In this document: piece by piece, positions 1 through 61,571 of the stretch | Layout of the letters: every line of letters starts with the position of its first letter | Numbering within the stretch: position 1 is the stretch's first letter | Origin: Anaeromyxobacter sp. | Lineage (GTDB): Bacteria > Myxococcota > Myxococcia > Myxococcales > Anaeromyxobacteraceae | DNA: 61,571 nt | NCBI GenBank assembly: GCA_031427995.1 | Contig: JANPOM010000191.1 | Span: 1 to 61,571 of the forward strand | Direction of reading: 5' to 3' | The notes under the pieces: generated by a model | What the model was told of the DNA's origin: nothing | Database searches by the model: none | Seen by the model: only the letters and a program-made list of their open reading frames with translations | Translations under genes and position numbers: made by a program

Positions 1-79
1 GCCGCCTGCGCGAGCGTCACACGGTGTTTGCACTTGAGCCTTCTGGCCGACACCTCGGCCAGCTATTCAGGGTCCCGCG

Positions 80-685
80 ATGGAAGCTGATCGAGACCAA
101 CAGGGTATGCAGCAGCTGGCGGCGGCGCCTCGCGGCGGCGCGGTCGGCGTCAACGCGGTCGTGGCCGGGGGGCTCTTCTCCCGGCTGCTCGCCTGGGACC
201 AGGCGACCCTTCTCGCGGCGCGCCGGTGGCGCACCCCGAGGCGGACCGCGGTGGCCCGGGCCCTCACCCGCCTTGGAGATGCCGGCGGGTGGACCTTCGT
301 CGGTCTGGCTTTCTTCGCGACCTTTGACCCGGCCGGGATCGCCCTCGGGCTCCGGCTCTCCGTCGCCGCCCTCTTCGCCACGGTGCTGTCGCAGTCGCTC
401 AAGCGGATCTTGCACCGGGCCCGCCCCGACCTCGCCATCGCCGGCTTCGTCCCCGAGGCGGCCAACCCGGACCGCTTCAGCTTCCCATCCGGCCATACCT
501 GCGCCGCCTTCGCCGTTGCGCTCGCCTTCGTCGGAGTCCCCTTGGGCCTCGGCTACCTATTCCTGGCGCTCGCCATCGGCATCGGCGCCTCGCGCGTCTA
601 CCTCGGCGCCCACTTCCCGCTCGACGTCGGCGCGGGGGCCCTGCTCGGCAGCATGGCCGGGCTGGTGACGCACCTGATCTTCTAG
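80..685 (+). CDS. PAP2-superfamily phosphatase (membrane)
   Basis: 201-aa ORF with PAP2 motifs KRILHRARP ... SFPSGH ... SRVYLGAHFPLDV. Hydrophobic segments. Confidence 0.85.
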   Translation: MEADRDQQGMQQLAAAPRGGAVGVNAVVAGGLFSRLLAWDQATLLAARRWRTPRRTAVARALTRLGDAGGWTFVGLAFFATFDPAGIALGLRLSVAALFATVLSQSLKRILHRARPDLAIAGFVPEAANPDRFSFPSGHTCAAFAVALAFVGVPLGLGYLFLALAIGIGASRVYLGAHFPLDVGAGALLGSMAGLVTHLIF

Positions 686-703
686 TCGCGGTCGGGTCGC
701 GGG

Positions 704-1483
704 ATGATCCGCCGCGGCCTGCTCGCTGCCCTGCTCGCGCTCGCTTCGCTCGCCGCCACGCCGGCGTCTGCCCAGCAGGCGCGCCGGGCCCTCTCGGTCG
801 CCGCGGCCGCCAACCTGAAGACCGCCGCCGAGGAGCTGAAGCGCGGCTTCGAGGCGGAGCGGCCCGGCGTCGAGGTGACGCTGACGCTCGGCGCCTCGGG
901 GACCTTCTTCTCCCAGATCCAGAACGGCGCCCCGTTCGACCTCTTCCTCTCGGCCGACCGCGACTACCCGGCCAGGCTGGTGGCGGCCGGGCTGGGCGGG
1001 GCGGCCGACGAGCGCGTCTACGCCATCGGCGCGCTGGTGGCCTGGCTCCCGCCCGGCTCGACGCTCGACCTCGAGAAGCGCGGGCTGGCGGCGCTGGCCG
1101 ATCCTGAGGTGAAGCGGATCGCCATCGCCAACCCGGCCGTGGCCCCGTTCGGCCAGGTCACCGTGGCAGCCCTCAAGGCGGCCGGCGTCCACGAGGCCGT
1201 GAGGGAGAAGCTGGTGCTCGGCACCAGCGTCGGGCAGGCGGCGCAGTTCGCCACCACCGGCGCCGCCGACGTCGCCTTCCTCCCCCTCTCGCTCACCCTC
1301 GGGAAGGAGCTCTCCTGCGGCCGCACCTGGCCGGTGCCCGAGGCGCTCTACCCCCGTATCGAGCAGTCGGGCGTCGTGCTGTCCGCCAGCAAGGCGCCGG
1401 CCCTGGCCCGCGCCTTCCTCGCCTTCATCACCGGCGAGAAGGGGCGGGCCATCCTGGCCCGCTCCGGGTACGGGTTGCCGTAG
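704..1483 (+). CDS. modA: molybdate ABC transporter substrate-binding protein
   Basis: Signal peptide MIRRGLLAALLALASLAATPASAQQ. ModA-like AAANL...LGASGTFFSQIQNGAPFDLFLSAD. No modBC follows, so it is an orphan. Confidence 0.8.
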   Translation: MIRRGLLAALLALASLAATPASAQQARRALSVAAAANLKTAAEELKRGFEAERPGVEVTLTLGASGTFFSQIQNGAPFDLFLSADRDYPARLVAAGLGGAADERVYAIGALVAWLPPGSTLDLEKRGLAALADPEVKRIAIANPAVAPFGQVTVAALKAAGVHEAVREKLVLGTSVGQAAQFATTGAADVAFLPLSLTLGKELSCGRTWPVPEALYPRIEQSGVVLSASKAPALARAFLAFITGEKGRAILARSGYGLP

Positions 1484-1585
1484 GGGCCCGATCGGAGCCC
1501 CTCCTTCGCAACTTTGGGCGCCCAAAGTGGATTTCGGGGGAGTCGGCGCGAGCCTTCTTGTCCGGTGCGTGGAGCGCTCTGCGTG

Positions 1586-1747
1586 TTAGGCGGCCACTCG
1601 CCCCGCAGCCCTCCAGCGGCGCTCACCCTTCACGTCGAAGGCGACCGGCAGCCCGAGCGCCACCAGCGCGTCGAGTGGCGCTTGGAGATCGGGTCGCTGG
1701 GGCGCGCCGGAGGCCGACCACTTGACGATGACGGCCTCGGCCAGCAT
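1586..1747 (-). CDS. hypothetical small protein (53 aa), speculative
   Basis: ATG..TAA ORF in the modA/phoU gap: MLAEAVIVKWSASGAPQRPDLQAPLDALVALGLPVAFDVKGERRWRAAGRVAA. High GC3. No recognisable domain. Confidence 0.2.
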   Translation of the reverse strand: MLAEAVIVKWSASGAPQRPDLQAPLDALVALGLPVAFDVKGERRWRAAGRVAA

Positions 1748-1825
1748 GGAACTTGGAGTCTACACGGGCGGTGGACCAGTGTGCGTACCAGCCGCCGACC
1801 TCCCCGCATCTCCCCGCCCGCCGCC

Positions 1826-2503
1826 TCAGGCCTTGTTCTTGGCGTGGCGCACGTCGGTGCCACTCACCATGAAGATCACCATCTCGGCCAGGTTGGTGGC
1901 GTGATCGCCGAAGCGCTCCAGGTGCTTGGCCGAGAACATCAGCGCGGTGGCGCGCCGGATGCTGCGCGGGTCCTCCATCATGGTGGTGAGCAGCTCGTTG
2001 AAGACCTTGAGGTAGAGGGCGTCGAGGTGGTCGTCGGCCTCCAGCACCTCCTCGGCCTTGACCGGGTCGGCGGTGACGAAGGCGTCGAGCGCCTTGGCCA
2101 GCGCCGCCTCGCTGAGCGCCGCCAGCCGCCCCAGGTCGTGCATGGGGCGGAGCGGCGGCGTCTGGGCCAGGTCAACGGCCCGCCTGGCGATGTTGACGGC
2201 GAGGTCCCCCATGCGCTCGAGGTCGGTGACGATCTTGAGGGCGGTGGTGATGAAGCGAAGATCGCTGGCGGCCGGCTGGCGGAGGGCGAGGATGCGGCGG
2301 CAGACGCCGTCGATGTCGACCTCCATCCGGTTGATCGTCTGGTCCTTCCTGATCACCTGTTCGGCCAGCACGGCGTCCCGCTCGATGATGGCGCGCACGC
2401 TCCCGGCCATGGCCGCCTCGACCAGCCCGCCCATCTCCAGCAGCCGCTCTCGCAGCCCGTTGAGTTCGGCCTGGTACGACTTGTCGATGTGGGTCTTGAC
2501 CAT
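1826..2503 (-). CDS. phoU: phosphate signalling complex protein PhoU
   Basis: 225 aa. PhoU two-repeat architecture (..LERMGDLAVNIA.. and ..LERFGDHATNLAE..). Last gene of the pst operon. Confidence 0.92.
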   Translation of the reverse strand: MVKTHIDKSYQAELNGLRERLLEMGGLVEAAMAGSVRAIIERDAVLAEQVIRKDQTINRMEVDIDGVCRRILALRQPAASDLRFITTALKIVTDLERMGDLAVNIARRAVDLAQTPPLRPMHDLGRLAALSEAALAKALDAFVTADPVKAEEVLEADDHLDALYLKVFNELLTTMMEDPRSIRRATALMFSAKHLERFGDHATNLAEMVIFMVSGTDVRHAKNKA

Positions 2504-2532
2504 GTCTCTCCCCGAATCCCGGCGCGGTGAGG

Positions 2533-3315
2533 TTACCCGAACTTGCCGGTGACGTAGTCCTCGGTTCGTGGCTCGCGAGGGTTGGTGAAGATCTGCTCGG
2601 TGGGGCCCACCTCGACCAGCTCGCCCAAGTAGAAGAACGCGGTGGTGTCGGAGACCCGCGCCGCCTGCTGCATGTTGTGGGTGACGATGGCGATGGTGTA
2701 GCGGGCCTTGAGCTCGTGGATCAGGTCCTCGATCTTGGCGGTGGCGATCGGGTCGAGCGCCGAGGCCGGCTCGTCCATGAGAATCACCTCGGGCTGGACC
2801 GCCAGCGCCCGGGCGATGCAGAGCCGCTGCTGCTGCCCACCCGACAGGCCCATGGCGCTCTCGTGGAGCCGGTCCTTCACCTCGTCCCAGAGGGCGGCCC
2901 CCTGCAACGACCGGATCACCCGCTCCAGCAGCAACGTCTTGTCGTTGAGCCCGGCCACCCGCAGGCCGTAGGCCACGTTCTCGAAGATGGTCTTCGGGAA
3001 CGGGTTGGATTTCTGGAAGACCATCCCCACCCGCCGCCGCAGCTCCACGGCGTCGAGCCGGCCGTCCACCACGCTCTCCCCGTCGAGCAGCACCTCGCCC
3101 GTCATGGAGGCGCCGGGGATGAGGTCGTTCATCCTGTTGAGGGCGCGCAGGAAGGTCGACTTGCCGCAGCCCGAAGGGCCGATCAGGGCGGTCACCTGCC
3201 TCTCGGCCAGGACCAGGTCGACGTCGTTCACGGCGACCTTCTCGCCGTAGGCGATCCGCAGCCTCTTCGCCTCCATCTTGGGGCGCGGTGCCGGGGTGGT
3301 GCGGTCGGGGCTCAT
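2533..3315 (-). CDS. pstB: phosphate ABC transporter ATP-binding protein PstB
   Basis: Walker [10 protein letters not shown], signature LSGGQQQRL, Walker [12 protein letters not shown]. Typical PstB C-terminus EDYVTGKFG. Confidence 0.95.
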
Positions 3316-3363
3316 CTGCTCGGGCTCATGGTGTGGGGCTCATCGTCCAGGGCGAAGTTCGAT

Positions 3364-4275
3364 TCAGTGGCCGGCGGCGGCGCGGCGGGTCCGCACCCGC
3401 AGCAAGATGGCGATCAGGTTGAGTAGGAAGGTCAGCGAGAGGAGAACCAGGACGGTGGCGTAGAGGAGCGGCTTGGTGGCCTCCACGTCGGTGGACTGCG
3501 TGGCCAGCACGTAGACGTGGTAGCCGAGGTGCATGAACTGGCTGAACGGGCCGTTGGGCAGGTCGGGGAGGAAGTAGGCCACGCCGGTGAAGAGGATGGG
3601 GGCGACCTCGCCGGCGCCGCGGGCCACCGCCAGGATGGCGCCGGTGAGGATGCCCGGGACGGCGCTCGGCAGGATGACGCGGACCAGGGTCTGCGACTTG
3701 GTGGCCCCCAGCGCCAGCGAGGCGTCGCGCCAATCGCGCGGCACGGCTCGCAACGCCTCCTCGGTGGAGACGATCACCACCGGAAGCGCCAGCACCGCCA
3801 GCGTCAGGGCCGCCCAGATCAGCGCCGGCTGGCCGTAGCGGAGCGTGGCCTCGGGCGAGAAGGCCCGGTCCATGTTTCGACCCAGGAACTGGATGAAGAA
3901 GCCGAGGCCGAAGAGGCCGAAGACGATGGAGGGGACCCCGGCCAGGTTCTGCACCGCCACCCGGACCAGTCCCGCGAGGCGGGAGTCCGCGGGGGCGTAC
4001 TCGTGCAAGTATATCGCGGTGATGACGCCCACCGGCATCACCGCCACGGTCATGAGCAGGGTCAGGACGGCGGTGCCGTAGATGGCGGGGAAGATGCCGC
4101 CCTCGGTCATCCCCTCGCTCGGCGCCTGGGTGATGAACTCCAGTGAGAGGCGGGTCCAGCCGCCCGCCACCACGTCAGCGAGGATGAAGCCGAGCATGAC
4201 CACGATGACGAACGCGGCGGCCCCGGTCATGCCGGTCAGCCCGGCGCCCACCAGCTTGCGGGAGGCGAGGTTCAA
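3364..4275 (-). CDS. pstA: phosphate ABC transporter permease PstA
   Basis: 303-aa polytopic permease with EAA-like loop EEALRAVPRDWRDASLALGATKSQT. Its start overlaps the pstC stop by 4 nt. Confidence 0.9.
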   Translation of the reverse strand: MNLASRKLVGAGLTGMTGAAAFVIVVMLGFILADVVAGGWTRLSLEFITQAPSEGMTEGGIFPAIYGTAVLTLLMTVAVMPVGVITAIYLHEYAPADSRLAGLVRVAVQNLAGVPSIVFGLFGLGFFIQFLGRNMDRAFSPEATLRYGQPALIWAALTLAVLALPVVIVSTEEALRAVPRDWRDASLALGATKSQTLVRVILPSAVPGILTGAILAVARGAGEVAPILFTGVAYFLPDLPNGPFSQFMHLGYHVYVLATQSTDVEATKPLLYATVLVLLSLTFLLNLIAILLRVRTRRAAAGH

Positions 4276-5312
4276 GCCCTGGCCCCCGACATCTTGCGGA
4301 CCAGCCGGCGCACCGCCACCGAGGCCAAGCTGTTGAGGATGAAGGTGAAGAGGAAGAGCTCGATGCCGATGAAGAAGAGCACCGCGTAGTGGCCGCCGCC
4401 GACGACCACCTCGCCCATCTCGGCGGCGATGGTGGCGGGCAACGTCCGGATCGAGTCGCCGAAGGACCAGGTGGTGGTGGCGGCGTTGCCGGAGGCCATC
4501 AGCACGATCATGGTCTCGCCGATGGCGCGGCCGAAGCCGAGCACCACCGCGGCCAGCACGCCGGGGGCGGCTGCCGGCAGGACCACACGGAAGGCGGTCT
4601 CCCAGCGGGTGGCCCCCAGCGCCAGGGAGGCCTCCCGGAAGGCGCGCGGGACCGCGGTGAGGGCGTCCTCGCTGACCGTGTAGATGACCGGGATGATGGT
4701 GAGGGCCAAGGCCAGGCCGGCGCCCACCGCGTTGAGGCGCGAGGTGAAACCGAAGGCTGACTGGAGCCAGGAGGCGAGCACCACCAGGGCAAAGAAGCCC
4801 AGCACCACCGAAGGGATCCCGGCCAGCAGCTCGATGGTCGGCTTGAGCACCTCTCGCAGGCGCGGCGGGGCGAACTCGGAGGAGAAGATGGCGGAGGCGA
4901 TGCCGAGCGGCACCGCCACCAGCATGGCCACCGTGGTGACCTTCAAGGTGCCGACGAAGAGCGGGACCATCGAGTACTTGGGGATGTCGCCGACCGGCTG
5001 CCAGATGAACGCCGCGGGGCGGCCGGCGCGCCAGACCTGGGGCAGGAACATCCGCGCCAGGTCGGTCTCCTTGGCCACCTCCGGGTCGGTGAAGAGCGGG
5101 AGGGCTTCGCGGGCGACGAAGACGAAGATGAGGACGACGGCGGCCATCCCGGTGAGGGCCACGAGCGTGATGCCGAGCTCGATGGCCATCTCCTGGACCT
5201 GCCGCCGCCGGACCGCCGCGGCCGGGGAGGCCGGGCGTCGCTTGAGGCTGGTCGATGTGACCGTCACGGGGCCTGATCTCTCAACAACAGATGTCGGACC
5301 CGTGGCGGCCAT
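4272..5312 (-). CDS. pstC: phosphate ABC transporter permease PstC
   Basis: 346-aa permease with loop SEDALTAVPRAFREASLALGATRWET. The N-terminal start is uncertain. Confidence 0.9.
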   Translation of the reverse strand: MAATGPTSVVERSGPVTVTSTSLKRRPASPAAAVRRRQVQEMAIELGITLVALTGMAAVVLIFVFVAREALPLFTDPEVAKETDLARMFLPQVWRAGRPAAFIWQPVGDIPKYSMVPLFVGTLKVTTVAMLVAVPLGIASAIFSSEFAPPRLREVLKPTIELLAGIPSVVLGFFALVVLASWLQSAFGFTSRLNAVGAGLALALTIIPVIYTVSEDALTAVPRAFREASLALGATRWETAFRVVLPAAAPGVLAAVVLGFGRAIGETMIVLMASGNAATTTWSFGDSIRTLPATIAAEMGEVVVGGGHYAVLFFIGIELFLFTFILNSLASVAVRRLVRKMSGARA

Positions 5313-5332
5313 GTGACGGGCAGGTGACGGCG

Positions 5333-6151
5333 TTACTTGACGGGGTAGTAACCCACCTGGGTGACGATTGCCTGGCCCTCGGTGGAGAGGCAGTAGTCGA
5401 TGAACTCCTTGGCCTCCCCGCTCGGCTTGCCGCGCGTGTACATGAACAGGTGCCGCCAGAGGGGGTACTTGCCGGAGGCCACGTTCTCGGCGGTCGGCAG
5501 GTAGCCCTGGCCGTCCTGGCCGACCACCTTGAGCTCCTTGACGCCCTTGGCGTAGGCGGCGCCGCCGTAGCCGATGCCGTTCTTCTCCTTGGAGACGGCG
5601 TTGACCACCGCGGCCGTGCCCGGGAGGGTCTGGGCGCTGGCGGCGAAGTCCTCGCCCTTGAGCACGTTGTCCTTGAAGAAGACGTAGGTGCCGGAGGAGT
5701 TCTCGCGGGAGTAGAGGACGATGGGGGCGTCGGCGCCGCCGACCGCCTTCCAGTTGGTCACGTCGCCCTGGTAGATGGTCCGGAGCTGGGCCAGCGTGAG
5801 CTGGGTGACGCCGTTCGACTCGTGCACGTAGACGGCCAGCCCGTCCTTGGCCGCTGGGGTCTCGGTCGGGAGCAGGTTGTAGCGCTCACGGACCTTGCCC
5901 TTCTCGTCGCTCTTCATGCCGCGCGAGGCGGTGGCGACCTCGGTGGTCCCGTTGATGAGGGCGGCGATGCCGGTGCCGGAGCCGCCACCGGTCACCTGGA
6001 CCTTCTTGCCGGCGTTCTTCTTCATGTAGTTCTCGGCCCAGCGCTGGGCGAGGATGACCATGGTGTCCGAACCCTTGACGGTCACGGCGGCCTGCGAGAC
6101 GGCCGGCGCGAAGGTCAGGGCGGTGAGCACTGCGAATGCGATGCGCTTCAT
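5333..6151 (-). CDS. pstS: phosphate ABC transporter substrate-binding protein PstS
   Basis: The ORF track gives 5333..6295. The plausible start is the internal Met before signal peptide MKRIAFAVLTALTFAPAVSQA (ATG at 6151). PBP-like body GGGSGTGIAALINGT. Confidence 0.88.
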   Translation of the reverse strand: MKRIAFAVLTALTFAPAVSQAAVTVKGSDTMVILAQRWAENYMKKNAGKKVQVTGGGSGTGIAALINGTTEVATASRGMKSDEKGKVRERYNLLPTETPAAKDGLAVYVHESNGVTQLTLAQLRTIYQGDVTNWKAVGGADAPIVLYSRENSSGTYVFFKDNVLKGEDFAASAQTLPGTAAVVNAVSKEKNGIGYGGAAYAKGVKELKVVGQDGQGYLPTAENVASGKYPLWRHLFMYTRGKPSGEAKEFIDYCLSTEGQAIVTQVGYYPVK

Positions 6152-6176
6152 GTGGTGTCTCCTGGTGACGTGGGGG

Positions 6177-7385
6177 CTAGAACTTGACCTGGGCCTGGAG
6201 GATGTACTGGTCGGCCTTGGGGTCGGACGGGGCGGCCGCGCCCTTCTCGCCGTTGACGGGGTGGTACCAGGCCGCGGAGACCTTGGCGTTGGCACCCACG
6301 AAGGCGTGGACGGCGACCTGCACCTCTTGCTGGACCTTGACGGTGGTGCTGGTGGGGGACGAGATGCTGACGGTATGGTTCGGCATGTACTGCTCGTACT
6401 TGACCGCCAGCTGGAAGGGCTGCCCGATGTTCTGCAGCAGGATGGCGTAGAAGCCGGAGCCGGTCGGGACCGGGGCCGCCGTGGTCAGGCTGCCCAGGTT
6501 GGCGCCGGCGCCGAGGTTGCCGCTGGCGGTGCCGATGGTGGTGTGGCCCCACATGTACTCGCCCTTGACGGCGGTGCCGCCGATGGGGAGCAGGTCGAGG
6601 AAGAGCTGGGCGTCGATGGCCACCCGGTTGCGGTCGAACTCCTTGTCGTCGGCGCGGGCATGGACCTTGGTCTTGCCGTACCAGCCGGAGAGGCCGGCGG
6701 TCAGCATCCCCATGTCGACCCAGGCGCGGCCGATGAGGTCCTTGAGCTGGTCGTTGTCCTTCCCCAGCTGCCCGGAGTCGACGCCGTTGCCGTTGAAGAG
6801 GCCGACCTTGAAGTTGACGATGGAGGCCTTGCCGCGCAGCGCCACGCCGAGGTCGTACTCGCCGGCCAGGAAGGCCCGGGTGACGCGGGAGCGCTCGAGC
6901 GTGTCGAGGTCGGAGGAGGAGCGGGTGAAGACCTCGTAGCCGAAGGGGAAGAGCTGGAGGCCGGCGTCCACGGCCAGGCCGTAGGGCAGCTTGATGCTGG
7001 CGTAGGCCTCCTTGACCGACAGGCCGGACGTGGTGGCGTCAAGCTGCAGCACATACTGCGACCAGTCGGCGTCATAGGCGGCCTTGAAGCGGCCGCGGCG
7101 GATGAAGAAGCCGCTCTGGGAGGGGGTGGTGGTGGCCGTGGCGGAGGCGTTGTAGTTGACCGCCTCCAGGTAGGCGAAGCGGGCCTGGATGTAGCCGGAG
7201 AGCTTGAGCTTCTTCAGCTTCTCGACGTCGGCCTTGGTCTCGGCGTACTGCTCGGTGAGCGACTCGACCTTGCCCTCGATCACGGCCGGGTCGAAGGCGG
7301 GAGCGGAGGCCTGGGCCTCCTGGGCGACCGCGACCGCGGGCGCGAGGGCCACGGCGGCGAGAACTGCGACGATGCGAGCGAACAT
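6177..7385 (-). CDS. outer-membrane porin, phosphate-selective (OprO/P-like) by context
   Basis: Signal peptide MFARIVAVLAAVALAPAVAVAQE. Alternating beta-strand pattern and C-terminal ...LQAQVKF. Embedded between phoR and pstS. Confidence 0.7.
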   Translation of the reverse strand: MFARIVAVLAAVALAPAVAVAQEAQASAPAFDPAVIEGKVESLTEQYAETKADVEKLKKLKLSGYIQARFAYLEAVNYNASATATTTPSQSGFFIRRGRFKAAYDADWSQYVLQLDATTSGLSVKEAYASIKLPYGLAVDAGLQLFPFGYEVFTRSSSDLDTLERSRVTRAFLAGEYDLGVALRGKASIVNFKVGLFNGNGVDSGQLGKDNDQLKDLIGRAWVDMGMLTAGLSGWYGKTKVHARADDKEFDRNRVAIDAQLFLDLLPIGGTAVKGEYMWGHTTIGTASGNLGAGANLGSLTTAAPVPTGSGFYAILLQNIGQPFQLAVKYEQYMPNHTVSISSPTSTTVKVQQEVQVAVHAFVGANAKVSAAWYHPVNGEKGAAAPSDPKADQYILQAQVKF

Positions 7386-7517
7386 GTGAACTGCCCCTTT
7401 GAGAGAGTGATGATCCCGAGCGCCTGCCCGGTACCGGGCTGTTCTAGGAGCGGCGCGTGGCGGCTACGGGGCGGCTTTGTTACGGATCGGTGAGAACGTC
7501 ACCGAGCGGCGGCCCAC

Positions 7518-8666
7518 TCAGGCCCGGCTGGAACTTGCTGCCGGGAGCCGGACCGTGAAGCAGGTCCCGGCCACGCCGCTCTCCACCCTGATCTCGCCGT
7601 GCATCCCCTGGACCAGGTGCTTGGCGATGGCCAGCCCCAGCCCGGTGCCGCCGGCCTCCCGGGCGCGGCCTGGATCGACCCGGTAGAAGCGCTCGAAGAG
7701 CCGCGCCATGTGGTGTGGCTCTATGCCCGGCCCGGTGTCGGCGACGGTGATCAGCACGTCGCTCTGGCGCACCATGGCCCGCAGCTCCACCGAGCCGCTC
7801 TGCGTGTACTTGATGGCGTTGTCGACGAGGTTGACCGCCACCTGCTCCAGCGCCCGCCCGTCGGCCATGGCCAGCAGCCCCTCGGGGACCTCCACCCGCA
7901 GCTCCAGCCCCTTCTTCCTGGCGGTGAGACCGTGCAGCTCGGCCACCTGCCGGCCCAGCTGGGCCAGCTCGACCGGCGCCACCTCGAAGCGCCACTGGCG
8001 CGACTCCAGGCGGGAGAGGTCGAGCAGGTCCTGGGTGAGCCGCGAGAGCCGCTCCGCTTGCCGGTGAACGATCTCGACGAAGCCGCGCGCCGACTCCTGC
8101 TGCTCGAGCGCACCGGAGAGCAGGGTCTCGGCGGCGCCCCGGATGGCGGCCACCGGCGTGCGCAGCTCGTGCGAGGCGTTGGCCACGAAGTCGCGCCGCG
8201 TGGCGGCGGCCCGCCGCTCCTCGGTCACGTCGCGCGCCAGGCAGAGCACCTCGCCGCGCAGCAGCGGCGTCAACTGCACCGAGAGGGCGCGGTGCTGCAG
8301 CTCGACCTCGAGCCGCCGCGCCGTCCCCTCCAGGGCCCGGCGCAGCGCCTCGGCCAGCTCGCCGCTCCTGGTCACCTCGATCGCGGTCAAGCCCGCCGCT
8401 CGGCCACTGGCCGAGAGGGCGTCGAAGGCGGCGTTGCAGACCCGCACCCGCCCGTCCACCGCCACCACGGCGGCCGCGTCGGGCAGCGAAGCCAGCAGCT
8501 CCGCCTCGGCCGGGTCGCGCACCGAGGCGAAGCGGCGAAGCTCGCGCTGCAGCAGCAGGCTGCCGAGCTCGGAGACCTCCTGCCCGAGATCGGCGTGCGG
8601 CCCACCGGCGAGCTCGGCGCGAAGCGCCTTGATGGCGGCCGAGAGCGGGGTCCGTCCGAGTGCCAT
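7518..8666 (-). CDS. phoR: PhoR-like sensor histidine kinase (PAS-HisKA-HATPase), apparently cytoplasmic
   Basis: H-box ASHELRTPVAAIRG, N-box VNLVDNAIKY, G-boxes DTGPGI / GTGLGLAI. I saw no N-terminal hydrophobic segments. Confidence 0.8.
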   Translation of the reverse strand: MALGRTPLSAAIKALRAELAGGPHADLGQEVSELGSLLLQRELRRFASVRDPAEAELLASLPDAAAVVAVDGRVRVCNAAFDALSASGRAAGLTAIEVTRSGELAEALRRALEGTARRLEVELQHRALSVQLTPLLRGEVLCLARDVTEERRAAATRRDFVANASHELRTPVAAIRGAAETLLSGALEQQESARGFVEIVHRQAERLSRLTQDLLDLSRLESRQWRFEVAPVELAQLGRQVAELHGLTARKKGLELRVEVPEGLLAMADGRALEQVAVNLVDNAIKYTQSGSVELRAMVRQSDVLITVADTGPGIEPHHMARLFERFYRVDPGRAREAGGTGLGLAIAKHLVQGMHGEIRVESGVAGTCFTVRLPAASSSRA

Positions 8667-8669
8667 CGC

Positions 8670-9380
8670 CTACGACCCCTTGTCGGCCGGATCGATCATC
8701 CGGTAACCGATACCACGCACCGTCTCGAGCAGGTCGCGCCCAGCCCCCAGCTTCTCGCGGAGCCGCTTGACGTGGGTGTCAACGGTCCGGGTCTCGACCT
8801 CGGGCGACATCTCCCAGACGTCCTCGAGCAGCTGCTCGCGCGACTGCACCCGCCCGAGCCGCGACATGAAGGTGGAGAGGAGCCGGAACTCGAGCGGGGT
8901 CAGGTCGATCTCGACGCCCTCGGCGAAGGCCCGGTGGGCCTCGACGTCGACGCGGATGGGGCCGACCTGCTGGCGCGGCCGCTCCACGGTCCGCCCGCCA
9001 CCGGCGCGCCGCAGCACCGCCTTGAGCCGCAGCACCAGCTCGCGGACGCTGAAGGGCTTGGTGACGTAGTCGTCGGCCCCAAGTTCGAAGCCGACCACCC
9101 TGTCGACCTCCTCGCCCTTGGCGGTGAGCATCACCACCGGAACATGCCGGGTGCGCGGATCCGACTTGATGCGCCGGCAAATCTCGGTGCCCGGCAGGTC
9201 GGGCAACATCAGGTCGAGCAGCACCAGGTCGGGGATGCGGCGCTTGAGGGCCAGCAGGGCCTCTTCGCCCCGCGTGGCCAGGATGGTCTCGAACCCGGCC
9301 GCGCGCAGGTTGAAGTCGAGGACCGAGAGAAGGTCACGCTCGTCGTCGCAGAGGAGAACCGTGGTCACGGGGGAGATCAC
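8670..9380 (-). CDS. phoB: OmpR-family response regulator PhoB/PhoP
   Basis: Receiver (LLCDDERD...LLDLMLPD...MLTAKG) plus winged-helix (LTPLEFRLL...GIGYRM). The start is more likely GTG at 9368, preceded by GAGGTGAT, than at 9380. Confidence 0.88.
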   Translation of the reverse strand: MISPVTTVLLCDDERDLLSVLDFNLRAAGFETILATRGEEALLALKRRIPDLVLLDLMLPDLPGTEICRRIKSDPRTRHVPVVMLTAKGEEVDRVVGFELGADDYVTKPFSVRELVLRLKAVLRRAGGGRTVERPRQQVGPIRVDVEAHRAFAEGVEIDLTPLEFRLLSTFMSRLGRVQSREQLLEDVWEMSPEVETRTVDTHVKRLREKLGAGRDLLETVRGIGYRMIDPADKGS

Positions 9381-9495
9381 CTCACGTCACGGTGACAGGC
9401 CGGTGGCCGGCGCGCAACGGAACGGTGACGTCGTCACCTGGGGTGCCCCCGCCGGGGTCCCGTCCGGCCCCGCTCCGGGGTACCATGGCGGGCTC

Positions 9496-10563
9496 ATGCG
9501 CCGCTTCGCGCTCACCTTCGCGCCGTGCCTCGCGCTGCTGGCCGCCTGCGCCGGCGCTCGCCCCGCGCCCACCGGGGCCGACCCCGGTCTGGCCTTGCTC
9601 CGGCCGGCCGAGCTGGCGCGGGTCCGCTGCCTCCTGCTCGCCCCGGTCGAGAGCGCCACCGACGCACCGCTCGCCGCCGAGGAGACCACCCGGGCGCTGG
9701 AGGCGAGCGTCGACCCGGCTCGCACCCAGGTACTCCCCGTGGCCGAGCTGCGCGCCATGCTGGCCGACACCTCGCTGGAGCTGTCCGAGGGAGTGCCGGG
9801 TAGCACCGCCCTGGAGCTGGCGGAGTTGCTCGGCGCCGACGGCGCGCTCTACGGGGCCGTCGAGGGACGCAGCCAGGGGCGCGATCCTCGCCTGGCGGTG
9901 ACGCTCCGGCTCCTGCTGGTGCCGGGCCGTGAGCTGGTCTTCGCCGGCTCGGCCTTCATCGTGCCCGCCTCTGGCGAGCCGCTCGAGGCGGCGGCCCGGC
10001 GCACCGTCGTCGACCTGGCTCGCCCGGTCCTCGACCGGCTCGGCGCCACCGGGAGCCGCGCCTGCTTCGACCCGGGGAGGCGAGCCGCGCTGCGCGCCGC
10101 CGCCGTGGCGCTCCGGCCCGCGCCGGACCTGACCCCGCCGTCACCGATCTCCGAGGAGCCGTCCCCGGCCCTTGCGCCCACCCTGCGCAACCCGCGCCAG
10201 CGCGAATGGGCCGGGCGGCTCGTCGGGCGCGGCACGGTGACGCTCGAGGAGGTGGCCTTCGCCGGGCGCACCGCCGACCTGGCTCGCGCGCCCGGGCTGT
10301 CCGACCTTGCCGAGGTGCTCGACGGAGCGCCGGGGCTCACGGTCCGGCTCTCCGCCTTCGTCGACGCCAGCGGCGATGCGGCCGCCGACGCTCGCCTCTC
10401 CATGGCCATGGCCCAGGCGGCGGCCCGGCGGCTGGTCGAGCTGGGGGTCGAGGCCGGCCGGATCAGCGTGGCCGGTCGCGGCGGCGAGAGCCCCATCGTC
10501 CCCAACTTCACGGCGCGTGGACGGGCCACCAACCGGCGCCTCGAAGCGGGCTCGCCCCGATGA
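9496..10563 (+). CDS. OmpA-family lipoprotein (C-terminal OmpA/peptidoglycan-binding domain)
   Basis: Internal start MRRFALTFAPCLALLAACAG (lipobox) within ORF 9118..10563. C-terminal OmpA_C signature ...LSMAMAQAAARRLVELGV...ATNRRLE. Confidence 0.75.
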   Translation: MRRFALTFAPCLALLAACAGARPAPTGADPGLALLRPAELARVRCLLLAPVESATDAPLAAEETTRALEASVDPARTQVLPVAELRAMLADTSLELSEGVPGSTALELAELLGADGALYGAVEGRSQGRDPRLAVTLRLLLVPGRELVFAGSAFIVPASGEPLEAAARRTVVDLARPVLDRLGATGSRACFDPGRRAALRAAAVALRPAPDLTPPSPISEEPSPALAPTLRNPRQREWAGRLVGRGTVTLEEVAFAGRTADLARAPGLSDLAEVLDGAPGLTVRLSAFVDASGDAAADARLSMAMAQAAARRLVELGVEAGRISVAGRGGESPIVPNFTARGRATNRRLEAGSPR

Positions 10564-10600
10564 ACCCCGTGGCCCCCCCATCCCCCGCCCCGGAGGCCTG

Positions 10601-11764
10601 ATGAGGTTCTTCGCCACGTGCAGCAAGGGAACCGAGGGGGCGCTGCGCCAGGAACTGGCGGCCCTCAAGCTCCCGGCGGTTCGCGGCGGGCGGGGTGGCG
10701 TCCACTTCGAGGGGAAGCTCGAGCACGGCGCCAAGGCCTGCCTCCATTCTCGCACCGCCATGCGGGTGCTGCTGGAGCTGGCCGAGTTTCCGGTGAGCGG
10801 CGCCGACGACCTCTACCAGGCGGCCCGCGGCGTCGACTGGACCCCGTGGCTCACCGAGAAGACCACCCTGGCGGTGGAGGCCACCGGCCTGGCCCCGGGC
10901 GTCACCCACACCGGCTTCGCGGCGCTCAAGGTGAAGGACGGCGTGGTCGACCAGCTGCGCGAGAAGCTCGGAGCGCGGCCCGACGTCGACACCAGGAACC
11001 CCGACGTCCCCATCGTCCTCCACCTCGACGGCGGCCAGGGCACCCTCTCGCTCGACCTGGCCGGCGAGCCGCTCCACAAGCGCGGCTGGCGCACCACCAC
11101 CTCGGTGGCGCCCCTCAAGGAGACGCTGGCCGCGGCCGTGCTGCTGCTCGGGCGGATCGAGACCGGGATCCCCTTCGTCGATCCGCTCTGCGGCTCCGGC
11201 ACGCTGGCCATCGAGCAGGCGCTGCGGGCCCGCTGCATCGCCCCGGGCCTGGATAGGTCCTTCGCCTTCCAGCGCTGGACCTGCTACCGCGACGAGCTCC
11301 AATCGCGCTGGGACAAGCTCCGCGGGCAGGCCCGCGCCGCGGTGCTGCCGTCCCTGCCCGCCCCCATCTTCGCCTCCGACTTCCACCCCAAGGCCATCGA
11401 CGCCTGCCGGCGCAACGCCCACCTGGCCGGCGTGGCCGGCGACCTGGTCATCGAGCAGGCCAACGTGCGCGACCTCGCGCCGCGCGGCCAGCAGGGCACG
11501 CTCTGCATGAACCCGCCCTACGGCGAGCGGCTCATCGCCGAAGAGGACGGCCCCGAGGCCCGCTCGGCGGCCCGCACCCAGGAGCGGAAGCTGGTCGGCT
11601 TCTACCGCCTGCTCGCCGAGCTGCTGGAGCGCCACCAGGGCTGGAGCGCGGTGCTGCTCTCCGGCAACCCGCTGCTGCAGCAGACCCTGGCCCGCAAGGC
11701 CGAGATCGACCACCGGCTCTGGAATGGGCCGCTGGAGGTCCACCTGCTCAGGTACCGGCTCTAG
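10601..11764 (+). CDS. THUMP-domain class I SAM-dependent RNA methyltransferase (RlmL/YpsC-like)
   Basis: Start MRFFATCSKGTEGALRQEL. SAM motif DPLCGSGTLAIE and catalytic NPPYGERL. Confidence 0.85.
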   Translation: MRFFATCSKGTEGALRQELAALKLPAVRGGRGGVHFEGKLEHGAKACLHSRTAMRVLLELAEFPVSGADDLYQAARGVDWTPWLTEKTTLAVEATGLAPGVTHTGFAALKVKDGVVDQLREKLGARPDVDTRNPDVPIVLHLDGGQGTLSLDLAGEPLHKRGWRTTTSVAPLKETLAAAVLLLGRIETGIPFVDPLCGSGTLAIEQALRARCIAPGLDRSFAFQRWTCYRDELQSRWDKLRGQARAAVLPSLPAPIFASDFHPKAIDACRRNAHLAGVAGDLVIEQANVRDLAPRGQQGTLCMNPPYGERLIAEEDGPEARSAARTQERKLVGFYRLLAELLERHQGWSAVLLSGNPLLQQTLARKAEIDHRLWNGPLEVHLLRYRL

Positions 11765-11851
11765 TCGCGACGGCGACGGCCTCTGGTGGCGCCGCCGCAA
11801 ACTTCGAAGTGCGCCTCTGGACGGCGCCTGCCGCGGTCCCGGCGGGCGCCG

Positions 11852-13183
11852 CTACCTGGCGGCCGCCGGCTTCGGCGGCGCAGCGGCCGCCAGCTCGTCG
11901 CGCAGCGTCCGCGCCGCCTTGAGCACGCCCCTGGGCCGGACCGCCTCGGGCAGCCCCTCGCCGTGGCGGATGGCTTCGTCGACGGCGGTCTTCGCGCCCA
12001 GGACGTCACCGGCCGCTCGCAGCGCCCGGGCCTCGACCACCAGGATGTTCACCCTTCGTGGACCCTGGGCCAGCGCGGCGGCGGCCCTGGCGGTGGCGGC
12101 GGCCTCTTTCGGCCGCCCGGCCTCGAGGTAGCCGCGAGCCAGGTAGGCCAGCGCGAAATACTCTCCGGGCAGGGCCCGGGCCGAGGCCTCCAGCGCCGGG
12201 ATGACCCGCTGGAGGTCACCCAGCGTCATGGCCGCGGTGAGCCGGGCCCCGTCGAAGGCGGAGCGGGCCAGCGGCGTGGTGGCCCGGGCCGACTCGGCCT
12301 CGATCCAGCCGAGCCAGTCGCCCGCCACCGCCCTGGCGCCGCCCTCATCCTTGCTGGCCTTGCGCGCGCCCAACAGGGCATCGTAGAGGCCGGAGCGGTC
12401 GTCGCTCGGCACGCCGGGAAACACCAGCGCGCCACCGGCGGCCGGCTCCAGCACCGCGATGGCCTCGGCGCGCGCCGCCGGCGCCTCCAGCGAGACGGCG
12501 CAGACCAGCCCAGCCGCCGCCACCCGGGCCGCCGCCGATCCGTGCGGCAGCGAGGGCAGGAACTTCCGCGCGGCCTCCGCGCAAGGGGCCGGGTCCTTCC
12601 CCAGCGAGAGCGCCTGCAGGAGCGCGTCGGCCGCCTCGGGCCGTCCCGGCCAGGCAAGACCTCCCGCCTCGAGCGCCGCGCCGTACGCCTCAGCCGCCCT
12701 GGCGTGCTCCCGGGCGGCGGCCAGCGCCGCTCCCCGCGCCATGGCGGCCCCGGCGGCGTCGGTCTTCTCCTTGCGCAGCGTCCTGGCGGCGGCGAGGAGC
12801 AACCTCTCCAGTTCCCCGGCGGTGGCCGTCCCCATCCAGCGCAGCGCCACCTGTTCGGTGGCCGGATCGATGACCAGGATGGTCGGCCAGGCCTCGATGG
12901 GGAACCGCTCCACGAAGGCGAAGTTGCCCGGCTTCTCGGTGTCGATGTCGAGCCAGGCAAACTGCCCGGCGAGCTTCACGAGGCGTGCGTCGGTGAGGAC
13001 GTTGGCCCGCATGAAGCGGCAGGTGGGTCACCAGGGCGCCCAGACCTCGACCACCAGCGGCACGTTGCGGGCCCGCGCATCGGCCAGGGCCCGGGCGTAG
13101 TCGTCCTGGATGAAGTGGAGCGTTCCGGCCGCCGGGGCCGGCGCGGAGGCCAGCATGGCGAGGGTCAGCACGAGCGAGCGCAT
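11852..13183 (-). CDS. secreted thioredoxin-fold (Thioredoxin_7-like) + TPR-like protein with in-frame TGA at the redox motif (putative UxxC selenoprotein)
   Basis: In the same frame as ORF 11852..13012, the upstream 51 codons read MRSLVLTLAMLASAPAPAAGTLHFIQDDYARALADARARNVPLVVEVWAPW. These are followed by TGA (13030..13028), then PTCRF-MRANVLTD... The total is 444 codons in frame. The TGA occupies the first Cys position of W-C-x-x-C. Confidence 0.6.
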
Positions 13184-13214
13184 CCGGGAAATCTAACGCG
13201 GGTGCCTGCCCGGG

Positions 13215-13658
13215 TCAGCCCTTTCGCTTCATCGAGAGGCCGAGCGTGAAGCGGGCCACCGGTTCGCCGCCGTACTTGTCCGGCACGGTGCAGGTGACGT
13301 GGACTGGCATGGTGATGCGCTCCCCGGTCTGGTCGGCCTTCACGACGGCCGCCGCCACCTCGGCCCCCTGCTCGCAGGCGAAGTGGACGTCGCCATCGGC
13401 GCGCTTCAAGAACTGCCCCTGGACGTCGGCGAAGACGATGACCACCCTCGGGTGGCCGGCCCGGATGGCCCGGAAGGCGGGTAGGCCGCCGGCCAGGTCG
13501 GCCCCGGCGCAGAGGGCGCCTACGTACATCGAGCCGACGTGGTTCCTGGTTCGCCAGCCGAAGGGAATCTTCACGGTGCAGCCGGTCTGGTCGAGCCGGA
13601 GCACGCGGGGGCCGAGGAAGAGCAGCACCGGGATCCTCAAGCCCAGCAGCCGGATCAT
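13215..13658 (-). CDS. hot-dog fold thioesterase-like protein (DUF4442/YiiD_C-like)
   Basis: 147-aa C-terminal part of the shadow-extended ORF 13215..14870, starting at MIRLLGLRIPVLLFLGPRV. Motif GSMYVGALCAGADLAGG. Confidence 0.65.
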   Translation of the reverse strand: MIRLLGLRIPVLLFLGPRVLRLDQTGCTVKIPFGWRTRNHVGSMYVGALCAGADLAGGLPAFRAIRAGHPRVVIVFADVQGQFLKRADGDVHFACEQGAEVAAAVVKADQTGERITMPVHVTCTVPDKYGGEPVARFTLGLSMKRKG

Positions 13659-13681
13659 GGCGGTCTCCTTGAGCAGCACGT

Positions 13682-15073
13682 TCACCTCGTCTGGCCGGCT
13701 CCGCCGGTGGCGGTGTAGCGCCTCGCCATGGCGCGGAAGCCGAAGGCGGCCCCCAGCATGAGCAGGGCGAAGAAGGCGAAGTAGGCGGCGCCGGAGAGCC
13801 GGACGAACTGGACCAGGAAGGTGAGCAGGTTTCCGAGGAAGACGGTTAGGAACCAGATCGACATGATGGTCGAGCGCATCGAGCGGGGCGCCTGCGTGTA
13901 GCTGAACTCCAGCCCGGTCACCGAGACCAGCACCTCGGCGGTGGTGAGGAGCAGGTACTGGGGGAACTGCCAGAGCAGCCCGGGCGGCTGGCCGCCGTCG
14001 ATGCGCAGCTGCACCAGCGCCGCGGCCACGAAGGAGAAGACGGTGAGGAACATGCCGGCCGTCATCTTGGTGAGCGGCGCCGGCGAGACCCCGCGCCGGG
14101 CCAGCGCCGGGAAGACCACCCAGCTGAAGAACGGGATCAGCGCCATGACCAGGAAGGGGTTGAGGGCCTGCAGCTGCGCCGCGTCGAGCTCGAAGGGGCC
14201 GATGACGGTGCCGCCGATGCTGAACGGCCCGACCGTGCTGATGAGCTGCTTTCCCTGCAGCACCCAGCTCGAGCCGGTCTGGTCGAAGAGCGCCCAGAAG
14301 ACGGTGACGGCGCCGAAGACCCCCATGATGCGCAGCACCGCCCGCGCCCCCGCGACCGCCTCGGGGGGGTGGCGCTCCAGCGCGGTGTCGAGCCAGTTCT
14401 CCCCGGCGCGGTGGGTGCCGAGGCGGCGCAGCGCGTGCCAGAGCACGTCGAGGAACCCGTGCGGGTTGGGGCCGGAGGGCGGGGTGCGGACGTAGTGGCG
14501 GGTGCCGGCCCAGAAGACCCAGGTGGCGATGGCCATGAAGATGCCGGGAACCGCGAAGGCCACCGCTGGTCCGTAACGGCGCAAGAGCCAGGGGATGAGC
14601 AGCTTGGCGGTGGCCGAGCCGAGGTTGATGACCCAGTAGAACCAGCCGTAGACCCTCTGCATCATGACCTTCTGGTCGGGCCTGAACTGGTCGCCGACGA
14701 AGGCCGAAACGCAGGGCTTGATGCCGCCCGATCCGAGGGTGATGAGCGCCAGCCCGGTGATGAAGCCGGTGCGCGAATCCCAGAAGGCCAGGGTCAGGTG
14801 GCCGAGGACGTAGAAGAGCGAGATCCAGAGGATGGTCTTGTAGCGGCCCCAGTAGCGGTCGGCGATCCACCCGCCCAGCAGCGGGGTCAGGTAGTTGACC
14901 ATCATGAAGAGGTGGTAGCCCTCCTTGGCCTCGGTGTCCGGGTAGAGCAGGTACCCGGTCATGTAGACCACCAGCACCGAGCGCATCCCGTAGAAGGAGA
15001 AGCGCTCGCAGGCCTCGTTGCCCACGATGTACTTCACCTGCGGTGGATAGCGTTCGGCGCTGGCGGCGGTCAT
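13682..15073 (-). CDS. POT/PTR2-family proton-dependent oligopeptide transporter
   Basis: Signature GNEACERFSFYGMRSVLVVYM ... GGWIADRYWGRYKTI. Polytopic. Confidence 0.9.
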   Translation of the reverse strand: MTAASAERYPPQVKYIVGNEACERFSFYGMRSVLVVYMTGYLLYPDTEAKEGYHLFMMVNYLTPLLGGWIADRYWGRYKTILWISLFYVLGHLTLAFWDSRTGFITGLALITLGSGGIKPCVSAFVGDQFRPDQKVMMQRVYGWFYWVINLGSATAKLLIPWLLRRYGPAVAFAVPGIFMAIATWVFWAGTRHYVRTPPSGPNPHGFLDVLWHALRRLGTHRAGENWLDTALERHPPEAVAGARAVLRIMGVFGAVTVFWALFDQTGSSWVLQGKQLISTVGPFSIGGTVIGPFELDAAQLQALNPFLVMALIPFFSWVVFPALARRGVSPAPLTKMTAGMFLTVFSFVAAALVQLRIDGGQPPGLLWQFPQYLLLTTAEVLVSVTGLEFSYTQAPRSMRSTIMSIWFLTVFLGNLLTFLVQFVRLSGAAYFAFFALLMLGAAFGFRAMARRYTATGGAGQTR

Positions 15074-15124
15074 GGGGCTCGGAGCGAGGTGATGGCGGTC
15101 AGTCCCTGGGCGGTGGCGGCGGCG

Positions 15125-16444
15125 TCAGGCGGCGGCGGTGCGGCGGGAGGCGCGGAAGGCGAGCGTCACCAGCAGGAAGGCCACCGCGGCACCCAGCATG
15201 AGCCAGGCATAGAAGTGGTAGTAGCCGACCCCCTGCCAGCGGTTGAGCCCGGCCACCACCGCGGCCAGCAGGCTGCCGCCGGAGATGGTGAGGAACCAGA
15301 GCCCCATCACCAGGCTCTTGAGCTGGGGCGGGGCCTGCGTGTAGGCGAACTCGAGCGCGGTCACGCTCACCAGCACCTCGCCGACGCCCATGAAGACGTA
15401 CTGCGGCACCTGCCAGGCGACGTGCGGGTTGCCCCCGGCCCGGAGCTGGGCCTCGACCCAGGCGGCGGCCAGGAAGGAGAGTCCGGTCACGAACATGCCC
15501 ACCGACATCTTGCGGAGCGGCGTGACCGCCACCCCGGCGCGGACCAGTGCCGGGTAGACCAGCAGCGTGAAGACCGGGATCAGCGTCAGCACCAGCAGAG
15601 CGTTGAGCGTCTGCATCTGCCCGGCCGAGATCTGCAGGCCTCCCACCACCCGGTCGAGCTTGTCGGCCTGCAGGGTCCAGGCCGAGTCGTACTGGAAGTA
15701 GAGGGACCAGAAGACCGCCACCGGGGCGAAGATGGCCGCGATCCAGCCCAGCGACCGGATCGTGCCCATGACCCCGAGCCGCTCCGGCGCGGCCCGCCCC
15801 GCCGCCGCCGCCTCGGCCCGCGCCACCACCGCCGGCGGCAGGCGCAGGTAGCGGGTGCGTCCCGCCCAGAAGACCAGCAGCGCCAGCGCCATGGCCAGCC
15901 CGGGCACGCCGAAGGCGACGCGGGGGCCGTAGGCGTCGAAGAGCCAGGGGATGAGCAACGTCGAGGCGAAGGAGCCGAGGTTGATCATCCAGTAGTAGAG
16001 GTTGTAGACGCGCTCGACGGCGCGGTCGTCGCCGGCCGGGACCTGGTCGGCCGCGAAGGCCGAAGCGCAGGGCTTGATGCCGCCGGCGCCGAGCGCGATC
16101 AGCGTCAGGCCGACCACCAGCCCGGCTGGCGTCTCCCAGAGGGCGACGGTGGCGTGGCCGGCCACGTAGCCGAAGGAGAGCCAGAGGATGGTCCGGTAGC
16201 GCCCCCAGAGCAGGTCGGCGAGGAGCGCACCCAGCAGCGGCGTCAGGTAGACCGCGGCGTTGAAGAGGCTCTTGCCCGCGACCGCCTGGTGCTCGGCCAA
16301 GCCCAGGTGCTTCACCATGTGCAGCACCAGGATCGAGCCCATCCCGTAGAAGGAGAAGCGCTCGGCCGCCTCGTTCCAGGCCAGGTACCAGATCTGCGAC
16401 GGAAGGCGCGCTGGGCGGCCGGGCGTGCTCATGTGGACGGGCAT
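15125..16444 (-). CDS. POT/PTR2-family oligopeptide transporter (tandem paralogue)
   Basis: C-terminal 440 codons of the 995-aa artefactual ORF. Start MPVHMSTPG (or 16432). Signature WNEAAERFSFYGMGSILVLHM ... GALLADLLWGRYRTI. Confidence 0.88.
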   Translation of the reverse strand: MPVHMSTPGRPARLPSQIWYLAWNEAAERFSFYGMGSILVLHMVKHLGLAEHQAVAGKSLFNAAVYLTPLLGALLADLLWGRYRTILWLSFGYVAGHATVALWETPAGLVVGLTLIALGAGGIKPCASAFAADQVPAGDDRAVERVYNLYYWMINLGSFASTLLIPWLFDAYGPRVAFGVPGLAMALALLVFWAGRTRYLRLPPAVVARAEAAAAGRAAPERLGVMGTIRSLGWIAAIFAPVAVFWSLYFQYDSAWTLQADKLDRVVGGLQISAGQMQTLNALLVLTLIPVFTLLVYPALVRAGVAVTPLRKMSVGMFVTGLSFLAAAWVEAQLRAGGNPHVAWQVPQYVFMGVGEVLVSVTALEFAYTQAPPQLKSLVMGLWFLTISGGSLLAAVVAGLNRWQGVGYYHFYAWLMLGAAVAFLLVTLAFRASRRTAAA

Positions 16445-16543
16445 CCTGCCACACCTCGCCGCCCGGCGGCGTGAGCCCGTCCACGCCGTTGCCCCGGGGC
16501 ACCCGCCGCGGGTCCCGGCACGGACGCTGGTAGACTTCCCCGG

Positions 16544-18016
16544 ATGCACGAGCCCTTCGCCACCGCGCTGCTGCTCGCCGCCGCCGGGGTGCTGCTGGCC
16601 GCCGGCGCGCTGGCGAGCCGCACCTCGGGCCGGCTCGGCGTGCCGGCCGCCCTGCTCTTCCTGGCCGTAGGCATGCTGGCAGGCAGCGACGGCCTCGGCG
16701 GCATCCACTTCGACGACTACGCCCTCACCTTCCGGCTCGGGACCGTGGCGCTGGTCCTGATCCTCTTCGACGGCGGGCTCAACACGCCGCTCTCCAGCCT
16801 GCGCGGGGCGCTGGCGCCGGCGGCGGTGCTGGCCACGGCCGGCGTGGTCGGCACCGCGGCGCTGGCGGCGCTGGCGGCGGTCGGCTTCGGCCTGCCCTGG
16901 CCCCAGGCCCTGATCTTCGGCGCGGTGGTCTCCTCCACCGACGCCGCGGCCGTCTTCTCGGTGCTGCGCGGCGGCGGGGTCTCGCTGCGCCAGCGCGTCG
17001 GCCGGGTGCTGGAGCTGGAGTCGGGGCTCAACGACCCGATGGCCGTCATCCTCACCCTCTCGCTCACCGCCGCCGCCATCACCGGCGAGCGGCCAGGCTG
17101 GAAGCTGGGGCTGGAGGTGGTGCTGCAACTGGTGATCGGAGCCCTCGGCGGCGCCGCCATCGGCTGGGCCGGCCGCCAGCTCATGACCCGGGCCAGGCTC
17201 TCCGCCGCCGGTCTCTACCCGGTCCTCTCGCTGGCGCTGGCGCTGCTCGCCTTCGGCGTCCCGTCGCTGCTCTGGGGCTCCGGCTTCCTGGCCGTCTACG
17301 TGGCCGCCATGGTGATCGGCGGCGGGCAGATCCCGTACCTGCCCGGCCTGCGCCGGGTGCACGACGCCATCGCCTGGTTCAGCCAGGTGGGGATGTTCCT
17401 GCTGCTCGGCCTGCTCGCCTTCCCGAGCCGGGTCATGCACCAGGCCTGGACCGGGCTGCTGATCGGCCTGCTGCTGGCGCTGGTGGCCCGTCCGGCCGTG
17501 GTGGCCGCCTGCCTGCTCCCCTTCGGCTTCACCTTCCGTGAGGTCCTCTTCATCGCCTGGGTCGGCCTGCGCGGCGCGGTGCCCATCATCCTGGCCTGCT
17601 TCCCGGTGCTGGAGAGGGTGCCGGGCGCCACCGGGGTCTTCGACCTGGTCTTCTTCGTGGTGCTGGTGAGCACCGCCCTGCAGGGCGGAACGGCCCGCTG
17701 GCTGGCGCGCCGGCTCGGGCTGGAGGAGCCCTCCCCGCCGGCGCCCCGCGCCGTGCTGGAGCTGGTCAGCACCCAGCCGCTCACCGGCGAGATGCTGGTC
17801 TTCCACATCGCGCCGGCCAGCGCCGTGGCCGGGGCGCGCATCTCCGACCTGCCGCTGCCCCCCGACGCCGCGGTGATGCTGGTGCTGCGCGGGCGGCAGC
17901 TGGTGCCGGCGCGCGGGCGCACCGTGCTGACCTCCGGAGACCACGTCTACGTCTCGGCGGGCCCCACCGACGCGGCGCTGGTCCGGCTCCTCTTCGGACA
18001 GGCCGAGGAGACCTGA
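16544..18016 (+). CDS. K+/H+ antiporter, CPA1 family (NhaP2/CvrA-like) with C-terminal TrkA_C/RCK domain
   Basis: 490 aa. Multiple TM helices, LESGLNDPMAVIL motif, and soluble C-terminal segment ...GEMLVFHIAPASAVAGARISDLPLP... Confidence 0.85.
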   Translation: MHEPFATALLLAAAGVLLAAGALASRTSGRLGVPAALLFLAVGMLAGSDGLGGIHFDDYALTFRLGTVALVLILFDGGLNTPLSSLRGALAPAAVLATAGVVGTAALAALAAVGFGLPWPQALIFGAVVSSTDAAAVFSVLRGGGVSLRQRVGRVLELESGLNDPMAVILTLSLTAAAITGERPGWKLGLEVVLQLVIGALGGAAIGWAGRQLMTRARLSAAGLYPVLSLALALLAFGVPSLLWGSGFLAVYVAAMVIGGGQIPYLPGLRRVHDAIAWFSQVGMFLLLGLLAFPSRVMHQAWTGLLIGLLLALVARPAVVAACLLPFGFTFREVLFIAWVGLRGAVPIILACFPVLERVPGATGVFDLVFFVVLVSTALQGGTARWLARRLGLEEPSPPAPRAVLELVSTQPLTGEMLVFHIAPASAVAGARISDLPLPPDAAVMLVLRGRQLVPARGRTVLTSGDHVYVSAGPTDAALVRLLFGQAEET

Positions 18017-18026
18017 GGCCCCGGCC

Positions 18027-19046
18027 ATGAAGAAGTTCCTGGTGGTGATGAGCGAGTTGCCGGGCCACGGCCGCGGCGTCAACGGCCGCACCCTGGTGCG
18101 GTTCCTCCGCACCTACGCCGGGGCCGGCGCGGTGGGGGCCTGCGGCGCCGCCGACCTGCTCGACGGCGGCGGGCTGGAGGCCGAGACGGTCTTCCTCGGT
18201 CTCCCCAGCCCGGTGACCGGGCGTCACCTGGCCCGGCTGAGCTGCCGCCACCTGGTGCTCTTCGACCTCTCCGACTGGCATCACCCGCTCTGGACCGACC
18301 TCAACCGGGACCTGCTCCGCGGCGCCTCCACCCTCTACCTCAAGTCCTGGACCGACGCGCGCTGGGACCACGACATCACCATGGGCTACGCCCCCATCCG
18401 GCGCTACGGCAAGCTGCGGCTGGCGCTCGGGCTGGAAAGCTTGCGCGCGGTGCTCGGCCTCGCGCCCCCCAAGCACCGCTTCGACGTCCTCTTCCTCGGC
18501 GCCGCGACCGGCCGGGATCCGGGACGGGCGGATCCGGTCACGGTGCCCAACCAGCGGGTCGAGTGGCTGCTGGAGCTGAAGTCGCGCGGCGAGCACCTCG
18601 CCACCTGGGGCGGCCTGCTTGGCGGGACGCTGGCGCCGCACCTGCTGGAGCGCTACGGCGACCTCTCCCGCTTCACGCTGCCGGGCAAGGTCCCCTTCCG
18701 GACCTACTTCCGCGCCCTGCAGGAGAGCCGCGTGGCCCTCACGCCGGAGGGAAACGCCCCCTGGTCCTACCGCCACTACGAGGCGATCTACGCCCGCTCC
18801 ATGATCGTCACCAATGACTTCCGGCCCATCCAGACGCTGGTCCCACTCCCCAACCAGGGGATGGTCCACGTGGAGCCGGGCCAGCCGGTCCTGCCGGCCA
18901 TCGAGGAGGCGCTCCGGCTCAGGCGCGAGCGGCCGGAGCTGCTGGAGGAGAACGTTCGCTTCCTGGAGCGCTTCCTCGACCAGGGTCTCTACTCGCGCAG
19001 CCGCCCCGAGCTCTGGGAGCGGTTCACCTCCCAGTTGCCGCGCTGA
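18027..19046 (+). CDS. hypothetical protein, weak CgeB/glycosyltransferase-like C-terminus
   Basis: 339-aa ORF with good GC3, 10 nt after the antiporter stop. Only weak resemblance (..RHYEAIYARSMIVTNDF..) to Glyco_trans_1_2-type folds. Confidence 0.55.
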   Translation: MKKFLVVMSELPGHGRGVNGRTLVRFLRTYAGAGAVGACGAADLLDGGGLEAETVFLGLPSPVTGRHLARLSCRHLVLFDLSDWHHPLWTDLNRDLLRGASTLYLKSWTDARWDHDITMGYAPIRRYGKLRLALGLESLRAVLGLAPPKHRFDVLFLGAATGRDPGRADPVTVPNQRVEWLLELKSRGEHLATWGGLLGGTLAPHLLERYGDLSRFTLPGKVPFRTYFRALQESRVALTPEGNAPWSYRHYEAIYARSMIVTNDFRPIQTLVPLPNQGMVHVEPGQPVLPAIEEALRLRRERPELLEENVRFLERFLDQGLYSRSRPELWERFTSQLPR

Positions 19047-19076
19047 CGCCGCGCCGCCATCCACGGCAGGATACAG

Positions 19077-19451
19077 CTACGGTGAGGCGCGCAGCGCGGC
19101 CACCGCCAGCAGCATCCAGCCGGCGATGAAGGCCACGCCGCCAAGCGGCGTGATGGCCCCGAGCCAGCGGACCCCGGTGAGCGCCAGCAGGTAGAGGCTG
19201 CCGGAGAAGAGCACGGTCCCGGCCAGGAGCAGCCAGCCTCCCCAGCTGGCGGCCGCTCCGGTCCAGCGAGCGGCGGCCCAGCCGGCGGCCAGCAGGCCGA
19301 GGGCGGCGTACATCTGGTAGCGGGCCCCGGTCTCGAAGACGGCCAGCGCCTCGGGGGTGAGGCGGGCCTTGAGGCCGTGGGCGGCGAAGGCGCCGGTACC
19401 TACGGCCATGGCGGCGGAGATGGCGCCGGCGGCGAAGAGGAGTCGATCCAT
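19077..19451 (-). CDS. DUF423 (YgdD-like) small membrane protein
   Basis: 124 aa starting MDRLLFAAGAISAAMAVGTGAFAAHGLK. Four hydrophobic helices. Confidence 0.8.
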   Translation of the reverse strand: MDRLLFAAGAISAAMAVGTGAFAAHGLKARLTPEALAVFETGARYQMYAALGLLAAGWAAARWTGAAASWGGWLLLAGTVLFSGSLYLLALTGVRWLGAITPLGGVAFIAGWMLLAVAALRASP

Positions 19452-19462
19452 CCGACCAGCAT

Positions 19463-19557
19463 AGTGCCCCAACCCAGGCTTACTGACTACTGCGAGCGCC
19501 GATCCTCTCGCTGCGGCGGGCGGCCTCGTCGAGTCATCAAGCCTGGGTCGGGGCACT
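19463..19557 (-). repeat. full-length ~95-nt palindromic intergenic repeat (copy A, inverted relative to copy C)
   Basis: AGTGCCCCAACCCAGGC...GCGAGCGCCGATCCTCTCGCTGCGGC...GCCTGGGTCGGGGCACT. Terminal inverted repeats. The reverse complement aligns along its whole length with 55848..55941. Confidence 0.8.
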
Positions 19558-19649
19558 AGTCCCGGCCGGCCCGCCGTGCAGCGGAACCGACCCGGGGCGC
19601 CGGGCGCCATCCGGGTTGCACGCCGCCGGGCGCCGCTTAGATCAGGCGA

Positions 19650-20000
19650 GTGGGCTTCGCCGACCGACACTGTGCCCGCTGGCCGAAAGGCCGGCCGCCG
19701 CTCTCCGGGCAGGAGCTGGCGGCGGCGCTGCTTGAACTCCCGGGCTGGAGCGCGGCCGATGTGGGCATGCGCCTCACCCGCCGTTTCACCTTCGCCGACT
19801 TCAGCGCCGCCATGGGCTTCGTCACGGCGCTGGCCGAGGTGGCCGCCGCCGAGGACCATCACCCCGACTTCACGGTCCGCTGGAACGTGGTCGAGGTGGT
19901 GACCTGGACCCACGATGCCGGCGGCCTCACCGACAACGACTTCATCCTGGCGGCCCGGCTCGACGCCCTGGCCGGGGCCCACCCGACCACCCCGCCCTGA
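19650..20000 (+). CDS. 4a-hydroxytetrahydrobiopterin (pterin-4a-carbinolamine) dehydratase
   Basis: PCD/DCoH signature ...RRFTFADFSAAMGFVTALAEVAAAEDHHPDFTVRWNVVEVVTWTHDAGGLTDNDF. GTG start. Confidence 0.85.
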   Translation: MGFADRHCARWPKGRPPLSGQELAAALLELPGWSAADVGMRLTRRFTFADFSAAMGFVTALAEVAAAEDHHPDFTVRWNVVEVVTWTHDAGGLTDNDFILAARLDALAGAHPTTPP

Positions 20001-20045
20001 GCCGCGGGCTGGCGTCCGCGCCGGAGCGGCGCTAGAGAGTTCGTC

Positions 20046-21248
20046 TTGCCTCGACTCACGACCTTCCTCATCTTCCTCGCCGTCGCCCTCGCCATCATCG
20101 GCGGCATGCACGGCTACCTCTGGCTTCGCCTGGTGCGCGACCCGGCGCTGCCCGAGCCGTGGAGACGCACCCTGACCTGGGTGCTGCTCGGGGCCGGCCT
20201 CCTCATCCCCATCGGGCTCTTCGCGGCCCGCATGGCCGGGCGCAGCTGGGTCCGCGTCATCCCCAGCGCCGCCTTCCTCTGGTTGGGGGTCGCCTTCCTG
20301 CTCTTCGCCACGCTGCTGACCGTCGACGTGGTCCGGGCCGGCGCCTGGCTTTCCAGCTGGGTGGCCGACTGGTTCCGCCAGCTCCCCGAGCCGCCAGCCG
20401 ATCCAGCGCGGCGCGAGTTCGTGGCCCGGGCCGTGGCCGGCGGCGCCGTGCTGGTGGCCGGGACCGCTGGGCTGGTCTCCTACCGGAGCGCCACCGGGCC
20501 GGCGGTGATCGAGGAGGTGGCGATCCGGCTCCCCAGGCTCCCGCCCACCCTCTCCGGCTACACCATCGCCCAGATCTCCGACCTCCACGTCGGCCCGACC
20601 ATCCGCGAGAGGGAGGTCCGGCGCGTCATCGAGCAGACCAACGCCCTCAAGCCGGACCTGATCGTAATCACCGGCGACCTGGTGGACGGCACGCCGCGGG
20701 AGCTCGGTCACATCGTGGCCGAGATGGCCAGGCTCGAGGCGCGCCACGGCGTGCTCTTCATCACCGGCAACCACGAGTACTACTCGGGCGTCGACGCCTG
20801 GCTCGAGCTGCTTCCCCGCCTCGGCATCCGGCCGCTGCGCAACCAGCAGCTCCTCATCGGCGATGAGGGCGGCCGCTTCACGCTGGCCGGCGTCGACGAC
20901 TGGAGCGCCGCCCAGTTCGGCAAGGGGCACGGCCTGGACCTGGAGAAGGCCATCGCCGGCCATGACCCGGAGCGGTCGCTGGTGCTGCTGGCCCACCAGC
21001 CGCGCGACTTCCAGGCCGCGGTGCGCGCCGGCGTCGATCTCCAGCTCTCCGGCCACACCCACGGCGGCCAGCTCTTTCCGTTCAACTTCGCGGTGCGGGC
21101 CGCCTTCCCCTGGGTCAAGGGGCTCTACCGCGAGACGGTGGACGGCCGGTCCGGCCAGATCTACGTCTCGCGCGGGACCGGCTACTGGGGACCCCCCATG
21201 CGGCTCGGCTCGCCGCCGGAAATATCCAAGCTGGTCCTGACGTCGTAG
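20046..21248 (+). CDS. membrane-anchored metallophosphoesterase (YkuE/calcineurin-like)
   Basis: N-terminal TM helices. Motifs ISDLHVG, GDLVDG, GNHEYY, SGHTHGGQ. TTG start. Confidence 0.85.
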   Translation: MPRLTTFLIFLAVALAIIGGMHGYLWLRLVRDPALPEPWRRTLTWVLLGAGLLIPIGLFAARMAGRSWVRVIPSAAFLWLGVAFLLFATLLTVDVVRAGAWLSSWVADWFRQLPEPPADPARREFVARAVAGGAVLVAGTAGLVSYRSATGPAVIEEVAIRLPRLPPTLSGYTIAQISDLHVGPTIREREVRRVIEQTNALKPDLIVITGDLVDGTPRELGHIVAEMARLEARHGVLFITGNHEYYSGVDAWLELLPRLGIRPLRNQQLLIGDEGGRFTLAGVDDWSAAQFGKGHGLDLEKAIAGHDPERSLVLLAHQPRDFQAAVRAGVDLQLSGHTHGGQLFPFNFAVRAAFPWVKGLYRETVDGRSGQIYVSRGTGYWGPPMRLGSPPEISKLVLTS

Positions 21249-21264
21249 ATTGCACGAGATGACC

Positions 21265-22110
21265 ATGATCGGTCCGACGCTGGCCGCCGCCCTCGCCGTC
21301 GCCCTGGGGCTGGCCGCGGAGCCCCCGCCCCTCCCCGCCGCGCCGGCGCCGGCCTTCGCGTTGGCCCCGGTCCCGTGGCGCCCCGAAGAGCGAATGGACT
21401 ACGAGGTCCACTACCTCGGCTTCACGATCGGCAAGTCCCGCATGTCGGTGGGACGCATCGACGGCGGCGCCGTGCAGGTGCAGCTCTCATCGGGCCCGGC
21501 CGGAATGACCTCGGGGCTCAACTTCCACCAGACGCTGCAGAGCGACCTCGATCTCTCCACCCTCCTGCCCCGATCGTCGGTGCACGACGCCTCGGAGCCG
21601 GGCGGCTACAAGCACACCGACACCACCCGCTACGACCGCCCCTCCAACATGGCCACGGTCCGGGAGAAGGGACGGTTCGACAAGACCTACCAGCTCGAGG
21701 TGCCAGCGGAGGCGCTCGACTTCTTGACGGTGGTCTTCCGCCTCCGCACCCTCCCACTCCCCGACGGCGCCACCCACACCTTCAAGGTGCTGGCAGGGCG
21801 GAAGGTGGCGACCGTGGTGGCCTCGGTCGTGAAGCGGGAGCGGGTCAAGACCGAGGCGGGAAAGTTCGCGGCCGTCAAGGTGCGGATCCCCACTCGCTTC
21901 GACGGCAAGTTCAGCGAGAAGTCCCCGACCTTTGTCTGGTTCAGCGACGACGAGCGGCGCGTGGTCGTCAAGCTCAGCGTCGACTTCGCCGTCGGGTCGG
22001 GCGAGGCCGAGCTGGTCAACTACCAGCCCGGTCAAGCGCCCACTGGGCCGGCGCTGGGGCCGGCGGCCGGCCCGGCCGCGCCCTCGCCGGAGCCCGCGCC
22101 CTCGTGGTAG
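21265..22110 (+). CDS. DUF3108-like secreted protein (paralogue 1)
   Basis: MIGPTLAAALAVALGLAA... then WRPEERMDYEVHYLGFTIGKSRMSVG...KVLAGRKVATVVASVVKRERVKTEAGKFAAVKV. Start chosen by alignment with paralogue 2; alternatives are 21250 and 21259. Confidence 0.72.
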   Translation: MIGPTLAAALAVALGLAAEPPPLPAAPAPAFALAPVPWRPEERMDYEVHYLGFTIGKSRMSVGRIDGGAVQVQLSSGPAGMTSGLNFHQTLQSDLDLSTLLPRSSVHDASEPGGYKHTDTTRYDRPSNMATVREKGRFDKTYQLEVPAEALDFLTVVFRLRTLPLPDGATHTFKVLAGRKVATVVASVVKRERVKTEAGKFAAVKVRIPTRFDGKFSEKSPTFVWFSDDERRVVVKLSVDFAVGSGEAELVNYQPGQAPTGPALGPAAGPAAPSPEPAPSW

Positions 22111-22159
22111 CGATCCCCGGCCATGCCGGCGCCGGTCCCGGTCTCCTGGATTGACGTCC

Positions 22160-22987
22160 ATGCTCGGTCCGACGCTGGCCATCGCCTTGGCTCTCGCCCC
22201 CGGCGCGCCCCAGGCGCCTCCCGCCGAGGCGCCACTTCCGGCGCCGGCCGCGCTCGCGGTCCCCGTCCCGTGGGGGCCGGGAGAGAGGATGGACTTCGCC
22301 ATCGACTACCTCGGCCTCACCATGGGCAAGGCCGCCATCTCGGTCGGCCGCACCGAGGGCAGCCTGGCGCCGCTGGAGCTCTCCTCGCGCAGCGCCGGGC
22401 TGATGGCGCTGGTCACCTTCCGCCAGACGCTGGTGAGCAACCTCGACCTGGTCACGCTCCTGCCCCACTCCTCGGTGCTCGACGCCGAGGAGCCGGGCGG
22501 CTACCGGCACACCGACACCGCCCACTTCGACCGCGCCACCAACAGGGCGACGGTCCGGGAGAAGGGGCGGTTCGACAAGACCTACGAGATCGAGGTGCCG
22601 CCAGGGACGCTCGACTTCGTGGCGCTGGTCTTCCGGCTGCGAATGCTGCCGCTCCCCGACGGCGCCACCCACGCCTTCCAGGTGCTGTCAGGCCGCAAGG
22701 TGGCGCAGGTGGTGGCGGCGGTCGTGAAGCGCGAGCAGGTCAAGACCGGGGCCGGCACGTTCGCGGCCGTGAAGGTGCGCGTCCCGACCGGCTTCGACGG
22801 GAAGTTCAGCGAGAAGAACCCGACCTACGTCTGGTTCAGCGACGACCTCCGGCGGGTGGTGGTCCGCATCAGCACCGACTTCGCCATCGGCCGGGCCGAG
22901 GCCGGGCTGGTCCGCTACCAGCCCGGCCAGCCGGGGCTGGAGGCGGTGGTCGGCCCGGCGCGGGCGCCCGCCGTCCCTCCACCCTGA
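22160..22987 (+). CDS. DUF3108-like secreted protein (paralogue 2)
   Basis: MLGPTLAIALALAPG... WGPGERMDFAIDYLGLTMGKAAISVG...QVLSGRKVAQVVAAVVKREQVKTGAGTFAAVKV. Collinear with the preceding gene. Confidence 0.72.
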   Translation: MLGPTLAIALALAPGAPQAPPAEAPLPAPAALAVPVPWGPGERMDFAIDYLGLTMGKAAISVGRTEGSLAPLELSSRSAGLMALVTFRQTLVSNLDLVTLLPHSSVLDAEEPGGYRHTDTAHFDRATNRATVREKGRFDKTYEIEVPPGTLDFVALVFRLRMLPLPDGATHAFQVLSGRKVAQVVAAVVKREQVKTGAGTFAAVKVRVPTGFDGKFSEKNPTYVWFSDDLRRVVVRISTDFAIGRAEAGLVRYQPGQPGLEAVVGPARAPAVPPP

Positions 22988-23038
22988 GGCTACCTCGCCG
23001 GCTGGATTTCCTCGCGGCGCGGTACTAGATTCCGCCCC

Positions 23039-23197
23039 GTGAACCGCCGCGCCATCTACGTCCTGGTCGCCACCCTCGGCGCCGCGCTGGCGGTGATGCT
23101 CTGGCTGGTGGCCGAGATGAGGACCGCCGCCGCCTCGGCCGGTCCGTCGCCCGCCGCCCTTCCGGCCAGGACGGTCAGCCCCGCCGCCCCCCGCTGA
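23039..23197 (+). CDS. hypothetical small membrane protein (52 aa), speculative
   Basis: GTG-start ORF VNRRAIYVLVATLGAALAVMLWLVAEMRTAAAS... with one TM helix and very high GC3. Absent from the ORF track because it is under 60 aa. Confidence 0.3.
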   Translation: MNRRAIYVLVATLGAALAVMLWLVAEMRTAAASAGPSPAALPARTVSPAAPR

Positions 23198-23205
23198 GGC
23201 CGCGC

Positions 23206-24018
23206 TCAGGGGCTCAGCGCCGCGACCAGCTCCGGCAGCCGCTCGCAGCCCGGGCCACGGGCGAAGTAGCCGCGCGCCGACCGCTCCGCCAGCTCGGAGA
23301 AGGGGTTCTGCTCCGGGTTGACGTCGATGAGCGCGGCCCCCCGGTTGAAGGCGATCCGGCCGATCTGCATGGGCAGGTTGGTGGCGCCGCTGGTCCCGAC
23401 CACCAGCAGCAGGTCGGCCGCGCCGGCCGCCCGCAGCGCCGAGTCCATCGAGTAGTTCTCCTCGTCGTAGCACTCGTCGAACCAGAGCACGTGGGGCCGC
23501 AGCCACTCGCCGCAGCGCGGGCAGGTGAGCGCGGCGCGGTCCCTGGCGGTGAGCGGCGCCTCCTTGACCCGCTCGCCGAGGTCGGGCTGGTCGACCCGGC
23601 CCAGGCCGCACTCGGCGGCGCAGCGCACCCAGGCGGCGTCGCCGTGGATCGTGAAGAGCCGCTTCGACCCGGCGCGGCGGTGGAGGCCGTCGATGTTCTG
23701 GGTGATGAGGGTGAAGCGCTCGCCGAGCCGCCGCTCCAGGGTCACCAGCGCGGCGTGGCCGGCGTTGGGCTGGGCCGCCCGGCAGACGCCGAAGCGGTAG
23801 AGGTACCAGCGCCAGACCTCGTCCGGCTTGCGGTCGAACATCTCCCTGGTGGCCATCTCCTGGGGCAGGTAGTTCTTCGAGCCGACCACCCAGTAGCCCT
23901 CCGTGCCGCGGAAGGTCGGGATGCCGCTCTCCGCCGAGATGCCGGCGCCGGTCAGGGCCACCACCCGCCCCTTCGCCGCCCGGATCTCCTCGAGGATCTT
24001 CGCGAGCTTCGGTTCCAT
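23206..24018 (-). CDS. cobB: NAD-dependent protein deacylase, Sir2 family
   Basis: GAGISAESGIPTFRG, QNIDGLH, Zn ribbon CxxC...CPRC, VVGTSG. Confidence 0.9.
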   Translation of the reverse strand: MEPKLAKILEEIRAAKGRVVALTGAGISAESGIPTFRGTEGYWVVGSKNYLPQEMATREMFDRKPDEVWRWYLYRFGVCRAAQPNAGHAALVTLERRLGERFTLITQNIDGLHRRAGSKRLFTIHGDAAWVRCAAECGLGRVDQPDLGERVKEAPLTARDRAALTCPRCGEWLRPHVLWFDECYDEENYSMDSALRAAGAADLLLVVGTSGATNLPMQIGRIAFNRGAALIDVNPEQNPFSELAERSARGYFARGPGCERLPELVAALSP

Positions 24019-24055
24019 TCACTCAGGATAGCGCCAGCCGGGAAGTTCCGGTTAG

Positions 24056-24448
24056 ATGGGGGCCATGTCCAGCGCCCTGACCGATGGCATCCGCGTGGAG
24101 GTCCGAAGCGACTTCCGGCCAGACCGCTCCGCGCCGCGCCACCGGCGCTGGCTCTTCACCTACACCGTCACCATCCGCAACGAGGGGACCCTGCCGGCCC
24201 GCCTCGTCTCCCGCCACTGGATCATCACCGACGGCGCCGGTCAGCGCGAGGAGGTCGAGGGCGACGGCGTGGTGGGGCGCCAGCCGAGGCTCGAGGGCGG
24301 CGAGGCGCACCAGTACACCAGCTTCTGCGTCCTCCCCACCAGCCACGGCTCGATGGAGGGGAGCTACCGGATGCTGCGCGACGACGGCGTCTGCTTCGAC
24401 GCCGAGATCGCCCCCTTCACGCTGGTGGTTCCGGGCACGCTCAACTAG
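24056..24448 (+). CDS. apaG: ApaG (DUF525) protein
   Basis: FTYTVTIRNEGTLPARLVSRHWIITDGAGQREEVEGDGVVGRQPRLEGGEAHQYTSF... is typical of ApaG. Confidence 0.85.
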   Translation: MGAMSSALTDGIRVEVRSDFRPDRSAPRHRRWLFTYTVTIRNEGTLPARLVSRHWIITDGAGQREEVEGDGVVGRQPRLEGGEAHQYTSFCVLPTSHGSMEGSYRMLRDDGVCFDAEIAPFTLVVPGTLN

Positions 24449-24498
24449 TACCTCGCCCCATGCAAGACGAAGCCTGGGAGCGCCGGCCCGGTGCTTCA

Positions 24499-25314
24499 CT
24501 ACCAGTACTTCTCGGCGTGGACCTGGCCGGGACGCGACTTCTCGTGGGCCGTGAACCCCTCGGCGGTGAGCAGGGTGGTCACGTCCTCGATCATGCGTGG
24601 ACTGCCGCAGAGAAAGACGTGGGTGTCGGCCGCGAGCGGCTTCTTTCCGAAGGCCCTCTGCAGCGCTCCACCCTGCCAGAGCGACTGGACGTGGCCGACG
24701 GCGCCGCCCCAGGCGGTCGGCTCCTCGCCGGGCCGGCTCACGATGGGCAGGTAGATGAAGTTGGGGCAGATGCGGGCCAGCGTGGTCAACTCCGCGGTGT
24801 AGCCGAGGTCCCAGGAGTGGCGCGCGCCGACCAGCACGGCGAAGCGGCGGTTCGGGTTGGAGGTGATCCCGGTGCGCAGCATGCTCATGTAGGGAGCCAG
24901 GCCGGTGCCGGTGGCCACCATCACCACGTCCTGGTTGGCGGGCACCTCGGCCAGCGTGAAGAGGCCGGTGATCTTCGGTCCCAGCCAGACCTTGGCGCCC
25001 GGCTGGAGCGCGAAGAGGCGAGGCGTCAGCTCGCCGGAGCGGACCAGGGTGAGGAAGAGCTCGAGGTGCTCGCCCGGGAGCGACGGCGAGGCGATGGAGT
25101 AGGCGCGGCGGATGAACCGCTCCGGGTCGGCTCCCGGCTCCTCGGGATCAGCCAGCGGCGTGCGCGGCGCGCTGGCCGGCAGCCCCACCACCGCGAACTG
25201 GCCTGACTGGAATACCGGCATGGGCCCCGACTCGGGGGCGATGCGCAGCACCATCAGACCTGGCGCCAGGTCGATCCGCTGGGTCACCACCGCGTTGAGC
25301 TCGAACTTCTTCAC
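24499..25314 (-). CDS. fpr: ferredoxin-NADP+ reductase (Fpr type)
   Basis: FAD motif RAYSIASP, NAD(P) motif MVATGTGLAPYMS, C-terminal ...AEKYW. Confidence 0.85.
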   Translation of the reverse strand: MKKFELNAVVTQRIDLAPGLMVLRIAPESGPMPVFQSGQFAVVGLPASAPRTPLADPEEPGADPERFIRRAYSIASPSLPGEHLELFLTLVRSGELTPRLFALQPGAKVWLGPKITGLFTLAEVPANQDVVMVATGTGLAPYMSMLRTGITSNPNRRFAVLVGARHSWDLGYTAELTTLARICPNFIYLPIVSRPGEEPTAWGGAVGHVQSLWQGGALQRAFGKKPLAADTHVFLCGSPRMIEDVTTLLTAEGFTAHEKSRPGQVHAEKYW

Positions 25315-25326
25315 GGGGCGAAGCGC

Positions 25327-26391
25327 TCACTTCCGCAGCAACTCGTCGAGCAGTTCCTGCTGGGTGACGATCTTGTGCCGCAGCATGATTCGCAGCAGCG
25401 CGGCCGCCACCTGCGAAGGCTTGACCGGAAGCGGAACCTCGTCCTGCCCGGCCGCCAGCCGCTCCAGCGCGTCGAGGACCACGACCTCCTTGGGCGTCAG
25501 CGCCCGGAGGGCGATACGCCCCTCTACCGCCTCCTCCTCCAGCAGCTGCTCGTCGAGCTGCGGCGGGATGGGGTGCGGGGCGGGGCGGGGTACCGGCGTG
25601 GCGATCGGCCGGGCCGGCGGCGGCGTCACCACCGGGTGGCTGCCGGTGGCGCGTGGCGAGGCTGCGGGCTGCGCCGAGGCCAGCGGGATGGGGGTGAGCT
25701 GGAGCTCCTCGGGGGTGTCCCGGTGCGAGAAGCCGCCGCGCGGGACCGAGCCGAGCAGCTCGTTACGCGCCTCCCGGTGCGGCCCACTGGGAGCGGCGGC
25801 ATGCGTTCCGCCCTGGCGCGGCTCCGCCTCCAGCTGCTTCTCGAGCAGGTCGGCGCTTCCGCCGCCGAAGGGATCGGCCAGTGGCGGCAGGAACTCACCG
25901 CTCACCTCGGTGTCGAGCGAGATGGACTCGATCCGCATCGGCTCGGTGGAGGGGTAGTGGGCGCGGATGGCCTCGGCGATCTCCCGGTCTCCGCCGATGC
26001 AGACCTTGATCCGCTTGTTGGTGCGGAAGCGGAGCTCGTCGGCGATGGCGAGGTTGGTCGGGTCGGCCATGGCCACGGTGAGCGAGGCGTGGTCGGCCGC
26101 CATGGGGAAGACGTTGTGCCGTTCGGCGAATTCCCGGCCCACCAGCTTGAGCGCCGACTCGAGCGCCTGCCGCTCCAGCGCCCCCAGCCTGGCGACCTCG
26201 AACCCGAGCTTGCGGGCCAGCGCCTGGACGATGGTGGGTTCGGTGGTGAGTTTCAGGTCGAGCATGGCCTGCCCGATCCGGCCTCCCCAGCGCCGCTGGT
26301 GACCCAGCGCCGACTGGAGCATGGCCTCGTCGATCACGCCCGCGTCGATGAGCAGCTCTCCCAGCCGTTTCTTGATCGCCATCGAAGACAA
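25327..26391 (-). CDS. stand-alone MshEN/T2SSE_N-domain protein (predicted c-di-GMP receptor) with Pro-rich linker and unknown C-terminal domain
   Basis: Residues 9-32 RLGELLIDAGVIDEAMLQSALGHQ, then a 5-residue spacer, then residues 38-61 RIGQAMLDLKLTTEPTIVQALARK. This reproduces the tandem 24-residue MshEN c-di-GMP motif. No ATPase domain follows. Confidence 0.8.
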   Translation of the reverse strand: MSSMAIKKRLGELLIDAGVIDEAMLQSALGHQRRWGGRIGQAMLDLKLTTEPTIVQALARKLGFEVARLGALERQALESALKLVGREFAERHNVFPMAADHASLTVAMADPTNLAIADELRFRTNKRIKVCIGGDREIAEAIRAHYPSTEPMRIESISLDTEVSGEFLPPLADPFGGGSADLLEKQLEAEPRQGGTHAAAPSGPHREARNELLGSVPRGGFSHRDTPEELQLTPIPLASAQPAASPRATGSHPVVTPPPARPIATPVPRPAPHPIPPQLDEQLLEEEAVEGRIALRALTPKEVVVLDALERLAAGQDEVPLPVKPSQVAAALLRIMLRHKIVTQQELLDELLRK

Positions 26392-26481
26392 TCTAACCCC
26401 GCACCCCGGCCGGGTCGAGTCGGCGAACGCCCCATTCCCCCCCTCGGGGGCGGCTGACGATATCGGCGGGGCGGGGCGTCG

Positions 26482-26940
26482 CTACTTCACGCCCTCGCCG
26501 CGGGTGGCGATGGCCAGCCGCTGCAGTCCGAGCCGGCGCGCCAGGTCCATCACCGCCACCACCCGGCCGTGGGCCACGCCTTCGTCGGCCTGCACCAGCA
26601 CCAGCGTGTCGGGGTTCCTCTCGGCCGAGGCGGTCAGCATCGAGCGCAGCTCCTCCTCCTCGACCACCTTGCCGCCGATCACCACGCGCCCGTCGGAGAG
26701 GATGGCGATGGAGAGATCCCGCGCCGCCACCGAGTCGCCCTTGCCACCCTTGGGCAGCGTCACCTTGAAGCCGCCCCTGTCCGCCCCGGCCTCGGTGATG
26801 GCGGTGGTGGTCACCATGAAGATGATGAGCAGCACCAGGAAGATGTCGGTGAGCGGCGTGATGTTGATGTCGGCGAAGATGGCGCCGTCGCTGTCGCCCT
26901 CGCCCTCGTTGGCGCCGCCGCTCGGGCCTCCCGTCGCCAC
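26482..26940 (-). CDS. ExbD/TolR-family biopolymer transport protein
   Basis: GTG start 2 nt after the exbB-like stop. ...ADINITPLTDIFLVLLIIFMV (TM) ...LVQADEGVAHGRVVAVMDLARRLG. Confidence 0.8.
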   Translation of the reverse strand: MATGGPSGGANEGEGDSDGAIFADINITPLTDIFLVLLIIFMVTTTAITEAGADRGGFKVTLPKGGKGDSVAARDLSIAILSDGRVVIGGKVVEEEELRSMLTASAERNPDTLVLVQADEGVAHGRVVAVMDLARRLGLQRLAIATRGEGVK

Positions 26941-26942
26941 GG

Positions 26943-27644
26943 TCAGCCCTCCCCGCCGGCGGCCCGGGCCGGACCGCCCGCCCGCAAGGTCGGCAGCAGC
27001 TCTCTCACCAGCTCGAGGTACTCCTCGGTGAGGAGGCGGAGCTGCAGGGTCAGCTTCTGGGCGTGGGTGTTGAGCGCGTTGAAGAGCACCACCGCCAGCA
27101 CGGCGACGGCGATGCCGGCGGCGGTGGTGATGAGGGCCTCGGAGATGCCGGCCGAGACCACCGCGAAGCCGCCCTGCCCGGTCTGGGCCATGTCGTGGAA
27201 GGCGTTCATGATGCCGACCACGGTGCCGAAGAGGCCGACGAACGGGGCGGTGGCGCCGACGGTGCCGAGCATCCAGAGGCCACGCCTCAGCCGCAGGTTG
27301 ACCCGCTGCCGCTCGCGCTCCACCGCCGCCGCCAGCCGGTCGGGGTTCGGCTCCCCGGCCGGCCGGCCGGAGAGGGTTCCGCCCTTGGGGCCGAGGGCCA
27401 CCAGCGCCGCCAGGAAGACTTCGGCGGCCATCGAGCCGGAGCGCTCGCACTGGGCCCGGCCGTCCTCGAGATCGCCGCGGAAGAGGGCCCGGCCGACCGC
27501 GTCGGCCAGCGACCTCGCCTTGTCGCCGAAGGCCCACAGGGCGATGGCCCGCTCCACGGCCACCGCCACGGCGATGACCGAGCAGGCGATGATCACCCAG
27601 AGTGAGAAGCTCGCCTTGACGAGCTGGAGGAGGTTCTGGTCCAC
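26943..27644 (-). CDS. MotA/TolQ/ExbB-family proton channel protein
   Basis: 233 aa. LGTVGATAPFVGLFGTVVGIMNAF...EALITTAAGIAVA is typical of ExbB/TolQ. Confidence 0.85.
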   Translation of the reverse strand: MDQNLLQLVKASFSLWVIIACSVIAVAVAVERAIALWAFGDKARSLADAVGRALFRGDLEDGRAQCERSGSMAAEVFLAALVALGPKGGTLSGRPAGEPNPDRLAAAVERERQRVNLRLRRGLWMLGTVGATAPFVGLFGTVVGIMNAFHDMAQTGQGGFAVVSAGISEALITTAAGIAVAVLAVVLFNALNTHAQKLTLQLRLLTEEYLELVRELLPTLRAGGPARAAGGEG

Positions 27645-27677
27645 GGTGGCTCCGATGCGCTGCGGTGAGAGGAGATG

Positions 27678-28475
27678 CTAAGGCGGGGCGTCGTCGAGAT
27701 CCACGACCCGCGCCCCATGCGGCGGCGTGAGCAAGAAGAGGGAGGGATCGACAGGGCCGTTGACCTCCAGCTCACGCCAGTGGAGCGAGAAGGCGACGCC
27801 GGCCTCGGGGACGCGCGCCGCCAGGTCGGTGGGGACCCGCTGGCCGGCGCGGGTGCGGTGGACCGAGAACTCGGCGTCGAGGCCGGCCGGCACCTCGCCG
27901 CCCGGCGCGACCCGGCGCTGGCGCGCCGAGAGCAGCGCCGCGCCCGGCCCGACCTCGAGCCGCTGCACCAGGTCGCCTTCACGAATAGTGAGGAGGACGC
28001 TCCCTTCGGCCGGCTCGGCCGACACCGGCTGGCCGTCCAGCAGCGGCGCCGAGCCGCAGAGCAGCGTCACCAGCGCCTCGGGCGTGACAGCCACCGGGAT
28101 GAGGCGGGCCAGGTTGGCGGGGGTGGCGGCGCCGCGAAGGAAGGTCCGCTCGCGGGCGTCGTAGAGCGCCAGCCTGCCGCCCTCGACCGCCAGCGAGGCC
28201 ACCACGTTTCCGAAGAAGTCCTGCACCTCGACGCGCAGCCGGCCTGGCCGCTCGGCCACCAGGTACTGCTCGGTCCCCCCGGAGCCATTCGGCGAGTCGA
28301 CGCCGACCCGGGCCCGCCCCTGCACGCTCACCACCCGGGCTTGCGCCGCCCGCACCTCGCGGAGCAGCTCCGCCGGGTCGAGCGAGAGGTCGGGAGGCGG
28401 CCGCCGCGGGTGGCAGGCGGCCAGCGCCACCAGGGCGCCGGCGGCGAGCCAGCCGGCGGCGGGGCGGAAGGTCAC
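27678..28475 (-). CDS. LolA/LolB-fold lipoprotein (DUF4292-like)
   Basis: Lipobox ALVALAAC. The beta-rich body resembles outer-membrane lipoprotein carrier/receptor folds. 4-nt overlap with the upstream gene. Confidence 0.55.
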   Translation of the reverse strand: MTFRPAAGWLAAGALVALAACHPRRPPPDLSLDPAELLREVRAAQARVVSVQGRARVGVDSPNGSGGTEQYLVAERPGRLRVEVQDFFGNVVASLAVEGGRLALYDARERTFLRGAATPANLARLIPVAVTPEALVTLLCGSAPLLDGQPVSAEPAEGSVLLTIREGDLVQRLEVGPGAALLSARQRRVAPGGEVPAGLDAEFSVHRTRAGQRVPTDLAARVPEAGVAFSLHWRELEVNGPVDPSLFLLTPPHGARVVDLDDAPP

Positions 28476-29647
28476 GCCTGCTCCAGCGCCTGGGTGAGAT
28501 CGGCCAGCAGGTCGCCGGCGTCCTCCAGCCCCACCGAGACCCGCAGCAGCCCGCGGTCGATGCCCTGGGCCTTCAGCTCGGCCTCGCTGGCGTTGCGGTG
28601 CGAGGAGATGACCGGGATTGAGGCCAGGCTCTCCACGCCACCCAGCGAGGATGCCCGGGCCACGATCCGCAGCGCGTCGTGGACCCGGCAGCAGGGTTCG
28701 AAGCCGCCCTTCACCGAGAGCGAGAGGACGCCGCCGCCGCCGCGCAGCAGGCGGCGGGCCAGGTCGTGATCGGGGTGCGAGCGCAGGAACGGGTAGTGGA
28801 CGCGGGCCACCTTGGCGTGGCTCTCCAGGGCCTCGGCGAGGCGCAGCGCGGTGGCGTTCTGCCGTTCGATCCGGATCTCGAGGGTCTTCATGCCGCGGAT
28901 GAGGTCATAGGCCACCGCCGGGTCCATGGTCCCGCCGGCGGTGCGCCGCACCTCCAGAACCGGCGCCAGCAGCGCCTTGTTCCCGGCCACCACGCCGGCC
29001 AGGTGGTCGCAGTGGCCGTTGAGGTACTTGGTGGCGCTGTGGATGATCAGGTCGACGCCCAGCGTGGCCGGCCGCAGGTTGACGGGGGTGGCGAAGGTGG
29101 CGTCGACCAGGGAGAGGATGCCCCGCCGCCGGCAGGCCGCCGCCACCGCGGCCATGTCGACGACGCGGAGGGTCGGGTTGGTGGGGGTCTCGAAGAGCAG
29201 CGCGCGGGTGCCGGGCGGCGCGGCGGCCGCGCTCTCGGCCAGCCGTTCCAGGGGCACCTCCACCACCTTGACGCCGAAGCGGGTGAGGATGGTACGGGCC
29301 AGCCGGGTGGTCTGCCCGTAGATGGTGTCCGCGATGAGGAGCGTATCTCCGGCCGCCAGGTGGGCGATCAGCGCGGCGTGGATGGCCGCCATGCCCGAGG
29401 CGAAGAGGACGGCCTGCTCGGTCGCCTCCAGCAGTGCCAGCTTTCGCTCGGCGGCGATGACGGTCGGGTTCTCCAGCCGCGAGTAGAGCCACTTGCCCTC
29501 CGGGGCGTCGAGGTAGGCGGCCGCCGCCGCGGCCGAGTCGAAGCGGTAGGTGGTGGTCTGGTAGATGGGCGTGCCGACCGCCGGGACGTTCCAGACCTGG
29601 TCCTCGCCACCGTGGACCGCCAGGGTGCCGAACTTCTCGTTGGCCAT
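28472..29647 (-). CDS. Cys/Met-metabolism PLP-dependent enzyme (cystathionine gamma-synthase/lyase family)
   Basis: PLP-lysine motif IHSATKYLNGHCD. C-terminal RVSVGLED. Confidence 0.85.
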   Translation of the reverse strand: MANEKFGTLAVHGGEDQVWNVPAVGTPIYQTTTYRFDSAAAAAAYLDAPEGKWLYSRLENPTVIAAERKLALLEATEQAVLFASGMAAIHAALIAHLAAGDTLLIADTIYGQTTRLARTILTRFGVKVVEVPLERLAESAAAAPPGTRALLFETPTNPTLRVVDMAAVAAACRRRGILSLVDATFATPVNLRPATLGVDLIIHSATKYLNGHCDHLAGVVAGNKALLAPVLEVRRTAGGTMDPAVAYDLIRGMKTLEIRIERQNATALRLAEALESHAKVARVHYPFLRSHPDHDLARRLLRGGGGVLSLSVKGGFEPCCRVHDALRIVARASSLGGVESLASIPVISSHRNASEAELKAQGIDRGLLRVSVGLEDAGDLLADLTQALEQA

Positions 29648-29678
29648 GTGGGCTCTCCAGTGCGCGGGCCGGGGACGA

Positions 29679-30563
29679 TTAGAACAGGCGCGCCTTCTTG
29701 TCGAGCCACTCCCGGGCCCGGCGCCGGGCCACAGCCTGCTCCGCGGCTCGCTCCAGCGCGGCCGGCGCCGCCAGCACCTCGCCGAGCAGCCGCTCGAAGG
29801 CGGCCCGATCCTGCAGCAGCACCGCCAGGGTGCGGGCCTCCTCTACGCGCCGCCAGGGCTCGTCGGGGAAGAGCTGGGCGGCCCGGTCGAACCGGGCCCG
29901 CGCCGCCGCCACCCCACCGCCGGCCGCCGCCGGCAACATGGCCGACCAGGCCCCCAGCGCCCGGAGCGGCCCGCCCGCCTCCAGGGTCTCGTCGAGCGTC
30001 GCGGCGCGCTGGAGCAGCGGCAGGGCGTGGTCCTTGACCGCCAGCACCGCGGCCGGGCCGGTCCCCTGCGCCACGCCGAGCCGGCCGACCGCCAGCCAGT
30101 AGAGCGGCTCGGCGCCGGGCCCGTCCACCAGCGCCGCGGCAGCGGAGGTCGAGCGCCCCTCGGCGAGCGCCTCGGCGAAGCGGGGCGTGAGCGCGGCCAG
30201 CGCCCGCTCGGCGGCGCGCGACGAGGCGTCGTGCGCGGCCAGCGCCTCGGCCGGCAGCTCGGCGGCCAGGGCGCGAAACCCCTCACCCCGGGCCAGCCGC
30301 AGCTCGATCTCGGGCTGGCCCGGCCTGGCCGGGGCGGCGCGCCGCCAGGCGGCGAGGGCGGCCCGCAGCTCGGCCGGCTCGCCGCGGCGGATCCAGGCGG
30401 CGTCTCCCTCGGCGAGGAGCGCCGCCGCCGCCTCGCGGCTGACTGGGGCCGGCGCCACCGGCGCGCCTGGGCAACCGGCCAACGCCAGCAGCAGGCCGAG
30501 CCCCAAGGCGCATCCCATGACCCCCGGCCGTGGCATGCGCCTTCGAGCGCGGCGCGGCGCCAT
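29679..30563 (-). CDS. helical-repeat lipoprotein (TatT/TPR-like), function unknown
   Basis: Lipobox LLLALAGC. Ala/Leu-rich helical repeats. Start uncertain (possibly MGCALGLG at 30518). Confidence 0.5.
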   Translation of the reverse strand: MAPRRARRRMPRPGVMGCALGLGLLLALAGCPGAPVAPAPVSREAAAALLAEGDAAWIRRGEPAELRAALAAWRRAAPARPGQPEIELRLARGEGFRALAAELPAEALAAHDASSRAAERALAALTPRFAEALAEGRSTSAAAALVDGPGAEPLYWLAVGRLGVAQGTGPAAVLAVKDHALPLLQRAATLDETLEAGGPLRALGAWSAMLPAAAGGGVAAARARFDRAAQLFPDEPWRRVEEARTLAVLLQDRAAFERLLGEVLAAPAALERAAEQAVARRRAREWLDKKARLF

Positions 30564-30565
30564 CC

Positions 30566-31444
30566 CTACTTCCGCTTCTTGCTGGCCGGCTTCCTCGGCG
30601 CCGGCTTCCTGGCCGCCACCCGCTTGGCGGCGCTCTTCGGGCCGGCCTTCCTCGGCGTGGACCTCTTCGCGGCCGGCCGCCTGGCCACCTTTTTCACGGC
30701 GGCCTTCTTTCCGGCCGGCTTCCTGGCCGACTTCTTCGCCGCGGCCGTTTTCGGCGCGGACTTCACGGGCATGGGCCTGGCGCTGACGACCACCCTGGGC
30801 GCGGGCCGGGCTACCGGGTTGACCCGGGCCACCACGGGCAGCGGCGGTGTGGGCGGCGCGAGTGGCCGTGCCGGCTGGAGCGGGCGAGGCACCATGGGTG
30901 GCCGCTGCGGCTGGGCCCGGCTCAGGCGGGCCAGGCGCGCCTCTTCCTCGGCCTGGGTGACGTGGAGCGGCGGTTGGCCGGCCCGCTGGCGGGTCTCGTC
31001 CTCCGCGGAGTAGTAGAGCTGATAGCTGGCCAGGCCGCGAGTCACCAGCTCGCCGCGCTGGTTCTCGGCCCAGAGTTCGAGGTCCATGGTGTAGGTGTCG
31101 CCGGCCTCGAAGCGGCGCTCCACCACCCGGCCACGCGCCGTGAGCACGTCGCCAGGCCAGATGAACTTCACGAGCCGTGACTGGAGCCTCTTGAGCCTGG
31201 CGCCGCGGGTCCAGTCGGCGGCCAGCTCGGCGAGGAAGCCCATTCCGATGGTGCCGGGCGCGAAGGCGCTGGGGAACCCGGAGGCGCGGGCGTGCGGCTC
31301 GTCGATGTAGAGCGGGTTCCAGTCGCTGGCGGCGCCGACGTAGCGGGCGATCTGGAGCCGGTCGACCGGCGGCTTGACGAGCGGGGGCAGCTCGTCGCCC
31401 ACCTTGACGGCCTCGAAGTAGAGCTGGCGAACGTTGAGCGTCAT
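30566..31444 (-). CDS. MaoC-like (R)-hydratase hot-dog domain fused to Pro-rich linker and histone-H1-like Ala/Lys/Pro C-terminal tail
   Basis: N-terminus YVGAASDWNPLYIDEPHARASGF (hydratase-2-like motif with Tyr in place of the canonical His). C-terminus ...KSAPKTAAAKKSARKPAGKKAAVKKVARRPAAKRSTPRKAGPKSAAKRVAARKPAPRKPASKKRK. Confidence 0.8.
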   Translation of the reverse strand: MTLNVRQLYFEAVKVGDELPPLVKPPVDRLQIARYVGAASDWNPLYIDEPHARASGFPSAFAPGTIGMGFLAELAADWTRGARLKRLQSRLVKFIWPGDVLTARGRVVERRFEAGDTYTMDLELWAENQRGELVTRGLASYQLYYSAEDETRQRAGQPPLHVTQAEEEARLARLSRAQPQRPPMVPRPLQPARPLAPPTPPLPVVARVNPVARPAPRVVVSARPMPVKSAPKTAAAKKSARKPAGKKAAVKKVARRPAAKRSTPRKAGPKSAAKRVAARKPAPRKPASKKRK

Positions 31445-31450
31445 GTTCCG

Positions 31451-31888
31451 CTACCCCCGCCGAAGGATGAAGGTGGCCCGCGCCTTGAATACCAGGACAC
31501 CCTGCTCGTCGCGCCCCTCGTCCTCGATGACGATGACGTCCATCGGGCCGCTGGCGCCGGAGCGCTCCTGCACGTCGGCCACCTTGCTGCGCACGGTGAG
31601 CCGATCGCCGGCCACGATGGGCCGGCCGAACTCGAAGGACTGCTCGCCGTGGAGCATGGAGCGGGTGCCGAGATCGAGTGAGTGGCGGAAGCGCTCACCC
31701 CAGCCGAGGGTGAGCGCGAAGGTGGACGGCGCCACCAGCCCTGGGTAGCCGGCGGCGCGGGCCGCCGCCTCGTCGAGCGCCAGCGGGTTGGGGTCGCCGA
31801 GCGCCTCGGCGAAGCGCCGGATGGCCCCCTTCTCCACCTCGTGGAGGACGGGCTCGCTGACCCGGCCGATGAGGGACTTGTCGAGCAT
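31451..31888 (-). CDS. MaoC_dehydrat_N-type hot-dog protein (HadA/HadC-like partner subunit)
   Basis: 145 aa. KGAIRRFAEALGDPNPLALDEAAARAAGYPGLVAPSTF. 7 nt upstream of the MaoC gene. Confidence 0.78.
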   Translation of the reverse strand: MLDKSLIGRVSEPVLHEVEKGAIRRFAEALGDPNPLALDEAAARAAGYPGLVAPSTFALTLGWGERFRHSLDLGTRSMLHGEQSFEFGRPIVAGDRLTVRSKVADVQERSGASGPMDVIVIEDEGRDEQGVLVFKARATFILRRG

Positions 31889-31901
31889 GCTGGCTCCTTG
31901 C

Positions 31902-32939
31902 CTAGCGCCCTGCCGGCAGGTCGAGGACCGTGATCAGTCCCCGCCGCTCGGTGATGGCCAACACCGCGTGCACCACGGTGTTGGCGGTGGCCGCCTCGCC
32001 CGGGATCCCCCCGGGCACCACCGCTCGCAGCGGCGGATCGGCGTCGAACTCCACCTCGTCGCGCGGCTCTTCCGCGCCGAGGGTGAACTGCAGCTCCAGC
32101 CGGACCACTTCCCGGCCTTCGTCGAAGGCGCGCGCCACCTGCTGGACGCCCGCCACCTGCCCCGTCTGGAGGCCGTGACCGTCTTCGTCGGCGATCAGCG
32201 GGGTCAGTTCCTCGTCCACCTCGTCGAACTCCAGCCCGCAGCCGGCCGCGGCCAGCGCCGCCGACTCGGCCAGCCCGACGTGACCCAGCTCGCCGCGCTG
32301 GTCTGCCGCCTCGAAGGCCTCGGGGGAGAGCCCCACCCCCAGCTTCTGGCGCAGCCGGTCGCGCCGGCCGGCCAGGTCGACGACGCGCAGGCCGCGGACG
32401 TGGCGCACCTCGCCCAACACCTGCGCCAGCACCGCCGGCAGCCGGTCCAGGACGAAGCCGGGGTTGACGCCGGTGCCTACCACCGCCACGTCGTGGGCCT
32501 CGCAGAAGAGATCGAGCGCGTCCGCCTCGGACTCGTGGTGAAGCCAGGGCCAGGCCAGCTCCTCGCAGGTCGAGACCACCGAGCAGCCGGCCTTCACGGC
32601 CCGTCGAAGGAGCGGGAGGGCCGCCTCGAAGGAGGAGCCGGTGGCGAGCACCACCACGCCACCGCGCGCCTCGATGAAGGCCGAGGCCGGATCGACTCCG
32701 ACCATGAGCGCGCCGGCCGGCCGATCGATGAGCTGGTCGAGCCTCTTTCCAGCCAGTCCCGGTGCGGTGTCGACCACCGCCACCAGCCGCAGCTCCGGGC
32801 GCGACAGCAGGGCGCGGGCGATGCCCCGCCCTGCATCGCCAAGCCCTATGAGCACCACCGGAATGGTCGTCTCGGCCACCGCGCCCCTCACGTGTCGCCT
32901 CAGGGCCCGGAATGGCCGGATCTCCGAAGGTTGACGCAC
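31902..32939 (-). CDS. DapB-N-like NAD(P)-binding oxidoreductase (amine dehydrogenase / 2,4-diaminopentanoate dehydrogenase-like family)
   Basis: Rossmann start IPVVLIGLGDAGRGIARAL...LRLVAVVD. ...VVGTGVNPGF. The true start is probably downstream of 32939. Confidence 0.65.
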   Translation of the reverse strand: MRQPSEIRPFRALRRHVRGAVAETTIPVVLIGLGDAGRGIARALLSRPELRLVAVVDTAPGLAGKRLDQLIDRPAGALMVGVDPASAFIEARGGVVVLATGSSFEAALPLLRRAVKAGCSVVSTCEELAWPWLHHESEADALDLFCEAHDVAVVGTGVNPGFVLDRLPAVLAQVLGEVRHVRGLRVVDLAGRRDRLRQKLGVGLSPEAFEAADQRGELGHVGLAESAALAAAGCGLEFDEVDEELTPLIADEDGHGLQTGQVAGVQQVARAFDEGREVVRLELQFTLGAEEPRDEVEFDADPPLRAVVPGGIPGEAATANTVVHAVLAITERRGLITVLDLPAGR

Positions 32940-32968
32940 CTTTATAGGGCATGGGCTGATTTCCTATC

Positions 32969-33013
32969 AAGAAAAGGGGACCTCACGCCCCGAGCGGAAC
33001 CCGAGCGGGGCGT
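32969..33013 (-). terminator. candidate intrinsic terminator downstream of the TlpA-like gene
   Basis: Minus-strand RNA ACGCCCCGCUCGGGUUCCGCUCGGGGCGU (8-bp stem), followed by GAGGUCCCCUUUUCUU. This is the only U-rich tract in the neighbourhood. Confidence 0.3.
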
Positions 33014-33097
33014 CAACCGTCCACATGGCTGCCTGGCTGTGACCGGGCGCGTCAAGCGGCGGTATTGCTTGGTGCTTCCTTGCTGGGCGACCTCACT

Positions 33098-33796
33098 TCA
33101 GCCACCGATGAGCCGCTCAAGCAGCTCCCTGGCCGAGGGCTGAGACCAGTCCATTTCACCGATGACGTAGGCGGCGATTCGGCCAGACTTGTCCACGATG
33201 TAGCTCTCCGGGAACTTCACGTCGTCGGGAGAACAGGCGCCTCGCCCGGTGCAGTACCAGGCCCGGACCGTCGTCCTGCCGTCGGGGTCGAGCGCCACCG
33301 TGACCTGCGGCGGGAGACGGCCGCCCTGCTCCGGGCTCCTGAAGAACTGCCTCACCAGGTCGGCCGATTCGTCGACCGAGACCGCCACCATCTTGAACTT
33401 GCCCGGATGACGCGCCGCCAGCTCCCGTCCCAGCTTCACCATGCTCGGCATCTCGGTGCGGCAGGGCGGGCACCAGGTGGCCCAGAAGTTGACGAAGACC
33501 ACCTGCCCCCGGGCCGTGGTCAGATCGAAGTGGCCGCCGTCGACGGTCGGAAGGCTGAGGGGCGGAGCCAGCGGCGCCGTCCTCGAGAGCAGCAACTGGC
33601 CGAAGACCGCCGGCTCGGCGGGCGAAGCGGCGGAAGGCTGGGCCGGCGTGGCCACCATGGGCGACATGGCGCTGGTGAGCTGCTCCACCTGGTGCGTCGC
33701 GTCCCAGGCCTTCCAGCCCGCGGCGGCGAGGAGCACCAGGAAGACGGCGCCGGCGACGAGCTGTTGCCGGGGCCATTTCGGATCGGTCTCAGCCAT
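33098..33796 (-). CDS. TlpA/ResA-family thiol:disulfide oxidoreductase (membrane-anchored)
   Basis: TM anchor VAGAVFLVLLAAAGW. Redox motif VNFWATWCPPCRTEMP. Confidence 0.85.
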   Translation of the reverse strand: MAETDPKWPRQQLVAGAVFLVLLAAAGWKAWDATHQVEQLTSAMSPMVATPAQPSAASPAEPAVFGQLLLSRTAPLAPPLSLPTVDGGHFDLTTARGQVVFVNFWATWCPPCRTEMPSMVKLGRELAARHPGKFKMVAVSVDESADLVRQFFRSPEQGGRLPPQVTVALDPDGRTTVRAWYCTGRGACSPDDVKFPESYIVDKSGRIAAYVIGEMDWSQPSARELLERLIGG

Positions 33797-33862
33797 GATT
33801 CGCGCTTATGCCACGGACCCGTCACTTGCCGCCACCGGGCCGGCGGGCGAGACTCCCTCCAC

Positions 33863-34981
33863 ATGCGCGGCCTGATGGGCAGCTTCGCGATCCTCCCGCT
33901 CGGCGACCTGCTCGAGCTGCTCTCCCGGCGCGGGCTGGCCGGGACCCTCACCTGCGAGCGCGGCACGGTGCGCAAGACCATCCAGCTGGCCGGCGGCAAG
34001 GCGTTGGGGGCCTCCTCCAACGACACCCGCGACCAGCTCGGCCAGCTGCTCGTCAACTTCAACCACCTCGACGAGGCGGCGCTGCAGCGGGCCATCGAGA
34101 CCCAGAACGAGACCCAGGTCCGGCTCGGGCGCGTGCTCACCATGACCGGCCTGGTCACGGCCGAGGTGCTCCGCGACGTGCTGGCCTTCAAGGTCCGCGA
34201 GACGCTTCTCGACGTCTTCCTCTGGGAGTCGGGGGTCTTCCGCTTCGACGACTCACCGCCGGCCCTGGTCGACGAGTTCGACACCGCGGGGGCGATCGCC
34301 GAGGTGCTGAGCGAGGCCGAGTTCCGCACCACCGCCTGGTCGGCCTTCCGCGGCGAGTTCCCCAGCGGCGTGGGCACGCTCGAGGTGGACGACGCCAAGG
34401 TGCCGCCCTCCATGACGCCCGACACCGTCGACGGCCGGCTGCTGGCGCTGGCTCGCGAGGGGAGCACCATCGACGACCTCGGGCTGGCGCTGCGCTCCTC
34501 CGACTTTCACCTCTACCAGCGGCTTTACGCCCTCTCGCGCCAGGGGATCATCCGCCCGGCGCCGGCCAGGTTCTCCAGCGGGATCCGGGCGCGCAACGAG
34601 ATCAGCGTGGCCGAGCTGATCGAGCGGGCCCGGGGGCTGCTGGCCGACGGCCTCGCCGACGACGCCGAGCTGATCGCCGCCCGCGCCGTGGCCCTGGCGC
34701 CAAGCTCCGGCGAGGCCCACGACCTGCTCATCGAAGCCGAGCGGCTCCTCGCCCAGACGCTGCGCGACGACCTGCTCGAGCCCGGCCGGGTGGCGCGCCG
34801 CTCCATGGGCATGGGGGCCATCGCCGGACTCAAGCTCTCCAACGTCGACAAGTACCTGCTCTCGCGCTGCGACGGGCAGCGGACCGTGAAGCAGCTGGCC
34901 CAGCTGGCGCCGCTGCGCGAGCTCGACGTGCTCAAGGCGCTCAAGCGGCTGGCCGACGGAGGCGTGGTCGAGCTGGGGTGA
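33863..34981 (+). CDS. DUF4388 (PatA-N-like) domain protein
   Basis: Start MRGLMGSFAILPLGDLLELLSRRGLAGTLTCERGTVRKTIQLAGGK (DUF4388 signature). The ORF-track 5' extension (33065..) is antisense to tlpA. Confidence 0.7.
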   Translation: MRGLMGSFAILPLGDLLELLSRRGLAGTLTCERGTVRKTIQLAGGKALGASSNDTRDQLGQLLVNFNHLDEAALQRAIETQNETQVRLGRVLTMTGLVTAEVLRDVLAFKVRETLLDVFLWESGVFRFDDSPPALVDEFDTAGAIAEVLSEAEFRTTAWSAFRGEFPSGVGTLEVDDAKVPPSMTPDTVDGRLLALAREGSTIDDLGLALRSSDFHLYQRLYALSRQGIIRPAPARFSSGIRARNEISVAELIERARGLLADGLADDAELIAARAVALAPSSGEAHDLLIEAERLLAQTLRDDLLEPGRVARRSMGMGAIAGLKLSNVDKYLLSRCDGQRTVKQLAQLAPLRELDVLKALKRLADGGVVELG

Positions 34982-34996
34982 GCGGGCCGCGGCGAC

Positions 34997-35908
34997 TCAG
35001 GCCTCGGCGGCGCCCTCGCCGACCACCAGGTAGAGGTTCTGGCCGAGCCGCCGGTGACCGCGCTCGCCCACCAGCAGGTCGAGCGCCAGCGAGGCCACGT
35101 CGTCGGCCAGCGCCTCCAGCAGCGGCCCGCGCTCCACGTAGAGCAGCTTGAGCCAGGTCTGGCAGGCGCCGCAGCTCTCGGCCTGGGCCGGCCCGGCGAC
35201 GCCCTCCACCGAGAGGTAGGAGAGGTCGGCCCCGGAGCGGCAGAGCACGCACTGGACCCTGGTGTGGTGCCACGAGGTGGCGCAGAGGCCGCAGACCAGG
35301 TAGCGCAGCTTGTCGTCCCCCAGCACCATGCCGACGGTCGGCGAGGCGCCGCAGGCCGGGCAGCCCTCCTCGACGCGGGCCACCGCCGCCACCGGGAGGC
35401 ACGCGGCCAGGCCGGTGTAGGCCACCTGGAGGGCGGCCCCGGCGAACGGGGCCAGCGGCACGTCGAGCGGGCCCGGCTGGCCTGCCAGCAGCCGCTCGGC
35501 CAGGCTGTCGAGGTCGAACTCGGAGAGCCTCCCCAGTCGATCCAGCGCGGCGCGAGTCGGGGGTGGAACCGCCAGACCGGAGAGCTCCTCGAGGAGCAGG
35601 CGCAGCGCCTCGCGCCAGACCGGCGGCGGGGCCTTGGCCGAGTCGAGGGGTGGTTCGCCTGCCACCGGTGGCGGCATGGCCGGGAGGCCGAGCCGCTCGG
35701 CCACCGCCCGCTGCGCCGCCGCCAGCCGGGCCAGCATCGACAGGTAGTCGCCGGCCGCATGGTTCGGCGCCAGGTCCTCGAAACGCGCGGCGCGGCGGGC
35801 GAAGACCTGCTGGGCCCCAGGGTGGGGGCGCAGGTAGGGGACCTCACCCAGCTCGCCGCCACCGGTCAGGAACGCGGTTGGCGCCCCTCCAGGCCCGGCT
35901 CCAGTCAC
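34997..35908 (-). CDS. fdhE: formate dehydrogenase accessory protein FdhE
   Basis: Four CxxC pairs (CPACG, CGLCAT, CVLCRS, CGACQT). GTG start overlaps the fdnI stop (GTGA). 303 aa. Confidence 0.85.
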   Translation of the reverse strand: MTGAGPGGAPTAFLTGGGELGEVPYLRPHPGAQQVFARRAARFEDLAPNHAAGDYLSMLARLAAAQRAVAERLGLPAMPPPVAGEPPLDSAKAPPPVWREALRLLLEELSGLAVPPPTRAALDRLGRLSEFDLDSLAERLLAGQPGPLDVPLAPFAGAALQVAYTGLAACLPVAAVARVEEGCPACGASPTVGMVLGDDKLRYLVCGLCATSWHHTRVQCVLCRSGADLSYLSVEGVAGPAQAESCGACQTWLKLLYVERGPLLEALADDVASLALDLLVGERGHRRLGQNLYLVVGEGAAEA

Positions 35909-36543
35909 CGGCTGTCCTTGCCGGTCGCGTCGCGCTCCCAGGCCGGATGGTGGAACCTGGCCCAGGCGCGGGTGACGGTGCCGCGGATCATCGCGTCGAT
36001 GGAGCCCTTGGTCCAGATGGCCGCGTAGACGTGGATGCCGATCCCCACGAACATGATGAAGGCGCAGACCGAGTGGATGAGCCCGGCGGCGCGGCGGGCC
36101 CCGGTGGAGAAATACGGGGCGAACCAGGGCTGCCAGAGCAAGACCCCGGTCACCGCGAGCACGGCGATGATCGGGACCATCGACCAGAACATCAGCTTCT
36201 GCCCGGCGTTGTACTTGTGGGTCTCGCCGATGTCGGGGTGCTCCTTGCGCATGTACGCCGACATGTGCGTGACCCACTTCGAGTCGTTGGGGCGCCAGCG
36301 GTTGTCGCCCACCAGCAGCGCCGCGTACGGGTAGAAGAGGATCACCAGCGCCGCCCCCGCCAGCGGGTGGAGGAAGCGCATCAGCGAGCCGCCGCCGAGG
36401 ACCTGGGAGAGCCAGAAGAAGAACGGCGAGAAGAGGGCGAGCCCCGAGAGGAAGAGAAAGGTGAAGACGATGGACACCGCCCAGTGGGTGACGCGGGAGC
36501 CGTTGGAGTGGCGCTGGATCAGCTCCTTGCCGTTGGCGCTCAT
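35905..36543 (-). CDS. fdnI: formate dehydrogenase cytochrome b556 (gamma) subunit
   Basis: 212 aa. IQRHSNGSRVTHWAVSIVFTFLFLSGLALFSP. Four TM helices with conserved His. Confidence 0.85.
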   Translation of the reverse strand: MSANGKELIQRHSNGSRVTHWAVSIVFTFLFLSGLALFSPFFFWLSQVLGGGSLMRFLHPLAGAALVILFYPYAALLVGDNRWRPNDSKWVTHMSAYMRKEHPDIGETHKYNAGQKLMFWSMVPIIAVLAVTGVLLWQPWFAPYFSTGARRAAGLIHSVCAFIMFVGIGIHVYAAIWTKGSIDAMIRGTVTRAWARFHHPAWERDATGKDSR

Positions 36544-37415
36544 GGCTTCGCCTCCTGGTCACTTTCGGGCGGGACTTCGAGCGGACCGTGGCGCATGTAG
36601 TGGAGGATCCCGGCCGCCAGCACCGCGAACATGGTGGCGACGCCGGCGGCGCGGGCCACTCCGCTGCGCCAGGCGTTGAGCAGCGGGCCCACCTTCGGAT
36701 TGGCCGGCAGGCCGTAGGCCTCGGGCCGGTCACCGTGCGGCAGCACGAAGACCACGTGGGTGCCCCCCACGCCCTTGGGGTCGTAGACCGCCGCCTTGGC
36801 GAAGCCGCGCTCGACCAGGTCGGCCAGCCGGTGCTCGGCCTGGAAGAGCATCGCCTCCTTGGAGCCGAAGCCGATGGCCTGGGTCGGGCAGGCCTTGACG
36901 CAGGCCGGCTCCAGCCCGACCGCGATCCGGTCGGAGCAGAGGGTGCACTTGTAGACCTTGGAGTCCTTCCCGGAGAGGCGGGGGACGTGGAACGGGCAGC
37001 CGGCGATGCAGTAGCCGCAGCCGATGCACTGGTCTTGCTGGAAGTCGACGATGCCGTTGGAGTACTGCACGATGGCGCCCGGAGCCGGGCAGGCCGTGAG
37101 GCAGCCCGGATCCTGGCAGTGCATGCAGCCGTCCTTGAGGATCAGCCACTGCAGGCGGCCGTCGATGACCTGCTCGTTGAAGCGCCTCAAGGTCCAGGAC
37201 TGGTCGGAGAGGTCCGGGGGGTTGGTGTAGAAGCCCTCCTGGACCCCCACCTCGTCGCGCAGGTCGTTCCACTCCATGCAGGCCGACTGGCAGGCCTTGC
37301 AGCCGATGCAGCGCGAAATGTCGATGAGCTTGGCCACCTCCAGGGTGGTGCGCGCCTGGGGCGGCGTCGAGGTCTTGGCCGACTGGTTGACGACGTCGAG
37401 TGACATGAGTGCCAT
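36540..37415 (-). CDS. fdnH: formate dehydrogenase iron-sulfur (beta) subunit
   Basis: Four ferredoxin-type Cys clusters (CIGCKACQSAC, CMHCQDPGC, CIGCGYCIAGC, CTLCSDR) plus a C-terminal TM anchor. Confidence 0.92.
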   Translation of the reverse strand: MALMSLDVVNQSAKTSTPPQARTTLEVAKLIDISRCIGCKACQSACMEWNDLRDEVGVQEGFYTNPPDLSDQSWTLRRFNEQVIDGRLQWLILKDGCMHCQDPGCLTACPAPGAIVQYSNGIVDFQQDQCIGCGYCIAGCPFHVPRLSGKDSKVYKCTLCSDRIAVGLEPACVKACPTQAIGFGSKEAMLFQAEHRLADLVERGFAKAAVYDPKGVGGTHVVFVLPHGDRPEAYGLPANPKVGPLLNAWRSGVARAAGVATMFAVLAAGILHYMRHGPLEVPPESDQEAKP

Positions 37416-37425
37416 GGCGCGCTCC

Positions 37426-40400
37426 TCAGGCCTTCAGGACGTCGACCAGGAACGCCTTGAACTCGGGCGTCTCGATGTTGGCGTCGCCGATGAACGGCGT
37501 CAGGGTGTTGGTCAGGTGGCCTGGCTTGGTGAGCCCCTCGAATCCCCAGTGGATGGGCAGGCCGACGGTGTGGACCTGCTGCCCCTCGATCTTCAGGGCA
37601 TGGATGCGCTTGGTGACCAGGGCCTTGACCTTGATGACTCCCCGCTTCGACTTGACGACCACCTGGTCACCGTTCTTGATGCCCCGCAGGCTGGCCAGTT
37701 CCTCGCCGATCTCCACGAAGGCCTCTGGTTGCAGCACCGCGGCGATGCGGGTGTGCTTGGTCCAGAAGTGGAAGTGCTCGGTGAGCCGGTAGGTGGTGGC
37801 CACGAAGGGGAACTCCTTGGCCAGGCCCAGCCGCTCCTTGTCTCCCTTGTAGAGCCGCACCGCGGGGTTGGAGAGGGTCTTCCCTCCGCCCTTGGGCGAG
37901 AACGGGTTCGAGTACAGCGGCGTCTCGAAGGGCTCGTAGTGCTCGGGGAACGGCCCCTCGGCCATGCCGCCGAGCGCGAAGAGCCGGCCCACCCCCTCGT
38001 TGGTCATGATGAAGGGCGACATGCCGTCTTCTGGCGGCGAGTCGACCTTGAAGTCGGGGACGTCGGGGCCGACCCACTTCTTGCCGTTCCAGGTGATGTA
38101 CTTGCGCTTCGGGTCCCAGGCCTTGCCGGCCGGATCGGCCGAGGCGCGGTTGTAGAGGATGCGGCGGTTGGCCGGCCAGGACCAGGCCCACCCTGGGGTG
38201 TTGCCGAGGCCGGTCGGATCGGAGGCGTCGCGCCTCGCCATCTGGTTGCCGTTCTGCGTCCAGCTGCCGGTGTAGATCCAGCAGCCGGCCGAGGTGGTGC
38301 CGTCGGCCTGCAGGTGGGCGAAGGTGGCGAGCTGTTCGCCCTCCTTGGCCAGGGTCTTGGTCTTGTCCTTGGGATCCGGGATGTCGGCCAGCGCCTTGCC
38401 ATTGACCTCGCGGGCCACCTCGTCTGGCGACGGCGCGAGCGGCTTGGCGTAGGGCCAGGGCAGCTTGACGATGGGGTCGGGGAAGGTGCCGCCCTCCTTC
38501 TTGTAGAGCTCGCGCAGGGCCAGGAAGATCCCGGCCATGACGTCGATGTCGGGGCGGGCCTCGCCGGGCGGCTCGGCCGCCTTCCAGTGCCACTGCAGCT
38601 GCCGGCCGCTGTTGGTGAGCGAGCCGTCCTCCTCGGCGAAGCAGGTGGCGGGGAGCCGGAAGACCTCGGTCTGGATGGCCTTGCTGTCTACGTCGTTGAA
38701 CTCGCCGTGGTTCTTCCAGAAGGTCGAGGTCTCGGTGACCAGCGGATCGATCACCACCAGGAACTTGAGCTTGGAGAGGGCGGGGATGAGCTTGCCCTTG
38801 TCCGGCACGGAAGCCAGCGGGTTGAAACCCTGGCAGAAGTAGCCGTTGACCTTCCCCCGGTACATCAGCTCGAAGGTGGCGAGGATGTCGTAGGTCTTGT
38901 CGTTCTTGGGCAGCCAGTCGAAGTGGAAGTCGTTCTCCTTGGTCGCCTCGGCCCCGAACCAGGCCTTGAGCAGCGAGACGAAGAACTTCGGGTAGTTCTG
39001 GAGGTAGTTCATCTGCCCGGGGCGCACCGCCTTGGGCGTCCGCTTCTCCAGGTAGGTCTTGAGGTCGGGCTCCTTCTCGGTGGGCAGGCCGAGGTAGCCG
39101 GGGAGCAGGTGGCTCATGACGCCGAGGTCGGTGAGCCCCTGGATGTTGGAGTGGCCGCGCAGCGCGTTTACGCCGCCGCCGGGCAGCCCCATGTTGCCTA
39201 GCAGCATCTGGATGATGGCGATGGCGCGGATGTTCTGGGAGCCGACGGTGTGCTGGGTCCAGCCGAGCGCATAGAGGCTGGTCATCACCTTGTTGGTCGC
39301 CGAGGTGGTGCCGATGAGCTTGGCGATGTCGAGGAACTCGGCGGCCGGTACGCCGGTGACCCGCTCCACCAGCTCCGGCGTGTAGCGGGCGTAGTGGCGC
39401 TTCATGGCCTGGTAGACGCAGCGCGGGTCCGCGAGCGTCGGGTCGATCTTGGCCTGGCCGTCCTTGTCGAGCTGGTACTTCCAGGTGGCCTTGTCGTAGC
39501 TGCGCTTGGCCTCGTCGTAGCCGGTGAAGAGCCCCTCGTCGAAGCCGTACCCCTCGTCGATGAGGAAGGCGGCGTTGGTGTAGCTGCGGACGTACTCCTT
39601 CTGGATGAGGTCGTTCTCCAGCAGGTAGCGGATCACGCCGCCGAGGAAGGCGATGTCGGTGCCGGGCCGGAGCTGGGCGAACTTGTCGGCCACCGCCGCG
39701 GTCCGCGTGAAGCGCGGGTCGACCACGATGAGCCGGGCCTTGTTCTTGATCTTGGCCTCGATCACCCACTTGAAGCCGCAGGGGTGGGCCTCGGCCGGGT
39801 TGCCTCCCATCACCAGCACCACGTCGGCGTTCTTGATGTCCACCCAGTGGTTCGTCATCGCGCCACGACCGAAGGAGGGGGCCAGACCGGCCACCGTGGG
39901 GCCGTGTCAAACCCTGGCTTGGTTGTCCAGCGCGGTCATCCCCATGGCGCGGATGACCTTGTTGGTGATGTAGCCCGACTCGTTGGAGGAGGCCGAGGCC
40001 GCCAGGAAGGCGACGCTGGTCCAGCGGTTGACGGTGACGTCGCCGCTCTTCTGCAGGAAATTCTTGTCGCGGTCGTCCTTCATGAGCCGGGCGATGCGCC
40101 CCAGCGCGAAGTCCCAGCTCACCCGCTTCCACTCGCTCTCGCCCGGCCCGCGGTACTCGGGGTACTTGAGCCGGTTGGGGCTCTTGACGAAGTCGAGCAG
40201 CGAGGCGCCCTTGGGACAGAGCGTGCCGCGGTTGACCGGGTGATCGGGATCGCCCTCGACGTGGATGATCTCGGTGCGGGCGTTCTTCGACTTGTCGCCA
40301 AGCCCGTGGAGGATGACGCCGCAGCCGACCGAGCAGTAGGGGCAGGTGTTGCGCGTCTCGGAGGTGCGGGCCAGCTTGAACTGCCTGACCTCCGCGAGCG

Positions 40401-40491
40401 CCCGGACCGGGGAGAAGCCGAGGGCGGCCAGGCTGCTGCCGGCCAAGCCTCCTGCGGCGACCTTCATGAACTGCCTGCGGGTGACGGCCAT
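37426..40491 (-). CDS. fdnG: formate dehydrogenase-N-type catalytic (alpha) subunit, selenocysteine-containing
   Basis: ORFs 39907..40626 and 37426..39894 are one frame joined by TGA at 39909..39907: ...[36 protein letters not shown]. Tat signal MAVTRRQFMKVAAG (ATG at 40491). 1021 codons. Confidence 0.92.
39865..39906 (-). promoter_or_regulatory. SECIS element of fdnG (bacterial type)
   Basis: Immediately 3' of the UGA is CACGGCCCCACGGUGGCCGGUCUGGCC..., with apical hairpin GGCC-GGUCU-GGCC (39880..39892 on the plus strand). This resembles the GGUC-loop SECIS of enterobacterial fdh genes. Confidence 0.55.
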
Positions 40492-40704
40492 GGGCAGGAC
40501 CTCCAAGGCGACAGGATGCCGCATGCTACGCAGGCCCGAGTCAAGTCCGATAGGGGGTGTCACCGACAATTTCGTGAGTCCGCTCGCGTCAAGCTGACGA
40601 CGCGGCGCGGCAGCGGACAGGACCACTCCGCCCGGCTAAGCTGCCGGCCGTCCCGCTCGAGTCACCCGACCGGCTGCACGCCCATCCCATCCCGGGAGCA
40701 TCCC

Positions 40705-41676
40705 ATGCGCCGCACCATCGCCGCCCTCGCCGTCGCCCTGCTCGCAGTGACACCCGCCGCCGCCTCCGCACAGGAGGTGGTCCGGCTCGGCAACCTCAAG
40801 TTCGCCCACTACGGCGCCATCTCCAACATGAAGGAGGTCTGCAAGAAGTATGGCCTCGACCTGCAGGAGACGGTCTTCCCGAAGGGCATCGACATCTTCC
40901 CGGCCCTCGTCAAGGGCGAGGTCGACATCGCCGCCTCGGCCGCCGACGCCGCCATCGCCAACCGCGCCGCCGGCGGGCAGGTCTACGTGGTGGCCGGCTT
41001 CGCCAAGGGCGGGGCCCGCATGGTCTCGCGCGCCGACCTGGCCTTGAAGACCACGGCCGAGCTGAAGGGGCGCAAGGTGGGCGTGGCCCGCGGCGGCGCG
41101 CAGGAGCTGCTGCTGCTGGCCGAGTTGGCCAAGGCCGGCCTGACCTGGTCGGACAAGGAGGGCAAGGACGTGCAGATCGTCTATCTGCCCTTCGCCGACC
41201 TGAACCAGGCGCTGCTGCAAAAGCAGCTCGACGCCATCTGCCAGTCCGAGCCGCAGTCGTCACAGGCCATCAACAAGGGGTTCGGCAAGGAGATGTACAA
41301 GCCCTACGGCACGCCGCTGGGCGAGCCGGTGCGCGTGCTGGTGATGACCGAGAGGCTCTACCGCGAGAAGCCGGCGGTGGCCCAGAAGGTGCTGGAGTGC
41401 TTCGTCGACTCCACCCGCGCCTTCATCCAGGACCCGGCGGCGGCCGAGAAGTTCGTGGTGGAGCAGATGTTCAAGGGGCAGATCACCGCCCAGGACTTCA
41501 GGGACGCCATCTCCAACTCGCCCTACAGCTATGACGTCACCGCCGAGCACATCCAGGTCACCACCGATCTGATGGTGAAGTACGGCGTCGGCAGGATGAC
41601 GGCGCCGCCCAAGGCGGCCGACTGGGTCAAGCTCGATCTCCTCCAGCAGGCCAAGGCCAAGCTGGGCGTCAAGTAG
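40705..41676 (+). CDS. ABC transporter substrate-binding protein (NitT/TauT, NMT1-like)
   Basis: Start MRRTIAALAVALLAVTPAAASAQE inside ORF 39250..41676. NMT1/SsuA-like body. Confidence 0.82.
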   Translation: MRRTIAALAVALLAVTPAAASAQEVVRLGNLKFAHYGAISNMKEVCKKYGLDLQETVFPKGIDIFPALVKGEVDIAASAADAAIANRAAGGQVYVVAGFAKGGARMVSRADLALKTTAELKGRKVGVARGGAQELLLLAELAKAGLTWSDKEGKDVQIVYLPFADLNQALLQKQLDAICQSEPQSSQAINKGFGKEMYKPYGTPLGEPVRVLVMTERLYREKPAVAQKVLECFVDSTRAFIQDPAAAEKFVVEQMFKGQITAQDFRDAISNSPYSYDVTAEHIQVTTDLMVKYGVGRMTAPPKAADWVKLDLLQQAKAKLGVK

Positions 41677-42498
41677 ATGGCGGCGAGCGGCGGCGCCCGG
41701 CTCTTCCGATCGCTGCTGGTCCCGGTCGCGCTGCTGCTGGCGTGGGAGGGGATCGCGCGCGCCGGCTGGGTGACGCCGCTCATCCTCCCCTCGCCGACGG
41801 CGGTGGCGGTCCGCTGGTGGGCCTACCTGACTCCCATGGAGCCGTTCGACGCCGCGGCCGGGCCGTGGTGGCGCTGGGCTCTCTCCGGCGAGCTGCCCCA
41901 CGACGTCTTCACCTCGGTGATGCGCATCGTGGTCGGCTTCGTCATCGGGGCCGGGCTGGCGCTGCCGCTCGGCCTCTTGATGGGCGCGCGCCCGGTGGTC
42001 TACGAGCTCTTCAACCCGGTGCTGCAGGTGCTGCGCCCAATCCCTCCCATCGCCTACATCCCGCTCGCCATCCTCTGGTTCGGCCTCGGCAACCCTCCCG
42101 CCTTCTTCCTCATCTCGCTGGGCGCCTTCTTCCCGGTGCTGATGAACACCATCGCCGGCGTGCGGGCCGTAGACGCCATCTACCTGCGGGCTGCCCGCAA
42201 CCTCGGCGCCGGCGAGTGGACGCTCTTCTGGCGCATCATGATCCCGGCCGCCATGCCCTACATCCTCACCGGCATCCGGGTCGGCATCGGCGTGGCCTTC
42301 ATCGTGGTGATCGTGGCCGAGATGATCGCCGTGAACACCGGCCTCGGCTACCGCATCCTCGAGGCCCGTGAGTACTTCTGGTCGGACAAGGTGATCGCCG
42401 GGATGTTCACGATCGGCCTCTGCGGCCTCGGCATCGACCTCGGCATGAGCCGGCTCAACGGCTGGCTGCTGCGCTGGCACCGCGGGGTGGAGGGGTGA
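41677..42498 (+). CDS. ABC transporter permease (NitT/TauT family)
   Basis: 273 aa, six TM segments. EAA-like loop AGVRAVDAIYLRAARNLGAGEWTLFWRIMIPAAMPYI. Confidence 0.9.
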   Translation: MAASGGARLFRSLLVPVALLLAWEGIARAGWVTPLILPSPTAVAVRWWAYLTPMEPFDAAAGPWWRWALSGELPHDVFTSVMRIVVGFVIGAGLALPLGLLMGARPVVYELFNPVLQVLRPIPPIAYIPLAILWFGLGNPPAFFLISLGAFFPVLMNTIAGVRAVDAIYLRAARNLGAGEWTLFWRIMIPAAMPYILTGIRVGIGVAFIVVIVAEMIAVNTGLGYRILEAREYFWSDKVIAGMFTIGLCGLGIDLGMSRLNGWLLRWHRGVEG

Positions 42499-43313
42499 GC
42501 GCGCCCCTCGACGGCGGCGGGATTTCGCAGGCCATCCGGGCCCGCGGCGTCCGCAAGGTCTTCAGCGCCGGGGGGCGGGAGGTGGTGGCGCTCGACGGCA
42601 TCGACCTCGACGTCGCCCCGGGAGAGTTCGTCTGCCTGCTCGGGCCTTCGGGCTGCGGCAAGTCGACGCTGCTCAACGCCATCGCCGGCTTCTCGCTCCC
42701 CACCTCCGGCGAGCTGACCGCGCTGGGGAGGCCGGTGACCGGCCCCGGCCCGGAGCGGGCCATGGTCTTCCAGGAGTACGCCCTCTTCCCCTGGATGACG
42801 GTGGAGCGGAACGTCGCCTTCGGGCTGGAGATCGCCGGGGCCCCGCCCGAGCGCCGGCGAGAGGTGGTCGCCGCCCTGCTGGCCAAGCTCGGCCTCGGAG
42901 ACTTCCGCGACCGCTACCCCAAGGACCTCTCCGGGGGCATGCGCCAGCGCGTCGCCATCGCCCGGGTGCTGGCCATCGACTCGCCCATGCTGCTGATGGA
43001 CGAGCCGTTCGGCGCCCTCGACGCCCTGACGCGCCGCTCGCTGCAGGACGAGCTGCTGCGCATCTGGGCCGAGCTGAAGAAGACCGTGGTCTTCGTCACC
43101 CACGGCATCGAGGAGTCGATCTACCTGGCCGACCGGGTGGTGGTGATGACCTACCGGCCCGGCACCGTGAAGCGGATCGTGCCGGTCGGCCTGCCGCGAC
43201 CGCGCGACCCGGCCAGCCCCGAGTTCAACGCGCTCAAGCGCGAGGTGACGGCGCTGGTGATGGAGGAGCAGGCCCGCCACCAGGCCGACGAGGCACACGC
43301 CACGGCGGAGTGA
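42495..43313 (+). CDS. ABC transporter ATP-binding protein (NitT/TauT family)
   Basis: Walker [10 protein letters not shown], signature LSGGMRQRVAIAR, Walker B LLMDEPFGALD. Confidence 0.92.
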   Translation: MSAPLDGGGISQAIRARGVRKVFSAGGREVVALDGIDLDVAPGEFVCLLGPSGCGKSTLLNAIAGFSLPTSGELTALGRPVTGPGPERAMVFQEYALFPWMTVERNVAFGLEIAGAPPERRREVVAALLAKLGLGDFRDRYPKDLSGGMRQRVAIARVLAIDSPMLLMDEPFGALDALTRRSLQDELLRIWAELKKTVVFVTHGIEESIYLADRVVVMTYRPGTVKRIVPVGLPRPRDPASPEFNALKREVTALVMEEQARHQADEAHATAE

Positions 43314-43314
43314 G

Positions 43315-43597
43315 GCGGCCGGTCACTGCGCCAGCCTACCGCGCTCCAGACCGCAAGAACGCGGACGTGGTCGGGGCCGACCACGCGGTAGTGCACGTGG
43401 CGGCGCATCTCGGGCATGAGCAGGCGGCGGTACTCCCAGCCGCCCACCGCCTCGTAGCCGCTGCCGAGGTGGGGGGCGCTGAGAATCTGGTCAAGCGCAG
43501 CGCGGAACTCGCTAGATCTTCGCCATGACTCCGGCCACTGGTCCTGTCCGCGTCGATTCCTCGGTGAGCCGTCCTCTTCGGAAGAGAGCCTGCCGAC
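43315..43597 (-). pseudogene. possible decayed ParE/RelE-family toxin remnant
   Basis: In the frame of ORF 43151..43846: ...FRAALDQILSAPHLGSGYEAVGGWEYRRLLMPEMRRHVHYRVVGPDHVRVLAVWSA. This follows the ParE C-terminal pattern (R-x-hydrophobic...Y-R-V...V-x-V-L-x-V-x-H/S). There is no clear start, and the frame runs on into the convergent ABC gene. Confidence 0.35.
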
Positions 43598-43835
43598 GGG
43601 GCCATGGCATTCCTTCGTTCGAGGCTCGAAGTAGTTCGTGCGCACGAACTCGACTTGACCCACCCCAGGTGGGATGCAGCGGCGCCACGATCGTTGGTCC
43701 GGCCGTTGGCTGGGCCGGGGTACTCCACCTGCGCCAGCGGCGTCCCCTCCAGCCAGACGTACTCGCGCACCTTCAACCAAGGGTCGGTTGTACCTATTTC
43801 TCTGTGGGTGCGGTGTGTTACCTTCGGGCCTGTCC

Positions 43836-44432
43836 ATGCCCTCCAAGGCTCTTCAACACTGGAAGACCCTTTCGAAGGTCGAACTGGACGAGTTCGCCAA
43901 CGCACACGCGGCCGTGGGCGGTCAGGGACGCGGGCGCCGGTACTTCACGCGGCAGCTCAACCACGGCTACCTCGTGGCCGTCGCCGCCCAGTTCCAGCGG
44001 TTCTGCCGCGACCTCCACACCGAGGCGGCGCAGCGCATTGCCGGCGCCGTGCCACAGCCCGACATCGGCAAGGCCCTGGCCCGCCTGCTCATCGAGAACC
44101 GGAAGCTCGACACCGGCAACGCCCATGACGGCTCGCTGGGGCCGGACTTCGACAGGTTCGGCCTCAGCTTCCTGGCCGAGGTGAACGCCGCCGATTCGGG
44201 CAACGCGGCGCGGCGCCGGAGGCTGGAGCAGCTCAACGTCTGGCGCAACGCCATCGTCCACCAGAATTTCGTGCTGAAGCCTCACCACGAGGCGCTCGTG
44301 AAGGGCACGAATCCCGATCACGTCAGCCATGTGCGCCTGTGGCGCAAGAACTGTGACGAACTGGTCGAGCAGTTCGACAAGGTCCTCCGCGCCTACGTTA
44401 CCCGGGTTGTTGCGGGACCACCTTGGGAGTAG
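43836..44432 (+). CDS. HEPN-domain protein (RiboL-PSP/MAE_28990-like, Rx4H motif)
   Basis: 198 aa from ATG 43836 (the ORF-track 5' extension is unlikely). C-terminal-half motif LNVWRNAIVHQ (R-x4-H), preceded by GNAHDGSLGPDFDRFGLSF. More A/T-ending codons than neighbouring genes and an AT-richer upstream region. Confidence 0.7.
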   Translation: MPSKALQHWKTLSKVELDEFANAHAAVGGQGRGRRYFTRQLNHGYLVAVAAQFQRFCRDLHTEAAQRIAGAVPQPDIGKALARLLIENRKLDTGNAHDGSLGPDFDRFGLSFLAEVNAADSGNAARRRRLEQLNVWRNAIVHQNFVLKPHHEALVKGTNPDHVSHVRLWRKNCDELVEQFDKVLRAYVTRVVAGPPWE

Positions 44433-44436
44433 ATTC

Positions 44437-44685
44437 ATGTCGATGACTCGCGCCGCACACAAGGTAACTGGCCCCACCAGGGTCAAGGTCGGTCAGCGCG
44501 TCGGGTTCTCCGTCAGCGGCCGGCTGCTCGCGGCCGAGGTCATCGAGGACCGGGGCGACCTGGGCGCGAGGGGCCAGCAGGTGGTCCGGCTGGCTGTCGA
44601 GGACCCGATAGTCCCGGGCGAGCACTTCGAGGTCGAGGTGCCGGTGGAGTGGCTGGCCGATCCGCCGGCCCGCGCCCGCCATTAG
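44437..44685 (+). CDS. hypothetical 82-aa protein coupled to the HEPN gene
   Basis: ATG 4 nt after the HEPN stop, with GGGAG 7 nt upstream. MSMTRAAHKVTGPTRVKVGQRVGFSVSGRLLAAEVIEDRGDLGARGQQVVRLAVEDPIVPGEHFEVEVPVEWL... Beta-rich, with no recognised domain. Confidence 0.55.
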   Translation: MSMTRAAHKVTGPTRVKVGQRVGFSVSGRLLAAEVIEDRGDLGARGQQVVRLAVEDPIVPGEHFEVEVPVEWLADPPARARH

Positions 44686-44814
44686 CTCTCCTCCGAATTT
44701 TTCTCGTCGCGCTAGGCCAGGAGCTCGGCGGGGTCCACCTCCTCGCCCTGATCGTGCTGCTTCGAGAACTGCTTGCGCTCCAGCTTCGCGCCCGGGTGCG
44801 TCGCCACCGCCAGG

Positions 44815-45024
44815 GGCGAAACCATCACCGACTGGAGGGGCGAGAAGAGGTCCGGCAAGACCCTGGCCCGGCCCGAGCTGGACCACCTCCGCGCCGATGC
44901 CCGCGCCGGGCACGTCCGGCGGCTTTACGTCTTCAAGCTCGACCGGCTGACCCGCTCCGGCATCCGCGACACCTTCGAGGTCATCGAGGAGCTGCACGCC
45001 CACGCCGCCGAACTGGTCTCGGTG
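44815..45024 (+). pseudogene. serine recombinase (resolvase/invertase) catalytic-domain remnant
   Basis: ...GEKRSGKTLARPELDHLRADARAGHVRRLYVFKLDRLTRSGIRDTFEVIEELHAHAAELVSV matches the SG..RP.L..LL...G..D.L.V..LDRL.R core. The N-terminal catalytic-Ser segment and everything after the core are missing. Confidence 0.55.
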
Positions 45025-45163
45025 CATCCGAGCGCGCTCCGCCCGCCGAGCACGGTCGTCCCACCCCCCTCTCGCCCCACCCCAGCCCCGGTCTCCTCCC
45101 GAAAACGACCGCTGACGCCGCCCCGCTTCCGCTTCCACGCCCGGCATGTCTAGACTTCGACGC

Positions 45164-45910
45164 ATGCCGATGGTGGCCCTCTTCGTCCCCTGCTACGTCG
45201 ACCAGTTCTACCCGCAGGTGGCCGAGGCGACCTTGCGCCTCCTCGAGCGCCACGGCTGCACCGTGGAGTTCCCCGAGGCCCAGACCTGCTGCGGCCAGCC
45301 CATGTCCAACTCCGGCGAGGCGGCGGCGGCGGCCCCGCTCTGTGCCCACTTCCTCGACACCTTCGAGCGTTACCAGTACGTGGTGGCGCCGAGCGGGAGC
45401 TGCGTGGGCATGGTGCGCAACCAATTCCCCGGCCTGGTCCCGAACCACCCGGCGCTCGGGAAGGTGCGAGCCGCCACCTACGAGCTCTGCGAGTTCCTCC
45501 ACGACGTCCTCGGGGTTCGCCAGGTGGCCGGGCGCTTCCCCCGCAAGGTCGGCCTGCACCGCAGCTGCCACGCCCAGCGCGAGCTGCGCCTCGCCAGCGG
45601 CAGCGAGCGCCAGGTGGCCCGGTTCGACAAGGTGAAGACCCTGCTCGGCTCGCTGCAGGGGATCACGCTGGTGGAGCCGGCCCGCACCGACGAGTGCTGT
45701 GGCTTCGGCGGCACCTTCGCGGTCGCCGAGGAGGCGGTCTCCTGCCTGATGGGGCGCGACCGGCTCGACCAGCACGCCGCCGCCGGCGCCGAGGTGATCA
45801 CCGGCGTCGACATGAGCTGCCTCATGCACCTGGAGGGGCTGGCCCGCCGCGAGGGGCGCCCGGTCAAGATCCTCCACGCCGCCGAGGTGCTGCTCGGGGA
45901 GGCGAGCTGA
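45164..45910 (+). CDS. lutA: L-lactate utilisation protein LutA ((Fe-S)-binding CCG-domain oxidoreductase)
   Basis: MPMVALFVPCYVDQFYPQVAEATLRLLERHGCTVEFPEAQTCCGQP. Second CCG motif ECCGFGGTF. An alternative start is at 45146. Confidence 0.85.
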   Translation: MPMVALFVPCYVDQFYPQVAEATLRLLERHGCTVEFPEAQTCCGQPMSNSGEAAAAAPLCAHFLDTFERYQYVVAPSGSCVGMVRNQFPGLVPNHPALGKVRAATYELCEFLHDVLGVRQVAGRFPRKVGLHRSCHAQRELRLASGSERQVARFDKVKTLLGSLQGITLVEPARTDECCGFGGTFAVAEEAVSCLMGRDRLDQHAAAGAEVITGVDMSCLMHLEGLARREGRPVKILHAAEVLLGEAS

Positions 45911-45911
45911 G

Positions 45912-47297
45912 ATGGCGCACCTCACCACGCTCAGGCACCCCGAGGCGGCCGCCCGCTTCGTCGCCGACACGCCGCGCGCCCACTGGCACGACCAGGCGCT
46001 CTGGTTCATGCGCGTCAAGCGCGACCGGGCCGCCGCGCAGGTGCCGGAGTGGGAGCGGCTCCGCGAGCTGGCCCAGGCCATCAAGGCCCACGCCCTCGCC
46101 AACCTCCCGGCCCTGCTCGAGCAGTTCGAGCGCCACGCCACCGCGGCCGGCGCCACCGTCCACTGGGCGCGGGACGCCGCCGAGCACAACCGCATCGTCC
46201 ACCAGCTGCTCTTCGCCAAGGGCGTGACCCGGCTCGTCAAGTCGAAGTCGATGCTCACCGAGGAGTGCGGCCTCAACCCCTACCTGGAGACCCGCGGCAT
46301 CGAGGTGGTCGACACCGACCTCGGCGAGCGCATCGTCCAGTTCCGCGACGAGCCGCCCAGCCACATCGTGCTCCCGGCCATCCACCTCAAGAAGGAGGAG
46401 ATCGGCGAGCTCTTCCACCAGAAGCTCGGCACCGACAAGGGCGCCTCCGACCCGAAGTACCTGACCGAGGCGGCCCGCGGCCACCTGCGGCAGAAGTTCC
46501 TCCAGGCCCAGGCCGGCCTCACCGGGGTCAACTTCGCCCTGGCCGACACCGGCGCGGTGGTGGTCTGCACCAACGAGGGGAACGCCGACATGGGCACCTC
46601 GCTGCCGCCCCTCCATATCGCCTGCATGGGGCTTGAGAAGATCGTGCCGCGCGCCGAGGACCTCGGGGTCTTCCTGCGGCTGCTGGCCCGCTCCGCCACC
46701 GGCCAGCCGGTCACCACCTACTCGACCCACTTCCAGGGGCCGCGCCACGGCTCCGAGTTGCACATTGTCATCCTCGACAACGGCCGCAGCGCCCTGCTGG
46801 GCCGCGACCCGTACCGGCGCGCCCTCTCCTGCATCCGCTGCGGCGCCTGCATGAACACCTGCCCGGTCTTCCGCCTCTCCGGCGGCCACAGCTACGGCGT
46901 CACCGTCCCCGGCCCCATCGGCTCGGTGCTGGCGCCGGCCATCGACGCCACGGCCCACGCCGCCCTCCCCTTCGCCTCGACGCTCTGCGGCTCCTGCACC
47001 GACGTCTGCCCGGTCCGCATCGACCTGCACCACCAGCTGCTGGCCTGGCGGCGCGACCTCGTCGCCGCCGGCCACGGGAGCGCGGGCAAGCGGCTGGCGC
47101 TCCACTTCACCGCCTGGCTCTTCGCCTCGCCGGCCCGCTACGCGCTGGCCGGGAGGCTGGCTCGCTTCGCCCTGCGGGTGCTCCCGGCCTGGCTGATTCG
47201 GCGGCTGGCCGGACCGTGGGGACGGCAGCGGGAGCTGCCGGTGGCTCCGCTGGAGAGCTTCCGCGATCGCTACCGGAGGACCCATGGCCGCTCGTGA
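45912..47297 (+). CDS. lutB: L-lactate utilisation protein LutB (LUD + 4Fe-4S ferredoxin domains)
   Basis: 461 aa. CIRCGACMNTCPV and CGSCTDVCPV clusters. LUD domain ...GVNFALADTGAVVVCTNEGN. Confidence 0.9.
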   Translation: MAHLTTLRHPEAAARFVADTPRAHWHDQALWFMRVKRDRAAAQVPEWERLRELAQAIKAHALANLPALLEQFERHATAAGATVHWARDAAEHNRIVHQLLFAKGVTRLVKSKSMLTEECGLNPYLETRGIEVVDTDLGERIVQFRDEPPSHIVLPAIHLKKEEIGELFHQKLGTDKGASDPKYLTEAARGHLRQKFLQAQAGLTGVNFALADTGAVVVCTNEGNADMGTSLPPLHIACMGLEKIVPRAEDLGVFLRLLARSATGQPVTTYSTHFQGPRHGSELHIVILDNGRSALLGRDPYRRALSCIRCGACMNTCPVFRLSGGHSYGVTVPGPIGSVLAPAIDATAHAALPFASTLCGSCTDVCPVRIDLHHQLLAWRRDLVAAGHGSAGKRLALHFTAWLFASPARYALAGRLARFALRVLPAWLIRRLAGPWGRQRELPVAPLESFRDRYRRTHGRS

Positions 47298-47877
47298 GGA
47301 GATCCTGGCGGCACTCCGCCGCCACGCCCAGCCCGGCGCGCCGCTTCCGGTCATCGACGGGGTAGGCGCCAGCTTCCCGGACCTCCCGGCCCGCCTCGCC
47401 GAGGCGGTGGTGGCGGTGGGAGGCACCCTGGTCCGGGCCCCCGATCTGGCCGCGGCCGACGCGGCGCTCCGCGCGCTCCCCATCCACCGCGATGCCAAGC
47501 GGATCGCCTCCCTGGTCCCGGGAGTCGGGGCGGCAAACGTCTACCCGTCCACCGTGAAGGACCCGCACCAGCTCGAGGGGCTCGACCTCTCGGTGCTGCC
47601 CGGCTCGTTCGCGGTGGCCGAGAACGGCGCCGTCTGGATCGAGGGGGCACGGCTTCCCCACCACGCCCTGGTGGTGATCCCGGAGCACGTGGCGCTGGTG
47701 GTCTCGGCCGCCGACATCGTCCCGGATCTCCACGCCGCCTACGCCCGGCTCGATCTGGCCGGCCGGCCGCGCTGGGGGCTCTTCATGGCCGGCCCCTCCA
47801 AGACCGCCGACATCGAGCAGTCGCTGGTGATCGGCGCCCACGGGGCCAGGAGCCTGGTGGTGCTGCTGGTCGGATAG
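47284..47877 (+). CDS. lutC: L-lactate utilisation protein LutC (LUD domain)
   Basis: 197 aa. ...GSFAVAENGAVWI...GPSKTADIEQSLVIGAHG. Overlaps the lutB end. Confidence 0.85.
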   Translation: MAAREEILAALRRHAQPGAPLPVIDGVGASFPDLPARLAEAVVAVGGTLVRAPDLAAADAALRALPIHRDAKRIASLVPGVGAANVYPSTVKDPHQLEGLDLSVLPGSFAVAENGAVWIEGARLPHHALVVIPEHVALVVSAADIVPDLHAAYARLDLAGRPRWGLFMAGPSKTADIEQSLVIGAHGARSLVVLLVG

Positions 47878-47886
47878 CGGAGTCCC

Positions 47887-50718
<2,832 letters not shown>

Positions 50719-50784
50719 CACTAGCTGGCCTGGTACCATGGGCGAAGTCGGCCCGGTAGTCCCTTTGGGCGATCCGGGGCTAAC

Positions 50785-50802
50785 GTACCGTGATCACGGT
50801 AC
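50785..50802. promoter_or_regulatory. perfect 18-bp palindrome GTACCGTGATCACGGTAC (candidate operator)
   Basis: Lies in the low-GC3 gap between the dehydrogenase stop (50718) and the probable EAL-gene start. Followed by the tandem direct repeat TGGTCGAGGTG/TGGTCGAAGGTG (50804..50826) and palindrome GCGATATCGC (50835..50844). Confidence 0.3.
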
Positions 50803-50869
50803 ATGGTCGAGGTGTGGTCGAAGGTGGTTTGATTGCGATATCGCACCTACATGGATAGCGTGTTTCGTA

Positions 50870-51961
50870 GTGAGACCATTCCGATGGCGGCAAGAGGCCG
50901 AAGAACCCGCCAGCAGCGCGGTTCGGCCCGATTCGTCCGCCTCGGTGGGAACCCTCCTCCTCTGGTTTTCCAATCCGGCACAGCTCGCCCGCGCCATCGA
51001 GCTCCTGCGCGAATCCTCGCACCTGGCCGCGGCCTCCAGCGCCTGCCTCCAGGTTCGGCTCGGCCAGGGCGGGCTGGAGGATTGCCTCCTCCTCCTCGGG
51101 GCCGGCCTCGGCGAGACCGAGGCCCGCCGCGCCCGGGCGCTCATCGTCCCCGGCGGCGAACCGCCCACGCTCGACGACTTCGGCCGCATCACCTCGCTGC
51201 ACGAGCTGCACGTCGCCATCCAGACCGGCTGGCTGCTCGACCAGTTCGAGACCGGCGGCATCACCAGCCACTTCCACCCCATCGTCCACACCGACGACAC
51301 CAGCCACGTTTTCGCCCACGAGGCGCTGCTGCGCGGGCGCGGCCGGGACGGCAAGCCGCTGGAGCCGCTCTCCATCCTGCAGCGGGCCCGCGAGGCCGGC
51401 CTCTTCCAGCAGCTCGACCTGGCCGCCTGCTGCTGCGCCATCCGCGAGTCAGCCCACCTGGCCGCCGACGTCACCGTCTTCATCAACTTCTCGCCGGCCA
51501 TGATGGACGACGCCGAGAGCTGCCTCAAGGCCACGGTGGCGGCCATCGACGCCGCCGGGCTTGCGCCGCAGCGCTTCGTCTTCGAGGTCATCGAGGCCGA
51601 CCGGATCGAGGACACCGAGCAGCTCAACCAGGTGCTCGACTGCTACCGGCGCGACGGCTTCCGGGTCGCTCTCGACGATCTGGGCGCCGGCTGGTCCACG
51701 CTCAACCTGGTCCACCGGCTGCGCCCCGACTTCATCAAGCTCGACCGCGAGCTGATCAGGGGCGTCCACGAGGACCACGTCAAGGACCTGATCGCCAGCA
51801 AGCTGCTCGAGATCGGCCACGGCCTCGGCATCCGGACCATCGTCGAGGGGGTCGAGCAACCGCAGGAGCTGGAGTGGGCGCGCCAGCGCGGCGCCGACTT
51901 CGTGCAGGGCTTCCTCATCGCCAGGCCGGGCCCGAGCGCCCGCCCCATGCCGCGGGCCTGA
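50870..51961 (+). CDS. EAL-domain c-di-GMP phosphodiesterase with uncharacterised N-terminal domain
   Basis: All catalytic signatures are present: HEALLR, INFS, FEVIE, DDLGAG, IKLD, EGVE, FVQGF. The first ~44 codons of ORF 50738.. have low GC3, so a GTG at 50870 (or 50945) is preferred. The start remains uncertain. Confidence 0.8.
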   Translation: MRPFRWRQEAEEPASSAVRPDSSASVGTLLLWFSNPAQLARAIELLRESSHLAAASSACLQVRLGQGGLEDCLLLLGAGLGETEARRARALIVPGGEPPTLDDFGRITSLHELHVAIQTGWLLDQFETGGITSHFHPIVHTDDTSHVFAHEALLRGRGRDGKPLEPLSILQRAREAGLFQQLDLAACCCAIRESAHLAADVTVFINFSPAMMDDAESCLKATVAAIDAAGLAPQRFVFEVIEADRIEDTEQLNQVLDCYRRDGFRVALDDLGAGWSTLNLVHRLRPDFIKLDRELIRGVHEDHVKDLIASKLLEIGHGLGIRTIVEGVEQPQELEWARQRGADFVQGFLIARPGPSARPMPRA

Positions 51962-51962
51962 C

Positions 51963-54212
51963 TTGCACAAGCGACTCCGCCGCCAGCTCGCCGACCTGCT
52001 CGACGCCGACGAGGCCGCGCGCCCCGGGCTACGGCGCCTCTGGCGCGAGATCGACGCCGAGTACCTCAAGGCCGACCAGGATCGCTCGGCGCTGGCCCAC
52101 GCCCTCGACCTGGTGGGCGACCTGGTGCGCCGGCCGGCCGGTGGGGCCGAGGCGGCGCCAGCGCCGCGGGTCGGCGCCTCGCCGTTGCCCCGACTGCGCC
52201 GCCAGCTCTTCGAGCGCGCTCCCTTCGCCGCCTTCATCTGCGATCCACGGCTCGAGGTGCTGGCCTGGAACGGCTCCGCCGAGCGCCAGTTCGGGTACCG
52301 CGGCAAGGAGGCGGTGGGGCGCGAGCTGGGCGACCTGCTCTTCCCCGTGGCCGACCGGGCCCCGGTGCGGCGCGAGCTGCTGGGGCTCCTCGAGCGCGGC
52401 GAGGTGGACCAGTCACTGCGCGTCGCCGCCAGCAAGACCGGCGAGGCGCGGCTCGACGAGTGGACGGTGGTGCCCCTGCCGGACCAGGACGGCAAGCCCC
52501 TGGGCGCGGCCATCCTGGTGCGCGAGCCCTTCGCCTCCGATGACCGTTACGCGGTGGCCTGGCAGGGGACCGGCGACGGCCTCTTCGACTGGGACCTGCG
52601 CGCCGATCGGCTCTGGCTCTCCGACTCCTGGCTCCAGCTGGTGGGGCTCCCGCAGGGCTCGGGAGCACCCGGTGACTGGCTGGACCGCGTCCACTCGGCC
52701 GACCGCGAGGGAGTCCAGGCGGCGGTGCGGGCCCACCTGGCCAGCGGGTCGGCCCGCCTCGAGTGCGAGCACCGCGTACGCCACGAGAACGGTGAGTGGC
52801 GCTGGGTGCTGGCCCGCGCCGGGGCGGTGCGCGACGCCGCTGGCAAGGCCATCCGGCTCTGCGGCTCGATGATGGACGTCACCGAGCGGCGCGCCGCCGC
52901 CGACCGGGTGGTGCACGACGCCCTGCACGATCCGCTCACCCGGCTGCCAAACCGCACCATGTTCCTCGACCTGATGAAGCGGTCCTTCGCCCGCACCCGG
53001 CGGCGCGAGGGCTACGCCTTCGCCGTCCTCTTCCTCGACCTCGACCACTTCAAGTCGGTCAACGACGGCCTGGGCCACGCCGCCGGCGACGACTTGCTGG
53101 TGCAGACGGCGCGGCGGCTGCAGACCTGCCTGCGCGAGGGCGACACCCTGGCCCGGCTCGGCGGCGACGAGTTCACGGTCCTGGTGGACGACGTCAAGGG
53201 CGTGGTCGACGCCCAGGCCGTGGCGGACCGCATCCGCCAGGCCACCTCGCTCCCCTTCCTGATCGGTCCCCGCGAGGTCTTCTCGACCGTCAGCGTCGGC
53301 ATCTCCGTCTCCTCGCCGGCCTATGGCCGCCACGAGGACATGCTGCTCGACGCCGACACCGCCATGTACCGGGCCAAGGCCCAGGGGCGGGCACGCTGCG
53401 TGGTCTTCGACGGGAGCCTGCGCGAGCAGGCGCCCCAGCTCCTCGACCTGGAGACCGACCTGCGCGGCGCCTTGCAGCGGCAGGAGTTCCGCATCCACTA
53501 CCTGCCGGTGGTGGACGTCGCCACCGGTCACATCCAGGGGCTGGAGGCGCTGATCCGCTGGGCCCACCCCAAGCGTGGGATGATGGCCCCCGACCAGTTC
53601 GTCCCCTTCGCCGAGGAGACCGGGCTCATCGTGCCCATCGGCCGGTGGCTGCTGCAGCAAGCGGGCCGCGACCTGCAGCGCTTCCGCAAGGCCCCCAAGG
53701 CCGGACGCCTCGCGCTCCACGTCAACCTATCCTCCAAGCAGCTTATGCAAGGCGACCTGCTCAGCAACATCGACGACGTGTTCCAGGAGCACCAGATGGA
53801 GCCGGCCGACCTGGCCCTGGAGCTCACCGAAAGCGTCCTGCGCCAGTCGGAGGAGTCGCCGCGGCGGCTGGTCCAGCTCCACAACCGCGGGGTGCGGTTG
53901 CTCATGGACGACTTCGGGACCGGCTCATCATCGATCCGCTCACTGCACCAGTTCCAGTGCGACTCGGTCAAGATCGACCGATCCCTCTTCGCCGGCGGCG
54001 CGCCGCGCGGCGAGGCGCCAGAGCTGGTGCGAACCATCATGGCCCTGGCCCGCGACATGGGGAAGCCGGTGGTGGCCGAGGGCGTCGAGACCGCCGAGCA
54101 GTTCAAGTTCCTCCGCGAGATGGGCTGCAACTCCGCCCAGGGCTACTTTTTCTCTCCGCCGGTCGATGGCGATGCCGCCTACTCGCTGCTGGAGCGGCAG
54201 GCCAGCTGGTGA
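51963..54212 (+). CDS. PAS-PAS-GGDEF-EAL c-di-GMP turnover protein
   Basis: 749 aa, TTG start. GGDEF with an I-site (REGD-x5-GGDEF). EAL signatures EALIRW, LELTE, DDFGTG, VKID, EGVE. Confidence 0.9.
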   Translation: MHKRLRRQLADLLDADEAARPGLRRLWREIDAEYLKADQDRSALAHALDLVGDLVRRPAGGAEAAPAPRVGASPLPRLRRQLFERAPFAAFICDPRLEVLAWNGSAERQFGYRGKEAVGRELGDLLFPVADRAPVRRELLGLLERGEVDQSLRVAASKTGEARLDEWTVVPLPDQDGKPLGAAILVREPFASDDRYAVAWQGTGDGLFDWDLRADRLWLSDSWLQLVGLPQGSGAPGDWLDRVHSADREGVQAAVRAHLASGSARLECEHRVRHENGEWRWVLARAGAVRDAAGKAIRLCGSMMDVTERRAAADRVVHDALHDPLTRLPNRTMFLDLMKRSFARTRRREGYAFAVLFLDLDHFKSVNDGLGHAAGDDLLVQTARRLQTCLREGDTLARLGGDEFTVLVDDVKGVVDAQAVADRIRQATSLPFLIGPREVFSTVSVGISVSSPAYGRHEDMLLDADTAMYRAKAQGRARCVVFDGSLREQAPQLLDLETDLRGALQRQEFRIHYLPVVDVATGHIQGLEALIRWAHPKRGMMAPDQFVPFAEETGLIVPIGRWLLQQAGRDLQRFRKAPKAGRLALHVNLSSKQLMQGDLLSNIDDVFQEHQMEPADLALELTESVLRQSEESPRRLVQLHNRGVRLLMDDFGTGSSSIRSLHQFQCDSVKIDRSLFAGGAPRGEAPELVRTIMALARDMGKPVVAEGVETAEQFKFLREMGCNSAQGYFFSPPVDGDAAYSLLERQASW

Positions 54213-54252
54213 GGCTGGCCGGGTGAGCCGCCGCGGCGGCGGCGCTTCGGCC

Positions 54253-54292
54253 TCGGCGCTCGCAGTAGTCATCATGCCTGGGTCGGGGCACT
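54253..54292 (+). repeat. half copy (right arm) of the palindromic intergenic repeat (copy B)
   Basis: TCGGCGCTCGCAGTAGTCATCATGCCTGGGTCGGGGCACT. Begins 41 nt after the GGDEF-EAL stop. Possibly a degenerate left part from ~54212. Confidence 0.7.
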
Positions 54293-54294
54293 GG

Positions 54295-55698
54295 TCAGAG
54301 CCCCCGCCGTACCGCGCTGCGTCTCGGCGGGAGCGCTCCGGCCAGGATCAGCCTCAGGTCCATCACGTTGGTCCTGGTGGGCCCGGTGGTGATCAGGTCA
54401 CCGAGCCCCTGGAAGAACGGGTAGGCGTCGTGGCGCTCCAGCGAGGAGCGCGGGTCGAGGCCGGCGGCGCGGGCGCGCGCCACGGTGGCACCGTCCGCGA
54501 ACGCGCCGGCCGCGTCGGTGGGCCCGTCGGTCCCGTCGGTTCCGGCCGACAGGATCGCCAACCGCTCCAGCCCCTCGATCCCCAGCGCCGCCGCCAGGGC
54601 GAACTCCTGGTTGCGACCTCCCTTCCCCTCCCCGCTCAAGGTCACGGTGGTCTCACCGCCCGAGATGAGGCAGGCCGGCCGGCGCAGCGGCCGTCCCGTG
54701 GAGGCCAGCTCGCGGGCGATGGCGGCGTGCACGGCCGCCACCTCGCGCGTCTCACCGGTGACGGTGGTGGAGAGCACCATGGGCCGGTAACCGAGGAGGC
54801 GGGCCCTCCGCGCCGCCGCGGCCACCGCCAGCGCGTTGCTCCCGACCAGGAGGTTCACGGACCGTTCGAAGGCCTGATCGCCGTGCTTGGGCGTCTCGGG
54901 AAGCTCGCCTCGCGCGCCGGCGTCCAGCCGTGCCCTGATCGCCGCCGGGACCCGGGCGGCGATGGCATACCGGGCCAGCACCTCGCGCGCCTCGGCGAAA
55001 GTGGTCGGATCGGCCACGGTGGGACCGGAGGCGATGACGTCGAGCGGATCGCCCACCACGTCGGAGAGGATCAGTGTGAGCAGGGCCGCCGGCCGCGCCA
55101 GCCGCGCCAGGCCGCCTCCCTTGAGCACCGAGAGGTGCTTCCGCACGCCGTTGATCTCGGCGATGGTCGCCCCGCAGTCGAGCAGGAGCCGGGTCAGCGC
55201 CTGCTTCTCACCGAGCGTGATCCCCTGCGCCGGGCTCGGCAGCAGCGCTGAGCCACCGCCGGAGAGGACGCAGACCACCAGGTCCTCGGCGCCCACCGCC
55301 CCGAGGAGCGAGGCCAGGTCACGCGACGCTCCCACCCCCGCCTCGTCCGGCACCGGGTGGCCCGCCTCGCGCAGCTCCACGGTCCGCAGCGGCTCTCCGT
55401 GTCCATACTTGGTGACGACCAGGCCGCCCGCCACGCGCGCGCCGAAGATCTCCTCCACCGCACGGGCCATGGGGGCGGCGGCCTTGCCGGCGCCGACCAC
55501 CCAGACCCGCCCGCCACGGGCCAGCGTCAGGCGCCGGCCACCGGCCTGCAGCACCGCGCCCCGCCGCCGCAGGTGCGCTCGCACCGCGCGCCGTGGCTCC
55601 ACCGCGTCCACGCCGGCCAGGAAGATCTCCGTCGCGTCACGCTTCAAGCCTCGCTGTCGCCGGACCTCTGCCACTTCACACCTCGAGAGCTCGAGCAT
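54295..55698 (-). CDS. glycerate kinase, MOFRL family (DUF4147 + MOFRL)
   Basis: Start MLELSRCE (ATG 55698) inside ORF 54295..55827. VVGAGKAAAPMA, VLSGGGSALL, ISGGETTVTL.GEGKGGRNQEFALA, TDGTDGPTDAAG. Confidence 0.85.
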   Translation of the reverse strand: MLELSRCEVAEVRRQRGLKRDATEIFLAGVDAVEPRRAVRAHLRRRGAVLQAGGRRLTLARGGRVWVVGAGKAAAPMARAVEEIFGARVAGGLVVTKYGHGEPLRTVELREAGHPVPDEAGVGASRDLASLLGAVGAEDLVVCVLSGGGSALLPSPAQGITLGEKQALTRLLLDCGATIAEINGVRKHLSVLKGGGLARLARPAALLTLILSDVVGDPLDVIASGPTVADPTTFAEAREVLARYAIAARVPAAIRARLDAGARGELPETPKHGDQAFERSVNLLVGSNALAVAAAARRARLLGYRPMVLSTTVTGETREVAAVHAAIARELASTGRPLRRPACLISGGETTVTLSGEGKGGRNQEFALAAALGIEGLERLAILSAGTDGTDGPTDAAGAFADGATVARARAAGLDPRSSLERHDAYPFFQGLGDLITTGPTRTNVMDLRLILAGALPPRRSAVRRGL

Positions 55699-55847
55699 GG
55701 ACGTCCCGCCTCTTCGGCTGCTCGCTGACAACACGGTACCTCGTGCCGCCAGGCCCGAGGAAGTCGTTCCGGGGCCCCATGCGGATGGTCCCGGTCCGTC
55801 CCGGGTGGCATGCGCCGGGGCGGTCACGCCGGAGGCGACTCCTGCTG

Positions 55848-55941
55848 GTGCCCCGACCCGGGTATGATGATGTGACGAGGCCGCCTGCCGCAGCGAGAGG
55901 ATCGGCGCTCGCAGTAGTCATCTTGCCTGGGTCGGGGCACT
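55848..55941 (+). repeat. full-length ~95-nt palindromic intergenic repeat (copy C)
   Basis: GTGCCCCGACCCGGGTATGATGATGTGACGAGGCCGCCTGCCGCAGCGAGAGGATCGGCGCTCGCAGTAGTCATCTTGCCTGGGTCGGGGCACT. The 15-bp terminal arms pair, with one G-T. Confidence 0.8.
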
Positions 55942-55948
55942 AGCCGCT

Positions 55949-56932
55949 ATGCTGCGCGGCGCGATGCACCTGACCATCCTCTACCATGGCAACTGCTTCG
56001 ACGGCTGCGCCTCCGCCGCGCTCTTCGGACGCTTCATGGCCGAACGCGAGGGGGCGCGCCTGGCCGGCGTGGTCCACCGCCCCATGGCCCACGCCCAGGG
56101 CGATCCCTTCCCGGCCGACGCCTTCACCGGACCGCTCAACGCCTGCGTCGACTTCCGCTATTCGCCCAGCCCGGGCCTTCACTGGTGGTTCGACCACCAC
56201 GCCAGCGCCTTCATGTCGCCGGCCGACCAGGCCGCCTTCGAGTCGGGCCGCTCGCCCCAGCAGTTCTGGGACCCGCGGGCGCCATCCTGCGCCGGCTTCA
56301 TCGCCCGCACCCTGCGGGAGAAGTTCGCCTGGGAGGCTCCCGGCCTCGCCGAGCTGGTCCACTGGGCCGAGACCATCGACGCCGCCCGCTTCCCCTCGGC
56401 CGCGGTGGCGGTCCGGCTGGAGGAGCCGGCGCTCAGGATCATGACGCTGCTCGAGGCCACCCAGGATCCGGCGCTGCCCGACATGGTCATCGAGGCCATG
56501 CGCCACCGGCCGCTGGCCTGGATCGTGGGCCAGCCCTGGGCCGCCGAGCCGCTGGCGCCGCTGCTGGCCCGCCACCAGGCGGCCATCGGGCTCTACCGCA
56601 AGCTGGCGCGGCTGGAGCGGGGGGTGGTGCAGGTAGACCTGCTCGGCAGCGGGCTGGAGAGCGCCAACAAGTTCATCGCCTACGACCTCTTCCCCGAGGC
56701 CCGCTACACGGTGGTGCTCTCCGAGGACCGGAAGCGGACCAAGGTCTCGGTCGGCTCCAACCCATGGCCGGTGACGCCGCGCACCCACGACATCGCACGG
56801 CTCTGCCAGCGCTATGGCGGCGGCGGCCACCCGGTGGTGGGGGCGGTGACGCTGCCGCCTGGGCAGCCCGACGAGGCGAGGCGCATCGGCGCCGAGATCG
56901 CGGCCGCGCTCCAGACCGAGGCGACGACATGA
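55949..56932 (+). CDS. DHH/DHHA1-like phosphoesterase
   Basis: ILYHGNCFDGCASAAL (motif I/II-like), WWFDHHASAF (DHH), YGGGGHPVVGA (DHHA1 GGGH). Confidence 0.72.
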   Translation: MLRGAMHLTILYHGNCFDGCASAALFGRFMAEREGARLAGVVHRPMAHAQGDPFPADAFTGPLNACVDFRYSPSPGLHWWFDHHASAFMSPADQAAFESGRSPQQFWDPRAPSCAGFIARTLREKFAWEAPGLAELVHWAETIDAARFPSAAVAVRLEEPALRIMTLLEATQDPALPDMVIEAMRHRPLAWIVGQPWAAEPLAPLLARHQAAIGLYRKLARLERGVVQVDLLGSGLESANKFIAYDLFPEARYTVVLSEDRKRTKVSVGSNPWPVTPRTHDIARLCQRYGGGGHPVVGAVTLPPGQPDEARRIGAEIAAALQTEATT

Positions 56933-57312
56933 CCCCCGGCCAGTGCATCCTGGTGGTCGACGACGACGACGACTTCCGCGCCGCGCTCTGCGAGGTGCTG
57001 GCCCAGGCCGGCTACCCGGTGGAGCAGGCCGCCAGCGGCGAGGAGGCGCTGCTCCGGCTGGAGGGCGAGGTGCCGGGCATCGTGCTGCTCGACCTGAAGA
57101 TGCCCGGCATCGACGGCTGGGGCGTGATCGAGCGGATGCGGGCCGAGCCGCGCTGGGCCGCCATCCCGGTGCTGATCCTCTCGGCCTATGGCTACGAGTG
57201 GGAGGCCGAGCTGCTCGGGGTGCAGGGCTACATCCCCAAGGCCGGCGTGAAGCTGGAGGGGATCCTGGCCCGCGTGAAGACCGCCGCCGGGGACCCGCCG
57301 CTCAGGCATTGA
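56929..57312 (+). CDS. single-domain CheY-like response regulator
   Basis: ATGA overlap with the upstream stop. ILVVDDDDDF...LLDLKMPGIDG...ILSAYG...K. Confidence 0.9.
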   Translation: MTPGQCILVVDDDDDFRAALCEVLAQAGYPVEQAASGEEALLRLEGEVPGIVLLDLKMPGIDGWGVIERMRAEPRWAAIPVLILSAYGYEWEAELLGVQGYIPKAGVKLEGILARVKTAAGDPPLRH

Positions 57313-57340
57313 GGCGTTGCTGGGTCCGACGGCCGGTGAC

Positions 57341-57388
57341 GCGAGAGGATAGGCGCTCGCAGTAGTCAGTAGGCCTGGGTCGGGGCAC
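57341..57388 (+). repeat. half copy (right arm) of the palindromic intergenic repeat (copy D)
   Basis: GCGAGAGGATAGGCGCTCGCAGTAGTCAGTAGGCCTGGGTCGGGGCAC. Starts 29 nt after the response-regulator stop. Confidence 0.75.
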
Positions 57389-57497
57389 CAAGGCGCCGGG
57401 ACCCGAGCAGCGGCGACCCAGGGTTTCCGGCGACCCCACGGCAGAGCGCCGCAAAGGGGTCTGGAGCCCGGAGTTCCGGCATCTTGGGGAACGCCCG

Positions 57498-58850
57498 CTA
57501 CTCGGTCCAGCCGCCAGTGGCGGTGTCGAGGTCGTCCACGAACTGGAGGCCCGCCGGGAGCGCCAGCGAGTTGCTCACGAAGGCGAGGATCGTCGACCGC
57601 GTCCAGGAACTCCCGGGAGGCGTGCCGGTGGAGACGAAGATGGCCGTGCTGGTGCGGTTCGCCGGGATGACGAGCGGCACGCTCACCGGCCCCGTGCTGG
57701 GGAAGTAATTCCCTCCAGTGCTGGTCCAGGCCGAGGCGCCGTTGAGCGCGACGCTGGCCTGCTCGCCCCAGGCCCCGTAGGCCGTGACGCGGATCACCGG
57801 CGTCCATGTGACCGGGGCCGCGGTGGCATTGCGGATCCGGAAGAGGGCGGCCACCACCTTCCCGTCGGTCGAGCTGACGTAGACGAAGGACTCGGCGTGG
57901 ATCAGGGCGTTGGCGCCAGCGAACCCCTTGCGGTTGAAGAGGGTGCGCAGGACCGCCTTGTCGGGGCTGAGCTGCGAAGCGATCGCGCCGCCGTCGGTCC
58001 AGGCGCTCGGAGCGATGCCGCCGAAGAGCGAGGCGTCGTTGCCAGCCATCCAGCCGGAGGCCTGGTCGTAGGTATTGAAGACGGCGAACCGGTAGCTGGC
58101 GGTCTGCGGGATCACCAGCGTGGTCGGGACCCAGGCTCCGGTGGCGCTGGACCAGGCCATCACCTGGCCGTTGACCGGCGTGGTTGCCGCGACCGGGCTG
58201 CCCTGGAGCGCGGTGACGGTGTTGCCGCCTGGCCAACCGGTCACGTCACCGGCCAGATCGGCCGCGGCCAGCGACACCGTGCCACCGAGAGGCACGGCGC
58301 CGCCACCGGTGAGCCCGGCGCCCGCCGTGACGGTCACGGCGCTGTTCGCCAGCATGGCGTTGATCACGCCGCCGGCGGCGATCTCGATGAGCCCGGAGGC
58401 GGTGATGGGCCCGCCGGTGAGGCCGGCGCCGGTGTCAATCTGGACGACCGAGCCCAGGCCCGCCGGCCCCTGGGCGCCGGTATCACCCTTCAGCCCCTGA
58501 GGTCCCTGTGCGCCGGTGGCGCCAACCGAGGCGACGAGCTGCCAGTCGCCGTTCGGGGGGGCCAGGCCGAGCACCGGGGTGGTCACGGCGACGTAGGAGG
58601 AGCCCAGGTAGTCCACCGCGTCGTCGGCCTGGTAGCGGGTGACGTCGCTCCAGCCTCCCACCCAGTTGGCGCCCCGCGAGCCCTGCGGTCCCGGCAGTCC
58701 CTGCGGTCCAGCCGCTCCGGGGAGCCCCTGCGCGCCCTGGACGCCCTGGACGCCCGAAGGTCCCGCGTTGCCCTGGGTCCCATCGGTGCCGCCCGGGCCA
58801 CTGCAGGCGGAGACCACCGCGAAGACCGCGATCATCGACAGGCGTCTCAT
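57498..58850 (-). CDS. collagen-like-repeat lipoprotein with CBM5/12-like and tail-fibre-like segments
   Basis: Start MRRLSMIAVFAVVSACSG (lipobox) inside ORF 57498..59015. 14 G-X-Y triplets (58674..58799), then WVGGWSDVTRYQADDAVDYLGSSYVA...GDWQL, a second run of 8 G-X-Y triplets, then GAGLTGG-type repeats and an unknown ~190-aa C-terminal domain. Confidence 0.8.
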   Translation of the reverse strand: MRRLSMIAVFAVVSACSGPGGTDGTQGNAGPSGVQGVQGAQGLPGAAGPQGLPGPQGSRGANWVGGWSDVTRYQADDAVDYLGSSYVAVTTPVLGLAPPNGDWQLVASVGATGAQGPQGLKGDTGAQGPAGLGSVVQIDTGAGLTGGPITASGLIEIAAGGVINAMLANSAVTVTAGAGLTGGGAVPLGGTVSLAAADLAGDVTGWPGGNTVTALQGSPVAATTPVNGQVMAWSSATGAWVPTTLVIPQTASYRFAVFNTYDQASGWMAGNDASLFGGIAPSAWTDGGAIASQLSPDKAVLRTLFNRKGFAGANALIHAESFVYVSSTDGKVVAALFRIRNATAAPVTWTPVIRVTAYGAWGEQASVALNGASAWTSTGGNYFPSTGPVSVPLVIPANRTSTAIFVSTGTPPGSSWTRSTILAFVSNSLALPAGLQFVDDLDTATGGWTE

Positions 58851-59104
58851 GGGTTCCCCTTCCGATCGGGACAAGAGCAGCAGGTGTTGGGTAGCAGGAA
58901 CAGACGGATCGCGGAAGCCCGTGAGCATGGTACGGCCGGCGGCCCACATGCACCTACAGTAAATGGTGGTCTCCCGGCGCCGGCCTGGGCGGCATCCGGC
59001 CGCAGCCGCACCCACGCGGTCAACCTCGGCCGTCTTGCTGGCGAATCGGCCCTCCTTGGACTACACCCGGGGGGCCGCTTCTTTCACACCTTGGAAGGAA
59101 AATC

Positions 59105-60031
59105 ATGTCGCTCTACCAGCACTTCAAGGGGAAGGGCCCGAGCGGCTTCGGGTACGGCAGCACCGCCGAAGAGGTCACCGCGGGGCTCTCGCTCCAAGGG
59201 GAAACCATCCTCGTCACCGGCTGCAACTCCGGGCTGGGGCTCGAGGCGATGCGGGTGCTGGTGATGCGCGGCGCCCGGGTGCTCGGCACGGCCCGGACGC
59301 TGGAGAAGGCCAGGGCGGCCTGCGTCTCGGTGGGCGGGCAGGCGGTGCCGTTCGCCTGCGAGCTCTCCGACCCGGCCAGCGTGCGCGCCTGCGTCGAGGC
59401 GGTGAAGCGCGGCGGCCACCGGCTCGACGCGCTCATCTGCAACGCCGGGATCATGGCGCTGCCGAAGCGGGAACAGGCCTTCGGCGTCGAGCTGCAGCTC
59501 TTCACCAACCACGTCGGCCACTTCATCCTGGTGAACGGCCTGCTCGACCGGCTCGCCGAGGACGGGCGCGTCGTCATGCTGAGCAGCGATGCCCACCGCA
59601 TGGCTCCCAGGGCCGGCATCCTCTTCGACGATCTAGCCGGCGACCACGGCTACACTGCCTGGGGCCATTACGGCCAGTCGAAGCTGGCCAACCTGCTCTT
59701 CGCCAAGGAGCTGGCGCGCCGCTTCTCCGGGACGCGCAGGACCGCCAACGCGCTCCATCCCGGCGTGATCCGGACCAACCTGAGCCGGCACATGTCCGGG
59801 ATCGCCAACTTCGTCTTTGGCCTGGCCGGGCCGCTGGTCCTCAAGTCGGTGCCGCAGGGCGCGGCCACCGAGGTCTACTTGGCGGTGCACCCGGCCGTGG
59901 CAGCCACCACTGGCGCCTACTTCGCCGACAGCAACCTGGCCCGGCCGCGCGCCGATGCCGACGACGCCGCCATGGCGCGGAGGCTCTGGGAGGTCACCGA
60001 GAAGATCGTGGGCGGGCTGCCGGCGCGGTAG
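59105..60031 (+). CDS. SDR-family oxidoreductase (retinol dehydrogenase/WWOX-like)
   Basis: TGCNSGLGLE cofactor motif, NAG, catalytic YGQSKLAN. Confidence 0.9.
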   Translation: MSLYQHFKGKGPSGFGYGSTAEEVTAGLSLQGETILVTGCNSGLGLEAMRVLVMRGARVLGTARTLEKARAACVSVGGQAVPFACELSDPASVRACVEAVKRGGHRLDALICNAGIMALPKREQAFGVELQLFTNHVGHFILVNGLLDRLAEDGRVVMLSSDAHRMAPRAGILFDDLAGDHGYTAWGHYGQSKLANLLFAKELARRFSGTRRTANALHPGVIRTNLSRHMSGIANFVFGLAGPLVLKSVPQGAATEVYLAVHPAVAATTGAYFADSNLARPRADADDAAMARRLWEVTEKIVGGLPAR

Positions 60032-60068
60032 CCCGGTCACGGCTTCCCGTCGCCTGCCGGGGCTGACG

Positions 60069-60485
60069 TCAGCTCCCCACCACCTCGAGCCCCGACGCCC
60101 GGGCGGCGCGCGCGAGCTGCCGGTCGTGCGTCGCGAGGACCAGCCCCGGCGCGCGCTTCGCGGCCAGCTCCAACGCCGTCGCGAGGTGGATGGCGTCGAG
60201 CGAGCCGAGCGTGGTGGGCATCGGCCCAGCGGCCCGCTCCAGGACTCGATCGGAAAGCGCGATGATCTCCACCGAGCGCAGGACGCGGCGCGACTCGCGC
60301 TGGAGCTGCTCCACCTGCCCGTCGTCGATGTCGCCGGCGAGTCGGGCCCGGTCGATGACCCGGCCCAGCTCGACCACCAGGACGCGTGACGCGTAGGCCT
60401 CCTGGACCTTCGGCCACTCGGCAAGGGCCCCGGGCTCGCCGAAGAGCTTCCGCAGCACGACGCTGGTGTCGAGCAGGGCGATCAC
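60069..60485 (-). CDS. vapC: PIN-domain toxin VapC
   Basis: MIALLDTSVVL..., DAIHLATALEL, LATHDRQLARAARASGLEV. 4-nt overlap with the upstream antitoxin. Confidence 0.85.
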   Translation of the reverse strand: MIALLDTSVVLRKLFGEPGALAEWPKVQEAYASRVLVVELGRVIDRARLAGDIDDGQVEQLQRESRRVLRSVEIIALSDRVLERAAGPMPTTLGSLDAIHLATALELAAKRAPGLVLATHDRQLARAARASGLEVVGS

Positions 60486-60766
60486 CGGCGCTTCCGGTCC
60501 TCGTCGAGCAGCGACCTCGTCGACCGGCCACGGTACCGGATGGGACGAACCTTCAGCTTCGAGAAGGGCGGGGCGCCGGGATCCCTGGCCTGCGCGACCT
60601 GAAGGTCCTCGACCGCCCCCGGCTCGGTCTCGCGGAAGGGCACCAGTCGCGCCACCGGCTCGTCGCGGTCGGTCACCACTACCTCTGCGCCGGCCCGGAC
60701 GGCACGCATGTACTGGCCCATCTTGGCCTTGAGCCTGGAGGAACTGGTTCTATGCGTCATGGACAT
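60482..60766 (-). CDS. Phd/YefM-type antitoxin (VapB role)
   Basis: MSMTHRTSSSRLKAKMGQYMRAVRAGAEVVVTDRDEPVARLVP is the typical Phd/YefM N-terminal fold. The C-terminal tail is basic and disordered. Confidence 0.7.
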   Translation of the reverse strand: MSMTHRTSSSRLKAKMGQYMRAVRAGAEVVVTDRDEPVARLVPFRETEPGAVEDLQVAQARDPGAPPFSKLKVRPIRYRGRSTRSLLDEDRKRR

Positions 60767-60843
60767 GAGGGTACAAAGATGGACATGACTGGTCAAGACG
60801 CGGGCAGACCCGGGTCGAGGGCCGTCCCGGGGTGGTGCAGCGT

Positions 60844-61305
60844 CTAGTCCACCTCGGGGCCGAAGACGGCGGTGAGGCGGCGCAGCAGCTCGTCGCGGAC
60901 TTCGCGGAACGCCTGGAACCGCGCCTCCTCGGTGGCCCCGTTTCCGGCCGGGTCCGGCAGGCCCCAGTGGATCCGCCTGGCCTTGCCGAGGAAGACCGGG
61001 CAGACCTCCTCTGCGCAGAGAGTGATGACCACCTCCACGCCTTCCGGCGGGATGGTCTCCACGTTCTTGGAGCGGTGGCTCCGCAGGTCGATGCCGAGCT
61101 CGTCGAGCGCACGGATGGCGAGCGGGTTGACCTTGGACGGCTTCGAACCCGCCGACGAGATGGTCACGCCGGGGGGCGCGAGCGAGCGGGCGATCCCCTC
61201 GGCCATCGGGCTGCGCGCCGAGTTGGCCACGCAGAGGAAGAGGAGATGCCTGGGGGCGAGCTTTCGCAGCTCCTCGGCCTCGGCCTGCCAGGAGGCGTCG
61301 TTCAC
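60844..61305 (-). CDS. arsC: arsenate reductase, LMW-PTP (thioredoxin-coupled) type
   Basis: P-loop [16 protein letters not shown], plus downstream Cys (TLCAEEVC). 4-nt overlap with the acr3 stop. Confidence 0.85.
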
Positions 61306-61571
61306 GGCTTCACCTCTCCCGTGGCCGGGAAGCTCCCGGCGCAGTTCTTGACTGCTTCCAGCCGCGCCCTCTCGCCGGGGAACCAGCGGTTTCTGAGCCG
61401 CAGCGAGACGTTGACGAGACCGATCAGGACCGGCACCTCCACCAGCGGCCCGATGACGGCGGCGAAGGCGGCGCCATGGTTCATTCCGAAGGTGGCGACG
61501 GCGACGGCGATGGCCAGCTCGAAGTTGTTGGAGGAGGCCGTGAACGACAGCGTCGCGGTCTGGCCGTAGCT
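61302..61571 (-). CDS. acr3: ACR3-family arsenite efflux transporter (3' end only; gene continues beyond the window)
   Basis: The frame is open to the window edge: [57 protein letters not shown], the conserved ACR3 C-terminus. Confidence 0.85.

Follow-up and report, generated by a model that had tools for sequence, protein, structure and literature searches.

A gene split at an in-frame TGA in Anaeromyxobacter probably encodes an exported thioredoxin-TPR selenoprotein with a distal SECIS-like hairpin

Background

Bacterial selenoproteins with a thioredoxin fold and a UxxC motif are known from several families, including thioredoxins (Trx), thiol:disulfide interchange proteins, DsbA-like and Prx-like proteins (Zhang et al. 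2006, PMC1794560; PMC13188914), and for relatives of the present Anaeromyxobacter 'thioredoxin (2)' and 'DsbA-like' selenoproteins are already on record (PMC1794560; PMC13188914). The protein described here, called the Trx-TPR protein below, resembles these families in having Sec at the first Cys position of a CxxC motif, in having Cys-containing orthologues, and in being truncated in annotation. It differs from them by a TPR-like solenoid of about 300 residues, by a putative signal peptide, and by a candidate SECIS element that lies beyond the range of 16–37 nt. A 2026 inventory of selenoproteins from prokaryotes names no such family, and the terms 'TPR' and 'tetratricopeptide' do not occur in it (PMC13188914), although the family could sit within its generic 'Trx' or 'thiol:disulfide interchange' entries. 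None of the NCBIfam selenoprotein models reaches its cut-off with the Trx-TPR protein. A search of the literature found neither a Trx-TPR selenoprotein nor a bipartite bacterial SECIS, an absence that is not proof of novelty.

An N-terminal thioredoxin domain combined with a C-terminal TPR domain is found, as in the Trx-TPR protein, in CnoX/YbbN (PDB 3qou; PMC6282202). CnoX is cytoplasmic, whereas the Trx-TPR protein has a putative signal peptide, and a lipobox in some homologues. Moreover, the TPR part of the latter is about twice as long as that of CnoX, and its U/C-x-x-C active site is preceded by WAPW. The periplasmic reducing thioredoxin-like proteins CcmG/DsbE and the gamma-domain of DsbD are, unlike the Trx-TPR protein, without a TPR domain.

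The canonical bacterial SECIS (E. coli fdhF type; bSECISearch consensus; Rfam SECIS_3) served as the model with which the candidate element of this locus, hairpin H2, was compared. H2 shares with it a loop of 3–5 nt starting with G-U, an 8-bp stem, and a position within the coding sequence. Unlike in the canonical element, the loop of H2 lies 65 nt past the UGA rather than at 16–37 nt, about twice the usual bacterial limit, with a separate hairpin of 45 nt (H1) in between.

Results and Discussion

Gene structure and probable Sec decoding in the host

Translation of the minus strand of the window (the whole stretch of Anaeromyxobacter sp. DNA that was analysed, 61,571 nt) from the ATG at 13183 to the stop at 11852 gives a single frame of 444 codons with only one internal stop, a TGA at 13030..13028 in the context WAPW-[TGA]-PTC (Table 1). 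Across this codon the frame reads MRSLVLTLAMLASAPAPAAGTLHFIQDDYARALADARARNVPLVVEVWAPW, TGA, PTCRFM and onwards. The listing of open reading frames holds the gene as two pieces, one of 51 aa (13028..13183) and one of 386 aa that begins at an internal ATG (11852..13012); it agrees with the translation, and both bear out the frame and the lone TGA described in the original prediction. Gene callers made the same split in every assembly checked, with a first ORF of 51–84 aa and a second of 377–400 aa. As anticipated, an annotation cut at the TGA has lost both the active site and the export signal.

Table 1. Features of the Trx-TPR selenoprotein gene and of the RNA downstream of its UGA codon
Feature	Position	Strand	Basis
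Complete selenoprotein gene (probable), 443 residues + stop	11852..13183	-	translation, Pfam, Cys homologues, AlphaFold model of P0002
Putative Sec-type signal peptide MRSLVLTLAMLASAPAPAAG	13124..13183	-	inference from reading of the sequence
In-frame TGA, probable Sec residue 52, first position of the UxxC redox motif	13028..13030	-	homologue column, model
Spacer of 10 nt between UGA and H1 (alignment columns 4-13)	13018..13027	-	per-sequence folds
Hairpin H1, 45 nt (alignment columns 14-58), proposed distance adaptor	12973..13017	-	folds, synonymous-recoding test
Hairpin H2 GCCGGGCAGUUUGCCUGGC (alignment columns 61-79), proposed SelB-binding SECIS apex	12952..12970	-	pairing, synonymous constraint

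The same window contains an fdnG gene with an in-frame TGA between NQARV and HGPTVAG, the ARV-U-HGP site that had been pointed out before. In addition, this gene matches the Rfam family SECIS_3 at 39854-39912(-), scoring 76.2 bits where the gathering score is 63; the loop of its SECIS lies 19 nt from the UGA and has the apex G-GUC-U. The TGA and the SECIS_3 match together indicate that the organism decodes Sec. A tRNA-Sec was not found in the 61.6-kb window, nor were selA, selB, selC or selD found among the 20 window ORFs scanned.

The TGA column among homologues

Scans of genomes and metagenomes identified TGA at the identical column in 108 distinct homologous sequences and TGC or TGT (Cys) in 20 others, all phylogenetically related, so that these counts and the p-values given below overstate independence. 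The Sec forms carry taxon labels of Anaeromyxobacteraceae, Candidatus Eisenbacteria, Krumholzibacteriia and Gemmatimonadota. Strains with the gene include A. soli SG29 and A. terrae SG22 (loci L006 and L007). In 18 full-length database homologues the column falls in a WAPWC(P/H)xC motif, which places the stop, as proposed, at the first Cys position of W-[C]-x-x-C, and the N-terminal lead-in is common to these homologues. About 70 'short' database homologues begin at an internal Met only as a result of gene calling that broke off at this TGA. The objection, raised in advance, that homologues might genuinely start at this Met does not hold, as the DNA of the short forms has conserved upstream codons.

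Ahead of the TGA, the encoded residues are conserved but the synonymous sites of their codons are variable; Ala is invariant at -20, -16 and -3, for instance, with a synonymous entropy of 1.16–1.41 at these codons. Conservation at the protein level is thus found on both sides of the UGA, the Pfam thioredoxin domain extending across it. The recurrence of the TGA column, like the thioredoxin domain that crosses it, goes far beyond chance. The gene family is real, widespread and routinely mis-split in annotation. The Cys homologues, the common lead-in and a conserved RNA structure 3' of the UGA (see below) all support the UxxC selenoprotein reading.

Fold, architecture and probable function

With Cys placed at the stop, residues ~26-129 match three Pfam families across the TGA: Thioredoxin_7 (PF13899; 40.8 bits, cut-off 27), Thioredoxin (PF00085; 29.7 bits, cut-off 23.5) and Thioredoxin_2 (PF13098; 28.9 bits, cut-off 27). 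The protein consists of a putative signal peptide and a thioredoxin fold with the motif W-U-P-T-C, followed by the TPR-like helical solenoid; full-length Cys homologues have the same architecture. The AlphaFold model of one of these (P0002, 73% identical; pLDDT 95.2, pTM 0.90) has the aligned Cys between a strand (43-48) and a helix (53-62). P100, in a W-P-T motif, is invariant among homologues and is presumably the cis-Pro of the thioredoxin fold. The three Pfam scores, the position of the motif at helix 1 and P100 identify the protein as a thioredoxin-fold thiol-disulfide oxidoreductase.

The PDB matches of the P0002 model in Foldseek include TPR superhelices and YbbN. The latter (3qou) is the third-best match (E 3.5e-5), with low TM-scores of 0.20–0.30, and searches of Pfam and NCBIfam gave no YbbN-specific family match; the protein does not qualify as a CnoX/YbbN chaperedoxin, even though some homologues carry the JGI name 'thioredoxin-like negative regulator of GroEL'. 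The architecture, which had been called unusual, is fairly so for a selenoprotein, but the combination of thioredoxin and TPR domains is not new in itself, being known from cytoplasmic CnoX/YbbN. The active-site region is matched weakly by the NCBIfam models of DsbE, DsbD and TsoB, all far below the curated cut-offs (16.9 bits against 359 for DsbE, 26.4 against 330 for DsbD), and these matches do not place the protein in the CcmG/DsbE or DsbD families. The active site of CcmG is WCPTC, similar to the W-x-x-W-[C/U]-P-T-C-R of the Trx-TPR family.

In Anaeromyxobacteraceae loci the gene order is one or more PTR2 transporter genes, DUF4442, the Trx-TPR gene and a convergent RlmL gene, and at the locus of a more distant homologue of 400 aa (L068) it is a response-regulator/LpxC gene, the Trx-TPR gene and a PatA_N gene. 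A conserved redox partner gene was considered and rejected: neighbours differ between loci, and nothing redox-related is common to the loci compared. Neither in these loci nor among the window ORFs was a cytochrome c maturation or DsbD/CcdA gene found near the Trx-TPR gene.

The thioredoxin lead-in that had been read upstream of the TGA recurs in homologues. The accompanying signal peptide is putative, and is matched by hydrophobic N-termini in all homologues and a lipobox-like L-x-x-C in several, suggesting that the protein is exported. Judging from its fold and motif, it is probably a periplasmic thiol-disulfide reductase or isomerase of a chaperedoxin-like kind, in which the TPR-like solenoid most likely holds a substrate or partner.

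RNA structure downstream of the UGA

All Sec forms have the same arrangement after the UGA: a spacer of 10 nt, the variable 45-nt hairpin H1, and the almost invariant hairpin H2. H2 spans the codons for A-G-Q-F-A-W-L, with a loop that is GUU in 108 of 108 Sec forms and an 8-bp stem that is perfect in 103 of them, the variants still being able to pair. Among 90 distinct sequences 99.4% of the H2 cells are paired, and the changes that preserve pairing are GC to AU, GU to AU or GC, and CG to UG. The codons of Ala +20, Arg +22 and Val +24 show no synonymous variation (entropy 0), and the Gly codon is GGG or GGA only. Cys forms with the same peptide (AGRFVWL or AGRFAWL), namely L011, L052, L071, L089 and L112, have GGC, CGC or CGU codons, by which the stem is disrupted or the G of the loop is lost. 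H2 is intact in 103/108 Sec forms compared to 1/20 Cys forms (Fisher test for its association with TGA, p = 1.7e-8, on a subset and ignoring kinship). H2 is under constraint at the RNA level, and it is associated with TGA.

With an energy of -12.6 to -16 kcal/mol for most sequences, H2 agrees with the bacterial SECIS model (PMC13188914) in energy, stem length and the loop pattern N1-G-[G/U]-N-N2, and its apex, G-GUU-C, is similar to that of the fdnG SECIS. Its loop, at 65 nt along the strand, falls outside the 16–37 nt spacing from UGA to apical loop; only with H1 looped out would the distance be 20–23 nt. A scan by SECIS criteria, which permits no bulges and is stricter than bSECISearch, found a candidate at 16–37 nt in only three of the 108 Sec forms and at 64–65 nt in 106. 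No SECIS family was found in an Rfam scan of 12880-13080 with E up to 10, which gave only meaningless lncRNA matches, compared to the 76.2 bits of fdnG. The view that SelB would bind at H2 has good support. The stem-loop sought 3' of the UGA does exist as a stable, conserved structure, but the loop of the only conserved SECIS-like hairpin is 65 nt downstream, behind H1, and not within 10–40 nt. The hairpin GCCGC-UUCAU-GCGG(G)C put forward in the original prediction was rejected as a SECIS, since it is not conserved as such and is without a loop G; GCCGC-UUCAU-GCGG lies within the 5' arm of a larger hairpin.

H1 is a long irregular stem-loop whose arms vary by clade, e.g. GCUUCAUG:CGUGAAGC, GCUCG-A-UGAGGG:CCCUCGCGAGC and GCUCC-A-UGAAGG:CCUUCGGGAGC. 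Minimum-free-energy folding gives the two-hairpin structure in 103 of the 108 Sec forms, and when columns 14-84 are folded, leaving out the 10 nt after the UGA, H1 and H2 are both predicted in the minimum-free-energy structure of all 108. Compared to synonymous recodings, H1 has a higher stability (mean z -2.33), with negative z-scores in 52/52 Sec forms tested and values near zero on average in Cys forms; for the whole region the mean z is -2.44 in Sec forms and -0.2 in Cys forms. Pairing reaches 92% in the apical helix and 73% in the outer helix, against 33–51% in slid controls. A single consensus register for all clades gives only 71–73% pairing because the position of the bulge and the outer register differ between clades, and the covariance model (R1) did not follow these changes of register, 100/100 matches being aligned without gaps. 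The support for H1 therefore comes mainly from the per-sequence folds and the synonymous-recoding test. It leans much on energy-based folding of G+C-rich sequence. H1-like stability remains in some Cys forms (L052, L071 and L074), so that H1 may be due in part to constraints on protein or composition.

All 108 Sec forms are free of indels between the UGA and H2, whereas an insertion of 8 residues between the active site and the H2 region occurs in two Cys forms, P0089 and P0090. The path from the UGA to H2 through the junction measures 20–23 nt in 107/108 Sec forms, compared to 19 nt in fdnG and to a general rule of 'about 20 nt' (PMC4605307). Also, the spacer of 10 nt before H1 is close to the offset of 11 nt of the minimal E. 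coli SECIS hairpin (PMC8659212). We infer that H1 acts as a distance adaptor.

Proposed mechanism and alternative explanations

We propose that recoding of the UGA is governed by RNA within the coding sequence, in which H2 would be the SelB-binding SECIS apex with its loop 65 nt past the UGA. With the UGA in the A site, H1 would be folded at the mRNA entrance and would loop out 45 nt of coding sequence, leaving a path of ~20 nt between the UGA and the loop of H2, a normal bacterial distance. It is very probable, in our opinion, that the ORFs of 51 and 386 aa together form a single gene encoding an exported selenoprotein, with the distal H2 as SECIS apex and H1 looping out the distance. That such a bipartite SECIS, made up of a variable spacer hairpin 10 nt after the UGA and a distal, conserved SelB-binding hairpin, is a new bacterial class is put forward tentatively, at a little under an even chance.

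A genuine selenoprotein might also be made with H2 acting unaided at 65 nt, in which case H1 would be an incidental structure of G+C-rich coding sequence. The H2 evidence itself fits this, as does the only moderate covariation of H1; a strict spacing rule has been documented for E. coli alone (PMC8659212), and the SelB of these lineages might tolerate the distance. We nevertheless consider it rather unlikely, given the consistently negative H1 z-scores of Sec forms compared to Cys forms, the arms that change by clade while pairing is kept, the complete absence of indels in Sec forms, and a through-junction path that matches the fdnG distance. Conversely, H1 could be the SECIS and H2 an auxiliary or unrelated conserved element, e.g. 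a pause site or stabiliser. Such a role would suit the apical loop of H1, at 27–36 nt and hence within 16–37 nt, as well as its start 10 nt past the UGA and its stability relative to synonymous recodings. However, its loops are UUCACC, CUCACC, UCAC, UCCC and others, hairpins that fit the criteria at 16–37 nt are confined to the three sequences mentioned, and H1 is kept in some Cys forms while H2 tracks TGA and has the strongest synonymous constraint, all of which make this improbable.

That the protein is not a selenoprotein, the TGA being a true stop (in a pseudogene, by sequencing error or between two genes) or encoding another amino acid, is hardly credible. Gene callers do annotate two ORFs, and no sel genes turned up in the window. 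Yet the TGA occupies one column in 108 distinct sequences with several phylum labels and with purifying selection on both sides, a pseudogene or sequencing error being rejected on this conservation evidence. A true stop would sever the thioredoxin domain through its active site, at a column where homologues have Cys; besides, the RNA element co-varies with TGA versus TGY, and fdnG in the same window uses UGA with a SECIS.

Conclusion

For annotation, the present analysis describes a family from soil and sediment bacteria, with 108 or more distinct sequences, that gene callers have split wherever examined, so that both export signal and active site are lost; this would be mended by a family model that makes an exception for Sec. 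The family also offers a natural, well-sampled test case for the bacterial Sec distance rule, with 20 natural Cys variants as controls. If H1 is indeed an adaptor, SECIS search tools with a ceiling of 37 nt miss such genes, and engineered selenoproteins could avoid the SECIS constraint on the residues just after Sec. If the SECIS is bipartite, bacterial Sec insertion is not tied to the 16–37 nt rule, and this might account for part of the ~13% of bacterial selenoprotein entries that are reportedly without a canonical SECIS (BSepDB, PMC13326102). Finally, the selenoproteome would gain an exported thioredoxin-TPR architecture, which suggests a periplasmic, substrate-holding reductase that profits from a selenolate nucleophile.

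Reading frame and conservation of the TGA codon

Translation of the minus strand from the ATG at 13183 to the stop at 11852 gives a single frame of 444 codons, interrupted by one TGA (13030..13028) between VVEVWAPW and PTCRFM. The split of this frame into pieces of 51 and 386 residues, as originally described, is also seen in the ORF list (see table). With Cys substituted at the TGA, three Pfam thioredoxin models score above their gathering cut-offs over residues ~26–129, i.e. across the TGA: Thioredoxin_7 (40.8 bits, cut-off 27), Thioredoxin (29.7 bits, cut-off 23.5) and Thioredoxin_2 (28.9 bits, cut-off 27). None of the NCBIfam models, including the curated selenoprotein 'exception' models, matched the protein at cut-off.

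Coordinates of the split gene, the RNA elements 3' of its UGA and the fdn (formate dehydrogenase-N) operon
Feature	Position	Strand	Description
Upstream ORF piece	13028–13183	-	51 aa, ORF list
Downstream ORF piece	11852–13012	-	386 aa, internal ATG start, ORF list
Spacer			10 nt, between UGA and H1
H1	columns 14–58		long irregular hairpin
H1-H2 linker			0–2 nt
H2	columns 61–79; 12952–12970	-	GCCGGGCAGUUUGCCUGGC, 8-bp stem, GUU loop
fdn operon	35905–40626	-	fdnG, 4Fe-4S subunit, cytochrome b subunit
fdnG, split by Sec TGA	39907–40626 and 37426–39894	-	two ORFs; Tat signal TRRQFMK
fdnG SECIS_3 match	39854–39912	-	Rfam
fdn 4Fe-4S subunit	36540–37415	-	3' of fdnG
fdn cytochrome b subunit	35905–36543	-	after 4Fe-4S subunit

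A search of a 5.8-billion-protein collection yielded 91 relatives, about 70 of which have 372–423 residues, the aligned ones starting at the internal Met (MRANVLTD...). The 18 full-length relatives (431–478 residues) share a signal-like N-terminus, a DDYxxALAxAR lead-in and the motif WAPW-C-(P/H)-x-C, which puts a Cys exactly at the TGA column; homologues with both this Cys and the N-terminal lead-in had been proposed as a check on the selenoprotein reading. DNA was gathered for 66 loci from species-representative genomes, 80 from metagenomes and nine from exact protein look-up. Distinct 84-nt regions starting at the active-site codon comprise 108 with TGA (Sec forms) and 16 with TGC or TGT (Cys forms); four further Cys forms with slightly different motifs bring the latter to 20. 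According to genome-record titles, the Sec forms belong to Anaeromyxobacter/Anaeromyxobacteraceae, Candidatus Eisenbacteria, Krumholzibacteriia, one Gemmatimonadota MAG and unclassified MAGs, and among the Cys forms are Cystobacter, Pyxidicoccus, Kofleriaceae and some Anaeromyxobacteraceae sequences.

On the 5' side of the TGA, amino acids are conserved and synonymous sites vary (1.16–1.41 bits of synonymous entropy at the invariant Ala codons -20, -16 and -3), a pattern that marks the sequence as translated. Gene callers have split the gene in every assembly looked up, with a small ORF (51, 69, 74 or 84 aa) directly before the 'main' ORF. The possibilities of a pseudogene, of sequencing error and of two distinct genes were dismissed in view of this protein-level conservation and of the TGA column shared by 108 distinct regions. 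The organism itself decodes UGA as Sec, as the original prediction had argued from fdnG: this gene carries a TGA between NQARV and HGPTVAG, together with an Rfam SECIS_3 match of 76.2 bits (gathering score 63). The Cys-aligned TGA column, the thioredoxin domains across the TGA and the fdnG precedent in the window all support a UxxC selenoprotein, and on this comparative evidence we regard it as almost certain that the gene encodes Sec at the TGA.

A conserved hairpin at an unusual distance from the UGA

No Rfam SECIS family matched the region 3' of the UGA at E-values up to 10. The 84 nt from the UGA fold with one shared arrangement in almost every Sec form, consisting of a spacer, a first hairpin (H1), a linker and a second hairpin (H2). 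H2 overlies the codons A-G-(R/Q)-F-(V/A)-W-L. Its loop is GUU in all 108 distinct Sec sequences and its 8-bp stem is perfect in 103 of them, while 99.4% of the H2 cells are paired in 90 distinct sequences. Pairing is retained in the variants, with G-U changed to A-U or G-C at 66:74 and 64:76, G-C to A-U at 68:72 (CGG/UUC versus CAG/UUU) and C-G to U-G at 63:77. The Ala, Arg and Val codons of H2 have zero synonymous entropy in 50 full-length Sec forms, compared to 0.8–1.9 bits at other conserved Ala/Arg/Val columns, and the Gly codon is always GGG or GGA in Sec forms.

The Cys forms provide a natural control, and only one of the 20, L045, has an intact H2. Several encode the identical H2 peptide with other codons; GGC disrupts the stem in L071, and CGC or CGU abolishes the loop G in L011, L052, L089 and L112. 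Since the same peptide is encoded by H2-breaking codons in Cys forms, H2 is not explained by the protein sequence, but tracks the TGA (Fisher p = 1.7e-8 for a subset of the sequences, which are related by phylogeny, without correction). L045 (TGT at L045:1156 and the next 84 nt) alone among the Cys forms retains both hairpins in full. Its sequence otherwise resembles the Eisenbacteria-type Sec forms; it reflects either a Sec-to-Cys change of very recent date or a TGA-to-TGT base-call error in that MAG.

The bacterial SECIS consensus includes an upper stem of 4–16 bp, an energy <= -7.5 kcal/mol and a UGA-loop distance of 16–37 nt (PMC13188914). H2, with a G-GUU-C or A-GUU-U apex, 8 bp and about -12.6 to -16 kcal/mol, agrees with this consensus in everything but spacing, as its loop lies 65 nt from the UGA. 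The original prediction looked for a stem-loop within ~10–40 nt of the UGA. H1 starts in this range; a scan for SECIS criteria (perfect stems only) placed a qualifying hairpin at 16–37 nt in 3 of the 108 Sec forms and at 64–65 nt in 106. The apical loops of H1 (among them UUCACC, CUCACC, UCAC and UCCC) lack conservation and do not start with G. The apex of H2 is similar to that found in the fdnG SECIS, G-GUC-U on a stem of GGCC, a hairpin that the same SelB has to recognise. We propose with fairly high confidence that H2 is the SelB-binding element, and consider it likely that Sec decoding requires H2.

H1 as a candidate distance adaptor

H1 starts 10 nt 3' of the UGA, close to the 11-nt offset of the minimal E. 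coli SECIS hairpin (PMC8659212). If folded, it would loop out 45 nt and could serve as a distance adaptor between UGA and H2. Refolding of columns 14–84, leaving out the first 10 nt as if inside the ribosome, gave one hairpin (14–17 to 54–58) followed by H2 in 108/108 Sec forms; counted from the UGA across the junction, the H2 loop lies 20–23 nt away in 107 of these, versus 19 nt from UGA to SECIS loop in fdnG. Several observations suggest selection on the structure of H1. Native sequences are more stable than synonymous recodings that follow the codon usage of the gene concerned: z was negative in every one of the 52 Sec forms tested, with means of -2.33 (H1) and -2.44 (whole element), and six Cys forms gave mean z of -0.2 to -0.4. 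The H1 arms differ between clades with pairing kept (GCUUCAUG:CGUGAAGC; CCUUCAUG:CGUGAAGG; UGCCGC:GCGGCA; GCUCG-A-UGAGGG:CCCUCGCGAGC; GCUCC-A-UGAAGG:CCUUCGGGAGC), and the apical helix shows a C-G/G-C exchange at 30:43. No indels occur between UGA and H2 in the 108 Sec forms; the Myxococcales Cys forms P0089 and P0090 have an eight-residue insertion (ERLPDGRT, columns 138–145 of the broad protein alignment) in exactly this interval, after the active site and before the H2 region.

The main rival explanation is that the SelB of these lineages simply tolerates a 65-nt distance. In a fixed register, pairing of the H1 outer helix is modest (73%, versus 33–51% in slid controls), the register moves between clades, and the sequence is G+C-rich. 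Moreover, three Cys forms without H2, L052 (Cystobacter fuscus; z = -2.4), L071 and L074, keep a stable H1-like hairpin, which may be a relic of a Sec ancestor or may in part follow from the protein sequence. For these reasons the adaptor role of H1 is held less firmly than the SelB role of H2: looping out by H1 is the best, though unproven, mechanism suggested by the sequences, with an even chance at best of being correct.

Protein fold, gene neighbourhood and putative function

An AlphaFold2 model of the Cys form P0002 (73% identical; 35-sequence alignment; pLDDT 95.2, pTM 0.90) has an N-terminal hydrophobic helix, taken as signal peptide, followed by a thioredoxin fold in which strand 43–48 and helix 53–62 flank the active-site Cys, and by ~18 helices at residues 143–431. 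Foldseek matches in the PDB include TPR superhelices (designed CTPR proteins, LGN), in line with the predicted TPR-like C-terminal extension, a Thioredox_DsbH protein, and E. coli YbbN/CnoX (3qou; E 3.5e-5, TM 0.20–0.30). PDB sequence searches match the thioredoxin part only, and the NCBIfam models for DsbE, DsbD and TsoB give weak hits, far under their cut-offs. The W-U-P-T-C-R motif is similar to the WCPTC active site of CcmG. Based on fold and motif, the protein is most likely an exported thiol-disulfide reductase or isomerase with a TPR solenoid that would hold the client, i.e. a periplasmic Sec-dependent analogue of chaperedoxin.

No redox partner was found among the neighbouring genes of the loci examined. 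In Anaeromyxobacteraceae the order is PTR2 transporter(s), DUF4442, the gene, convergent RlmL, GGDEF, OmpA and a two-component system; at locus L068, the gene for a more distant homologue of 400 aa lies between a response-regulator/LpxC gene and a PatA_N gene. The upstream synteny, i.e. one or two PTR2/POT peptide transporters followed by the thioesterase-like DUF4442, is conserved in the window (13215–16502, minus strand), L067 and L070, and a link between peptide uptake and the selenoprotein is possible. In one Cys-form organism (L075:1-1407) the gene adjoins a DSBA-family and a 1-Cys peroxiredoxin gene, both families being reported as selenoproteins in Anaeromyxobacter dehalogenans. Elsewhere in the window, ~20 kb from the selenoprotein, a membrane-anchored TlpA/ResA-like redoxin (33098–33796, minus strand) has an ordinary WATWCPPC site and no in-frame TGA. 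An apparently unrelated lactate-utilisation-like cluster (45146–50718, plus strand) comprises a CCG-domain gene, a LUD/4Fe-4S gene and a 943-aa FAD-oxidase/Fe-S fusion.

Relation to known selenoproteins

Selenoproteins with a thioredoxin fold and a UxxC motif are well known, and for A. dehalogenans 'thioredoxin (2)' and 'DsbA-like' selenoproteins have been listed before (PMC1794560). The 2026 inventory of prokaryotic selenoprotein families (PMC13188914) names no Trx-TPR family, with zero occurrences of TPR or tetratricopeptide; the family could be hidden under its generic 'Trx' or 'thiol:disulfide interchange' entries. BSepDB lists a canonical SECIS in 87.4% of its entries, and the literature searched, the coverage of which was incomplete, yielded no account of a bacterial SECIS that is bipartite or distal. 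The selenoprotein is of an ordinary kind, its architecture is unlisted, and its proposed recoding element departs reproducibly from the spacing rule, in a way that can be tested.

Follow-up and report, generated by a model that had tools for sequence, protein, structure and literature searches.

YcgR, a PilZ-domain receptor of c-di-GMP, brakes the flagellar stator MotA. The locus described here suggests a similar concept, a soluble c-di-GMP receptor that acts from the cytoplasmic side on a 5:2 stator driven by protons, except that the receptor fold would be MshEN rather than PilZ and the stator of the ExbB/TolQ or AglR type rather than MotA. The window analyzed, a stretch of 61,571 nt from an Anaeromyxobacteraceae genome, contains a gene whose product shares with the known MshEN receptors (MshE, PilB, PilF, and NfrB; Wang et al., 2016, PMC5013675; structures 5HTL and 8PDK) identical motifs, an identical spacer, and the same two-subdomain fold. 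The first-pass annotation held that this module precedes a type II secretion or type IV pilus ATPase, which is incomplete, since fusions to REC, HD-GYP, CheA/CheX, kinases, and the glycosyltransferase NfrB (whose NCBIfam model also matched the window protein) are already known (PMC5013675), and so is the large myxobacterial expansion, with up to 22 MshEN genes in M. xanthus (PMC5013675). The window protein differs from these in having no ATPase, glycosyltransferase, or signaling domain, in place of which it has a long linker and a C-terminal domain (CTD), and genes of its type neighbor MotA/ExbB-type stators and not pil or gsp genes. Judged from its sequence, the MshEN-CTD protein would be a new variant within the known receptor class.

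Three further systems invite comparison. With ExbB-ExbD-TonB and TolQ-TolR-TolA the locus shares complete motor homologues, the membrane Asp, and the exbB-exbD-X gene order, but the third gene encodes a cytoplasmic product that lacks a TonB_C domain, no gene for a TonB-dependent transporter, TolB, or Pal is adjacent at the window locus, and synteny suggests a LolB-fold lipoprotein as the periplasmic partner. AglRQS of M. xanthus (PMC3169522) is a TolQR-like myxobacterial stator whose divergent neighbor has the MshEN-CTD architecture, although the window stator has a single ExbB with a single ExbD, where AglRQS has one plus two, and belongs to another clade. Finally, the modeled lipoprotein of the window has the LolA/LolB half-barrel fold, known from 9TPM and 1IWM and from the recently described LolB of Bacteroidota (PMC11885536, PMC13103446).

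Architecture of the MshEN-CTD protein

The features of the locus, all on the minus strand, are as follows.

25327..26391, minus strand: MshEN-linker-CTD gene (open reading frame list, Pfam/NCBIfam matches, orthologue alignment, AF2 model)
25330..25503, minus strand: CTD, residues ~297-354 (AF2, hhalign, profile search)
25504..25941, minus strand: disordered Pro/Ala-rich linker, residues ~151-296 (AF2, orthologue alignment)
25942..26172, minus strand: MshEN_C subdomain, alpha/beta, residues 74-150 (PF05157, AF2, Foldseek)
26209..26367, minus strand: MshEN_N, two tandem 24-residue motifs, R9-Q32 and R38-K61 (NF053729)
26390..26419, minus strand: promoter-like element, CTCGACC, 17 nt, TAGATT (sequence, family conservation)
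26482..26940, minus strand: ExbD/TolR-like gene, 152 aa (PF02472, 92.9 bits)
26943..27644, minus strand: ExbB/TolQ-like gene, 233 aa (PF01618, 106.3 bits)
27678..28475, minus strand: LolB-fold lipoprotein gene, 265 aa (AF2, Foldseek, orthologue alignment)
29679..30563, minus strand: TAtT-like TPR protein gene, lipoprotein-like signal LAGC (PF16811, 83.4 bits)

The gene ends with a stop codon at 25327-25329 and encodes 354 aa counted from the TTG at 26391, from which residues are numbered throughout, so that R9..Q32 corresponds to 26296..26367 and R38..K61 to 26209..26280. The first of these motifs fits RLGxx(L/V/I)(L/V/I)xxG(L/V/I)(L/V/I)xxxxLxxxLxxQ perfectly, the second deviates from the strict consensus only by G47K, L49T, and Q61K, and the two are separated by five residues, RRWGG. 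The open reading frame, motif, and spacer positions given by the first-pass annotation proved exact, and the MshEN module that it recognized is borne out by profile and structure. The NCBIfam model NF053729 ('c-di-GMP_motif') matches residues 9-60 with 51.5 bits (cut-off 38), and Pfam MshEN PF05157 matches residues 74-150, a subdomain homologous to the GspE/PilB N1 domain, with 73.6 bits (cut-off 23.1). Residues 5-150 of the AF2 model have a pLDDT of >90, and Foldseek ranks 5HTL, the structure of MshE bound to c-di-GMP, first among the matches of the model (TM 0.79, rmsd 2.9 Å), while the MshEN_C subdomain matches 5HTL, 8PDK, and 7LKO. An alignment of 20 orthologues shows no variation at R9, G11, L14, G18, L25, L29, Q32, G40, and L58 and hardly any at R38 and K61, and the motif residues are unchanged in orthologues down to 41% identity.

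Given that both profiles are passed, that the fold matches MshE, and that the motif residues are conserved, we regard the protein as very probably a receptor of c-di-GMP. We see only a slim chance that it is instead a scaffold that has lost binding and uses the MshEN fold for protein contacts, or a pure c-di-GMP sink. Such a role could be read from G47K and Q61K in the second motif, and XpsE is among the MshEN homologues in which binding was lost (PMC5013675), but NF053729 is passed with a margin, the relaxed motif tolerates K at its last position (PMC5013675), and the positions named as critical by the same study, which correspond to R9, G11, L29, R38, G40, the hydrophobic residue at the L54 position, and L58, are kept across the family.

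Seven GGDEF genes are present in the source genome, one of them within the window, and these were counted in our analysis among the support for receptor identity.

The Pro-rich spacer and C-terminal domain that had been pointed out downstream of the head are both real. The linker has a pLDDT of <50 for most of residues 158-294 and its length is highly variable (orthologues total 306-515 aa, a spread of ~200 residues), and it bears the short conserved motifs EAI(A/S)LD...DPFGGGS and LLGxVPxGGF. The CTD (~60 aa) is conserved among orthologues and is modeled as three helices (300-313, 325-338, and 344-353; pLDDT 70-82). It has no significant match among Pfam and PDB sequences, where only Arg_repressor appeared, below cut-off (E 0.12), and a search of 1.84 billion representatives gives only 268 clusters that match it, in every case at the C-terminus and almost always with MshEN as the partner domain. 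The CTD is a rare, previously undescribed helical module confined almost entirely to MshEN proteins, and the architecture of MshEN, disordered linker, and CTD is restricted to myxobacteria. By hhalign the CTD aligns with the second MshEN_N motif (probability 74%, E 2.8e-5), and its last two helices appear to resemble a third 24-residue MshEN repeat without the RLG start.

No ATPase domain with Walker motifs and no PilZ domain was matched in the protein by Pfam or NCBIfam, TIGR02538 reaching only 58 bits (cut-off 675) with a match confined to residues 10-154. Neither the sequence nor the AF2 model contains a hydrophobic or transmembrane segment or a signal peptide. Because it lacks both a transmembrane segment and a TonB_C domain, the protein is cytoplasmic, a soluble molecule of three parts (MshEN head, disordered Pro/Ala linker, and CTD), and the first-pass view that it occupies a 'TonB/TolA slot' fails in the mechanical sense. 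The exbB-exbD-X order, the Pro-rich spacer, and the small C-terminal domain do mimic the layout of TonB; on this view the Pro-rich region would reach across the periplasm to let the CTD meet an outer-membrane partner. We give this functional replacement hardly any credence, in that the protein begins with a cytoplasmic domain of a nucleotide-binding kind, neither TonB_C nor TolA was matched, linker length differs by the ~200 residues noted above, and the gene order is lost outside Anaeromyxobacteraceae. Replacement of TonB/TolA is contradicted by the sequence, which has no membrane anchor, and a TonB-family gene exists elsewhere, so the protein cannot take that place.

The ExbBD and LolB-like neighbors

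The exbB- and exbD-like genes had been correctly identified as same-strand upstream neighbors. The matches cover positions 19-125 of the 127 in PF01618 and 6-126 of the 128 in PF02472, the exbD-like gene and the exbB stop are 2 nt apart, and the ExbD-like protein retains the membrane Asp (NITPLTDIFLVLL; Asp in NITPLTDIF). As the NCBIfam equivalog cut-offs for TolQ/TolR and ExbB/ExbD are unreached, the pair is assigned to the superfamily only and, by its profile matches, would be a member of the 5:2 proton-motor superfamily belonging to neither named system. In the tree the window's ExbB falls in a distinct myxobacterial clade (99/98 support) with ExbBs of Myxococcaceae and of family f3, which likewise sit beside LolB-like and MshEN genes, and this clade is apart from the genome's own TolQ, its TonB-adjacent ExbBs, and AglR. 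The absence of a TonB or TolA gene, as first noted, holds for the window's contig, where the genome-wide search with TonB_C (PF03544) gave no match, but an orphan TonB-family gene lies elsewhere (C291:19087-20244), and a TonB partner in trans for this ExbBD pair is possible.

The assignment of a LolA/LolB-fold lipoprotein to the next gene is upheld by its AF2 model (pLDDT 91.8), for which the best Foldseek match is P. gingivalis LolB (9TPM, E 1.7e-11), with E. coli LolB (1IWM, TM 0.78) and many LolA structures, 2W7Q among the matches, and by the lipobox LAAC, whose Cys21 is invariant among orthologues. The protein has no Pfam or NCBIfam match; its likeness to LolB, seen in the model, is structural only and lies below sequence detection. 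Unlike known LolB proteins it clusters with ExbBD, an association that we know of for no LolB, and to our knowledge no LolB has been described in Myxococcota. Its gene is single copy in 115 of the 121 genomes of the order, a near-universal distribution compatible with, though no proof of, a LolB-type role in which lipoproteins would be taken over from LolA and inserted into the outer membrane. The gene for the TAtT-like TPR protein stays beside it throughout Anaeromyxobacteraceae, and whether this protein is a member of the ExbBD/MshEN module is uncertain.

The predicted co-conservation with exbBD is upheld within the family of the source genome and only in part beyond it. In each of the 59 Anaeromyxobacteraceae loci that include the upstream flank, the genes for ExbB, ExbD, and MshEN directly follow one another, and they stay together while the LolB-like and downstream genes move. 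Unrelated flanking genes (MaoC, Sir2, and ApaG) share much of the family-level synteny too, so that synteny within one family is weak evidence. In the order as a whole, members of the window's ExbBD clade, MshEN-CTD genes, or both flank the LolB-like gene, which lies <2.5 kb from an ExbB of this clade in 81 of 121 genomes and within 10 kb of a MshEN-CTD gene in 77 of 121. Myxococcaceae have exbBD in divergent orientation to the LolB-like and MshEN genes, and the slot-like exbB-exbD-MshEN order is peculiar to Anaeromyxobacteraceae. The coupling is absent in families f2, f4, f5, f8, and f9: the window's ExbBD clade lies away from MshEN-CTD genes in f8 and f9, as it does in f7, and neither ExbBD nor the LolB-like gene lies in the vicinity of the MshEN-CTD genes of f2, f4, and f5.

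The start of the MshEN-CTD gene is probably the ATG at 26382 (351 aa) rather than the TTG at 26391, because the latter falls within a conserved -10-like hexamer that lies 7 nt upstream of this ATG. Of 71 family loci, 57 have the pattern TCGACN-N17/18-TAnnnT at 3-16 nt (mostly 6-12) upstream of the start codon, which predicts from sequence a leaderless or near-leaderless mRNA. The element lies in the 90-nt gap between exbD and the MshEN-CTD gene, the widest of the gene string. Obligate co-transcription with exbBD is doubtful, since the gene has this conserved promoter-like element of its own, and it may be regulated separately.

A second orthogroup beside aglRQS, and ABC transporter genes as other neighbors

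A MXAN_6863-like MshEN-CTD gene is the divergent neighbor of aglR, at a distance of 190-535 bp, in 31 of 41 genomes (26/26 in family f6, 4/4 in f3, and 1/1 in f2), aglRQS being MXAN_6862-60 (PMC3169522). It is not beside aglR in families f4 and f5, and the AglR orthologue of the source genome (contig C388) has no MshEN neighbor. Because the MXAN_6863-like and window-type groups are separate clades in the tree, this is an independent second stator association of MshEN-CTD proteins, and linkage of the MshEN-CTD gene to MotA/ExbB-type stators far beyond chance is supported. No mention of MXAN_6863 or MXAN_4665-4670 was found in the literature searched.

Other neighbors have to be weighed. In families f3, f5, f6, and f9 the MshEN-CTD pair adjoins Opp/Dpp-type ABC ATPase genes, and in f7 an ABC permease is near it; in several families other than Anaeromyxobacteraceae the pair is set within the operon of such a transporter. 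The target of the receptor could thus be another cytoplasmic machine, most plausibly the ATPases of such importers, with the position after exbD in Anaeromyxobacteraceae a remnant of a rearranged old syntenic block. The importer sits beside MshEN-CTD genes in most other myxobacterial families; the ATPase genes adjoin the gene or pair in six loci (L034, L035, L037, L042, L120, and L121), two of which (L034 and L037) have binding-protein and permease genes on the other side. The gene's own promoter-like element, the synteny kept over the whole region within Anaeromyxobacteraceae, and the five uncoupled families would fit as well. We nevertheless consider an ABC target unlikely, though not far-fetched: the gene is kept in Anaeromyxobacteraceae with no adjacent ABC genes, aglRQS is the sole conserved neighbor of the MXAN_6863-like paralogue, which has no ABC genes, and two f8 loci (L036 and L041) retain the LolB-like and MshEN-CTD genes without them.

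The nearest sequence and structure relatives of the head, the N-domains of PilB, PilF, MshE, and XpsE, would allow a different role, as a decoy or accessory of type IV pili or type II secretion that tunes pilus-dependent motility by competing for c-di-GMP or for the PilZ-type and GspL/PilM-type partners of the PilB/GspE N-domain. Solved complexes show this N-domain with PilZ (7LKO) or GspL (2BH1, 4PHT), and orthologues are named 'PilB' or 'GspE domain protein' in source databases. However, no pil or gsp genes are nearby in any locus for which genes are listed, the conserved neighbors being ExbBD, LolB-like, AglRQS, or ABC genes, and the dedicated CTD suggests that the protein has its own output, which makes a decoy improbable.

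A proposed c-di-GMP-responsive regulator of proton motors

The best reading, we propose, is that the MshEN-CTD protein responds to c-di-GMP in the cytoplasm as a regulator or adaptor of the ExbBD module, and to its specific form, a c-di-GMP receptor that docks on and switches the neighboring ExbBD motor, we assign a probability of about 0.45. The N-terminal MshEN would bind c-di-GMP via the tandem pair of 24-residue motifs, the linker, flexible and rich in Pro/Ala, carries short conserved peptide motifs, and the CTD, at whose end a third MshEN repeat is degenerate and lacks the RLG start, would be the output or docking part. The protein would dock at the cytoplasmic face of an ExbB5-ExbD2-type proton motor, presumably on ExbB, a contact that we infer from gene neighborhood, and in response to c-di-GMP the motor, or its assembly, would be switched on or off. 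Periplasmic ExbD might then act on the co-clustered LolB-fold lipoprotein, and the MXAN_6863-like orthogroup may do likewise for the AglRQS gliding motor. The original idea of a stator-linked c-di-GMP accessory thus keeps its linkage to stator genes, but co-transcription is doubtful and the ABC importer is a rival partner. The points weighed against the stator included G47K in the second motif, the gene's own promoter-like element, the synteny shared with unrelated flanking genes, the uncoupled families, the lack of aglR adjacency in f4 and f5, and the ABC neighbors.

New here are the rarity of the CTD, the order-wide linkage of ExbBD, LolB-like, and MshEN-CTD genes, the orthogroup adjacent to aglRQS, and the promoter-like element with its start codon. 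The MshEN-CTD family probably links the second messenger to membrane motors. That its members are dedicated c-di-GMP regulators of the ExbB/TolQ/AglR 5:2 motors of Myxococcota, serving both AglRQS and a TonB-independent machine of ExbBD and the LolB-like protein, is a generalization that we offer tentatively, with more doubt than conviction. If true, ExbBD and the LolB-fold lipoprotein would constitute a previously unrecognized TonB-independent envelope machine, one that might energize a lipoprotein- or lipid-handling step.

Gene context and the TonB/TolA question

The gene considered here belongs to a tight string on the minus strand, from about 31.9 to 24.5 kb of a 72% G+C contig from an Anaeromyxobacteraceae metagenome-assembled genome:

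31451-31888, minus: MaoC-type hot-dog hydratase 1
30566-31444, minus: MaoC-type hot-dog hydratase 2
29679-30563, minus: TAtT-like TPR protein
28472-29647, minus: Cys/Met-metabolism PLP enzyme
27678-28475, minus: 265-aa lipoprotein (LolB-like)
26943-27644, minus: ExbB
26482-26940, minus: ExbD
25327-26391, minus: 354-aa protein with an MshEN head, a linker and a C-terminal domain (CTD), termed MshEN-CTD
24499-25314, minus: ferredoxin-NADP reductase

The intergenic gaps are 33 nt or less, save for 90 nt between exbD and the MshEN-CTD gene, the largest of the string. The first-pass annotation placed the MshEN-CTD protein in the TonB/TolA slot, as a c-di-GMP-gated accessory of a stator driven by the proton motive force. 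Of that interpretation we retain the link to a stator and the likely role as c-di-GMP receptor. Substitution for TonB/TolA is ruled out, as the protein has neither a membrane anchor nor a TonB_C domain; no segment of it is hydrophobic, which makes it cytoplasmic and excludes an analogue of TonB/TolA. The same annotation regarded a TonB or TolA partner elsewhere as evidence against its proposal; no TonB_C domain is encoded anywhere on the window contig, but an orphan TonB-family gene with an N-terminal anchor is present on another contig of the genome (C291:19087-20244; TIGR01352, 36.9 bits, cut-off 27.1), and therefore the ExbBD pair of the window might also serve a TonB in trans.

A generic sigma-70 promoter and terminator scan gave nothing useful in DNA of this G+C content, and Rfam searches (to E = 1) found no RNA element or riboswitch in the exbD-MshEN gap or in the whole 24.0-32.5 kb region. 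Only on aligning orthologous exbD-MshEN spacers did a conserved promoter-like element become visible, CTCGACC-N17/18-TA(G/C)(G/A/C)AT (looser form TAnnnT), which in 57 of 71 loci is 3-16 nt (mostly 6-12) 5' of the start codon; the copy in the window is at 26390-26419 (minus strand). There the -10-like hexamer (26390-26395) shares bases with the TTG at 26391 and ends 7 nt before the ATG at 26382, which makes this ATG the most likely start, with a predicted product of 351 aa. The mRNA is most likely leaderless or near-leaderless, from a predicted promoter of its own. For the link of the gene to the stator genes, this separate promoter-like element and the 90-nt gap, the largest of the string, are a caveat.

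An MshEN head with a dedicated helical tail

The sequence statements of the first-pass annotation were all correct, with the two 24-residue motifs located as described and separated by 5 residues. The 354-aa protein scores 51.5 bits against the NCBIfam model of the MshE-type c-di-GMP motif (cut-off 38) and 73.6 bits against Pfam MshEN (cut-off 23.1), and an AlphaFold2 model built on an alignment of 20 orthologues has pLDDT above 90 for residues 5-150. In a Foldseek search with the full-length model, the result of which is dominated by the N-domain, the top match was MshE with c-di-GMP (5HTL; TM 0.79, rmsd 2.9 Å), followed by PilF GSPII domains with bound c-di-GMP. The residues named as critical (PMC5013675) vary little or not at all among orthologues, of which the most distant share 41% identity. 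Seven GGDEF genes are present in the genome and therefore c-di-GMP is made; one of them is in the window (52920-53393, plus strand; diguanylate cyclase type, 806-aa open frame). From motif scores and the model, the protein very probably binds c-di-GMP and is a likely receptor. The window has a second tandem-motif protein at ~33.87-34.98 kb (plus strand), inside the ORF 33065..34981 and of 372 aa from MRGLMGSF..., in which the tandem 24-residue MshE-type motif with its 5-residue spacer spans residues 58-109 (NF053729, 46.4 bits, cut-off 38) and no MshEN_C subdomain is present.

The module had been described as preceding a T2SS/T4P ATPase, which holds for part of the family only, as MshEN is also fused to REC, HD-GYP, CheA/CheX, cyclases and kinases (PMC5013675), and the model of the E. 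coli glycosyltransferase NfrB also matches the 354-aa protein. It is possible that the protein is a decoy of the PilB/GspE N-domain, but this receives no support from gene context. M. xanthus has up to 22 MshEN copies (PMC5013675), and myxobacteria have 17-22 such proteins each, with almost all of their roles unassigned (PMC5013675, PMC8844925). FrgA was considered as a known relative and ruled out, as it has a degenerate motif and a different sequence (supplement of PMC5013675).

Beyond the head, residues 155-295 are disordered in the AlphaFold2 model and are followed by the CTD, predicted as three helices (pLDDT 70-82); among orthologues the CTD is conserved and the linker is not. By sequence the only Pfam match to the CTD was Arg_repressor (E 0.12), and a PDB sequence search gave no match beyond the MshEN domain. 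Run against 1.84 billion representative proteins, a profile of 21 CTDs retrieved only 268 clusters, with the match ending nearly always at the last residue of the protein. The MshEN motif is at the start in 64 of the 76 hits of at least 240 aa, and the remaining hits of that size are mostly N-terminally truncated fragments or have only the C-terminal MshEN subdomain. The CTD is thus rare and nearly always terminal and paired with MshEN. An MshEN head is therefore joined through a disordered linker to a small, dedicated helical tail, and proteins built in this way form a separate family. By hhalign, CTD helices two and three resemble the second 24-residue repeat of MshEN_N (probability 74%, E 2.8e-5) but have no Arg-Leu-Gly at the start. 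We define the CTD here as a new small C-terminal module and near-constant companion of MshEN. Linker residues 155-220 (about 25730-25930, minus strand) contain the short conserved motifs EAI(A/S)LD..., DPFGGGS and LLGxVPxGGF. In distant orthologues these turn up again at other places in the linker, and they may serve to bind partners.

Association with LolB-like, ExbBD and AglRQS genes

The upstream lipoprotein has the LolA/LolB fold that had been assigned to it: among the structures matched by its model (pLDDT 91.8) are LolB of P. gingivalis and of E. coli as well as many of LolA. The Cys of its lipobox does not vary among orthologues. There was no Pfam or NCBIfam match above cut-off, sequence searches gave only weak matches (at best DUF2092, E 0.12, and LolA 2W7Q, E 0.89), and its LolB-like identity was settled by fold comparison. 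The gene is near-universal and single-copy in the order, usually beside one particular ExbB/ExbD clade. To our knowledge the LolB of Myxococcota is so far undescribed, and this protein is a candidate for it, or for a new ExbBD-coupled factor in lipid or lipoprotein handling.

The upstream flank is covered in 59 species-level loci of Anaeromyxobacteraceae, and in every one of them the ExbB, ExbD and MshEN-CTD genes are contiguous. Taken alone this is weak evidence because the whole region is syntenic in the family; the LolB-like gene can be several kb distant, and the genes downstream of MshEN-CTD vary. In A. dehalogenans 2CP-1 (CP001359.1, 11587-12870 of locus L127) a DDE transposase gene directly 3' of the MshEN-CTD gene marks the end of the conserved block. 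In two Myxococcaceae loci (L120, L121) the order is LolB-like gene, a short MshEN-CTD gene (MXAN_4667-like, by the N-terminal sequence in the supplement of PMC5013675), a longer one (MXAN_4666-like), whose CTD (…ASLIRLLIRKGLIQELEFLEELARK) resembles that of the window, and then ABC ATPase genes, with the orthologous exbB-exbD pair divergent from the LolB-like gene. In the ExbB paralogue tree one clade (99/98 support) unites the ExbBs of the window, A. dehalogenans, Myxococcaceae and family f3 (families of the order are denoted f1-f9), the Myxococcaceae and f3 members being those beside the LolB-like gene. This clade is apart from the TolQ of the window's own genome (beside TolR and a TolA-like gene), from the AglR clade and from two ExbBs adjoining TonB genes.

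Co-occurrence in 121 genomes from nine families
LolB-fold gene present, single copy: 115/121 genomes
ExbB clade of the window present: 113/121 genomes
LolB-like gene within 2.5 kb of this ExbB: 81 genomes (f1 29/31, f2 1/1, f3 9/9, f4 9/13, f5 2/4, f6 31/31)
LolB-like gene within 10 kb of an MshEN-CTD gene: 77 genomes (f1, f3, f6, f7, f8 26/30)

All three elements cluster in f1, f3 and f6. The LolB-like gene is thus the hub, with ExbBD, MshEN-CTD genes or both as its neighbors. This ExbBD clade seems to work with the LolB-fold lipoprotein, with no adjacent TonB or TolA.

A serious alternative is that the partner of MshEN-CTD is an Opp/Dpp-type ABC transporter instead of a stator. MshEN-CTD genes adjoin Opp/Dpp-type genes in f3, f5, f6 and f9, and an ABC permease is near them in f7. 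In six loci (L034, L035, L037, L042, L120, L121) a tandem short and long MshEN-CTD pair either borders on an Opp/Dpp-type importer operon or is inside it; where the arrangement is fullest, permease genes are on one side of the pair and ATPase genes on the other. Some families lack the stator and LolB-like associations. The scan for related loci used family-specific patterns, and the distribution data refer to Myxococcota.

The stator is favored by a second orthogroup, MXAN_6863-like (named from the N-terminal sequence in the PMC5013675 supplement), which stands apart as a clade in the tree of MshEN proteins (97/81 support) and passes the c-di-GMP motif model with 58-68 bits. Its gene is divergent from, and 190-535 bp away from, one ExbB-like and two ExbD-like genes that correspond to AglR, AglQ and AglS by size and order (aglRQS is MXAN_6862-60; PMC3169522). 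The two are neighbors in 31 of the 41 genomes having both (f6 26/26, f3 4/4, f2 1/1, f4 0/7, f5 0/3), and the divergent pair was seen in L122, L123, L124 and L125, from Myxococcaceae and two other families. Two orthogroups of one rare architecture beside different stator clades would be hard to explain other than by a functional link with the motors. The genome of the window has two triples of one ExbB and two ExbDs, an AglRQS orthologue on contig C388 (65% identity to Myxococcaceae AglR) and a more divergent second set on C198; no MshEN gene is beside either. The literature search found no mention of MXAN_6863, of MXAN_4665-4670 or of MshEN with ExbB.

A proposed c-di-GMP input to proton motors

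We propose that the MshEN-CTD protein would act as a c-di-GMP-dependent regulator or adaptor of the stator, a role that is favored since, of such a motor, a cytoplasmic protein can reach only the ExbB/AglR pentamer, at its cytoplasmic domain, or the short ExbD N-tail. Docking may involve the CTD, the linker motifs, or both, and by synteny the periplasmic end of the machine in the window would be the LolB-fold lipoprotein rather than TonB/TolA. YcgR acts on MotA, and by analogy the same logic would apply to MshEN-CTD on an ExbB/AglR stator. We put the full mechanism, with its inferred steps, at slightly below even odds (about 0.45). The receptor class is already known, and what is new here is the CTD and the twice-repeated association of MshEN-CTD with 5:2 proton motors.

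If the link is real, ExbB/TolQ-type stators would have a first c-di-GMP receptor that acts on them, in parallel to YcgR and MotA, and the 5:2 motor superfamily would gain a sixth or seventh type of output. MXAN_6863, beside aglRQS, and MXAN_4666/4667, beside the LolB-like/ExbBD cluster, are concrete candidates in a model organism, and the proposal bears on the route from c-di-GMP to machines of the envelope besides type IV pili.
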